A program made the translations under genes and the position numbers. The notes under the pieces are model-generated. The model ran no database searches. It was given only the letters and a program-made list of their open reading frames with translations, and was not told the DNA's origin. Shown piece by piece: positions 1 through 64,000 of a DNA stretch of 64,000 nucleotides. Position 1 is the first letter of the stretch; every line of letters starts with the position of its first letter. Origin of the DNA: Auanema rhodensis (Eukaryota; Animalia; Nematoda); assembly GCA_964057225.1 (NCBI GenBank), contig OZ059897.1:8804001-8868000 (forward strand), in the 5' to 3' direction.

Positions 1-2617
1 ATTCTTTGAAATTTGAGAAAAAAATGACATGAATGTCGCTCATTTGCCAAATGTCAAAGAGCAATGTACAATGGCCATTTTAGAATAGATTTTATAGATG
101 AGAAACACGTTTTTTTCTAAAATTCTCAACTCTATTATACAGAAGAACAAATCGTTTTTAGCTAAATTATAAGTGAATGATGACGATAAAGTCGTTTTAT
201 TCCTTTTCTTCGTTTGTCCTAATCATCTGCTTCTGTATAAGTTAGCAAAGTAACTGATTTTACGCTTTTGTTTTGAAAACGATAAGCAAACAGGTGGTTA
301 GGGGTTAGGGGGTGGGGAGACGGAAACACAGTATAGAGAGAGAAAGAGATGAGATGTTGGGTAGGAATGAAGCTAACGAAATGAGAAAAAAGATGAAAAC
401 TAAGAAAGGTAGTTTTGATATTTACTTCTTAACTTATGTGCTTTTATATGTACTTTTATTTATGTTGGTAGTTCAAAGATAAAATGTTAAATATGGCTTG
501 ATTGCACAAAGAGAGGGCAAAGAAGATGGTAAAGCAGACTCAAACACTTATCTATATAGTTAATATAAACTTTTAGATAGTATTTTGAACTTATTCCATC
601 TAAACAAAAAATAAAAATAAAAGCTGCAATTTGTTTTACATCATATCAGCATTATCATAAAACTTGGCCAATTTGAGCAATAGCTCGTTAAAAGTGATGT
701 TTTTGGATGAAATTTTCTAAAAATGTCATTCTGATCACTAAAGAACTTTAGGATTTTGCGCACAACGCCTGACGAGTACAACTACAATTGAACTTGAATA
801 GGCGGATAAACAGCATGAGAATTTGTAAATTAGAAAGACGATAGAATACGGTATACGAGAATGAATTAGCAGGAGTGACAAGAGAGGTGATCGTAGGAAT
901 TGTGAATGGCTAACTGAGAACCTGAAAACATCTGGGGTTGATAGAAGGGGGTGGCTAAAAGACAGGTTAATACTTAACCGGCCCTGATGTGCTCGTCTTC
1001 TTCTAGCTCCTAGTCGTTATTCCACACTCTCAACTGCTCACAACTTCTCTCATTCCTTACATCCAGCTTGCGCTCATCTAATCGCTCTTTTGGTCATTTT
1101 CATTGTATGGAAGACGATAAAGGATGTGTGTTGACGATTCAGCTTTTCTTCAACTTATTCCATTGCCGACCCATAGCAATTTCCAGCTAATTGAGCCGAA
1201 ATAGAAACAAAACAGAAAAGGCTCAGAGTTTTGCATCCTCTAACTCCATCTCACCTCAGTCTTCTATTTCGTCGTCTTTGCATCTCTCTACCTCTCTGAT
1301 AATCCGAATTGCGACTGGTCAGATGGTCATCATCAGAGTTCATACGGCCTCTCGTCTGAAAAAATTGAGAAGGATTGGAAAGATGCATCTAGGACTTAAT
1401 GTCCTAAAATTAGATGTTCTTACACAGATGCTCTCCTTTATTTCTCTAATTCTCTTTGTTTCTTTTGACAATTTCTTTCAAAGTCGCCCTAAAAACCATT
1501 CTGATCATCATGCATGTTCACAATTTCAACTTATTTTCATCGTGTTTACTTAACGAAAATGAAAAATTATAACAAAAAGATTTGTAAATAAATTATTTTT
1601 TCGTCATTATTCATCTGCAAAAAAAATGTTTTTTTTGCATTCAGTCACGAAACTAAACTTCAATAACTGATGATGATGAGAATCCAAATGAGATAATTAG
1701 TATTTTATCAATTAATTATATATAAATACATAGTTTAATTAAATAATTTTAATCATAAAAATACAAAACAAATTAAGCTATGTACATACAATAATTGATA
1801 AAATAATAATAATATAAACTATATTTTAAAAATAATAATTAATGAGCCCTTGATATTTCTTTTGACCAACTTGTTAAGTGGAATATTCTAACTGGATTTG
1901 ATCATAAAATGTTTTTAATTGGAAATGTTCTTCTTCTTCTTCTTCTTCTTCTTTAAGGAAATAAAAATGATCTGGTAAACAAACTAGTTCTTATGTATGA
2001 ATTTCAAACACATTGATAGATATGATTATGTAAAAGTACGATTACTTGTCAACCATCCTTGTTGGTTTTCAAATTTGAACAAAAAAAAACGGAAATATAG
2101 ACAAGTAATGAAATGAACTTTTAAAAAGAATTCGTATTCAACTTATGTTTAATTTGAAAAATGATGTTAATTGAGTAAGATTGAATAAAAACAATGAAAT
2201 TTCAACTTTGAACCTTTTGAAAGCAAAGCACAAAGCTTTGTTGGCTAATACTTTCTGAAATTCAATTTTCATTCTGATTTTTATTCAAAATTTCATTTCT
2301 ATGATCTTATGTTATTATTTCCTTTCAATTAAGAAAACAAGGAAATTTAAGATATCAATAGTATTGAGTTAATAATATCAGAGCACAACCGGTTATCGTC
2401 AATCAAAATTTCAAAATGAACAGCCAAAAAAATGAAAAAGTTCGTATACTTAATCATGTGAATTATAATTAAAACTTTGCTTGTTCTTTGAAATGATACT
2501 TAATTGAATTTAATGAATGATGATCATTAGTTAGTTAGTTAGATAGATAGATATTAGAAAAGAATATAAAAGAGTTTTCAACCTATGCTTATACTAAGAA
2601 TTACTCTGATGTTCTTC

Positions 2618-2621
<4 letters not shown>

Positions 2622-2657
<36 letters not shown>

Positions 2658-4255
2658 GCTCTCTCTCTTCCTATCTTTCGCTCTCTCTCTCTCATATTTT
2701 TCCATTATAATCATTGAAATTTTATTTTTTTAAGTTAAGTATATTTTCTAAAAACTTTCTTACTTTTCATGTTCTATATTGCTCTGAAAAGATTTTGTTG
2801 AAAATTTGATTGCTTTTCTTATCAAATGAGAACGTTCATCCAATCTCCCTCACTTGCTGACTAAACAAAAGAAAACACAAAACTTTTTTTTTTGAAACTC
2901 TTATTATTATTTTATTTTCATTCAAATAAATAATATAAATTATATGATATATTGATAGATAAATTGAATATATTTCATATTATTATGCTCAAAGAGAGGT
3001 GAACATGAAGATGATCATATAGATGTTGATTATGATTATTCCTTTACTTGTATACTACTATATACTATATGTTTTTCCTTTAAAAAGAACATTTGTTCCA
3101 TGTAAATACATGTAGGAAGTTTCTTCTTCTTATTTCAATCACACATACACACATACATATCATCTATCAGAGAACTTTCTACGTTCAATTTGTTTATTTT
3201 CAGACGAAATGAAACATCAAAGACGAACAAACTTTACGAATTCTTATGCAATATGATGAAGAGAGATAATGATTTCAATTCAAGTATACATATTATATCA
3301 ATGAAAATTTCTTTTTTTTTTCAATAATTTTTTGAAAATTCGAAAAGATAAAATAGCAAATTTCAATGACTTTCTTTTTCTTTTCACTACATATGGCTAT
3401 TTCATCTCAGATTCATGATGCTTTTTCCTGGATTTTTCAATTTTCATTTTCATATTTACCTCTTGTCAACATTGTATAGTATAGTAGCTTATCTAATATA
3501 GTATAATCAGAAAAATAACTAAATTTAGACTTATGTATCTATAGTAGCATATATACTGTATCCATTTACATTTTGCAGGATTATTTCCTTCTTCAATAAT
3601 ATTTTCAATTTCTTACAAAATTTTCATATAAAAGTGATGAAGAAAAGAGTTTTTAGCAGATCATCATGCAAGTTTCTTTATATTTTACTCACTTTCTCTC
3701 TTTTTGCTCTCACTCTCGAAGGATTGTATCAACTACGAACAACATATGATGAAGCACATCCCTCCTCTCTCTCTCTCTCTCTCTCTAACAGCAGTAATAT
3801 CAAGACAACAACCCAGTTTAACGAAAGCTCTGTTCGATTAAAAGTAAATTTTAAGTATTTCAATAAGATTTTTCACTAAAATTAATTGATTCAAGCAAGT
3901 TTCAGGCTCAAGTGATAAAAATGTTTTTTTCTTCTATTCTTACATCTACTAGAAATATATATTTTTTCTTTTTTTTTATTCATTTTACATGTTAAAAATG
4001 AACAAATAGTTCTTGTTTTACATATTTTCCACCTCATCCTTCTTCTTCAATTTTTTTGAAAATTTCTTAAACAAATTATGATTTTAAATGTAATAATTGG
4101 TGTTTCTTCATACAATCTTATCACTAATTAACGACCGAACTCATAATAGCCACTTGCTGCTCGTACTGTGAATGGCAATAAGCTCTTCTCACATATCTAA
4201 CCGTCCTACCCCCTCTCTATCTCAATCTCTCTCTCTCTCTCTCTCTCTATCTCAA

Positions 4256-4300
<45 letters not shown>

Positions 4301-4882
4301 ATCTCTCTCTCTCTCTCTACATGCTTATGCTGGTTACTAACCAATTGTCCTCCAAGAATCATAATAGTTTTTTTTGATTCTTCTTCAGTTACAGTTGATC
4401 ATTCACAACAAAGAATTCTTCATTTAGTTGTCGTTTAAACGATTTATTTTCAAAGCTTGATGACGAAACACGCAGATGTTGATGCAACAGATTTTCATGA
4501 ACATTTCACGTGAATGAGCGACGACCTCGTCCCTTCTTCAGATATCTGTGAAAAAGTGATAAGCGGGGAGTTCCAGTGCCTATCTCATCATGATAACAAC
4601 GAAATGATTGTAACGAAAAATTCGAAACAGATTCATGAAGAGGTCAAAGTATATGACGGTCTTGATCTCATCTGTTTCATCATTTTCATCCTTTAAGTCT
4701 TTATAAGATTCATCACACGGCTTCATTCTATTTTTCTCGTTTTCGTTAAACATTAAACAGGCGCTTCTGTTTACTATAGCATCATGCACCATTGTCCTTC
4801 GCTTCGTTCTCGTTGTCTTTCCCAAAATTTTCACGTAATCTGATCTACTAACTGATTTATTTCACGTTTTCACCTCTCCCAA

Positions 4883-4941
<59 letters not shown>

Positions 4942-5636
4942 ATCTGTTTCCTGTTAACTATTCCGATATTACTTCATTAACCATAAATACTATCTCAGAA
5001 AGTTGTTATTCATTCAAATAAAACAGTAACAACCATCATCATACATTGTCCAGTATACCTTACCATGACGACTATCCATTTGTGACGATCTTTACCATTC
5101 CTAATACCATTATTACTCTTTGTTTACAAATTCATTTGTTTGGTATCTAATCATTCTTATCTCTTTTACCTAAAATTCGCATGTCAATTATCAATTGAGC
5201 AATCCAATATTCTCTCAATTTCCTATTAAATCTCGGTCTTATCTCATTTCTCCCTACCTATTATTCTATTTTCCTTACATTTGTAACCTATTCTCCTCCT
5301 CCTTTCTCCGTTTTTCTATCAAAATCTCAACCCTTTGTACCTTAATCATTTATAATCTACATCAAACATTTTCAATTTTCTGATATAAATAATATTTCAA
5401 AGATCTTCACGTAGCTGTCATTCAATTCGTGTCAGTGAACATCATCTCAGCTACAATTTGTGTTCTTTCAAACTGATATTTTTAATTATTTTTAAGGTTT
5501 GTAAATCAAAATCATTCTGACAGTTCAGATAATGATAATTTTATTTAAAAATCAACAAGTGTTTCTTAATCTAATCATCCAGTTTCAAAGCTTCTCACAC
5601 GTCTCTCCAGTCATCATCTCAACATTCATACACCCA

Positions 5637-5687
<51 letters not shown>

Positions 5688-6239
5688 ATTTCTTTTCTAA
5701 ACGATGATTAGTCATTGAACATGAAACCTTGCATCATTTTTCGATTCACACACATGAACTCTTAATACTTTCCTTCCTTCCTTCATTCTATCCTTCAATG
5801 TTCCATCATCAAAATCGAACAAAGTACATCCAATTGATATTCCAACTTTCTTTCATTTCTTCGTACATTTTGCAAAATCAAAAATTTATCATTTGATAAA
5901 CATTCTCTTTTTTCTCCGATTTATAGAGTTTATGATCCAAGAAATACCAAGGTATTTCCCAAACCCTATCTTTCTTCGGTGCGTCTGGTGATAACGCAGT
6001 AGCTCTTCAACTTCTGTTCAAAAAGGTGTAACTTAATCATAATCTTCACTTATTTTATTTATTTTCTTCCTAACGTTTTTCTTTTCATCTTCAAAAATAT
6101 TTGTTCAAAATTAGTTTACAACAATAATTTAAAACAGAAAGTATAAAGCATACATCAATACTTTTACATTTATAAATAACGTTAGCTTATCAACTAGTTT
6201 ATTTCTTATTTCCCTTACAATTAGCGATCTTTACTCCTA

Positions 6240-6291
<52 letters not shown>
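2622..6291 (+). repeat. Cluster of (CT)n microsatellites (approx. 2622-2694, 3765-3786, 4212-4318, 4888-4944, 5639-5685, 6241-6291)
   Basis: Dinucleotide runs read directly from the sequence, all with CT on the + strand. Confidence 0.95.
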
Positions 6292-6295
<4 letters not shown>

Positions 6296-7080
6296 TATCT
6301 ATATATATATTTTCTTCTTTTCCAATCAAAAACCACTTCTACATATCTTCCTTCTTCATATTTTTGGCATACAATAGTCCAAGAAGTTTGTTTGGATCAA
6401 AGTCTACCGTATTTGGGAGAACATATTATACCGCGAAATTCAAAAGATTTCTTTCTCTCTCTTTCTCTCTCCCTCTATCTTCCTGTCTTCCTTCATATCT
6501 CGTTTGTCATATATCTATAGTTTGCATTTTCTTTTCATTATCCATCTATTCATCTTCACATAATACCATTTTTTATGTTGTCTATGTGATAATAGAGATC
6601 AAAGTATCAGTAAGTTCAAAGAATTTTTATATCAAATAACTATATTTGACTTGACTTTTGGCTTATAACCAATTTATATCACCTAAGTATTATTATCTGT
6701 TAAAATCATCAAAGATCATTACTATTTCATTAATTTATATATGTTATTTACTTTATCCAATCAAGTCTTGAAGTTCTTTTTCGCAATGTTTACAGTCTTC
6801 ATATCGTTTTTGGCAAGTTTTCTCCCGCCACGATACAGTAAATGAGATATTTCGATGACAAAATTCTGTTAATTGTTGTGTGTTATATGGATAAGAATCT
6901 CTTTTCATATCAAAATACTCTTTTATGTCCAGTTTGGTCACAATTTTGATAAAAACATTTGTTTAAAATCTTTATTTATTTGTTTTTTTTAATTTTATCC
7001 CTCGTACCTCTTTTCTTTCCTTTCGTTCGTTTTCTATCATAATGCTGTAAACTGTATGAATTTTTAATGAAAAACCTTAT

Positions 7081-7087
7081 TTTCCAG
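7081..7087 (+). promoter_or_regulatory. Splice or trans-splice acceptor (TTTCCAG) 5 nt upstream of the CYTH ATG
   Basis: Sequence tttccag|gaataATG fits the nematode acceptor consensus and sits immediately before the start codon. Confidence 0.6.
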
Positions 7088-7092
7088 GAATA

Positions 7093-7831
7093 ATGCAACA
7101 ATCAATCGTTATAAAAGCTCGTGTAGAAGATTTGGAATTAACTGAAAATGCAATTTTCGATTTGACTGATTCATTGGGAACGTTTTTCGTTCAAGAAGAT
7201 GTGTATTTCAATGTGCCTCGTGGATATTTAAAGCTGAGAATCATGCATCCAAATGTAAAAAATTGATTGAGAAAAGGGAACGCTCGTCTCATGATTATGG
7301 TTATTTCAGCGTTGTGGTCATCTGATTTTCAATAGCAGCTCTAAGATGTCTGGACATAAAATGAGTGAATCACAGATAACAGAAGTTGAAGATGTCTTTC
7401 AAATTCGCGTATGTTTTTGATATTTTAAATGAAAATTTAGTATTTTGGAGATGTTTTCAGACAACTCTCTCAGCTGCTTTGGGAGAATTGGGAACAATTC
7501 TTAAGAAGAGACGTGTTTTCAATGCTGATAATCTTCGTATTTACTTGGATGATGTAGATGAGATGGGTACATTCGTCGATATATCGGTTAGTATTCATTG
7601 ATTTTGAGCCCGTAAACAAGTTTTATATTTCAGTTAACAATGAATAGTTCTGATGAAGAAGAAATGGTTAAACGAGCTGTTAATATTCGTAGCCAATTAC
7701 AAATCAAAGAATCTGATATAGTACCCGTTGCTTATTTGGATTTGAAAATGCAAAAGCTTTCATTTGATGAGGATAACTCAATTGATTCAAAGTATGGATC
7801 TTCATCAGATGATAGTGATGCTTCAGCATAA
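7093..7831 (+). CDS. CYTH-superfamily (CyaB/class IV adenylate cyclase, triphosphate tunnel metalloenzyme-like) protein, 4 exons, 194 aa
   Basis: Exons 7093-7254, 7310-7408, 7461-7586 and 7634-7831 are joined by GT..AG phase-0 introns of 47-55 nt. Translation: MQQSIVIKARVEDLELTENAIFDLTDSLGTFFVQEDVYFNVPRGYLKLRIMHPN-RCGHLIF...-TTLSAALGELGTILKKRRVFNADNLRIYLDDVDEMGTFVDIS-LTMNSSDEEEMVKRAVNIRSQLQIKESDIVPVAYLDLK... The motifs IKAR, QxDxYF, LxLR, KxR, LDxVxxxGxF and YLDL match the CyaB/CYTH pattern. Acidic C-terminal tail. Confidence 0.85.
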
Positions 7832-8016
7832 ATCATTTTTACCTTTTTTCCAAAAAAAAGAGGATTAAATACAACTGTTTTTGGCATAAATGATGATTTA
7901 TCATCATCAATATCATTAGTATGAGGCGTTAGAAACAGCATAAGCAGTAGCAGCACTTGCTTCGTTCGTCTTTCCAATAACTATATGAATACATAAAACA
8001 CTATTTGTTTAAATGT

Positions 8017-8051
<35 letters not shown>

Positions 8052-8390
8052 TTTTTCTAGACCTTCAACACTTACAACTACTATAACTGCCTTCATCTCC
8101 CTTCTCTACTACTTCTACTACTCGTACTATCTTTCCCTCCTACTACTATAATTTCTTTTTATTATCAGAACAACAATACTAATAATCCAAAAAAAAAACA
8201 AACAAAAACTAATATAAATCGAATAAAAAAAACTTTTTTCGCGCATTCGGGTACATGTATTTACGCGTAGTATCGTTAAATCTAATTTTTTTTTCGATAG
8301 AATGTTTGTATACATTGTGTGTGTTTGTGTTTTTTTTCCTTTAAATATGTATATTTATCTTAATTTTCAAGAAAATACTTAATTTTGATC

Positions 8391-8396
8391 AATAAA
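8391..8396 (+). terminator. Candidate polyadenylation signal of the CYTH gene
   Basis: AATAAA at the end of a T-rich 3' region, ~560 nt after the stop codon. Confidence 0.35.
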
Positions 8397-8841
8397 TTCT
8401 GTAAATTGACTGAATTATTTACATGAAAATCGAAAAATTCAACTACATATAGTACAGTACAATAGAAACATGGGAATGCACATGTGAACAGGAGTAAGGT
8501 TCTTGTAATTAATTATAAAACACTTGGAATAAAACTTGGTTTGAAGTTAATGATAACGAGAAATAGACACATGTTTATATATATATCTGACATTTAATAA
8601 TTTTTTTTTGAATAATTATAAGAAAAAACATTTATTTTTAAATTATTCCTTATAAGAAATTTGAAATTCATTCCATTATTCGCACATTTTTCAAAATAGA
8701 TGGCGGCACCTTTTTCCTTAAATATAAATTTTGTTTTAAAGATTAAAATCATTTTAAACTCAAAATCACAGCAATTAATCACAGGGTAAAAACCAAAAAA
8801 CAACAACAAATATTCTCACAAAAGGTTAAAAAAAAAGAAAT

Positions 8842-11800
8842 TTACATGTTATCTATCTGTCGAATTTCTTCTAATAATGAACGGAATAATGGACTTTTTC
8901 TCAAAATTGTTCCATTCGGAAGAGCTGCTTTAGCTGCTGGTCGTTCACCGTTTGTATATAACTTGAGGAAGAACTTCTTTCCCAAAGTTCTAACCTACAA
9001 TTCAAGAAAAATCATTTGCAATCATGTTACACAGTCATAGGAACTTACCTCTGGATCTCCATTAACTAAACAACCTGTTGAAAATTTCCGGAAAATTCTT
9101 TCATTTAATCCTCTAAAAATGAAAAAAAATGCTAAATTTATTTAAAAACTGTTTGATTTACGCTTCATCATTCGGAACTTCGTAGTGATTTAATGCTTGA
9201 TCAACCATTAGTACCCGTCCTCGATCAGCTCTCATACCATCTGTTGATATTAGAATAGGCAAATAGGCTTTTGCCATCTGAAAATATGGCCAAAAGAAGT
9301 ACGAATTTGTCGAAAAAAGTACAAACACGAGTATCTGAAGTAATTATATTCACAAATTCCTTAATTGTGATCTGTGGAGCTCTTTTGTCCTGAAAAAAAT
9401 CGAAAAACAATGAATTGAATTGGAAACAAACAAACTTTGCAATCATTAGCTTTTCGTATAAGTTGATCACATGTAGCTTTAGCTAAACGGTTAGCACATT
9501 TGAAAAAATGATATTTTGGTATAAATTCTATTGTAAAATAGGATAACAAGTCTAGTGCTGCTGAATAAACCTTAATAATAATTAAATTATATTATAATTA
9601 ATATAATATAAATTATATTTACATTATATAAACTATCATTAAGGACACGATTTAACACATATATCGTTGATTCAATATAATCTGATACACTTCGATCTGC
9701 ATTCATATTTTCCAGCTTTTCCCTAACTTCAGCTATACTATCTAGCTTTTTCTGCCACTGTTTGGAGAATATTTTGGCAACCTAAGCTTATATACTGCTT
9801 GAAATGAGTGAGTATGAGTGAACTTACAGTCTCTGTCCCAAAGCAAGCAACAGCTTTAGAGCTAAGACCTTTCTGACTTGATGGAATGATGTTAAGAAGA
9901 TCTTCTTCTGTCTGATCTTCTGAATGAGTTGAGTTTATTTCCATATTTGATAATGATCTTCTGAATTTTTTCATAAGTTTTCATTTTTTTTTAAAGATTT
10001 GCAACCCTTTTAACGCTGCTGGAACAATCATATTTTCTTTTTCCATGAACTTATTCGTTTTTGGACGCTCACTTCGAGTTGAACTTCCTGTTGACTTTCG
10101 ACGAGTTTTATTAATCTGAAACTATGATGAATGTCAAATGAGAACAACTATTCTTCTTGCTTTTAATGTTTCCACAGAACTATTGGATGCTAGGGATTCA
10201 GCTGATATTGGACGACCTCTCAAGGACTTTCGAGATACAGCTTTTTCTATAATCACGTTTCATCATTTTACCATTTTTTTTAAAACCTCGATCAACTGAT
10301 TCAGTTGAAACTGGACGACGCGATACACTAGATCTCGATTTTGTTCTTTTCTGAGTTGATCGAATTGATGATGAAGATGCTGGAGGGCGTGGTGGTAGAA
10401 GAGCTAAATCAGCTGTACCATGAACTTCCGTTGGAGATAAATCTCAAAAACTTATCAATATAATCATTTAAAGGGCTTTAGGAAAAGCTCAACATACCGA
10501 CAGGTGTATACAGCTTTGGACGATGTGGCGGAAATTCTGTGATTTCTTCTGAAAATAAGTTTTTCGGTCGATGTACTTCAACATCATCGTTCGAAACCTG
10601 AACAAAGATAACGTTGGAATAAGTTTCAAAAAATAAGAAAAGGTTTACAGGATTTTCTTCTATTAATTTGGAATCGATAGACGATAGAATATTAGCTCTC
10701 AAGGATTTGATTTCATCTTGTAAATCTTTAGCTCTTTGATAATCTTCTTCATCAATTGCTTCTTTCTAAATTATTTTATTTTTGAAAATATTAAAAGTTT
10801 TCTTTCTCTCACCATATCTCTTTCTAATTCAAAAACTTCTTTTTTGGCTTTCTTCAAAGTTCTTTGAACTATCTGAGCTTGCTTAGCCAAAGGAAAATTT
10901 TCATTCTAAACCAAAAACTTTTTGTAAAAAAAAAAAAAAGTTTTTCATACTGTTACAGCTTGTAGCTTGTTTGCCTCAACAATTTTTGCTAACTTATCAA
11001 GTTCTTCTGAATATCTGAAAATATTTTTGAAGTGGAAACTTAAGAGACTATTGTTCAACTTTACCGTCCTCTGCCATCTCTAGTTGGAACTTTTCGTTTT
11101 TCTTCCCAATTTTCAAACATTTCATGCTCAACGGCATCTGGTAGAGCTTTTCCAATAATTTTTACATTTACAAGTCCAACCTGTTATGAATTGTTCGTAA
11201 TATTTTAATTTTTAATTAAAATTTACTTGATTTTCTGGATTAGTATCCATATCATAACATCCTAGTATTCGTAAAACTAAAGATGAACATGCTTCATCCA
11301 AATATACAGTTTTCATTTCATGTTTACTAGATAAACTTTTATTTTTTTTAAATTTAACTTCTCTAAAATTTATTTTTTCAAAATAAAAAATACGAATTTT
11401 CAATAGAATCTTACCCTAGGCTTTTCTCGCCTTCTTTCCCATTACATACTAATTCTAAACCTTCGGCTGAAAATATTATAATAATTTAAAATAAAATTTA
11501 ATAAAATAAAAATGATCAAGTTTATTATAAACTTGAGCATGATCTTTTATTCTGTTGAGCTTTGAAGTTTGATAACTAACGCTACTACACAGGATCAGCA
11601 ATTAATCTTATGATTCTTACAATTTTTAAGCTTTAACATCTTTGTTTTTCAAAGTTTTCAAAGTTTAAAAATTATAAAATAAATAGAAATAATGAACTAT
11701 AAATAGATTATATATTAAAAACAAAAATAAACATACGAATATAATAATTATGACATGTTATTAGTAATTTTTCCACATTACTCAATTTGCGAAACAGCAA

Positions 11801-12104
11801 TTCCAGTTCGATTGGATAATGAGCATTTCTGAAAATATTATTTTTATTTTCAAAGAAACAAATAAGAAATAGATATTTATGTATTTCATATTTATATGTT
11901 AGTTAAGTTTCTAGTGCATTTGTTGCCACCCACCCCTCCGATAAGAAATTTGCATTTCAATTGCGAATTAGATGGGGTGGCAACAAATGCACTAGGGCCA
12001 AGGTTTACGTACGGTTCTGATATCCATTCATCATGATTAAGAAGATGTACATCAGTATGAGTTTCAGTATTAATACGTGAAACTATATAATCAATTTCAG
12101 TCAT
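8842..12104 (-). CDS. CEP104: CEP104-like centriolar/ciliary-tip protein (N-terminal jelly-roll, coiled coil, basic linker, TOG-like HEAT repeats); multi-exon
   Basis: Phase-consistent exons 12104-12013, 11828-11737, 11466-11415, 11362-11227, 11180-11065, 11014-10951, 10905-10813, further short exons, last exon 8994-8842. Translation: MTEIDYIVSR..WISEPNAHYPIELELLFRKLSNVEKLLITCHNYYIPEGLELV..SLGEVKF..HEMKTVYLD..NQVGLVNVKIIG (parallels CEP104 W..FPQEI..L.AHQY.I..ELKSVYVD..NQVALVAINIIG). Then KEAIDEEDYQRAKDLQDEI (coiled coil) and ..FSTGCLVNGDPEVRTLGKKFFLKLY.. (TOG). Stop TAA at 8844-8842. Acceptor ttttatag lies 3 nt before the ATG. Middle exon boundaries are approximate. Confidence 0.8.
11911..11995. 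repeat. Perfect 21-bp inverted repeat (hairpin) in intron 1 of the CEP104-like gene
   Basis: ctagtgcatttgttgccaccc (11911-11931) is the exact reverse complement of gggtggcaacaaatgcactag (11975-11995). Confidence 0.9.
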
Positions 12105-12492
12105 AATCTATAAAAATATAAAAATACATATAGTTTATAGTTAAATGAAATATTTGATTGTAAATTATCAAAATAAATAATAAAATGAATGGAAAATGAG
12201 ACAGATGTTTAACGTATACAACACAATTTCAATATGTATAATCAAGCTGTTGAACATGAAAAAATACAAATTTGCACATAATTGTACAAAAAAAAATGTG
12301 CAATGAGCTGCGGTAATTATGCTTAATGCATGGAAAGATTCCAACATTTAACATAGTTTGACCAACAGTTAGAATAGAAGGTGTATATAGCTTATAGATG
12401 ATTCTAAATATATGAGTTCAGAAAATAGCTAAATTAGTTTCGTAGTTGAGCAGGTAAAGCCTTATGATGATGACAACGGGAATGTTTTGGGA

Positions 12493-12505
12493 AGCACCTG
12501 GCAAC
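12493..12505. promoter_or_regulatory. Degenerate X-box-like element AGCACC-T-GGCAAC ~390 bp upstream of the CEP104-like ATG
   Basis: One perfect RFX half-site (GTTGCC on the - strand); the second half is degenerate. Located upstream of a ciliary-type gene. Confidence 0.3.
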
Positions 12506-13707
12506 GGCTCTTGTCTGTCGATATTACGAGAGATAGAGACATAGAGAAAGAGAGAGGGAGAAGTGTAGAGGTAAAGGAGGTGAAGTTGTATTAGAAGTCA
12601 TATATGGTAAAAGACAAAGTTGAAAATGAAACATCTTTTTCTCAGCGTAGCTAGCTGGAACTCTCAGATAGCTTCGCATGCATGCGTGCATAGAAGCTGA
12701 CAAACTCTGCAGAGCTATGTGATTCTTTCAAGGAACAAATCGAAAAAAGAAAGGAACTATTTATTAGTTTCTGACAAAAAAACAAAACAATAAATCTGAT
12801 AGAAAATTGTATTTTCTACAATTACTTCATCATATATCTTTTATTCCTTCATTCTTTCTTTTTCTTTCTTTTGAAACGAATTATGTGCATGTATACGTTG
12901 TGAGTATATGTGCGTATATGTGTATATAGTATATATGTGTGTCAAGTTTGAAAAACATAAGTATAAAAGTAGAAAAAAGCTTTATCATAATATCATAGTA
13001 ACAAAATTAGGGAAATACTCGCATTGTCACATGGGGGAGGGGAGAGGGGGAGGAGGGTGAAGGGTGGTGATGTAGTTGGCTAAAAAGGAAAAGAGGGAGA
13101 TATACATAATATATATATATATATATATAAATTGAATTGGATTATAAAATCAGAGAAAGAAAGGGTCTTGAAAATGGAGAACAGCAACATCAAATGATGC
13201 ATTTAATAAAGAATTTTATGTCAATTTCACCGGTTATAGATATCTATAATACATCAGAATATACATATGTCGTAATAATGTAATTAGATATAATAAATGA
13301 TATTAATTATAATAAAAAAAACAATTTAAAAAGTTTAAAAAAACCGATGAAGGACGACTAGCGTACTAGAGTTTTGATGAAACAAAACCGTCTGCTTGTT
13401 TTCCAGGCAAGAGTTATTGAAAATACATGTCTCATAATAAGGCATTTTGAAGTTTTGAATGATATTATAGAAAAACGTTCTTATAATATAAGAAAATTAC
13501 TTGAGAGATGTGAGAGAAAGAGATATTATGGAGATGGATGAATAAAAATTAAAAAAGAAAAACAAACAGTTAATATCGTCATGTGTGTAATTGAAAAATA
13601 AAAGTTATACACATAGAAGATATGTTAAATGAAATGGCAAATTAATGATTTTAGGCGAAGTTTCGTTTTTTGTTTTTTTCGAATTTTCGTATGGATTCAA
13701 AGATCTT

Positions 13708-16700
13708 CTAGTTTGAGCATGAGACACATTCCAATGTTACAGGTAGAGGACCATCGGCAACTACTGGAATCTCACGAGCACACTTGTCAATCTTATGAGT
13801 TGAAGTCATGGAACACTGAAATTCATATGAATTACTATGAAGTTTATCGATTTTTATTTTTGAATTCAACCGCTTAAGCTGATATGCAATTAAGATATAT
13901 GCATAAGCTAGTAATCACGCATTTCACGTAATACACGTGATGACGTCTAATGCTAATGAGCAATCGTTGTTGATGACGTAATACTCACTGTTTGAAGGTT
14001 ATGGTTATATTGAGCCATTGTACATTGTCTGTTGTGGCAAGCACGAGCACATTGTCCGACATTCAGAACGGCTTCATGCACTTCCCACTTTGGCAATTGA
14101 CGATCAGGTGTTACCGATCGAATATTATATGTGCATTCTATAATATAAATGATTTTATATTGAAAAATGTCAAGTTATGCGAGTAATAATGATATTACCT
14201 GAGCAACGAATACATGAAATAATGAATGGAGTTAGTGATGCATGCTGTGGTGTATAATCAGCATTATTACCACAAACGTTATCATCAGATGTCAATAAGC
14301 AAACACCATTGCTGATATCTCCTGATGGACTTGGAATATATCCGGCTGTTGTACAATCCTTCTACACATATTATTATTATAAATAATATTTGTATTTTAT
14401 TATTATAAACAAACCATTTCATAACATTTTTTGGCACAATCAGCTGGTGTACGAGCTGGAACATCGTTGGTAATGTTGAGCTTGGGTAAGCTTCCAACAG
14501 GTAGAGTATGGAATTCAACACGTCCTCCACAGACATGACTGAGACCTACAACAAGTTGAGTTTGCCATAGAATAACAATAGAAATCAGTTGATTGCACTA
14601 CCTTCGTGGGCAGGAATGATAGTTCCTTCATCATCAATGCTGAATCCCATGTCAGTTATGTCAATTTGTTCCTTTTGTTTGATGAAATTATGGCTACGTT
14701 CTGAAGAAAAATATAAATTATATCTAAGTAATAATCAATTTCAAATTGCAACTGAATCTAGCTTGTAAAAAAAAAAACTAAAATTGCCTTCTGCAATAAG
14801 AAAAATATGAACAAAGATTGAAAAGATGATTTGGATTAGGAAAACATAAATGATTATTCGTGTTATCTTGATAGTATTGGTATAGCATAATTATATTATA
14901 TTAAATTAATTATTCATTAATATTAAATTTAAAAAAAAAAAAATTAGAAAAAAGCTTTGAAATTAATATTAGTATGTTATAGTTAAATTGAACTTACCAC
15001 ATTTGATACATTGCATTAATACAACTTGTTGTAGCCCGGTAAAAGACCAATTGTTAACAAGTACACCATCGTCAGGACATTTAGTGCTGTTGGAATAGTT
15101 AAGAAGACATAATGGACGTGGAAAACGTGTAAATGCTGCCATATGACATCCGGTATCATAACAGATATGAGCGCAGTGCTGGACGGAGAAAGCTATGGCA
15201 TCTGATTCGAATCTAGTTGTTAGATCTTTCAATTCACTCGCCACAAATCGCATTCCGCCATTTGAACAATCTGCACAACAAGCATTGAGTTAGTTAGTTT
15301 AGGCCATAATACCCATATGAATTATACAGTAAGTCTTTAGTTTAGTTTTTAAATACTATATGCATATAGTTAAGTTTGAGTTTATTTGTGTTAATTATAC
15401 CTTTCTAAACACCATATAAGCTTTTTGTTTTTTTGGTTTATAACATGAGATGATTAGTAATTCATGAGAATGAAAAAGAATGATTCAACAGAAGTTACAT
15501 GAATGAGGATATTTGATTTTTCTAATTTTCTAATTTTCAAATTTATAAAATATATTGATTTTTGATTAATTTGTCGTAAAATTGGAGAATAAAACTCAAA
15601 CATACCTTCTTGTTGATTTATCTTTCTACTACCAATAACATCAGTAAGATCTCCTAATTTCTTTCCAATCATATCTTTAGCTGTTACTGTACGGCTGGCG
15701 GGTCCGAGTACGGCATCAAGACCTCCAGTGGTCAGAGCATCAATGAGATCTTGAACTGCTTGTACTGGTGGCTCTGTGGTAGAACCGGATGCGGCAGATG
15801 GAGTAGTAGATGCTACGCTTGTAACATGCTTTGGAGTTGCTACAAGATGCATGATATAGCCTAATTTCTTACTAATGTATACAAACCAGTTGAAGCTTCT
15901 TTGGAATCTGGAGCAGTATCGTTTGAAGCATGAACGGAATGCAATCCTTCTCCATCTTGCTTGAAGGATTTCATATCGTAATCATAATCGGCTTTCTGAA
16001 TTTTAAAATTATCTGAAACATATTATTGTGAATGACTCACGTTTTCATCAGATGTATCAGTCTTTTGCTCTTGACTGTCAGACTTTGGTACAAATCCAAC
16101 ATTCGAAGGCAGATCTTCCTTGTGCTTTGGAACACCGATAGCTGTAGCATTGAACAAACCTTCATCAAGAGCAGCTTCATCTTCGTTGCTATCACTGTCT
16201 TCAGAGGTTGATGAGTCAGTAACAAAAGCAGAGGATTCCGAACTTTCTTTAGAACCTTTAGTTTTTGTGGTAGTCGCTCCAGAATCAGGTGATGAGGTTG
16301 TCTCCTTAGTTAATGGAGATTCACTTCCTAATTCGCTGTTTTTTTCGGTAGACGATTCTTCAGATGTTGTTTGTTCAGAAGGAATAGCTCCACTGCTTTC
16401 GGCTACATGGTCATCTGGAGTAACTGTGGAAGATGCTTCACTATCCTCGTTAGATGCAGGAGCCGAGGTATCTTTGCTCTCAGTATGGCTAGACTCATCA
16501 GTGTTATGAGCTTCTTCTCCGGATCCTTCAACATCAGATGGTGTACTAGCAGAAGCAGATAAGGTTTCGGAAGACGAAGTCAGTTTCTTCTCGTGTTCTT
16601 CCTCAATACTGGCTGTGTTCGTTGTTTCTGTTGGCATTGTAGTGCTTTCAGATTTTTCTACGTTTGGCCCATCAACATTATTCTTATGCCCAACTGCCTC

Positions 16701-19700
16701 AATAATTTCTGATCCTTGTCCGGATCCTTCAACCTCAGATGGAGTGGTGGATTCAGATTTATTTGAACCAGTTTTTTCAGCATCAGTATCGTGATTATCT
16801 TCTAGATTCTCGTGAGACTCAGCACTTTCAGTTACGAAAGCTGCTGGTTCAGCGGTTGTTGTTGGTTCACCTTCCACTTTTGTTACACCGTCGCTCTCGT
16901 CTTTGGCACTTGGCTCTTCAGCACTGCTCGTGATTATATGTTCTGTTGTTGATTCTACTTTGGGTGCTTCAGTATCTGTTGATTCGGGAGTTGAAGTAAC
17001 TGTTTTTTCCTTTTCCGATTCTGGCTTGGGGCTGGAACTTTCTTCATTGATGCTTGATTTCTCTTGGTTCAACACTGTTTTTTCAATTTGATCTTCGGAT
17101 GACGAATCAGTTTTAGACGTAGTTGTTTCTGATAATTCAACAGTTGCTTCTGGAGTTTTGTGGAAAGCAACAGTGGATGCTTCAACACGTTCTGTGCCAG
17201 GCACATCGATTTCATCGCCCAAATGTTCTTGGTTATGATTCGAACTTTGAGATGAAGTTTCAGTGGTTGCTTCGCCCTCTACCTTGGACGGTTCCCCAGA
17301 AACAGATAAGTTGATATCAGACGCTCCAGATCCTTCTACATCAGATGGGGCTACAGTGGATACTTCATTCTTGGAATCAGTTGGAACAGCAGTAATCGTA
17401 TCATCAACATTCGAAGCAGCAGTTGATGAAACCAATTCTCCAGATCCTTCAACGTCAGATGGAACAGCAGTCGAGGCTCCTTCTTGGGAAGCAGCAGAGG
17501 CAGCGGTAGTGGCCTCAGCTTCTCCAGATCCTTCAACGTCAGATGGAGCAGCAGTGGAACTTCCTTCTTGCGAAGCAGCAGAGGCAGCAGTAGTGGCTTC
17601 AGACTCTCCAGATCCTTCAACAACAGATGAAGCAGTAGTTGTGGTTTCTCCAGTCTTATCTGATCCGTCTGTAGCATGGTTGGTAACAGCAACAGAGTCT
17701 TCGTCAACACTGGAAGCTGCAGTAGTGGCATCAGAATCTCCGGAACCTTCAACATCTGATGAAATAGCAGTGGAACTTCCTTCTTGAGAAGAAGCATTAG
17801 CAGCAGTAGTGACATCAGACTCTCCAGAGCCTTCAACGTCAGATGGAGCAGTAGTGGACGCTCCTTCTTGAGAAGAAGCATCAGAAGCAGCAGTTGTGGT
17901 TTCTCCGGTCTTATCTGATCCGTCTGTAGCATGGTTGGCAGCAGAAATGGCGTCTTCGTCAACATTAGTAGCAGCAGTAGTGGCATCAGAATCTCCGGAT
18001 CCTTCAACGTCAGATGGAGGAGCAGTGGAACTTCCTTCTTGAGAAGAAGCATTAGCAGCAGTAGTGGCATCAGATTCTCCAGAGCCTTCAACGTCAGATG
18101 GCGCAGTAGTGGACGCTCCTTCTTGAGAAGAAGCATCAGAAGCAGCAGTTGTGGTTTCTCCGGTCTTATCTGATCCGTCTGTAGCATGGTTGGCAGCAGA
18201 AATGGCGTCTTCGTCAACATTAGTAGCAGCAGTAGTGGCATCAGAATCTCCGGATCCTTCAACGTCAGATGGAGGAGCAGTGGAACTTCCTTCTTGAGAA
18301 GAAGCATTAGCAGCAGTAGTGGCATCAGATTCTCCAGAGCCTTCAACGTCAGATGGCGCAGTAGTGGACGCTCCTTCTTGAGAAGAAGCATCAGAAGCAG
18401 CAGTTGTGGTTTCTCCGGTCTTATCTGATCCATCTGTAGCATGGTTGGCAACAGAAATGGCGTCTTCGTCAACATTGGAAGCAGCAGTAGTGGCTTCAGC
18501 CTCTCCCGATCCTTCAACGTCAGATGGAGCAGCAGTGGAACTTCTTTCTTGAGAAGCAGCAGAGGCAGCAGTAGTGGCTTCAGCCTCTCCCGATCCTTCA
18601 ACGTCGGATGGAGCAGCAGTGGAACTTCCTTCTCGAGAAGATAAAGAGGCTGCAGTTGTAGCATCAGATTCTCCAGAGCCTTCGACGTCAGATGGTGCAG
18701 CAGTTGTGACTCCTTCTTCAGCCGTAGCATCGTTGGCAGCAGTTGTGGTTGCCTCGGTCTTATCTAATCCATCTGTACCATGGTTGGCAACAGAAATGGC
18801 GTCTTCGTCAACATTGGAAGCAGCAGTAGTGGCATCAGATTCTCCGGATCCTTCAACATCAGATGGAGCAGTTGTAGAGGCTCCTTCTTGGGAAGCAGCA
18901 CTAGCAGCAGAAACAGTGGTGGCTTCAGCCTCTCCCGATCCTTCAACGTCAGATGGAGCAGCAGTGGAATTTCCTTCTTGAGAAGCAGCAGAGGCAGCAG
19001 TAGTGGCTTCAGCCTCTCCCGATCCTTCAACGTCAGATGGAGCAGCAGTGGAACTTCCTTCTTGAGAAGCAGCAGAGGCAGCAGTAGTGGCTTCAGCCTC
19101 TCCCGATCCTTCAACGTCAGATGGAGCAGCAGTGGAACTTCCTTCTTGGGAAGCAGCAGAGGCAGCAGTAGTGGCTTCAGCCTCTCCCGATCCTTCAACG
19201 TCAGATGGAGCAGCAGTGGAACTTCCTTCTTGGGAAGCAGCAGAGGCAGCAGTAGCGGCCTCAGACTCTCCAGATGCTTCAACGTCAGATGGAGCAGTAG
19301 TTGTGGTTTCTCCAGTCTTATCTGATCCGTCTGTAGCATGGTTGGCAACAGAAATGGCGTCTTCGTCAACATTGGAAGCAGCAGTAGTGGCATCAGATTC
19401 TCCGGATCCTTCAACTTCAGATGGAGCAGCAGTGGAACTTCCTTCTTGAGAAGCAGCAGAAACAGTAGTGGCTTCAGCCTCTCCCGATCCTTCAACGTCA
19501 GATGGAGCAGCAGTGGAACTTCCTTCTTGAGAAGCAGCAGAAGCAGCAGTAGTGGCTTCAGCCTCTCCCGATCCTTCAACGTCAGATGGAGCAGCAGTGG
19601 AACTTCCTTCTTGGGAGGCAGCAGAGGCAGCAGTAGCGGCCTCAGACTCTCCAGATGCTTCAACGTCAGATGGAGCAGTAGTTGTGGTTTCTCCAGTCTT

Positions 19701-22700
19701 ATCTGATCCGTCTGTAGCATGGTTGGTAACAGAAATGGCGTCTTCGTCAACATTGGAAGCAGCAGTAGTGGCATCAGATTCTCCGGATCCTTCAACTTCA
19801 GATGGAGCAGTTGTAGAGGCTCCTTCTTGGGAAGCAGCACTAGCAGCAGAAACAGTAGTGGCTTCAGCCTCTCCCGATCCTTCAACGTCAGATGGAGCAG
19901 CAGTGGAACTTCCTTCTTGAGAAGCAGCAGAAGCAGCAGTAGTGGCTTCAGCCTCTCCCGATCCTTCAACGTCAGATGGAGCAGCAGTGGAACTTCCTTC
20001 TTGGGAGGCAGCAGAGGCAGCAGTAGCGGCCTCAGACTCTCCAGATGCTTCAACGTCAGATGGAGCAGTAGTTGTGGTTTCTCCAGTCTTATCTGATCCG
20101 TCTGTAGCATGGTTGGTAACAGAAATGGCGTCTTCGTCAACATTGGAAGCAGCAGTAGTGGCATCAGATTCTCCCGATCCTTCAACGTCAGATGGAGCAG
20201 CAGTGGAACTTCCTTCTTGAGAAGCAGCAGAAGCAGCAGTAGTGGCTTCAGCCTCTCCCGATCCTTCAACGTCAGATGGAGCAGCAGTGGAACTTCCTTC
20301 TTGAGAAGCAGCAGAGGCAGCAGTAGTGGCTTCAGCTTCTCCCGATCCTTCAACGTCAGATGGAGCAGCAGTGGAACTTCCTTCTTGAGAAGCAGCAGAG
20401 GCAGCAGTAGTAGCCTCAGACTCTCCAGATCCTTCAACATCAGATGGAGCAGCAGTGGAACTTCCTTCTTGAGAAGCAGCAGAGGCAGCAGTAGTTGCTT
20501 CGGTCTTATCTGATCCGTCTGTAGCATGATTGGCAACAGAAATAGCGTCTTCGTCAACATTGGAAGCAGCAGTAGTAGCATCAGAATCTCCAGATCCTTC
20601 AACGTCAGATGGACTAGCAGTAGTGGTATCAGAATCTCTAGATCCTTCTACTTCAGATGGAGCAGCAGTGGAACTTCCTTCTTGAGAAGCAGCAGAGGCA
20701 GCAGTAGTAGCCTCAGACTCTCCAGATCCTTCAACATCAGATGGAGCAGCAGTAGTGGTATCAGAATCTCCAGATCCTTCAACTTCAGATGGAGCAGCAG
20801 TGGAACTTCCTTCTTGAGAAGCAGCAGAGGCAGCAGTAGTGGCTTCAGCCTCTCCCGATCCTTCAACGTCAGATGGAGCAGCAGTGGAACTTCCTTCTTG
20901 AGAAGCAGCAGAGGCAGCAGTAGTGGCTTCAGCTTCTCCCGATCCTTCAACGTCAGATGGAGCAGTAGTTGTGGTTTGTCCAGTCTTATCTGATCCGTCT
21001 GTAGCATGGTTGGTAACAGAAATGGCGTCTTCGTCAACATTGGAAGCAGCAGTAGTGGCATCAGATTCTCCGGATCCTTCAACTTCAGATGGAGCAGTTG
21101 TAGAGGCTCCTTCTTGGGAAGCAGCACTACCAGCAGAAACAGTAGTCGTTTCAGCTTCTCCAGATCCTTCAACGTCAGATAGAGCAACTGTGGAACTTCC
21201 TTCTTGGGAAGCAGCAGAGGCTGCAGTTGTGGCATCAGATTCTCCGGATCCTTCAACTTCAGATGGAGCAGTTGTAGAGGCTCCTTCTTGGGAAGCAGCA
21301 CTAGCAGCAGAAACAGTAGTGGCTTCAGCCTCTCCCGATCCTTCAACGTCAGATGGAGCAGCAGTGGAACTTCCTTCTTGAGAAGCAGCAGAGGCAGCAG
21401 TAGTGGCTTCAGCCTCTCCCGATCCTTTAATGTCAGATGGAGCAACTGTGGAACTTCCTTCTTGAGAAGAAGCATTAGCAGCAGTAGTAGCCTCAGACTC
21501 TCCAGATCCTTCAACATCAGATGGAGCAGTAGTTGTGGTTTGTCCAGTCTTATCTGATCCGTCTGTAGCATGGTTGGTAACAGAAATGGCGTCTTCGTCA
21601 ACATTGGAAGCAGCAGTAGTGGCATCAGATTCTCCGGATCCTTCAACTTCAGATGGAGCAGTTGTAGAGGCTTCTTCTTGGGAAGCAGCACTACCAGCAA
21701 AAACAGTAGTCGTTTCAGCTTCTCCAGATCCTTCAACGTCAGATGGAGCAACTGTGGAACTTCCTTCTTGGGAAGCAGCAGAGGCTGCAGTTGTGGCATC
21801 AGATTCTCCAGATCCTTCAACGTCAGATGGACTAGCAGTAGTGGTATCAGATTCTCCAGATCCTTCAACTTCAGATGGAGTAGTTGTAGAGGCTCCTTCG
21901 TGGGAAGCAGCATTAGCAGGAGTAGTGGCATCTGAATCTCCAGATCCTTCAACCTCTGATGAAGCAGCAGTGGAGGCTTCTTCTTGGGCAGAAGCATCAG
22001 ACGCAGCAGTTGTGGTATCTCCGATCTTATCTGATCCGTCAGTAGCATGGTTGGCAACAGAAATGGCGTCTTCGTCAACATTGGAAGCAGCAGTCGATGA
22101 TTCAGATTCTCCAGATCCTTCAACGTCAGATAGACTAGCAGTAGTGGTTTCAGATTCTCCAGATCCTTCTACTTCAGATGGAGCAGCAGTAGAACTTCCT
22201 TCTTGGGACGCAGCAGAGGCTGCAGTAGTGGATTCAGATTCTCCAGATCCTTCAACGTCCGATGGAGCAGCAGTAGTGGATTCAGATTCTCCAGATCCTT
22301 CTACCTCAGATGAAGCTGAAGTTGTGACTCCTTCTTCAGCCGTAGCATCGGTCGCAGCTGTAGTGGATTCAGATTCTCCAGATCCTTCAACTTCAGATGG
22401 AGCTGCAGTGGAACTTCCTTCTTGGGACGCAGCAGAGGCTGCAGTAGTGGATTCAGATTCTCCAGATCCTTCAACGTCCGATGGAGCAGCAGTAGTGGAT
22501 TCAGATTCTCCAGATCCTTCTACCTCAGATGAAGCTGAAGTTGTGACTTCTTCTTCAGCCGTAGCATCGGTCGCAGCTGTAGTGGATTCAGATTCTCCAG
22601 ATCCTTCAACTTCAGATGGAGCTGCAGTGGAACTTCCTTCTTGGGACGCAGCAGAGGCTGCAGTAGTGGATTCAGATTCTCCAGATCCTTCAACGTCCGA

Positions 22701-25700
22701 TGGAGCAGCAGTAGTGGATTCAGATTCTCCAGATCCTTCTGCCTCAGATGAAGCTGAAGTTGTGACTCCTTCTTCAGCCGTAGCTTCGGTGGCAGCAGTA
22801 GTGGATTCAGATTCTCCAGATCCTTCTACTTCAGATGAAGCTGAAGTAGTGACTCCTTCTTCTGTAGTAGCGTCGGTGGCAGCAGTAGTGGATTCAGATT
22901 CTCCAGATCCTTCTACTTCAGAAGGAGCAGCAGTTGAGCTTCCTTGTTGAGAAGTGCTATCAGATGGAATAATCGTAGCATCATCATCATTGTTTGATGC
23001 AGCAGTACTGGATCCAGATTCTCCAGATCCTTCTAAATCAGATGAAGCTGAAGTAGTGACTCCTTCTTCTGTAGTAGCGTCGGTGGCAGCAGTAGTGGAT
23101 TCAGATTCTCCAGATCCTTCTACCTCAGATGAAGCTGAAGTAGTGACTCCTTCTTCTGTAGTAGCGTCGGTGGCAGCAGTAGTGGATTCAGATTCTCCAG
23201 ATCCTTCTACCTCAGATGAAGCTGAAGTAGTGACTCCTTCTTCTGTAGTAGCGTCGGTGGCAGCAGTAGTGGATTCAGATTCTCCAGATCCTTCTACCTC
23301 AGATGAAGCTGAAGCAGTGACTCCTTCTTCTGTAGTAGCGTCGGTGGCAGCAGTAGTGGATTCAGATTCTCCAGATCCTTCTAACTCAGATGAAGCTGAA
23401 CTACTGACTCCTTCTTCTGTAGTAGCGTCGGTGGCAGCAGTAGTGGATTCAGATTCTCCAGATCCTTCTACCTCAGATGAAGCTGAAGTAGTGACTCCTT
23501 CTTCTGTAGTAGCGTCGGTGGCAGCAGTAGTGGATTCAGATTCTCCAGATCCTTCTACCTCAGATGAAGCTGAAGTAGTGACTCCTTCTTCTGTAGTAGC
23601 GTCGGTGGCAGCAGTAGTGGATTCAGATTCTCCAGATCCTTCTAACTCAGATGAAGCTGAACTACTGACTCCTTCTTCTGTAGTAGCGTCGTTGCCAGCA
23701 GTAGTAGATTCGGATTCTCCAGATCCTTCTTGCTCTGATGGAGCAACAGTTGAGCTTCCTTCTTGAGAAGTGTTATCAGATGTGACAATCGTGGCATCTT
23801 CATCATTGTTTGATGCAACAGTAGTTGATTCAGATTCTCCAGATCCTTCTACCTCAGATGAAGATGAAGTTGTGGCTCCTTCTGTCGAAGTAGCATCGGT
23901 GGCAGCACTGGTGGATTCAGATTCTCCAGATCCTTCTACCTCAGATGGAGATGAAGTTGAGCTTCCTTCTTCCGTGGAGGCAGCAGTGGAACTTGCTTCG
24001 TTAGAAGAAGTTGTAGTTTCATCAAAACCAGCAGCAGATACTGCTTCTTTATCATCTTTTTTGTTTGATTCTGTACCATCTTCTTCTGATTTTACACCTG
24101 ATCCTTCAATTGGTTCTTCATTTTTATTATCAGAACCGTCAGTACTATTTGGCTCATCGGACTCTTGACTTTTTGCTTCTGTTGGTGTTGTTGCTTCTCC
24201 TTCAACTTTTTCAACATTTTCAGAAGGCTCATCATTGTTAGCGGCAGCTGTTGGAGTGTTATTTGAAGACTGAACAACGACTTCAAATCCTCCTGCTCCT
24301 GGTTTATGAGGAACTGAAAAGAAATATTACAAGATGTTTCTATTTGTTATAGCTTTAGTACCACAACTGAGGCAATGAATCCAAGCAGACTTAGTTGGTC
24401 TAGCCACCGTTTGAAGTTTTTCTTTTCCACAGAATGGTTTATCATCATAGGATAATGAACATTCTTTAGTTTCAGGGTCATACTTGGCACCGGAACATCC
24501 ATCCTTGAAGAAGGTTGAAATGAAAATAAATTTTGTATTGTAGAGCTTACCTGATAGCAGAGATAGGCACAGATTTCTGAAGTTGGAGTCTTATGAGTAT
24601 TTTCCAAGTTGGCGGTGAAATGACTTGGCTTGTTCTCATAATCCACAATTTGGAAGTTGATGACACATCCTACAATTAGTATGATGTTCAAATCAATTAT
24701 TCTGTTTATGTTGTTACCTTTCAAAAGTTGGTTGTCGTCTGGACGAGCAGTAGTTGATCCAACAGAAGTTGGTATGTGACTTTCGATTGCTGGAGAAGCA
24801 GATGATGATGCCAATTCATTATTATCAGAGCTTGCTGGTTTTGATTCAGATTCGTGTTCAGTTGTACCGGATGAGGATGTAGCATCAGGGGCTGAGGTTA
24901 TTACTTCACTATCCGTCGTCGATGGTGCAGATGATGAATCTGTAGTAGCCGGTGGTGGAGGTGTCTGATCACCGGATGAGACAGCAGGCTGTTCAGCACG
25001 GCTCTTCACGGTATCTGAAATAATAGAAACTTGAATTATAATCGGAAACATTCGATAAACATACAGCAATTTACACAATGAATCCATGTAACTTCTTTTG
25101 GTGTGTAATGAATGAAAACGGATCCACGTACACAATATTGCTTTTCATCATAAGATAAAGTACATGTGAGAGATTCTGGATCAAATCTAGCTCCGGAACA
25201 TCCATCCTAAGGTAACAATTGGGTTGAGTTGTTAGAATGAAGCACAAAGTTACCTGATAACAACGAGTAGCACAAAGCTCAATTGAATCAACTGGAAGCT
25301 CTTTCTCGAATGGTGCCTTGAACTCTGGTGGTCTTTCACTCAATGGTCTGGCTTGGAATTTGATGATACAATCTAAAAATCAAACGGTTATTTCTGAATC
25401 AGATTCAGGAAAATCGTTTACGTTTGCGAACATTAGTTGATGATTCGTCTTCATTAGCAGATATTTCAACATTAGGAGAACTGGTCGAACTGTCCGAACT
25501 TTCGATTGGACTTTCATCATTATTCTCAGAGATGGTAACATCAACGCTTGTTACTGTTTGAGCATCTGGAGCTGATGTAGTAGTGGTGGTAGGTGTTGGC
25601 TTAACTCCAGGAGGAGATGCTGTAACAGAGGAAGAGCCAGATGGTAAAAACTTTCCTCTGTTCAATCCAGGAACTGAAAAATATTATAAAACTAGAGAAA

Positions 25701-28700
25701 CTTAGAACTTATATAATCCTTGATTGTTATAATAACTTAATTAAAAGTAAATAAATAATATTGATCATAGGCCAAAACACAAAGTAAAAAAAAAATATTT
25801 TTTGAAATAAAAAAATAAAAAGAGAAAAGCATAAATTAAACTGAATTTCTGATTATATACTACTATGGATATGATCCCGTATCACTTACTACATCTGAAG
25901 CATTGAATCAAAACATCCGAAGATGCTTGAACTTGATGAACGTGACTCAAGCTATCTGAACAGACTTCATGACGATCCTTTCCTAGACGACACTCCTTGG
26001 TATCTGGATTGTATACAGCTTGTGTACAGAATCCAGTGAAGCAGATACGGGCACAATGATTGATACTAAAGAAAAGAAGCGAAACTTAAAAGAGAAAAAA
26101 ACAAAGAAATCAACAAAATGAGGAAATAAAGTTGAAAAATAAGTTGAACTTAATCAAGTTTAACCATACTTTTTCTGTTATTTTCTCCTCAAATATAGAA
26201 AGATTCCATAATTTGTATTGTGAACTACTAACCTTTTAACATTTTGTATTTTATAATGAACAAAAGAAACAGAATCCACATTTTCCACAACTTGGAAATT
26301 AATTACACAAGCTGTAAACATAATAAAGCTTTTTAAAAAAATAATAAAATTATTATAATTATTATAACTTAAAGCATATTTAGGAGAAAACATAGAGTTA
26401 AACTCAAACGTTAACTTATTATTACTATATTTAAATTTTATAAACTAAAGATTAGAACTTGATCAGGACTTGTTGTTTGTACATAAAAGTATGAGGGGGA
26501 AGTTCAAAAGCAAACTAAGCTATTGCTCAACCCATCATATGTATGTAAGTAATGTTGTAAATATTACAAAACAAAAGCATTATATGATATAGTTAAATCA
26601 TATTAAATTAATAAATTATTCAAATAATTTAAACTAAAATTAAGAATATTTTCATAATATAAGCAAGAATTGTTAGCGTATTCACCTGGATAATGCATAT
26701 CTGTACCTTTGTTAGGATGGACTTGATCCGGACTTGTTGGTTGCACACTCTCTGAGGTTAATTTCTGATCGCTAGATACTGATACTGGTTCATCAACTGA
26801 GAAGGATGAAGCAGCTAGAAAGGCAAAAAAAATATTTTGTATCTAACAGCCATTAAACTCATTACCATCTCCAGCGGGTTGTCTTTGTGCAACTGACTCA
26901 ACATCAGCATCACAAGTAAAGCAAGTCATTTGGACTTTAATTCCGGTAACATCTGATGTAAGAAGTTTCGATTTGCACGAATCTTCGGATAGGAAGTCAT
27001 GTGTATTTGTAGTAAAATAACAAGAATTTGCACCGGCATCGTAATAAGCAAACTGAAAGAAAATGTTTTTTTTTCATTGAATTCTGTAAAGATAACTAAC
27101 ACCACACTTAGTCTGATAACAGAGAGTAGCACAATCTTTAGCTGATTCAACAGCTGTCTGATTAACTAGCAGATCAACTGTATCAAAATCAATGTCTGCA
27201 GATGCATGGAATTTAAGTGTTCCATCACAACCTATAATCAAAAAAGTTTTAAAGGTTTACAGCATTACTCAAAGCATTTTCTCAAAGCATTTTCTAATAA
27301 TTATGCTCATTATGTGTCATCATGTATATGTAAATGAGCCTAAAGACTGTTTCATAGTTGTTTAACTGATTATTATAATTTATATTCAGAATTCAACGCA
27401 ACGTACTTCTGTGAATATGAGTTTCACCTCCTGGTTCATCGTCTCTAGTTGTTGTCTCAATAGGAGCTTCAGTTGTTGGATCTTCTGAAAACACAAGATA
27501 TGACGTTCAGTTCTTCTTTTTCACAAAATTATAGCAAATTTCCCTCAACTTTTGGTTATTTTTTATTATTTCTATCGTCATATCTAGTTTTCTCAGTCAA
27601 TGTTTCAATACCGATACAAAGAAAACAGCCATTTTTTTGAGTAAAAACCTTTTTTTTTTCGTTTCAAATAATTTTTTTTTGAGAAAATAAATAAGCTAAG
27701 AAGTAAGATAATAAGCCAGTTGACTATACTTGAGATGAACTCGCCGATACAATTAACACGAAACATCATTAACGTACAACAAGGTGACTTCATATTCTTC
27801 ATTCTTCACATTTTTAGCGCCATCCAACTGAGGTCATTTATTATATTTGAACAGACATACATAGTATTTGTCCTTTTAAATGTTCTTTTCAACGTAATCG
27901 CTACATATTGTATTCAAATAGATTTTCTTTTCTTTTTTTTTTAGATTTTTCGGCACTGTTATAGCATTGGTCAGAGGTTTTCTATCAAAAATTAAGAAAG
28001 AAAGAACGAAAAGAAAGAGGAAAAAAGAAAACAAACATTCACATATATTACATATAAAACTAGAAAAAAGTTTAAAACGAAAGTTTTTATTGAAAACCTT
28101 TTTAAACTTTGGTTAAATTTTTAAAATTTTTTCAAACTTTTGAGTTAAACTTGTAATTTCTGAGCTTCAATCCTCTTTCAAATTTTTCAGCATTCAGCCA
28201 TTTTCCTTTAATATAATAAAATATTTGTATTTTAATTATACATATAATATACAAAACAAACTGAAAAGAAACCTGTTGAAAATGTTTTTACTTCACATAT
28301 TTCTTCATTTTTTTTTTAAATTTTTTCCTCTTTTCTGTTCTTCCCTACACTTTATTCTATGATGTTTCAATTCAAATTATGATTTTCTTATTTTGAAAAC
28401 TTTCTTGAACATACCTGATGTCTTCGGCTCATCAACATTGTTCTTATCCGTTATTTCGACAACATTTGTCTTTGTATGAACAAATGGTTGTCCGCTAGCA
28501 TCCTTAATAGTAATCATCTGATCTTCTAAGCTTTCAAGTGGTGGAGCTGTCACTGGAAATAACGAAAATTCTTCCAAGTTTTATGAACTTCACTGTCCCT
28601 TTAAGCTTTTTTAAAGTTTAAAAAATATTTTTTTTTGGTTAAAACTACAAAAACAAACTTAGATCAATGTTTTGTATTAAGGTAGGCGTCGTCAGAGAAA

Positions 28701-30740
28701 AAAAAAGATTCAAGAACCTGTTGGTCTTTTTATTTTATTTATTTTTATAATTTTAGTAAAAAAATAAAATTATAAAAGTTAATGAATCGGAAATAAAGAA
28801 GAAGAAGAAGAATTATTATTATTTTTTGATAAATTTATGATAATAAATAAATTAAAAATTAAATTTTATTTTTCTTCTTTTAAATTAAAAAATAATTTTC
28901 ATCTTCTTTATTGGATCATTAAATAGATCAAGTTTTTGAAAATAAAACTTATTTTGTCAAAGAATTGAGAAGATATGAGACTGTAACTTACCAAATTCAC
29001 CATTTCCAGGGCAACGTAAGCAATCTATGGTTATTGCTTCTCCTGCATATTTTATATTTTTGACTGCTTGTAATGGATTGTTTGAACAATTATAAGCAGC
29101 ATAATAATATAAATGACATGATTCATGAAGATTATGATCATATCTGAAATTATTTCATCAACAATGCTGCTCAAGTTCTTCTCAATTATCATGCTTGTAT
29201 GTCAATCAGCATGTCAAACTCTTCAAAACTTACTTTAAAGAATAACAGAATTGATTTCCAAAACATTTCTTTATACAATCATGTAGATCATCGGTAGGGA
29301 TTTGAACAAAAATATATTGAGATCTATCAGTAGCAGTTTCATTAACCCAGGCATAAATCTCATCAGTTGGACATGCTGAAAAAGGAAAAACTTTGTTTAA
29401 TTTTCATTTTTTTTTCTTTGAATTAATCATGTTATCCCCCAATTTTTTTCATAAAAGAATCATACAAAGCTGCTTTTGTATTGAATGTTTCAATATACAT
29501 ACATATCTAGATATTCATGTTAAGAGACAGAAAAAATCTGTTTTTTTCAAGTTAAAATGCTTCTCTGATCAACTGAAAAGCATAAAGAAATGATCAATGT
29601 CAGCATTTTTTCCGTTAAATAGTGACCTTGGAAGGGGTTTTTTCTGGTTACTTTCTCCTTTTTAACAGAACGTCTTTGCTTTCATGACGACGGGATAAAA
29701 ATAAAAAAAAAAAAAGAAATTTGTTGGGTGAATACTTGTCAATTGTATTCAGCCAATATCATGATACGATGTATGTACAGGTATATCAGATAGAATGTTA
29801 ATGATGATGATGCTAATGCTATTCCTGATGATGATGATGATGATGATAATCATGTTGCTGCTACGGCTGCTACGGACTGATGTAGCTACATATACGGATG
29901 CGAGACAGGAAATAATGATACACAATAGTCGATTTTATGTTTTTGTCTTCGAATGTTATAGTTTGAAATAACTTGATAAAAATAAGGAAAAGTATGTTTA
30001 TGATTAGAGAAAGGAATGTCTCAGCTGCAAAACTTTCTAACGGAAGATATCGAAGAACTTTTTTATATCATCACCTGCCGTTTACTTATCGTAAAACGAC
30101 GACAACGTTCGCAACGACAACGACAACGATACCGTGATTCTACACATTGGAACCAATTTGCAAGGTTTTATACACATCATCACTAAACTTCAGTTGAAAG
30201 TTTGAAATTATCAAATTGGCTGGCAAAAAAACTTGGAGCGGTCCCTCTTTGTCTGTTGGAAAAGTCAAGATCTTGTCAGTATTATCGTGATGCTGTTTCC
30301 TCATGCCTTCAAACTATTCTGAGCGCAGGGGAGGAGGGGGGGGGAGTTTTCAAGTAGGTCTCACTGCTATTACTTCTTCTTTTGTCAATTTTTTTCTCCA
30401 TCTGTTGCTTTATTTAACCATCAACTCCATCTACCTCTTCACTGAATTCTTGGTACCTCTGGAAGAATATGCGAAATGTGGAGAGACAATAGTCAAGAGG
30501 GCCAGTCGTCGGTTCACGGTCTCGAGGCTATTGCCAGCTTCGGGAATAGTAAGCAGCTTGTGGCAGTTTTGAGAAAGGGAAGAAACAGCAGTCTATAGGC
30601 TGTATGGAACTAAGTATATGAACCGAAAAAGGGAAAATTAAACCGTTGATGAAGTTAGTTGAAGATAAAATGAAATTGAACGGTTTGTTTCACGTAAACC
30701 ACGTGACTATTGGATAGACCATGAGAGAGAGGGTGAGAGG

Positions 30741-30791
<51 letters not shown>

Positions 30792-32241
30792 GAAGGAAGA
30801 GTTCAAAAAATTAAAGTTGTAATTAATGTTTTTGATCTAAGTTGTGTTCCGAATCACTTATTATATGACCCATAATTAACAAATTACCAATAATAGACTG
30901 TATTAAACTTTGTCCACACAACACATATTTCAAGTATATATTTCAAATCAAAGTTCTATTTTTAATTGAAAAATGAACTAATTATATTGTATTTATCTAT
31001 TTTAATTTAATTATAAATAGGACAATATTCGTTTTTAGTAAAATATAAAGTTTATTGACCCATAATCATTTTCATATTACATATTTGAATGTCTAGGAAT
31101 GTTTCAATAAAAACAAAAAAAAATTATTTGAAAAGGAAAATTCGGTAAAGTATTCAGGTTAAGTATGACTAAACGATGAATTGAATACAAATTTCATGGC
31201 ATAGTTAATAAGAATTTTTGAAAAAGAACGAAAATTACTTATTCAAATGATAATTTTGATTTTTCATTCAAAATTGTTTGTAAAACCCCAGAAATTCCCT
31301 TTATTTCTTGAAAGATTATTCTATACAAGGGTATATGGTATGGATTAGATCACTGACATACATATTATCTCAGATATAAGAAGCTAATTAGTTACAGTAA
31401 AAAAAGAAAAAATCAAGAAAAAATGCCATTTATCCCATGTTATTCCCTCGCCAAATGATACCTTTCACTCTACTCGACAGTGTCACAAGCCGGAATCCGG
31501 TCGTAAGAACAGCTGTTCGTCTCTAGCCTCAACGTCATGATGTGAGGAAAGCTTGCTGGTGCCTTTCTTCAATTCTTCATCTCCTTACCATTCTACCTTG
31601 GCAGCAGCAGTAGATGCAGCAGGCCTTGCTGATCTCTTCTTCCCTACATCTATCTTTCCCCTCTCTCTTTCTCTTTCTCTCTCTCTCTCTTTATCTCTTA
31701 CTCTCTCTCACTCCCTCTCTCTGTAGTCATGGTTTAGGCCATTTAAAGGATTAAAGGATAGAGCTTAGAAAAGAAAACTGCAGATGCAATCTTCTACTCC
31801 GATATTTTGAATACAAAAAAAAATATTTAGTTTTGATCAAACAACATGAATAGTACAATTCATGAAAATCATGAAGATGTAAGAGAAGCATCAACTCAAA
31901 CGATTTGAAAAAACCTCTTCTATCAATGACAGTTTGTTGAATTTCAATTCAAAATTTCAAAAAAAAAACTTAACGATGAGTCAGATAGAAAGAAGACGAA
32001 TAGATTATGGAGCTGGTTTCACACTTGACTCATGTTACAAGTAGCATCATCATCATCATTACTATTACTTTGAAGCATGGGTGTGCGTATGACTCAAAGA
32101 GTTACCGGATATGAGATTGTGTTACGAAAAATCCAGAAAAGAATTGTATTTAAGATGAAATTAAGGGAGAAATACATGAAAGGCATCAATCAAATGTCCC
32201 TTTTTACGTATTTCAAAATAGATGTTTCTTGGATGTAAAGG

Positions 32242-32312
<71 letters not shown>

Positions 32313-34061
32313 TATGGACCAATAAGATAAGAATGGAGTAGAGTTATGCTCATTATTCATTTTAATTTTTCTTTAATTTCTCTTTTTCTACTTGAATGAC
32401 GAATTTCCTCATACATATAACAGCTATTTTCACTTTTTATCGTTTACCTTAAGGGTAGACAGAAGGATAGAAAGCCGTTAAGAGACCTTGACTTGCCAAA
32501 TACCTTATTAGACTCCTTTGACCAGTTGTTCTTTAAATTACCTACAGATCATCTTATACGAATTCAATAGGGAGGAAGTAATTAGAAGATGAGAATGGCA
32601 ATGAATGTATGATGATCCTATGTCAGAAGAATTCAGATTTCAGAAGTCAAAATTGAAAAAACAAATTTCTCTCTGTGTGTATATTGGGTTAACTATCGTC
32701 TTCTAACCTTTCATCTATATTTAATCGACAAAAATTACAAATATTTTCAAAATAATTGAATTATCATGAATTTCTATTTAATATTTTAAGAATATTTGTG
32801 TCTCAAAATGACCGTAATGTACGGAAAACATCAATTGATTATAGACAAGTTGAAACTATGTCAACTATACTTTAAAGTAGCATAATTGCTGTTTAAACAA
32901 CTGTTGCAAATTAGTCAATTAGTACCAAAAATTATTTCCTTTTGCCCTAATTTCAACTACATTTTTCTTCTGATAATGTATGAAAACAAACAGAATCTTT
33001 TCTGTTTTTTACTTCCAACTATTTGCAATTGGAGCTACTGAACAGGTTTGTAGTGTTTAGCTTCGATTACTCATCAGGCTTAAACTCTGGCAAAGAGAGA
33101 GAGAGAGATAGAGAGAGAGAGAATGAGCGAGGTAGAGATTTTGAATAAGCTAATCCTTAATTTGGAAACAAAAAAATTGATCTTCGTGTAGTTATATAGC
33201 TATTTCTTTTCTCGATATAAACAAGAAAATACAACATAGTTGGAAGACAACAGTAAAAAAAGATTTTCAAAAAGCTTTCAATCCCGTAAACTAGATGGTT
33301 CAAAGTTACAAAGAATCATATGATCATATACATATGTATATAACTATGTATATGACTACCGTATTCATATTTATCTTTTCAAAATATTATATTTCTTCAT
33401 TAAATCCGAAAATAATCGTAAATAGTACAAGGAAAGTGCATACGGATGCAAGTATTTCCGTAGCTAACACGTTGGATTAATAGCCACAAAAAGCCGGATG
33501 GTATCGAGGCTTGTTTCAAATGCTTTATGCGTTGTCGTCGGAGATGTGATGACAACGACATTGTTGGAGAAAGAGAGAGAGAGAGAGGATGTCATGCCTG
33601 AATGCAACTGAGAAGCCATTTGAAAGTTTCGAACGAAAGAAAACGATAACATCGTTTCATTCACCAATTTAATTATCTAAGTTTATATTTGAAAACTTAA
33701 GTTTCAAGTTTTTTATTAAAAATTTTTTATTTTATACTTTCATATTTCGTGTTTCACCTGAAGTTTCAATTGAAATGAGAAAAAAAAGCAAATGTTGAAG
33801 AGCTATCACAGTAGACAATCAACAAAAACATTTTTATAAAACAAAAGCCTATTATTAGCTTGTTGAAGGCATTATTCTGACCATTAAGACATACCCAGGA
33901 ATCAGAATCTGATCAAACTTTTTGATTTTAACTACTTGTTTCGTTCACACGTTTTGTCAAACTGTGAAAACATCAAAATCTGATGTCACAGCAAGTGGTA
34001 TGACAGGAAGATGTTGATGACCACGATAGAAGAAGTGAAACAAGCAAAGAGAAAAAGAAAA

Positions 34062-34104
<43 letters not shown>

Positions 34105-37100
34105 AAGAGAAGAGGTAGAAGTTCATGAACTTGTCATTACCAAAGTTTTTTCAGATGGCATCTAAGAAGTAATGAGAGCGAGTAGTTCAAGTAGTTTCCT
34201 ACTATCTTATGATTCATCCATTTTCAAAATTATTTTTAAACCATTTCTTCCCCTTATTTTCAAATAATATGTTCAGCCAACGCCATCGGCATTTCTCAAC
34301 TACTTCGGTATTGTACAGCAAAGGAAAGGACTGGTTAGACGTGCCGGACCACCATCAGCTAAAAATCGTTTTGGGCGCGTAAGATCAAGGGAAATCTATG
34401 CTGTTAGCCTGTTGAAGGTCAAGAGAATATGTCGACGCTGAGTCAACTATTCCGTAATAAAAACAGATGACAACGTGAAGACAACGTTGACGACGAAGAA
34501 GACAAGGATGTCTACAACGACGACGACGACAACAACGATGAAGACGATCATGATGACAAGTCGTTGAAAGTTTTCATCCCAAATTCTGAACTAATTCAGT
34601 TTACAGTGCAATGGCACTGCAAGGAGCTGGTGAGAAGTCCATGACAACCTATTAGCTATTATCCAGTTAAAGGTCATATACAATTTCAACTAATTTCAAT
34701 TTTTTGATAATAATAGACAGCAAAAGGTGAAATAGAATTAAGAAAGAATCAAAAATGTTTTACAATTGCTGTCACAAAGGAAAGGAATAGCATTTCAAAT
34801 ATGATTTTACATGTCAAACATGATGTTTCCACGAAAAAAATGTCCTTTAAAGTATGTATGAAAGGAGGTTGTTAGCAGAAAAAGAAGTAATCTGATTGAA
34901 CTAGCCAAAAGAAAATCGTTTTTTCTTCTTTTTTTTCAAAAAGGGAGAAGATTTGCATTGAATGAATTACATAGAGCTTGTCAGAAGAGGTGTAATTCCC
35001 AAACCCTTTGATCGAAGAAGAGATATACAGTTCCCTTAGGCTTTAAGGCTGAACCATCTTTTCATTTTTTCCACAAGCTTAAGTTTCATATTTGAAATTT
35101 TTCTTTATATTCAAGTCTTTCTATTTATTTATGAAAAGATTGATAATGAATGAATGAATGAGAACAAAAATCATGACAAGAAGACAGAGGAAATGATCAA
35201 GTTGATGAAACAAAAACTTGAAAAACTTCAATATAATTTGAAATATTATGAGTTTTTCGGTTAATTATTAAGAAATTTTTAACATATACACATATATTCT
35301 AACAGGTCTTTTAGTTTTGTGAAACAATTAGAGCCAAATATATATATGATTGATATGTTTTTTTTCTTTCAATTCAATCATGTAAGTAGCCTTCCTGCTT
35401 TTTCATCTAACTATCTAGTTTTTTTGCTTCAAAAAAAGGGAAAAAAAAGTTTTTTTTTTCGAATAAACATGAAGAATACTCTAAATCATCAACTTTTTTT
35501 TCCTCCTTCATCAGCCTTAATATGCTGCATCTTCTTATTTCGAATAGCAAGAAAAGAAAACGATTTTTATTAGGCATTTACGGACAATACGAAATCTGTG
35601 AAGGTGATGACGATGAACACGATGTGGACAATTTCCTTTTATCGTCGTCATCATCATCATCATCAGAAGCAACAGCCTAAGCATTGTTGTCATGATGATG
35701 ACGGGATCAAGAAAAAGCCTGTTGTGTTTGTGTATGAGAGCTCTATGAATTCAGAGTTGTTCTTTAACTCGACCTTGAGGGTGATATTTGATAAAGAAAA
35801 ATAGGAAAAGCGATGAAATGAAACGAAGATAGATCAGTCGGGAGAATTTATATTTTCCGGTCATATAGCCAGTTTTTCATTGGCATTCTCACAATACTCC
35901 CTTACTATCTCTCTTTCTCTTTTTCTCTCGTTTTCCTGTACTTTTTCGTGTTTTTTCTTTCTTAGGTGTGTAGCTTCTTCTTCGTCTTTTTCAACTATTT
36001 CTTCATTCGACATCGTCGTTTTTTCTTTTTCTTCCCCCCCCCCCCCCAATTTGTAGCATCAATGGCACACGAAGGACTGATAGTTCTGAGTAACGTGTTG
36101 AGAAAAAGAAAATTTTCATTTGATATCTTCAACCCATATGACACAATCTTCGAACTTTTATGATTGTTAATGCATATGATTGGGTGCAGTTCCATCATAT
36201 TAGTGATAAGATACTTCTTCATACTTGACTGTTGTTATGTTGATATCCTCACAATCATAGTTGATTATATGGAAGCACCGAAAAATAAGAAGAAAGATAA
36301 TGATGAGCTGACTGGCTTAATCATCTACAACAAGGAGGTGAGCTAGCAGCTAGTCGTCTGGAGTGAAAACACGCTTTCAATGGCGACATAATGTCCGCTA
36401 AGTCTGACGCAATTGGCCAGTGTATTAGTGGATTTCTGACAAAAGATGACAGAAAAGGGAAACGAGACGAGGAATAAAGAAAAGATGAAACATACAAAAA
36501 TGAGAGAAACAATCCAAGAATGAAAAGAAGAAGAAGAAGGAAAGCTTAAAAATGAAAAGAAAAGAAGACAAAAATCTACAATTTTTGGGCTTAAAAACGT
36601 CAAGCCTTTGTTGAAAAAAATGATTGAAACATGATGAGTATGACTAAGCTACTTGAAACTCAGTGAGTGAAAGCTTTCACTGAAACTTGTGATCAACCAA
36701 CTTAGTCTATTTATATCTTTGATTATAAGTATTATATAGTAATACAATTCTATATTTATCTATTACTCTCTGATGAAATTATAGAATTTATATTGAAAAT
36801 GAATCGATTTGCAAGAGAAATTTCTATTTGATATTGGCAAATTAAAACGATTTTTTTCCAATTTTATTTGCTTTGAAAAATAGAAAAATATGGAAGATAG
36901 TAAGACATTTTTGTTTGATGGATCTAGCCAATAGTTTGGAAACAATGTATCGTTCAAGGCGAACAGCAACATCCAAACAGTGGATACGCTTGAGTGACCA
37001 AGATGTTCTTCTTTAAGTTGCATTCTTCACATATTGATTTGAATGACATTGACTTTTCAACTTTGGTACTCAGGTGACAATTTGTGTTGTCAATGTCTTC

Positions 37101-37483
37101 TGCTTGCCTGATGTCTCATATCGTTGACGATCTCAAACGTATTCGATCCAGCATTTAAGGATAACGAAGCGGGAGGTGGATGTTTGATGTTGTGCTTGAG
37201 ATAGCAAGATAGCTGACCATACAGCTAGTTAGATATATGAAATATTTGTATATTTATTTCCTTTGTTATTTTAGCTGGAACGATTTCAAGCATGAAGCTA
37301 TACAACAAGAAAAGAAAATAACGAAATCGCTGAAGATCAAGCTGAATCATGAGAATGTTCATGGTGATTGACTGATGATAATCATTCTGAAGTTTGACAA
37401 TGTCATCGGTCAGTATAGTCCCATTACTAGGTGTTGACTCGTAGCTTCATCTGTTTGAACGAAGGATTTACAGCAGAAGATAT

Positions 37484-37514
<31 letters not shown>

Positions 37515-38846
37515 AGTATTACTAACCCGTCAATAAGATTCTAACAAGCAACAATCGTTTTGATATGTGATATAGTTAGACATTATAGTTAACAGATGGT
37601 TGTTTGGTACTGTTATGGTGACCATGTAACCATCACTTGCCCCAGTATCATGTTCATGTAGAATAATATCTTTCAAAGTAAGACGACGAAAAAAAGAGAA
37701 GACATCAAGGACTTGTTCTGCTTGATTGCCGTGCCACGTTCTGACTCGCCATCCTGTCCACCAATGAATTTTTGTAAAGATGAGAGCAAGGACTATTAAC
37801 AATAGTATATAGCTATTTTTGGGCTTGTTATGTCATCCTTAAAAGATGTTGGTGTGATAGTACTACTAGTACTTTATTTAGAATTGAGATGAGGGTGAAG
37901 GTTAATAGACTAGAAAGACATCATGGAGCATCGTTCTAGAAAGAGAAGCGTCTGGGAAAAGGGAAGGGTAAAGAGTGGTAGTATGAGTAAGATAATGCCC
38001 TTTTACTTTACATGATGTTGATGTTTACCTCACATATACACCCCCCCCCCCTCACATTACCTGCTCTATCAATTTCAGTTATATAGGCTATTCAACTTCT
38101 AAAACATTATCATTCATCTGGTTGATGAGTCATAGTAACTACGTAAAGTTCTTTCATTTACGCTGAAGATGACCCAGCACCGATGGTTATAACGTTATCG
38201 TTCATCAGATGTAGCCACCGGCATCATCACAGCCGTTGACGTCGTCAATTTACCGAATACAACGAATAGTTTAGAAGAATAGCAACCAGATCAAATCCTT
38301 ATGTGATGAGACATACGAAGTACGTCTCGACAATGCCAAATTGGTAATACAATCTCTGATAGCGTAATCGGTTGAGAAACAGTTTAAAAACATTTTTTCT
38401 TATGAAATCGACTTGTCTTGACTGATTGCTGCGCCCGCTTGAGCTAGCTACGTGTAGATGAAACAGCTAAGTTTCAGGCAATAGTTTGATTTTCTCAATT
38501 ATTTGTTGAAAATATGAGAAATACGTTTTGCAAGATGATGGTCAGTTTTGGAGAAAAAAAGATGTGAAAGTCTGGCCATTCTTGAGTACAGATTTTCGTT
38601 CTAGTGTGACCGTTTGATTTACGATTTCTACACAAAAGCGTTTTGATCAAAGCTTCATGATAAAGCTAGTACTAGGAAGAGATGGTAGATAAATAAAAAA
38701 AGACATAAACATGTAATAGTTAAGATGATTATATGGTATAAACTAAACGAAAACTTACAGATAGTTTGTGGTACGCTCACAGGAGCAGCTTGAAGGACTG
38801 TCGGTAAGACGACAGCCAATTGAAATATAAGTATAGAAGTCCACAT
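13708..38846 (-). CDS. srap-1: Giant secreted PAN/apple-domain mucin-like proteoglycan (srap-1-like): signal peptide, 5 PAN, ~2,750-aa S/T/A/E repeat, 3 PAN; ~25 exons, ~3,900-4,000 aa
   Basis: Exon 1 (38846-38759) encodes MWTSILIFQLAVVLPTVLQAAPVSVPQTI, a signal peptide with a phase-1 gtaagt donor, joining in phase to 29375 (SCPTDEIYAWV..CIKKCFGNQFC). PAN-like units with CxxxC..C..C..C..CxxC spacing: CIKKC, CATLC, CARIC, CATRC, CAYLC (29375-24362); CAHIC, CAKKC, CARAC (15270-13708). Giant exon 24313-16041. Last exon 13815-13708 ends LECVSCSN-TAG. No ZP domain or TM segment seen. The symbol is assigned from recalled architecture (PAN plus EGSGE repeats) and is less certain than the structure. 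Confidence 0.8.
16041..24313 (-). CDS. Single 8,273-nt exon encoding the mucin/glycosaminoglycan-attachment region
   Basis: Acceptor ttttcag|TTCCTCATAAA at 24313 and donor AAC|gtgagt at 16041. The start shares a frame with track ORF 16023..17435. All shadow ORFs across the array keep a constant phase, so there is no frameshift. True reading e.g. APSDVEGSGEAEATTAASAASQEGSSTA. Confidence 0.9.
17437..23975. repeat. Coding hierarchical tandem-repeat array (84-, 87- and 48-bp monomers; 219-, 255- and ~380-420-bp higher-order units)
   Basis: 87-bp period at 23101/23188; 219-bp period at 22201/22420/22639; 255-bp period at 17931/18186/18441; 84-bp period at 19021/19105; longer periods at 19338/19719/20109/20526. 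All lengths are multiples of 3. Confidence 0.95.
30724..34100 (+). repeat. (GA)n microsatellites in intron 1 of the PAN/mucin gene (approx. 30724-30788, 32228-32307, 33094-33122, 34067-34100)
   Basis: Dinucleotide runs read directly from the sequence. Confidence 0.95.
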
Positions 38847-40624
38847 AAGGGACAAGCACAACGGTGTGCCTTCTAGCTAGAAAATCTGCTTCTGAATATA
38901 TTCAACAAATGATAATTTGAAATTAAATCTAGAGGATGTAGTAGTATTTGGCCCTAGGAAGCTGGATGAACAGTAAGCCGTTCGGCCGAAGACAAGAAGC
39001 TGAAAAACGGTAAATTAGTTTCGAAAATGGGAAAGCTCAAAAGAGAAATGAAGAGATGGAAAATAGACGATAAATATGGCGATGAAATGGATATCAAGGA
39101 AAAGGATAACGGTTGAAAATGATAAAAACATAGACGATTTTCCGATTTCGTCTACAAAAAATTGGCAAGAATCTCGAAAAGGCAGGTTGAGAGTAGAGGT
39201 ACAGCCTCCCAGAATGAAATTTATAGTCTGAAGATTGACGATTATCGTAATGAAGGGTGGTAGATCAAGATGGTTAAAAGCTGAATTTGGACTGAAATAG
39301 GTTAAATCAGTGAAGAAACAAGGAAGACAATGCAAACAATGCAACCGATTGGATTCCAGGAATCAGATGAGCGAACCGGAGAGGTTAAGTGACGACAGCA
39401 ATAAGCTGAAGGTTGGAACACAGCCCATGAGCGTCATGGCATGTATACGACTACGAGCCCAATGCGGACAACAATGAAATATATATTTATATTTAGAGGA
39501 AGGAAACTATCTGAAGACGAAGAAGAACAGCCAGGTGTGTAGTTGGAGTAGTAGATGGAGACTGAATTGGAATAATATTGAAGAAGGCCAGAGGGAAAAG
39601 AGGAACTTATAGATAGAGAACAATTGGAGAGATGAGTGAGAGAGAAGGAACTTTCCTATCTTGGCATCAACACATCGAACCGTCAATTGATACAGTTGCA
39701 TGGACGAGGCAGAACAGGGAAGACAGTGGGGGCGGTTCACAAGAAGACGGGTGTCTCCGCCTACTGTGACGTTGATAGGAAGCAAGCCAAGGCGGTCTAC
39801 GAGGGTGCTACATATACTGCCGACAGCAATTACTGATGATGTTTCATATGATTGAAAGTAGAAGTTGATATGTGTGATGCTTGGAAGTTGATATGAAAGG
39901 AACAGCATCAAGTTCGAGCTGCCATCGAGACCGACAACAATTGAAACAACTGATAAGGAACAACAGGAAAAGTGTTATGAAACGGATTAACCAAATCATT
40001 ACATAAGAAGGAGAAAAATTGGACGCTTGATGAGAACAAAAGGATGATTAGCGCATATTTCGCGGAAATTTTTAAGGAAAATTGGTGAGAAATCAGGTGT
40101 ATTGTCGGTCGAATCTAAGATCGCCATCATCCTCACGTCCTATTTGTCGAAAAAAACATAATTAAAACGGTGAAAACTCCAAGAAAAATCGAACAATATA
40201 TAGACTAAGGTTATTGAGCTTTGATACCGTGTGAATGAAATAAAACAATAAAACTTACTAAAGGAATATAAAGTAAATAGAACATTACTTATAAGATTAA
40301 GCAAATATATGACATTTTACTCTCATTATTCCATAAAAAACTGTTCAAAAATCTGACATATTTTAGAGATTTACGAAATGTTTGAGGAAATTATGACAAA
40401 ACAGCAATATAACAAGATACATATATTACATTTACGTAATCGTATCAAACAACATCATTTTTTTTATTCAAAATTAGCATTTAGATAGTAATTTATTTAG
40501 AAAAAAATAGAAATATATTGTAAAAGATATACGGTAGATAATGGCTATGTAAATTTGATCTGACAACGAAATCTAGTTTTCCAACTACTGTTAGCCATCC
40601 TTAGATGTTATTTATCCATACAGG

Positions 40625-40659
<35 letters not shown>

Positions 40660-41283
40660 CTGTGGGTATTTGTATGTTTTTTAAGGAATTTTATAGAAAA
40701 AAAAGAAGGAAGAAGAAATGAAGTAGAGGATTGCATCATTATCATTTCAATTAATATAAATTTAATAAAAAATATTTATAATTATATTATACTATACTAT
40801 ATATATATATATGTTTATAGATATTAATTTATTATTTTTACTTACTTATTTGTACAATTTAAAGTAGCGCAGCAGCATAACTTGAATTGTAAAGAATACA
40901 CTTATAGGCATTGGAATGAAAAAAAAATGAATTCAAAAAGAAAAAATAATAATTTGTCATTCAAAAATGATATATTCTGATGTATGTTGTAATCAATAAC
41001 ACGCCTTTTTGAATTTAAGTTCACGTAAATTTACGTGAAATTCAAATATGATGATGTTGATTGTCATTCATTTTTACCTTAGCTCAGACGTTAATTGGTT
41101 GTTCTTCACACCTTCCCTATATTCATCTATTGTCATCGCTTTTCTCTTCTTTTCATCTTTATATGATATTCTTCACTCGTTTTGTTACTTTATCATCTTC
41201 TGTTTTCAAATTCCTTTATATCTTTCACAAACCTCTCAACAAACTATCTTTCCTCTTCTATTCCTCAACACTCCTTCTTCACA

Positions 41284-41298
41284 TCTCTCTTCTTCTTC

Positions 41299-41369
<71 letters not shown>

Positions 41370-41691
41370 TTCCTTTACATCTTCTTGTCTCTCTCTATTC
41401 ATCGTCCCCCTTCTCGTGTCTGTATATCTAATCCAGATTGCTTGATCAACCGGATTTCTCCATATACATAAGCCTATATTCAATCATTTAATGTTTCAAT
41501 TGAATCAACTGACCACTGGGTGGTGATAAAAAAAGTTGTTTAAACACATTTTATATGGTTATATAATAAAAATTTATTTTTAATATAAAAATTTGAACTG
41601 AAAATTTGTTTGATGATTTGAATACCTTGATAAGGCATATTGTTTAATTTCTATATATAATACGAAAACTCTAAAGACAATTCTTTTAGAA

Positions 41692-41782
<91 letters not shown>

Positions 41783-41822
41783 AAGAGAGAGAGAGAGAGA
41801 GAGATGAGAAGAAGAAGAGAGA
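41284..41822. repeat. Inverted pair of (CT)n and (GA)n tracts sharing an interrupted junction
   Basis: 41284-41322 is the reverse complement of 41784-41822, including the ttcttcttctcat interruption. Confidence 0.8.
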
Positions 41823-42361
41823 AAGAGAGAGAGAAAGAGGGAGAGAGAGAGAAAGAGAGAGAAAAAGATGCTAATATGAATCAGGAAAAAAATATGATCA
41901 TTACAAAAAAAGAGAGGTGATTTAATAGGAGGTAAGTTGGAAATGGTGGGTGGAGACCAATACGAAATTTTCTGGTTTCTATTACTTTCTTGCTGATAAA
42001 TTATTTGAAATAATGTTTTTTGTAAACTTTATAGTAATAACCAGAAGACAAATATCAAAAGAACAAGTTTCAATATTAGAAGAGCAGCATAATGAGAATA
42101 GATAGTTCAATAAGAATCCTAAGATTATTCATCTTTTCGGAAAGTAATTAAAGCTTTTTTATCATATAAGCATGATTAAATCACAAGATATAACTTATAC
42201 TTTCATGTGAGACATAAAAGAATTATTTTTGTCAATTTTTTGCCAAAGTTAGCCATTTGCAGTGTGACGAAAGGAAAACGATGTTTTAACATCCTATAGT
42301 ATGCCAAGATTGGCTAGCTAGGTAGGTTACAACCGACAAAGTATTTCTTCCTTCATCTCTC

Positions 42362-42406
<45 letters not shown>

Positions 42407-45400
42407 GTTTCTCTCTCTCTCTTTACTCACGAGAGTACAAAAGTTGTTTTACACAATTTTATACATCTTACATAGAAATAGTTATATGTGAAATGTTAAT
42501 AGAAAATTTATCTTATCTTTGATGACCATCATCACGTTTCATTTTCTTTTAAGAACTTTTATATTACTGAAAAGATTTTCTTTTAACATTTCAAACTGAT
42601 ATTATCAAGCTATTGAACTGTTTTTCTTCGTTAAAATTCAATCAGCTGAGTTTGCAACTTTCTATTTTGGAACAAAAAATATTCAACGTTTAGCTATTCT
42701 CATGACCTCTCATGATCTAATGCTTTGATAAAAACAAATATAATATATATATTTATGAATATCCAGGTAAGAAGAATGTTTTATAAAAGAAAAACTTGAT
42801 AGAAAACAATTTATTTCTAAAAATAGCTCATAATTGAAGAAGAAGATGATGATGATGATGAAGAAAGAAATGAAGAAACATTTTTCGCGGTTAAACTATA
42901 TACTTAACTAGAAACTAACTATGTATGTTTCAAAAATATACAAAATTGATTTCAAAGAAATATTTCTTTGTTCAGTAGCACATGATGATGAGGAGATGAA
43001 AGATGAGGAATTAGGAATATTAATGTTGTAAAGTATTTTATTTTCACAAAAATATATTTAGAACATCCTTGTTTCTAACACATTTATACCATAAAAAGAG
43101 AAAGAAGGAAAGAGAGAAAGATAGAGAGAGAGGGGGGGGGGGGAGGTATGAAGAAGAAGAAGAGTTGTGATGATTAAGAAAAGAATGTTGAAAATGGAAA
43201 AATTCTATTAAATGGATAGTTTTTCAGGTGGATTCATTGAACATTAGTAGGAAAATTTTTCAGAAACATTGGTCCTAAACGAAGACAGTTAACGAGTAAA
43301 ATTTCAATTTGAAATCATGATGACATACATATAATTTGAATTTTTTTGTTATTTGGAAAAAAATTTTAAATTCAATTCTTTTGAAGGCTTCTCTTCATTT
43401 GTACTAGCAACGTCGTCATTTTTATCATTATATTCTTCTTTTTTTTTCGATTTCTTCTTCGCAAATGTAAGAAAGCCCGAATGGCTTCTGAAGTCATTGA
43501 CGATCATCTTGGAAGACGAGAGCTGATGGAGAACAGACATAGGCAACAACATCATTTAATGGCAAAAGAATGTTAGTTATCCACATTAATAGGAAAAACA
43601 TAATATGCCTGTTAAATATTACTAGATAACTGATTGTCTAGTTAATCTTACAGGAAAAGGAATGGCACAAGGAGAAGTAGAAAAAAAAGGAGAATGAGAG
43701 AGAAAGAGAGAGAGAGAGATAGAGACTAAGAAAATAAAAGAGAATAAGAGAGAAAGAGAGAATAAGAAAAATAGAATTGAGGAGATCTTGAATTTATTAG
43801 ATTGATGTATAGTTGATGAAAGAAATGGAATTATTAGGTGAAGCAAAAGCCTAAGGAAGGAAGAGGACAAACGGTTGAAATGAACGAAAATCGTACATAT
43901 ACTTAAGCTGTGTATAATGTGTTTTTTTTCAATAATTGTACAATTAGCTGTATGATGATGTGTGAAGAGAAAGATGGAAACCCGTTTGCCGTCCAAGAAG
44001 CAGAAGGAGTGAACACATAGATAGAGAGAAGGGAGGGGGGGGGGGAGAGTCCAAATTTTCTTTTTTTTTTCTTGTTGTCTGTTAATGAATTATTTTTTAT
44101 TTCTTCCATACCCTGATAAGAGCTATTTTCAAAATTACAAACAATGTGTCATTTTTAATTTTCATGTTTCATAAACCGAAGAAGCACGAAGTGATTGAAG
44201 GAAGGCTGACTGTATGTGGTGAAAAGAGGACATTGTCATCAACGTCTGTGCTTCTACTACTTTTGATGATTGTGTGTTAAAGCTGTTATGCTTCTTCTTC
44301 AGTTTTCTCAATATACAAGTTATTGAATGAAGAAATATCAATAGACACGGTTATTAAAACTGAAATGATTGGCAAGTCTTTCACAACCACAAGATATATG
44401 TATGTGACCTTCAAGAGAACAATTTTGATCTTTGTATATGAAGAAGCTTAATGACCAGTTCAGCAGAGGAAAAACTGTATAATGCGCAGTAAACCCAATA
44501 TCTGAGAGAACGATAGTGATGGATAGTTAAGAGATGACTTTGAAAGTTGTCTCAATATCAGAAGGGAACACGATGAGATGAAACGAGGACATGGCAATCC
44601 CGTATATTTCAAAAAAAAAACGAAAATAAAAGAAAATATAACAAAGATTACTTATAATATTTATGATTAAATGAAAAAGAAATACATGAAAGTTATAAAA
44701 AACACAATAATTTTTTCTTGGAATGATATCGTAAAATTGTCTAAAATTGAAGAAAAAATGCTTCAGATGCCATTGAAGACGATTGTAAAATGTTCGCAAA
44801 AAAGGAATCTGATGACATAGCGATAGATGTTGAAAGACAATGATCTTGTCGATGTGGAATGCCCTTCATTAAAATCTCTTTTATCGAAGTTCTCTTGTAA
44901 CTCAGCTACACATACATGAATATCTCTATAACCTTTGTGTTGTAGTTCAGTCGTTTACCTCCATATTGCGTTCGTTCTCTCTCTCTGATTCTGTCTTTCT
45001 CTCTCTCTCTCTATCTTTACCAACTCTAGTTCTTTCTCTCTTAATACTCTCCTTCAATAATTCCGTCTTAGTTCATCTTTAGCAATCTCTCACTCACTGT
45101 AATTTCTTTATCACCTAAAAGAGAAAAAAGCTTGTTTTATGCTTGTTTTGTCGATCAACCAACGAGCTTTTTTATTTGTTCTTTCACCTACCACATAATA
45201 AAAAAAGAAAAAAAGCTATTTTAATAGTAAATTTCAAAAAAAAGAATTATTTTTTTACACGAAACTGTTAAATATAATTGAGAACAAGAGGCTTCTTTGT
45301 GTCCGACAGTCAGATGAGAGGGACTGGGGGGAGAATACAACGATACGACGATCGACATACTAGTAGTAGATGACATGACAAGCAATATCACAAAAATAAT

Positions 45401-45834
45401 TTGATTTATTAGTATTTGAAAACAATGAAAGACGAGGTGAAAATTGAAGAAAACGATGATTTCAGATGACGATAACCTTACTGTCAAGAATCTGAGGCTG
45501 TTCTACATATGTATGTAAACGAAGGCTGAGAATGAAAAAAGACATATGCCGACCACGTCGTCGTCGTCGAAATAATCGCTGTCGTCATCTCTCCAACAAT
45601 CTCCTTGTTTGGCTTAGCTACTAATGAGATTTCGTTCTAACCTATAGTTCTTGATTTTCATAAAAGGTCATCTGGCTTTTCCGGCTAACGAACTGTTCAA
45701 ACATGAAAAACGACAAGTTCGACTGATTCATACTGTGTAAATCCTTCAACCTAAGCTGTAATGGTAGTCAAATCTACAATTCCATCGTAAAAAAAACGAA
45801 CAAAAAAACGTTAAAGATAGATATAGAAAACTCT

Positions 45835-45884
<50 letters not shown>

Positions 45885-47364
45885 AAAGGAGAGAACTTGT
45901 GAAGATATAACATCTTCTATACTGATTGGATCGATTAAAACTAATTAAATGGTAAAAAAAAAGGTAAAAGTAATGTGAATGTACCGATCAAATAGCTATG
46001 CACTAGTCGTTATTTTCCGAATTTTTTGATAAAAACTACTGAATATTTCTGTTTGCTTTGATGAAAACGCATAACTTCTTGAACTTGCAAATCATTTTGC
46101 CTTTTCTAATTTCATCAAACTGTCTATATGGCTATGCTTCCGCTCCCTCATTAACGACAACATGTCATTCAGGTACTTATGTGCCATCTCTTCTTTGCAT
46201 CTCTCTCTCTTTCTCTCTCTCTCTCTATCTCCCCCCTCTTTCTCTCTCTCTCTCTCTCTCTTTCTTTTTCTTTTTCGATCTCGTTCTCTCTGTATGTGTC
46301 TGTATGCAGATGGCACTGAAAATCAGCAAATTAATTTGGTAAAACGGAATGGCTACTACAATTTCTACTTACGTCATCACTAGCACCACTTCAATTACGT
46401 GGAATATCTCAGATGGCTACCACCTTACCCGGGGCCCCAAATTGTGCTGATTTTCATCAGATTTTACGAAAACATAGTTGAAATCTTATATGATGAGATG
46501 AAAATTGCAAATGATCTTTTATGTGTCAAGGTCCGCAGAATTCGACAACGAACTGGCAGGAGGACATTTTTTTTGTTTTCTTATCCCACAAACTTACAAC
46601 TAGATCAAGACCTCAACATGTTTGATCTCATGCCATCATCGATATTCTTCGTCTTTTGTCCCCCCCCCTCGTTTTCCTCCTTCTTTCCATCATGTATAAC
46701 TCGTTGATTTCCTTCCACAAACTATCTTTCATTGAGTTCGACTATCAGGGTCATGGCAATATGAAACTTTTGTGTTTTGTTTCACTTACTAAGCCATAAT
46801 CATTTACAAAACTGAGGGAAAAAAAGAATGAATGAAATAGTAGCATCATGTACAACTTGAAGATTTTTTTTGTTCAAAAACTTGAAGCGTAACGTTCCAC
46901 AACTTCGAAATTTGACCAGATAGCCACTGTGGCTTTTTTGCAACATTAGGAACTCAGGTTTCACATGTAAAAGAGGACGAAATTAAGAAAAAAAAGTTTA
47001 ATGTTGTCTTCTTACTTTCAATATATAATATGATTCTCCATGTCATACAAGCATTATGTTCCAGTTCAAGTTTGAAAAACTTGCCCATTCTGTGAAGTAT
47101 TATTTCTGATTAGTACAATGCTCCGTGTAATATGTAGGCCAGTTCCTTTTTCTTTTTTAGAATAGAATACTATAAACAACTTAATATCAATATTTAATTA
47201 TTTATATATTTATAAAACACATATATAAATAATAAAATTATATAAACAATTTGTAATAATATATGAAAACTTGAATAAAACTTTAACTATTGACTAATTA
47301 TTTAAAACATTTGGGTTTTCTCATTTAACTTTAATCAATGTAAAAACTCTCTGTTACTCTCTGT

Positions 47365-47410
<46 letters not shown>

Positions 47411-48694
47411 ATCTCTTTATCTTTATCTGTTTTATTGTTATAGTTTATTATTATTATTTATATAGTTACATATAGATATTGGAAAAAAACTTTATTGATA
47501 CGTATACAGCATGAAACATCAAATTATTGAAATCACAGTAGTGATACGAGAAACAGCTATACAATTATACGAATTTTCTGAGAAAAAAAATGAACAGAAT
47601 TGTGGAAAAAAGGAAAAAAAAAGAAAAATTTATTAAAAAATAATTAATTAATAGAAAAATGAAAAATAATAAAATTCTGTGCATTTTCGTTTTCAAATGA
47701 ATACAATAGACAAGACTTTGTTGCCTAAAACATATTTTTGGATGTTGTGGTCGATTTTGTTTTTTGTGAGTTGTGTTAACGGAAAATGCCGGATCTTGAA
47801 ACTGACTTGATCCGCTGATGATATTGGGTTCAATGTCTGAATAGATCCGTTCAAGACCAGCTTTGCTTGGGTAAGAAATAGCAGCTGAGCCATGTGGCGA
47901 TATATGACTTCAGCTAAATCATACATTAATCTATGTATAGATATAAATACACCAAATAAATACATGTAATAGAGCACACCGAAGAAAATGCGGATAGCTA
48001 ACTTATAATTTTTGGGAATGAAATATGCAGCTTTAAGAATTATATGAGAAAATGAAAAGAAAACGAAAAGCTAGCATTGAAGATATTACATGAAGCAGCA
48101 ATAGAGTATGCTGACACTAGACATTCATGAAGTTTCCGATAGCTAAGCTCATACAGCTTTAACACATGATAAGAGCAAAGTTGGAAAAAAAGACTAGCGA
48201 GGAAATAGCTAACGATTCATATGTTGTTGTTAGTTTTTTTCAAAATATATATGTGTGTTCACGTATATATTGAATACCAGCTATGAAATACAATGTATAT
48301 TCTGCTATTGATGAGAATTAAGAAAGGAGAGAAGAAAATAGAGAGATAATGGAAATGATTGACATCAATACCCGCACACATGTCGTCTGAATACAGCTGC
48401 ATTCATTTGACCGAGCGAGTTCGAAAGCAATACGAATATTCTGTGGACAGTTGCACACGTCACCGGTACATACACTTAGTTACAATTGCTATGAAACGAG
48501 CTCATGCTTGCTTCACAGAATTGATAACAACTGAAGCAGGACTATCATCCCCAACGCATAAATGAGCTGGGAAGATATGACGAGATTCTGGCTGACAGAG
48601 TCGTCGTCATTGATGCATCAGTAGAAGATTGGTTGGGCTTGGATGTTATTTCCCGTGAAGTAACAGGTTGTGATTGCGACTGTCCGGCGCACCG

Positions 48695-51607
48695 TCAACT
48701 AGAGGAGTCGGACTCATTAGAGCCGACTTCCAGAATTTCGGGATGTCTCTCGATGACACGCATAAGGATGCCGTTAATGTATACTCTAAGTTTTTGGTTG
48801 CATACTTCTTGCTCTCTCAAAGCTTCCATAAGCTGAAACATATTCAAAAATCGATAAGGAAAATACTAAACGATGATGAATTACCTGTGAAGAATCTCCT
48901 CCGATCAATTCATCAGCAAGAGATGGAGTATCAGCAAGAAGTGAATGACCACGTTCAACACTGACAGCTAACATTTGATTCTGAATGTCATCTCTTTCTC
49001 TCGTCAAGATGCGGATTGTTGCACGAGCTTCATCTAGTTCTTCTTCTAAGTCAAGCATCTGAATAGAATGAATGAGCTAACAAGCATTGTTTATTGTAGT
49101 TTACCTGCTCAGCTATTGAGCCCTGTCTGATTCCGCCAGCATTCTTCCGAAGCTCTTCAGTTTGTTGAGTTAATGCTTCAACCATTTCTGAGCTAGAATC
49201 TATATCTTGCTTAGCTTCCTCTTTGAATCTACAATGGTTGAATAAAAAACATAATATTTCCAGCTTAAAGCTTACTTTTTGAACTGTCGTTCCAACTTTA
49301 TTCTCTCATCTTCTAAATCTTCGATAGTCAATCGACTATCATCGAGATCAGCTTTCAATTCATCTGATTGGTCTCTCAATTTTCTAACTTCTTCTTTAGC
49401 TTTCTCGCTTTCGCGTCTAGCTATTAGCAAATCCTTCTCAAGCATTTGATATTTCAATGTGAGACTTTCAGATTCTAATTGTTTTTCTCTTTCTGAACGG
49501 TTCAGAAGGTCTTTAGCACGCATTTTCTCTTCATGAATTTGCTCTTTATATCTGAAAGTACAATAGGATTCATAAAAAAATTCTTCTAAATCTTCTAAAT
49601 ACCTTTGTTCTGTAGTATGTAATTGTTCTTCTAATACATGTAATCGTTCTGTTAAAAGTGCATTTTCCATCTTAAGTCTTGTTCGTTCATCATCACCCAG
49701 TTGCTGCTTTTCCTGCATCTCCTGCATCTGCTTGGAGATACTGTTCATCTGCAAAATAAAAACATAAGTATTAAATTTTTAAAAATTTGAAGAAGAAAAA
49801 ACATTTTTTCGGCATCTTAAATTCTTATTTTTTCTTTTTTTTTAATAAAAATTCTCTAACAAATATTTGATAACTTTATCATAAAATAATCTTATCCCAT
49901 CTCGCCATCCTGATGTCCGAGTTATGAGTTGTTTCCATGTTCCCAGCATTTTTAAAACTTTTTTTATCAAAAAAAAGTATTTTTTGTTCAAAAATAAATG
50001 TAATGAAAGTATGTGATAGATAGAAAAGAAACTACAAGAATTCAATATATTAGTTTGATTGTTGTACACACAGTATTCTCCATAAAAGCTTATGTCGCAT
50101 ACCAATATGAAATATGATTATTCCAATCTTTTGAATTAAGAAATACAATGAAAACGACATCAAAATAGTCGAATATATGTAAGAAAATCAGAAAAGTTGT
50201 AAAATAATATCATTTTCTGGTCAAATCACACATTTTTCTCTTACAAGAAACTATCAATGATTTTACATATTACTTCATACCTCAATACGCTAACAACTAA
50301 CCCGTTTTGGTGACGTCTTTAAGGTTTTACTGGATGAAAAGTGCTTGATGAGGAGCAGAAAATACAGAAATCAATCAAACTGATGGTTACAACTAATAGA
50401 AACAACTTTTCGAACAGAAATCAACGTGTCTTTCTGTCTGGCTAAGTTTGAATTATGTCCAAGTTATTATGATGAAAATATTGGTAGAAATCGATTGTCG
50501 AAAAACAAGAATTAGCAGTAAAGAAGCAAAACATAGTCTGAATTACTCAAGACTGTGAGTGTTTAACATAACTAGATCAAACGAAATTCTGGTATTAGTT
50601 ATACTAACTATACATATTGACAGATGCGTTGTACATGTTCAGTTTGTTCCTCTCATCGTATTTATTTGAATGGAACATCTTAACAGCTTTTTCTTTATTA
50701 AACCTTCTTTCTCCTTCTCACGTCCCTTACAACTTTGGGACTATTTTTAACACAAAATTTGCGTGTTTTTTTTGCAAAGTATTAGGAGGGAAAAATAAAG
50801 ATTTATTTTGATTTTTGAAATTCAGAGCAAGGCACATAAGGTTCAAATTAATATTTTCATTTTTCATTTGACGTGGTTTGATGTCGAAAAATTGAGTGAA
50901 ATAATGATTGTTTTTTCAAAAAAGAAAAAATGAACAACAATTCAAACAGTTAGGAAGATCTAATCTTACATTTTCTTTAATAATTATATAAATATCTATT
51001 ATAATAACTTTAAATATGTTAAATTTTTGAAATAAATTAATATAATTTCATATGATTTAGCATAATCTTCATCAATTATTACCACGTGAACAATTTTATT
51101 TTCACTTGCAAAATTCGTCGTTTATTTACTTTAAAACTATTTGCGTGGAACGGTTGTTTTTTTTTTCAATTTAACCAATATTATCACAATACCGTTTTCA
51201 ACTTCATATTACCTTTCTTTATCAATTCAGTTTTTTTTTATTTTCTATTTGTTAACTCGCGTGTACTGTCTCTCTCTCTCTTTCTCTCTCATTCTTTCTC
51301 TCTCTCTCTCTTTTTAAGTAAACTGTTTGATGAAAGGCATGTAAACTTCACCAGCTGTACTCACATTTGGATTTCCGCTTTCAGGTTTTACTCTTACACT
51401 CACACATTCTCTCGTTATTAATATGAATTGGAACGGAAAAAAATATTTTACCTCACGGGAGAGATAGGATTCCTGCATTTCTTGATCGGAAAATGATATC
51501 AATTCTGGATCAGATCCAAGTGAATCACGTCGAGACCGTGTGCCATACAGACGAGAGGCAACTGAAGCGCTACTCGCCGACGAGCCGTTTAGCCTCATGG
51601 GCGAATC
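48695..51607 (-). CDS. rfip-1: Rab11 family-interacting protein, class II (RAB11FIP3/4, Nuf, rfip-1-like): coiled coil plus C-terminal Rab11-binding domain; shared exons, ~337 aa
   Basis: Exons 51607-51452, 49748-49603, 49551-49276, 49228-49105, 49058-48885 and 48832-48695, all phase-consistent. RTRLKMENALLTERLHVLEEQL..EREKQLESESL parallels FIP3/4 (RLxQENxQLVHRxxxLEE..EREK). SLADEL..LMEALREQEVCNQKLRVYINGILMRVIERHPEILEV matches the RBD consensus (LxxYIDxIxxxIxExxPxILEV). Confidence 0.9.
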
Positions 51608-52830
51608 CTAAAGAACATATAGAATTAATTCTTCAAATTATAAACTGAATAAACTATAATAATAATGATAGTCAGTAACTATATATGTTATGAATTTCTA
51701 TAGAATAATGTAATAATTCAATAGAAATTTATAAGAAATTCAAAAAGAAAGAATAAGAATTGGTTGAGGTTATGTCAAAAGATTTTTAGAAATCAAAAAA
51801 AGGAAGAAAAAAAAACTTTTTAATATAGTAGTTATGACACTAGCTATATCATAACTATTCAGTTAGTCCATATAATATTATATCAATTCACACAACGTGT
51901 ATATAAGAAAAACTGAATAGACATTTCAAGAAAGATCGACGAAATCTGGGTGTATTATAGCTGTTTACAACAAAACTTTTTGATACCAACAATGAAGAAA
52001 AAAAATGGAATAAATGGTTCAAGGAATGAGTGGCGATTGAAGGGTAAAAAAATAAATTTGGAGCTCTTTTTCCTTATTTTCTATTCGGAAAGAACATATA
52101 GAATATATGGATAAAGAATGATGTATATATATATATATATATATTTATGTGAATGAATGGTTATGGAATAATGCTTAAACGTGAACGAATGTTGAATCAT
52201 TTGGTTGACACGGAGAGTATTTCCGTAAAAAGGCCAAATGCTAGAAGAGGGCACACGTCGACAGTTGAATAAACGAAATAATAAAGTTAAAATTAGCATT
52301 TAGCAAATATGAAATATTATATTCCTTTTTAAAACCTGATTATTAATAATTATTTTCATATTTTAACGAAAAACGAGGGCATAATTCACATAGAAATTGA
52401 AATATTTTTATGTTGAAGTTTGATCAACAAAAATTAAATTTCTCGTATCAATGATTGAAAAAAAAGAGTTGTTTTCATTGGATGTTAGAGATATATACAT
52501 ATGATTAATAGAATATAATTGAGAGAAACTTACATGGAAATAAGGCATTGGATTGGGTATGTATAGTTACCGGTAATAATAATATAAAACCCGTTATATA
52601 TAAATTATAAGACAAATTGATAGCTTTCTCGAATAAATTAATTATTGGAATAAAACCTAATGATATATATCTGCCGGTAGTTAGGTGTGGTGTGGTTATT
52701 GTATTCAATTCAAGTCTGGCAGTCTTCGTAGGGTTGATGAATCGAAGAATTCAGATTGACGAATCCCCCAGCGAATCGTAGGAAGCCAAGGCTTGAATGT
52801 GAAAGAGGAATGAGCACGGCACTGAGGCTT

Positions 52831-52843
52831 GTCGCCTGGCAAC
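52831..52843. promoter_or_regulatory. X-box-like (RFX/DAF-19-type) element GTCGCC-T-GGCAAC
   Basis: Matches the GTNRCC-N(0-3)-RGYAAC consensus and lies in a GC-richer island ~1.2 kb upstream of the FIP exon at 51607. Confidence 0.4.
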
Positions 52844-54995
52844 CGGCTTCACGTTCATACAAGCCGTCGCATTGCCGTCAGAGTATCAGAGCTAAGAGGG
52901 GAGATGTAGGATAGAACTTCAACAAGAGAGAGAAGAACGAGATAGAGAGAGAGACCGGGAAGGAGAATGTGTAGGAGTGAGAAAGAGACGGAGAAAATAT
53001 TTTTTGCCCTAATAGTAACATGCTTAAGAAGCTGAAAAGGTGCACTTTGGAAGCTTTACCTATGTCAGAGTGATTCCTAGAACAAGAATCACTGATATCA
53101 CTTCACCATTACTACTATATCATATAATTATAAGAAATTTGATGCAAAACACAAATCTAGAACGTAAATTGAAATAAAAAGTATCAAAAAGCATAGGTAG
53201 ATGGATACAAACATATACACACATATGCACGTTCAAAATTCTGATGTCATGATATAGGCGTGAGATGTTTGAAATAATAGTAAGCAAGAGAGAGCGAGAG
53301 AGTAAGATATAGAGAGAGAGAGAGAGAGAGAGAACAGAGGTAAAGAGAGAGAGAAATAAAAAGAGTATTCGAAGTAGGTATAGAGTAGAGAATATTGAAT
53401 GTTTGCGTGAATGTAGATTATCTCCTCTTTTCACAATTTTTTTTGTTTCAAAAAAAAAACAAATCAAAAATCGAGAACACAAACACTTTCAAATGAGCAC
53501 AATATGAACAATAATGTATGTGAACACAGGTGAAGATGAGAATACATTGAGTATATGATATGGCAAAATAAACGTCATTCGGGTGTTTGGTAAAATATTT
53601 TGTTAAGTAATCTGAAAGGTTTTTCAAATAGTTTTGATTAAGTATATGAATAGTAGATATACAATATTGGGCTAAAAACCGTTTTACACTGATCAAAATA
53701 GGTAAATTCAGACGAATAATGGTTATGAAACAACGATTATCCGTTCTTAACCCCTATGCTGAAGGGAGGATGTTGAATAGAAAGAACTTGGATGACAGGA
53801 GAGACGGGTGGGGCTGAATATGTAACCGAGATCATAATATCATCTGATTATTGAAGCTGTTTCACTATAATTATCATCTCCAATAAAGATATATGTGTTT
53901 TTGGAGTATAAAGTTATCATTGGAATTGTCTTCTGGAAATGAACAGCATTGCTTCATCTGTGACGAGATGACAAAGAATATTTCGTCGGATAAAGACTAA
54001 GATGAGAGAGAATCCCCACTTTTCAAGCCAAATTAGGGCCATCATCAACCAGAAGTCGTCACGTCAATGATAGACAGGCATGGAATACGAGATGAGCGCC
54101 TTATGTTGTGGCTAGAAGTAGATGAAGAATGATGAAGATGACGACGGCGCATTTAAGAAGATGGGCGATGATATTGACAATCCCGTTCAGCATCATCAAC
54201 GTTCACGTCAGCTTGAACGGATCAGACGGCAAACGAGGACATCCAAAGGAACGCTAAACCGTGCGTGAGATATACAGATATGTATAATATGAATAAACAA
54301 TAAGTGAATAAGAGATTTCAAGAGATTTAAAAAATTGAAAGAAAACTGCTTGGAGCAAAGCAAGCTTTAAGATCAGCCCACGACGAGCAAAGTAGGCGGG
54401 CCATTAAGAATGAGAGTACGACGATGGTACATGATGAAATAGATGTAGATATTGTTAGAGAACAAGAGAATACAAAACAAAAAAAAGCCGAAAGATTGAA
54501 AAAGGAAATAGAAGGAAAGAAGGAAAATACGACAGACTCAGGTAGTATGTTTAGATCGGCTCATACAGAGACGAAAGACATGTCCACAAACAAACTAGGC
54601 GCATGACCACATCGAGCTCATAGCGAAGAAATAGCAAAGGGATTGTGAGGTTAAGAAGGAGAAGAGAAAGTTGGAGATTGAAAGAGAAATTTGTTGAAGA
54701 CAAGATTGGAAACTGCTCATGCATCTAGTCAGACTATCTATATATGTTATGTATATGATAGTCGTATATGTGGACAAATGCTGTTATCCATTGAAATATA
54801 CTTTCCAGAAAGAAAAAAGGACGTCTAACTTCCTCATTTTTCAAATGCAAATGTAATTTATGCGAATAATTAATTCAAAAAATTGGTAGAACAGTAGTCG
54901 TTTTGGTGGCGAATGATAGACGGGAATGACTGCATGAAATGAGATCTATGCTTAACTATTGAAGGGTAATAGTATTTATAATTTTTAAAATTAAA

Positions 54996-54998
<3 letters not shown>

Positions 54999-55078
<80 letters not shown>
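54999..55078. repeat. (AT)n microsatellite, ~40 units
   Basis: Read directly from the sequence. Confidence 0.95.
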
Positions 55079-55083
<5 letters not shown>

Positions 55084-55250
55084 TTTAGAAATACTATAGA
55101 TTTATATATGCATCTTAAGTTAAGATTAGAAGAAAAAACTTCTCGAAGCGGACAATATGAAATCTACAGTTTAGGCTATTAGACAGGTTTTTTTGCCTCC
55201 ATTTTGACAAAAAAAATGAACAAAGATTATGGATTTTACAAATAACTTAC

Positions 55251-55295
55251 TTCATACAGCTTCATTTCTTTTGAATTAATACAGAGAACAGCCAT
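55251..55295 (-). CDS. Candidate alternative first coding exon of the Rab11-FIP gene (MAVLCINSKEMKLYE)
   Basis: ATG at 55295, 15 codons, then a strong GAA|gtaagt donor in phase 0, compatible with the 51607 exon. An in-frame stop lies ~100 nt upstream. Possible acceptor ttttcaattcag near 55888. Confidence 0.45.
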
Positions 55296-58200
55296 ATATG
55301 GGACATGTAAAAGAAGAGACTGATGTCGTCGGCTTCTCCCAGATGATGAAAAGAAAAACTGGAAACATGGAAGCTGACTGTCTTTTCCCCTCTATATTCT
55401 TTTTCCTCTCTCTATCGTTGTCGCTATATTCATCTTGTAACACTGTTCTCTCTTCTTCTACCTTCCACAGTCTTAGTCTGATGACAAAACAGCGATGAAC
55501 ATGAAGAAGTAGATGAAGAAGAAGAAGAAGAAAAAGAAAGACGACGAAGACCGACAGCGAAAACGATAATGATGAATACCGGAGAAACCGGAATCGGAAT
55601 TCAATATGCCGTGCATTCATCGTCAGGCGATTCTCTGTGTTGAATATCCCTCAAGACATCTTCCTTGCGTATGTTATTCCTTTCTTCCTCGCTTTTTCGT
55701 TTGCCTTTTCTAACGTTCTTGAGTTTAGGTCTCTTCTTCGACAAGAAGTGAGTGAAGCAAAGAGAACGATGACAAATTCAAAAAACGACTGTCCGAGTAT
55801 CACAAGAGAGCATTTAAGGAAATTTTTTTTTAAAAGGTCTACATGTTTGTTCAAAACATACATGAGCATGTACAAAGAAAGGAAGAGCTGAATTGAAAAC
55901 ATTTCTCAAACAGAATTGGTGAGCAACTGGGCAATCACATTAGATCATCATCCTTTCCTCATGTTTTTATTCATTCATATCCAAAATATGAGACTTTTAT
56001 CTTTAACATCAAGTCGATTATTTTGATGAAAAAGAAAGATGAATAACACAGATGTTTAGATGAATAATATTCCAAAAACAAGAGATTGAAAGGAAACATT
56101 TTCAGTTTCTCTATCAAGGTATGAGATAACAAAAACGAAAGTAATTGACCAAAAACGTCTCTTGTCTGTTGTATTCATATTTCCGTAATAGCCGTTAAGA
56201 AACAGAAGTATATTTACAGATTCAAGTAAATTATATGTAATTGTTTATGATATACGGCTTTTCTATTTATCAAATATCATATAAATATAGTATTTACGTC
56301 ATTGTTGAGTTAAAGAATAGATCTAACTGATCCCGAAAATCAACAAAAATGCTGTTCTATAAGAAGAAATAGTGAATGATGCTATGATTGCGTGGGATGT
56401 TAAGATGGTGAAAATGGTAATGATGAAAAGAAAATTGATAAAAGCTTTTAAGATTATAGCTTATATGTTATGTATAAGCTTATACAGAGAAAATAGATCT
56501 ATACGATCATATTGATGAATGAAAGCTCAATAAGACTAATGAGAGATAAAAAAAAATGAAAATCATGTATGAAAGACCTCTGTTTGTAACGTATAGAGAT
56601 GTTATGTGTACTAAAGCTCAATTCAATGCTTATATGAACTATTAATAGATCAGATATGTAAAGGAAGAAGAGAAACTGAAAGAGAGAAAAAAAGAAAATA
56701 GAGGATATATATATATAGAGAGAGAAAGAGAAAAGAATTGAAAAGATGAACAAATATGGAAAAAAATATGATAAATAGAGAGAAAAATGGAAGAATAAGA
56801 TGAAAATATGATATTCATAGAAAGAAAACTTAAGATAAATGATTAAATGAAATGAAGAATATCATCTAAGTAGGCAACATTGGCTCATATATGCGTGAGA
56901 AATCAAAGTTTTTAATCTGGTATTAGGCGCAAGAGTTTTATTGCTGGAAATTTAGAAGAAGCTCAAAGAATATGCTACTTCTTACTTTCTTGAAGACGTA
57001 ATGATGCTATTGCAGCATAATGTAAATGTAAAAAAATTGATTATTATAAATAACTATATGAGAATGGTTAAGGGTTTCGTAAAAAAAGGTTGAAACATGA
57101 GGTTATGTCAGCAATAAAACTTTCGTATTAACATGAAAACAACAGAAGGTATGTGTATGAAGTGAATAAAACCATCAGAAAAGCAACAACTTATACTCAT
57201 TGAGTGACTCATATTGTATATACAACAAACAGAACATCATAGACTTGACAGGTATTGACTGAACACGCGGTTCACGTCACTTCATTTACCTCGTCACGTA
57301 AAACTGGATAGCATAGTAATATATGCTAATAGTTTAATTAACATATATGAAATATATACTATAATAATTAGAATTGAGAGCTAAATAACGAGAAAGAATG
57401 AAATTTGTTGAAAAGCAAATATCTTCAACATATGATCAACAGCATAAACTTGATCTTGAAGGTAAAATAATATTTAGATAAATAAAAAATAAATAAAATA
57501 CATGGAAAATATATTTTTTTTTTTTTTTGGTTGTGGAAATGCATATGCTGGTGGTGTCCAGTTTTGCTTATATTACGTGGGCAATGATTAGAAGAAATAA
57601 TATGCGAAATAGTGAATAAAGGAAAGAGAGATGGAACAAATCAGACGAAAAAACAGAGAAACGTCATGAGCTAAAGAATAAACAAAATCAAATTTATAGA
57701 AGAATAAGAGAAGAGAAGACATGATGTGTAATTAGCGTCAAATGATTATTGAAAATCAAATTTAAAATATTTCACATGTATAGAATAATATACTTAACTT
57801 TAAGAAATAATAAAGAAGTATATGTAGTTTAAGATACATAGTAGTTCAAACAGATTATGCGAGATGGTGTAATGGAGAAAATTGATTGAAAGACAAATTA
57901 AGGAAGAATGAGAACGAAGGTATGATGTTTGCGTGTGTGTGTGTGTGTGTGTGTGAGCGTGATTGGACATTTGGATTGGCCTAATTATGCTTTGTACAGG
58001 CGGTAAAATCAACTCAGAATAACCGAGTTTTGGCTTGAGATCACTCATGTACGGAAAACGAAAATGGAAGTAAAAGGAGTTTTCAACGTTTAGTTACGGT
58101 ACAAAAAAGTATTTGTAGGCCAGCAGCTTTTCCAGTTTTATTCAATTTGAGGCTAGTACATACAATAGTAGAATAGGAAACACAGAAGGACAGAAGAGGA

Positions 58201-60567
58201 AAAAGAATACTAAAGAGAAGAAGAGAGTGAGAGAAATGAGATAGAGTGAGAGAGGGAGAGAGAGAGAGAGAGAGATGAGTGGTGGAGAAAGAAATTATGA
58301 GAGAGGAAGATATAGAGAGAAGCGACATGATGTTCAACGATGTTTGCTTGACCATACATGGGACTGGCATACGGCTAGGTGAGCTGAATGTCTGAGTAAA
58401 CGTTCAAGTTTGAACATAGGCAGAAGAAGAGAAGAGCAGAAGAGATGTATTTGCTCGTGCATACATTCTTGGCTATAAAACCTTGAAAAGAAAGGCAGAA
58501 CGAGCAGACAGTTTTGCATTTGTTTGTAACATGATGAAGCGAACGACAACCAAAACGGTAAATACTATTAAAGAGAAGAGGAACAGACAAAGACAGAGAG
58601 AGATAGAGAAAGAGCATTAAACTGATGCTTAGAACAGGAAAGGTGAAAAATGCGCTAAAGACATCAGAATATATTCACGATGAGCAGACGAAGCTGAGAA
58701 CCAATGAGCAAGAGGGAACACTGGGTAACATGGACACAATACACCTCATACTGATTGAAGTATTCAATATTGATGATGCACGTCATCATCATCATCAACA
58801 CCTATGAACGAACTGGATTCCAATAGATGTGACGAATCGTTGTCAAGCTTTTGCCTGACCATCGAACATCTGAGGAGAGGCTCTTCAGAATTCTTGACCG
58901 AAACGTCTTTCCATCCAAGCTGAGTGTCCAATAGAGATCATTGAATAGGAAAAGAAATGGGTATGCCGGATTCTAGCTGTCAGAATATTCTTACAGAAGT
59001 TATCAGCTGTGAAAAGTACATCAAGGAAATGAAATACAGGGAAAGAGAAGCTGAAGCAAAACTAGAGGATCAAAACGTTAAAGCAGAAGCAGAAGCAGAA
59101 GCAGAAGCAGGAGATCTATATGTGAATTACGCTGTATTATTAGTATTATTGGTGTAACTCTCTAAAACTAAAAAAAGGAGGCTAGATAAATATAATATCT
59201 ACGCGAATCGTAATGAGGTTAAAGACTATCCAATGAGGAGGATAACAAAACAGAAAATAATATTCAGCAGCTAAGTCAATTAGGAGCAATTCTCAATACA
59301 AATAACTTTGGGTTTTTTTTCCAAAGTTTTTGACTCAAAGTAGAAGAAGTGATGAGTTAATTATAGTTTAACTTGTCATGTTAAAATGTTTGGATATAGT
59401 CGACAAATCTGATCATCTTGGACTGAATTATGTGGTCGACGAAAGATTTGACGAATGGCTGAGGAACCGAAAATCTTCTGGAGTGAATCACCCATGAGAT
59501 CAGTCGAGGAACGAACCAGATGAAGTACCGGAAGGAAAAAAGTGAACAGAAAGATTTCTATCGTGTACAAAAATGGAAAAAAGCCAATTGAATTTGAAAA
59601 ATGGAGAGACGGAAGGAAAGTAGACGGAAAAGGCCGATACAAGCCTATTAAGAAAGAATCGAGAAGAGATCGAGGGATGAGAATGGTCAAGTACTGTGCA
59701 CAGAGACGATTCTTGGAAGTTTGTACACTTGTTTCGGGGCTGTACCGCTCCTGAAGAGCGAAAATAGCTGCTGCTGCTGCTTCCTTTTCCTGTTAAAACC
59801 GGAGTTGTCGAGAAGAGCAACATCGTGTACAAAACGGATCATTAAAGGAAAGAGCATTTGTCCTTTTTTTTGAATATTGTTGTTGTACATTTAATGAATG
59901 TCAAATAGTCCGCAACATTTAAAAGAAGGCGAATTAGCCGTAACAGATGACCAAAATGAATAAGACGAAGACGACGGCGACGACATCGAGGACGACAAGG
60001 AGGAGAACATTGATTCATAGTACAAGAAGATAATCCATGAAAAAGTGATGAAATTCGCAAATTGTTGGAGAAGAACTGCGATTTACGGAAGAAAAACGCT
60101 AAACACTAATGCTAATACTGCAAAGTATAATGAAAAATAAGTAATTGAATCTGAAGAAGAAGAAGAAGAAGAAGAAGGAGAAGAAAGTCCTAATTCAGGT
60201 GACACGATGACACAGAAGATTGATGAATGAGCGAACGTATGATCTTTGATGATTCATTGAGCTTTTACTCAAAGTTCAATAGATGAACAAGCTTGTCTAA
60301 CACTGTTATTCAAGAGATATATCTTGAGTAGATACTTGAAATCGTTATACGATAGTATAATGTAAGATTCAACGCGTTAATGAATAAACGAATGAGCAAG
60401 AAACAGATAAAAAAATTACTGACAGTTCACTTGGACCGTACGTAGTGTTATTAGAGAGGCTGAGGTATCTTTCATCAAAAATTATAACTAGTTACGAATC
60501 ATGTCTGATTCAATCTCAGGAGTGGGTGATGAGTGAAGTACTATGAGAGTTGGAACAAATTGAAAGC

Positions 60568-60649
<82 letters not shown>

Positions 60650-60652
60650 TAT

Positions 60653-60695
<43 letters not shown>

Positions 60696-63054
60696 GAGAG
60701 AGAGAAAGGATTTTCAATTACCTAAAAACAGATTTTGGTCAATGGACAGGTAGAGATTTAAGTAGATTTGATGTTTTATTTCATATAAAATTCATCTGAC
60801 GCCCATGCACTGCACTAAGCAGTTGATTAAACTGGATATGCAAAAGGTATCTCTATTGAATTTGTATCATGAGAGAAGATTAGATTTTTGATCAAAATCC
60901 TCATTTATATTCTCTGTCTGTTATAAAAGGTAAAACAGTAATAGTTAGTAGTAATATTGAAAGAAGAAAACAATAGATGAGATATGAGAGAATCAAATCG
61001 TAAATAGAAAAATGAACCAACATGTGGGGGAAGTGGATGTGTGGAAGGGGAAAGGGAGGGAAGCGAGGCTCATTTAGATTAGACACCTACACATATACAC
61101 ATAAGCATAGAAAGAATAAATGACAAAAAATCAGTCAAATGAAATGAAAATAGGAAAATGGACAGAAGAGAGAAAAGGAAAGAGTTATGAAGAGAAATAA
61201 CGAGAACGCGTGAGAGAATGAGAGCCAGTGAACGATGGTATTCATGAATGGCTGAAACAGCAAAAGCGATATCCAACTGTGATAAATGGCCAGATAAATG
61301 TTAAGAAAAAGCGTCTGAATATATAATTAAATGGTAGTACAAGGAAACGATGTAACGATTTTTCTAAAAAAAAAGGAGAAAAAGAACATTATGAAATGAG
61401 AATAAGATACTGTAAACATGATATGTACGTACATATTTACATACATACATGTGTACTTGATGAGAGACTAGGACAATTTAACGAGACTTCTTTTCAATGT
61501 TATTCAGAAATTGTATTGGATAGGACAAAAATATAAAAAAATATCAGAAAAGTACGTAATAAATAGTGAAAAAGGAAGCGAATTTGCCTTTTCTGTTCAA
61601 GAATATACGTTGAATGTATATACAAGACTGTCACTGTATAGGCATAGTATGAGAAGAGAGAAAGAAGGCGTGTATCTGTCTGGGTTGTAGATGTATGTAG
61701 GTGTAGAAGATGCAGGAAAAGTGTCTGGGTAGGTTAAGTGCTTTTGCAAGTAATTGTAAGCAATGTGACTACATTGACAGACAGTGCTAGCAGAGAGAAA
61801 GAAAGAGAGAGAGAAAGAGAAAAAGAGAGGGGCAGGAATAAATAGCGTAGAGAATTACCGGAGAACTAGAAAAAAGTACTTCGAAGGAACAATGTCTCTA
61901 GTACTACTGGTAATGATGATGAGGATAGTTCATCTGAATAATTCTAATTCGGCGAGAAAAGTGAAGAAAAACTATTCCTAGATCCTTACGTTGAAGAAAG
62001 TCATACAATGCTTTATGAAAATTCATAAAAAAAGGATTAGAGAAACCATTAGGAAATCATTTTCTTTGATCATCATGTCGAATTCGTTGTTAAATGCAAT
62101 TGTCAAAATGACTTGCGATGTCAAATTTCCAGGTGAAAATGGACGCGGAAATTCGAAAGAAATTGGGAACAAAGAAAAATATTTAAAAAGTTAAATCATT
62201 AAATGATTAAAAAGAAAAACTCATTAGAGAATAGATTATAAATTGAAAATAAAATTTGAAAAAATTAAAACTAAAAGAAAGAAGAAGAAGAATAAGAAAC
62301 TCACGTCGCCAGCGACTGACTCAAAGATGTCTGTCATGTTTTAAACCTCCAATTCAATTCTATTACAGATGAAGAGAGAGAAAGAGAGAGAGAGCTACTG
62401 TCGTTGTTTCAGGATTACGATATCTGGGGCATAAAGATTCAAATTTCCAATTCTGTAAATTTAACTTTTCAATAAGACTATCGGCAAGAGGATGAAAAGA
62501 TATAAACGACGAAAATTACTATAATTATATACATAAATAATACAAATTAAAGTTTAAGTTGTTGAAAGTAAAAATATTCAAATAATAATATAAAAAATAT
62601 AAATTATTATTATTATTGTTTATACAACCATTCAATAACAATATTTTTGAAATAAATGAATTCTTGGAAAATGCGTGAAAACGTGAGCAATGTAGATGTA
62701 TGCACGTGAAAACGTGTAATATTCAAAATAATAAAGTGAAAATGACATTTGAAAAATCCATATTCGCATTAAAATATATTAAAAGAAGATTATTGAATTA
62801 TAAATATATAAATTATGATAAAATAATAATATAAATGATATATCTGAGTCATCATGTTTCAACACCTACATACATATATATATCAATAAAATATATTAAT
62901 TAGATACAAAAAAATAATGAATAAGTAAAATAATATTTGAAATGAATGATGTAATTTAATTAATTGATTAAAGATAAGATAATATAATATACAATATTTT
63001 GAATGTTTTATAAATAAAATTGAAAAACATTAGTAACAATTTTTATAAACATAT

Positions 63055-63116
<62 letters not shown>
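60568..63116 (+). repeat. (GA)n microsatellites (approx. 60568-60704 and 63057-63116)
   Basis: Read directly from the sequence; these generate the spurious RERE ORFs. Confidence 0.95.
62305..62337 (-). CDS. Candidate distal first coding exon of the Rab11-FIP gene (MTDIFESVAGD)
   Basis: aaaacATG at 62337, 11 codons, then a GAC|gtgagt donor in phase 0, compatible with the 51607 exon. Upstream acceptor atttacag near 62453. Confidence 0.5.
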
Positions 63117-63121
<5 letters not shown>

Positions 63122-64000
63122 TAGAATGAAAGACAGTTTTATATAAAGGAATAATCAAAAAAAGGCCGTCAAATTAGTGAATGATAAAATAGAATGAAAC
63201 TAAAATGTCCTTTTATGTAAAAAAATCAATAATGAAAAAATAAAAAAATATTGGTATATAATAATAGTTATAAAATTCTAATCATATAAATAGTTAGAAA
63301 AGGAGGAAAAAAAAAGAAAAAAAAAGATTCCATTCAAGCATATATAATCAATAATATGATAAGCACATATACGTATGTATTTGAGCATTAAAAAGTGAAA
63401 AAAAATGAGAAAAGTATGACAAAGATCAGGAAAAAATATAAAATATCTATAGGTATAAGGGGTAGAGGGGGGGGGAGAGGAGAAAGCTATGATGACTATG
63501 ATGATTATGATGATGATGAACAACAATACCGGCAAATGTATAAGGAACTATAATCATCGTATATGAACTGAACACATTTCTGAAGTGAATCAGACGAAGG
63601 ACGATGTTAAATTTTTATTGTTTTTTTTTACTCACACGATCATCTGTATTGGAACAAGCTAGAAGGCCATACAAGCCATCCTTTTTATTCTCTCTCTCTC
63701 TCGCTCTCCCTTTCTCTCTTTCTCTTTCTCTCTCTCTCTCTCTTTCTCTCTACTACCTGTGTTTATAATTTATGAAAACATTTCTACGAAATCAATAAAT
63801 TCTCTTCTACATCTGTTGCGCGTCAGATGAAGCTTGGCTGTCGTTGTGATGCTGTCTGGCTGTGGCTTGACGGACAACGACAAGGCAAGTGAGGTAGAAT
63901 AAAGCCTTAGAAGGTAAGCAATAGAATATTAAATGACAAAAATCTAAATAGATTAACATAGGGGATTACTTGAAGAATCGGAAGTCGGCTTGGTCAATGA

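Follow-up and report, generated by a model that had tools for sequence, protein, structure and literature searches.

Conserved UGA-C context and protein-like evolution downstream point to programmed stop-codon readthrough in the nematode Rab11 effector gene rfip-1

The Rab11 effector gene rfip-1 of the nematode Auanema rhodensis very probably gives rise, by programmed readthrough of its UGA stop codon, to a long form that carries a conserved tail motif. We consider the long form very probable because UGA-C at this position is conserved across nematode groups and the stretch downstream of it evolves like protein. The site was located on the minus strand of a window that here denotes the whole 64,000-nucleotide stretch analyzed (contig OZ059897.1, positions 8,804,001 to 8,868,000). 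Programmed readthrough is an already known phenomenon; rfip-1 is a newly proposed gene for it.

RESULTS

The gene encodes a class II Rab11-FIP

The gene is a class II Rab11-FIP of the FIP3/FIP4/Nuf type, with both a C-terminal FIP-RBD and a FIP3-like coiled coil. The 44 residues upstream of the stop match Pfam RBD-FIP (PF09457, E = 4.7e-11), and the coiled coil matches PF25450 (E = 1.3e-10). It is the orthologue of Caenorhabditis elegans rfip-1 (F55C12.1), a class II Rab11 effector: in a one-way search, the protein of the closest relative, Auanema sp. JU1783, retrieved the F55C12.1 isoforms (E = 3e-100), with a single match per nematode species. The first protein query (49275-49754, minus strand) contained a 51-nt in-frame intron, but orthologues were still retrieved. 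RFIP-1 has been described as a FIP3/4 orthologue (PMC10686230). Binding of Rab11-GTP by the encoded protein is predicted from the domain alone. The features of the gene end, with the evidence for each in parentheses, are as follows.

51452..51607, minus strand: exon with an MRLNGSS... start, common to the Auanema sp. JU1783 orthologue (RNA contigs, comparison)
49603..49748, minus strand: upstream coding exon (spliced RNA contigs)
49276..49551, minus strand: upstream coding exon, Rab11-FIP3-like coiled coil (RNA contigs; PF25450)
49105..49228, minus strand: upstream coding exon (spliced RNA contigs)
48885..49058, minus strand: upstream coding exon (spliced RNA contigs, GT..AG introns)
48698..48832, minus strand: coding part of the last exon, Rab11-binding (FIP-RBD) helix and short Ser-rich end (PF09457; RNA contigs)
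48695..48697, minus strand: first stop, TGA, proposed to be leaky and read through (sequence; RNA contigs; 11 orthologous sequences)
48683..48694, minus strand: 3′ context CGG TGC GCC GGA (orthologue table)
48548..48694, minus strand: proposed readthrough extension, 49 sense codons (translation, alignment)
48548..48604, minus strand: conserved tip motif TTLSARISSYLPSSFMRWG (alignment, pS/pN)
48542..48547, minus strand: second stop, tandem TGA TAG (sequence, orthologues)
47610..48541, minus strand: rest of the 3′UTR, AT-rich, GC 0.31 (RNA contig ends at 47565-47681)

The exon next upstream of 51452..51607 starts at about 62305. The intron at 48833-48884 is spliced out in four RNA contigs, and the final sense codon before the first stop is AGT (Ser).

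The stop codon opens onto a 49-codon frame within the 3′UTR

The minus-strand frame reads ...HPEILEVGSNESDSSS, then TGA (48697-48695), then CGG (48694-48692). A preliminary description of the window had reported UGA-CGG followed by 49 open codons and a tandem TGA-TAG at 48547-48542, all of which proved exact, and its count of 73 G or C among the 147 nt of the extension (GC 0.497) was reproduced. It had also raised an assembly error as a possible source of the TGA. Four spliced RNA contigs, all from one study, span the stop site with zero letter differences from the genome, and the TGA is therefore not such an error. Because these contigs are unspliced from 48832 to about 47565-47681, the stretch after the stop sits in a 3′UTR of 1.0 to 1.1 kb, which includes an AATAAA at 47634-47629 (minus strand). 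The extension begins with a conserved RCAGQ, continues as a variable Ser/Thr/Gln-rich linker that is predicted to be disordered, and ends in the conserved tip. Taken by itself, the open frame of the window is weak evidence (chance about 0.1), since at least 49 open codons were found in 8 to 12% of composition-matched or dinucleotide-shuffled sequences.

The preliminary description had further suggested that a short hairpin (UGCG..CGCA) might follow the stop. Its letters do occur, yet the fold of the 101 nt that follow the stop is poorer than that of shuffled sequences (z = +1.95), and an eight-species alignment of the region yields just a 3-bp stem as its consensus structure (−0.57 kcal/mol). 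On these two grounds the hairpin was rejected, and readthrough stimulated by a stem-loop or pseudoknot gains no support.

UGA-C is conserved across nematode clades III, IV, and V

The comparison took in 11 orthologous sequences, which represent clades III, IV, and V and include C. elegans, C. brenneri, Pristionchus, Enterobius, Strongyloides, and five mRNA contigs. Tylenchomorph orthologues (Meloidogyne, Bursaphelenchus), compared at the protein level, have different ends. All 11 orthologous sequences carry TGA at the homologous position, and a sense codon was found there in none. The C at +4 is likewise invariant (11/11), and the last sense codon is an AGY serine codon in every case (11/11). 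CGG follows the stop directly in 6 of the 11, with UGA-CGG present in the window, Caenorhabditis, Pristionchus, a strongylid-like mRNA, and one metatranscriptome contig.

C. elegans and C. brenneri share the longer context of the window, CGG TGC GCC GGA, in full; Pristionchus differs from it in the final base alone, and the strongylid-like mRNA differs at one base. The Rhabditina consensus after the stop is CGG-YGC-GCC-GG, and in this group nucleotide-level conservation extends over 15 to 18 nt around the stop. Because the context past +4 varies (CGG, CAA, CAG, CTC), no single extended motif is common to all clades. The TGA is kept in spliced RNA contigs from C. elegans (n = 12) and in six further contigs from five more species; assembled mRNA contigs of eight species, including that of the window, retain the stop. 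The C. elegans stop is calculated to lie at about position 5,891,878 of BX284602.5. We conclude that at least three major groups of nematodes, with C. elegans in one of them, have preserved a putatively leaky UGA-C.

The stretch between the two stops evolves like protein

The frame after the stop is open for 42 to 90 codons in all eight of the continuous mRNA or exon sequences tabulated, and for 42 codons in C. brenneri also. Lineage by lineage, the chance of such an open frame ranges from 0.007 to 0.19, with 54 codons open in Strongyloides despite 25% GC (P = 0.007); the product over about seven independent lineages gives a joint chance of about 1e-10. Extension length differs between orthologues in whole codons only, and frame 0 is the one in which the tip motif aligns. 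In Enterobius, the extension is interrupted by an intron across which the frame is preserved, and a related mRNA shows the same junction in spliced form. Exons were never joined: searches and alignments treated the Enterobius and Pristionchus pieces, and the two sides of every stop, one by one.

Substitution patterns point the same way. The extension differs at 12 sites between C. elegans and C. brenneri, and 11 of these sites are third codon positions. In frame 0, dN is 0.022 and dS is 0.353 (dN/dS = 0.06), whereas in the other two frames dN far exceeds dS (dN/dS > 1). The extension is 90.5% identical between these species with 0 gaps, in contrast to 62.4% identity and 10 gaps of lengths other than multiples of three over the 300 nt past the second stop. 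A second species pair shows 96.6% identity in the extension versus 90.3%, with 6 gaps, after the second stop. In the tip, compared among the window, C. elegans, and the strongylid-like mRNA, pS is 0.6 to 0.9 versus a pN of 0.14 to 0.23, in frame 0 only, and one serine switches between AGC and TCA. The second stop occurs at an equivalent position (after RW-G/R) in Caenorhabditis and the strongylid-like mRNA. Because the residues just after the stop (x-x-A/P-G/D-Q) are conserved, coding appears to start at the stop itself. A separate downstream open reading frame or reinitiation was considered and rejected: there is no conserved in-frame ATG, and conservation begins at the first post-stop codon. 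Taken together, these comparisons indicate that the stretch between the stops evolves like protein and that this pattern ends at the second stop. The readthrough reading put forward in the preliminary description thus gains support from orthologues in clades III, IV, and V (TGA-C in 11 of 11, an open downstream frame, a coding-like dN/dS of 0.06); a sense codon in relatives, frameshifting indels, and lost conservation were all sought, and none was found.

The extension ends in a conserved tip motif

The tip motif of the window's extension is TLSARISSYLPSSFMRWG. Its homologues are TLSARISAYLPSSFLRWG in C. elegans, SLSQRLYSYIPTDWSFFRRS in Pristionchus, and TLSSRLYALLPTNSWSIFRR in Enterobius, and among the orthologues the motif reads RLYSYLP..WSFFRR. 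Written generally, the nematode motif is R-L/I-Y/S-S/A-aromatic-L/I-P ... aromatic-aromatic-R-R/W. The tail matched no family in Pfam, and a search of the ESM atlas with it returned only RBD-FIP neighbours, below a reliable score. In the AlphaFold model the tail is disordered apart from a single short helix (mean pLDDT 63). As a guess, the tip could be a short linear motif through which the long form binds a partner, or else the endosomal membrane, alongside Rab11.

DISCUSSION

In the mechanism that we propose, most ribosomes would terminate at the UGA (48697-48695), yielding a short protein that ends just past the Rab11-binding helix, and a minority would presumably decode the UGA by a near-cognate tRNA. 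Studies in yeast and mammals lead us to expect that near-cognate decoding of UGA inserts Trp, Arg, or Cys. Readthrough would be favoured by a conserved weak context, in which an AGY serine codon precedes the stop and C occupies +4, with CGG-YGC-GCC-GG as the downstream block in Rhabditina. Ribosomes that read through would append 49 residues, a disordered Ser/Thr-rich linker and an aromatic/basic tip, and would end at TGA-TAG. Because the tail peptide is under purifying selection, the long isoform is very probably made and of consequence. What the data show is that the stop and its context are conserved, that evolution after the stop is of the coding type, and that mature mRNA retains the stop; readthrough itself, its efficiency, and the function of the tail are what we infer.

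A broader and more tentative proposal is that the UGA of rfip-1 may be an ancient switch, older than the split of clades III, IV, and V, that sets the ratio of short to long effector. The long form, with its nematode-specific motif, would recruit a distinct partner or membrane surface, and in Pristionchus the choice would have been partly passed to skipping of a 63-nt stop-bearing cassette. We regard this scheme as possible but somewhat doubtful; if it is true, readthrough and alternative splicing would be natural interchangeable routes to one isoform.

The Pristionchus models bear on a different account, in which the tail is truly coding but is reached by stop-removing alternative splicing, with the TGA merely closing the major isoform. 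Four annotated models fuse the RBD exon to the tip exon, skipping a phase-1/phase-1 63-nt piece that holds AGC-TGA-CGG-TGC-GCC-GG; in at least one lineage, then, splicing would be able to supply the tail. Introns around the stop lie at different positions between lineages, and because rare isoforms drop out of assembled contigs, a minor stop-removing splice form could be missed. However, the four Pristionchus models are probably interdependent and are annotation-level only. No intron separates the RBD from the stop in the window, where four RNA contigs are unspliced, and mRNA contigs from eight species keep the stop. A stop that simply ends an isoform need not be TGA with C at +4 and a prior AGY codon in 11 of 11 sequences, and the conserved post-stop residues (x-x-A/P-G/D-Q) argue for coding from the stop onward. 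We hold it quite unlikely that the tail is reached by splicing instead of readthrough. Recoding of the UGA by other means, as selenocysteine or by A-to-I editing to UGG, would likewise leave a genomic TGA with coding sequence behind it. An Rfam E-value scan of 47400-48900 found no SECIS and no near-threshold match in the 3′UTR (the top match, unrelated, scored 21 bits), and the selenoprotein reading was rejected for lack of a SECIS in that scan; to our knowledge, nematodes have one selenoprotein at most. No stable or conserved duplex that could serve ADAR surrounds the stop, and RNA contigs show TGA in all species examined, although partial editing is invisible in contigs. Such recoding strikes us as scarcely credible.

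An ordinary 3′UTR, with a frame open by chance and similarity due to a conserved non-coding element, would agree with the chance probability of about 0.1 for the window's frame alone and with the nucleotide-level conservation of 15 to 18 nt around the stop in Rhabditina. Against it stand a peptide kept while synonymous sites are saturated, differences that fall at codon position 3, a switch of serine codon family, length changes in whole codons only, and conservation that stops at the second stop; we give it almost no credence. Selected readthrough could also serve another end, the tail being chiefly a degron or level-setting device and not one for binding or targeting. In C. elegans, many readthrough products that carry hydrophobic 3′UTR-encoded tails are removed (PMC10364623), and unstable readthrough isoforms of FEM1B and MTCH2 have been described (PMC11385324, PMC7863902). 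Yet a specific motif of 15 to 20 residues, kept over the divergence of clades III to V behind a variable linker, resembles a recognition element and not a generic hydrophobic tail, which makes a mainly destabilizing role unlikely.

Programmed readthrough of rfip-1, as we propose it, shares features with several known systems. Five C. elegans candidates, including C18B2.6 (TGA-C), and 283 in Drosophila have been listed (Jungreis et al. 2011, via PMC3609751 and PMC5100048). Like animal readthrough genes of the PhyloCSF type, rfip-1 has a perfectly conserved TGA-C, protein-coding substitutions between the stops, and a variable extension whose best-conserved part lies near the C-terminus; in contrast to those candidates, its conservation covers three nematode clades, not one genus, and the conserved stem-loop reported for C18B2.6 has no counterpart in rfip-1. 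Vertebrate UGA-CUAG genes (OPRL1, OPRK1, AQP4, MAPK10; PMC4132726) likewise have a short conserved 3′ context with no structure needed, a conserved last sense codon, and extension conservation concentrated C-terminally, whereas rfip-1 has CGG-YGC-GCC-GG in Rhabditina and, in the remaining clades, CAA, CAG, or CTC, not CUAG. The type II signals of viruses, mostly animal viruses such as alphaviruses, have CGG or CUA after the UGA (PMC4132726). The UGA-CGG hexamer is identical in the window, Caenorhabditis, Pristionchus, the strongylid-like mRNA, and the metatranscriptome contig, but rfip-1 is cellular, and clades III and IV share UGA-C only, not CGG. As in the peroxisomal extensions of LDHB and MDH1 (PMC4207609), a minor extended isoform would gain a short C-terminal functional motif, although the rfip-1 tip matches no known targeting signal.

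A literature search, which excluded the Jungreis 2011 candidate list, found no prior report of readthrough in rfip-1, F55C12.1, or Rab11-FIP genes. Nematode readthrough candidates are few (five in C. elegans, according to PMC5100048), and the rfip-1 case is conserved over much of the phylum. The gene is a well-studied trafficking gene encoding a RAB-11 effector, and the site can be tested at once in C. elegans because it is present there letter for letter. We know of no nematode readthrough candidate with a defined role for its extension.

The site further points to a probable mistake in the C. elegans reference annotation. In all four RefSeq models of F55C12.1, the splice donor lies 2 nt upstream of the one that RNA supports; the shift puts a 115-residue out-of-frame tail on four of four isoforms and hides the stop. 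These models are probably wrong at their 3′ end. The +1 frame of the C. elegans and C. brenneri models was tried as the conserved frame and rejected, given a dN/dS of 3.4, stops in that frame in the window, and RNA that favours the other donor. Because the real stop is not annotated in the C. elegans models, annotation-based screens would have missed the site. In several parasite genomes, gene predictors distort the same gene end, avoiding the stop.

Structure of the window locus

A HMMER search with one window exon as query, compared as protein, placed the window gene closest to P0001 of Auanema sp. JU1783, whose C-terminus (...SHESDSSS) has the same endpoint as the window protein. A word search with P0001 returned one FIP3/4-type protein per nematode species; the C. 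elegans member was F55C12.1, named "Rab-11 Family Interacting-Protein" (RFIP-1, the FIP3/FIP4 orthologue; PMC10686230). In the window, the 44 residues preceding the stop match Pfam RBD-FIP (the Rab11-binding domain, RBD; E 4.7e-11), and an exon further upstream matches a Rab11-FIP3-like domain (Pfam). The last coding exon reads ...HPEILEVGSNESDSSS, followed by TGA. Introns (GT..AG) were read from spliced RNA contigs from four runs of one study, which are uninformative on rare isoforms, strand and abundance.

Features of the window rfip-1 gene
49749-51451, minus: intron
49552-49602, minus: intron
49229-49275, minus: intron
49059-49104, minus: intron
48833-48884, minus: intron
48697-48695, minus: first stop, TGA
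to 48548, minus: extension of 49 sense codons, beginning with CGG directly 3' of the TGA
48547-48542, minus: tandem TGA TAG closing the extension frame
47634-47629, minus: AATAAA in the 3'UTR

An additional intron leads to an exon at ~62305. The contigs differ from the window at zero letters, so the TGA is real. The last exon is unspliced from 48832 to ~47565-47681, so the 3'UTR spans 1.0-1.1 kb and opens with the extension. Re-reading the frame and recomputing GC reproduced exactly the TGA-CGG, 49 open codons, TGA-TAG and ~50% GC of the preliminary description (extension GC of 0.497, versus 0.31 in the distal 3'UTR). The hairpin that it had proposed after the stop was unsupported: of 200 shuffles, 198 fold better than the 101 nt 3' of the stop. 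At local composition, at least 49 open codons follow a stop in 8-12% of sequences (analytic estimate and dinucleotide shuffles agree), and the same UTR has further stop-free runs that are about as long or longer. Taken alone, the open frame in the window is no more than chance.

Elsewhere in the locus, the 51-nt intron at 49552-49602 is in frame and stop-free, so that ORF-based exon calling fuses its flanking exons into a single ORF of 160 codons. At 52533-52787, inside a 10.7 kb intron of the gene, two runs contain separate RNA contigs of low depth that lie on a GC-rich island (GC 0.50, 52700-52900). In the AT-rich distal 3'UTR, two frames of 47695-48070 (minus) stay free of stops for 125 and 103 codons, which is unusual at 31% GC; their translation resembles low-complexity junk.

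Conservation of the stop context and open frame

The site was compared in 11 sequences, the window and ten others, with Tylenchomorpha and more basal nematodes outside the sample; species labels of the Logan and metatranscriptome contigs reflect similarity only.

Sequences of relatives
L001: C. brenneri genome
L002: Pristionchus pacificus genome
L003: Enterobius vermicularis genome
L004-L006: three soil metatranscriptome mRNAs
L007: strongylid-like mRNA
L008, L009: Strongyloides stercoralis mRNA
L010: clade III-like mRNA
L011 (genome), L012-L015 (RNA contigs): C. elegans

Every one of the 11 sequences has a serine codon (AGT or AGC) before the stop, TGA as the stop itself and C directly after it, the conservation expected under the readthrough proposed earlier. 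The 11 bases 3' of the stop are near-invariant in Rhabditina (CGG-YGC-GCC-GG). The post-stop frame is open for 42-90 codons in all 11, with individual chance values of 0.007-0.19; the lowest belongs to the AT-rich Strongyloides UTR (25% GC), where 54 codons are open. Over ~7 independent lineages the product of these values is ~1e-10, a figure that leaves peptide similarity out. In nearly all annotated orthologues the C-terminal residue is Ser at the homologous position, the exceptions being the Pristionchus and Enterobius models, which continue into tails ending ...SLSQRLYSYIPTDWSFFRRS and ...TLSSRLYALLPTNSWSIFRR..., similar to the post-stop TLSARISSYLPSSFMRWG of the window.

Evolution of the predicted extension peptide

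A frame-0 alignment of the extensions shows a common start (x-x-A/P-G/D-Q), then a variable-length linker and a shared C-terminal tip motif with an invariant Pro and a nearly invariant adjoining Leu/Ile. Enterobius has an intron five codons 3' of the stop, after which the following exon stays in frame; L010 shows this junction in spliced form (Q-F-A-D-Q|E-H). Of 126 extension sites, 12 differ between C. elegans and C. brenneri; third codon positions account for 11 of these and a first position for the other, with second positions unchanged (binomial chance ~5e-5). This gives dN 0.022 and dS 0.353 in frame 0; in the two other frames dN > dS. Identity is 90.5% with zero gaps in the extension and falls to 62.4% with ten gaps, mostly non-3n, in the 300 nt past the second stop. 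For L005 and L006 the extension is 96.6% identical without gaps, versus 90.3% with six gaps beyond the second stop. In the tip (19 codons compared among the window, C. elegans and L007), pS is 0.6-0.9 (near saturation) and pN 0.14-0.23, and one tip serine switched codon family (AGC/TCA). Downstream evolution is thus coding-like, as the readthrough proposal implied, and at the sequence level the substitution pattern is that of a peptide translated and under selection from the first to the second stop.

Further 3', the hexamer GTGACG recurs in a GGTGACGTG-like setting 44-84 nt past the second stop in the window, both Caenorhabditis and two metatranscriptome mRNAs; this weak, post hoc match may mark a conserved 3'UTR element.

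Positions of GTGACG
48458-48463, minus: window
~1311: L012
~4668: L001
~1391: L005

Alternatives to the proposed readthrough

No SECIS was found in the window 3'UTR, which makes selenocysteine decoding of the UGA unlikely. Nor was conserved RNA structure found around the stop, which speaks against a structure-driven signal or ADAR substrate, and downstream reinitiation is rejected for lack of a conserved ATG in the aligned extensions. The tail may instead be reached by splicing around the stop in a minor isoform, a class to which the contigs are insensitive. Against this, in the window the RBD and the stop lie in one uninterrupted exon, and RNA contigs of eight species still contain the stop. 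In its favor, the annotated Pristionchus model skips a 63-nt phase-1/phase-1 piece and joins the tip exon directly; if that model is real, exon skipping can yield the long isoform there. The in-frame piece (L002:13079-13141, between two annotated exons) carries AGC-TGA-CGG-TGC-GCC-GG and may be a stop-bearing cassette exon; the perfectly conserved stop context within it speaks for its use as an exon as well.

Leaky termination at UGA-C is the reading that the comparisons support; the residue inserted at the UGA, and its frequency, we infer. Two papers describe UGA followed by C as the weakest termination context (PMC3609751, PMC4132726) and UGA-CGG as a context class found mostly in animal viruses (PMC4132726). 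Structure prediction (mean pLDDT 63) gives a disordered extension whose one short helix covers LSARIS, with pLDDT ~80 in the ten-residue block containing that helix, and no family match was found in Pfam or among ESM atlas neighbours. Because the RBD would sit against membrane-anchored Rab11, we speculate that the flexible linker and aromatic/basic tip could extend to the membrane or to a partner nearby; the main functional rival is that the tail acts as a degron.

Programmed readthrough itself is already known, and a 2011 paper lists five C. elegans candidates, among them C18B2.6 (PMC3609751). The literature searched, with that list outside the search, did not link rfip-1, F55C12.1 or any Rab11-FIP to readthrough; the list aside, the rfip-1 case is apparently unreported.

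Gene models at the conserved stop

All four RefSeq F55C12.1 isoforms (P0054, P0091-P0093) share a 115-residue C-terminal tail starting ILSKLTVRRR, the +1 frame of the stop/extension region. The donor sequence in the genome is GAAGAAG-GT-GTAAGT (L011:8640-8760), and 12 C. elegans RNA contigs read GAAGAAGGT|GAATCC (L012:1120-1145), a junction indicating that the consensus GTAAGT donor is used, giving ...EEGESSPS-TGA. For the annotated CDS, the donor would have to be the GT lying 2 nt 5' of this RNA-supported one. Since dN/dS in the +1 frame is ~3.4 between C. elegans and C. brenneri, the annotated tail is very probably incorrect, or else no more than a minor form; the gene models have probably carried the mistake for a long time. 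Because annotation does not mark the true TGA as a stop, screens starting from annotated stops would have missed the site. Automatic models in Ostertagia, C. bovis, C. brenneri, Teladorsagia and Enterobius (P0044, P0046, P0051, P0060, P0070) likewise avoid the conserved TGA, using frame shifts or invented splice sites that produce spurious C-termini.
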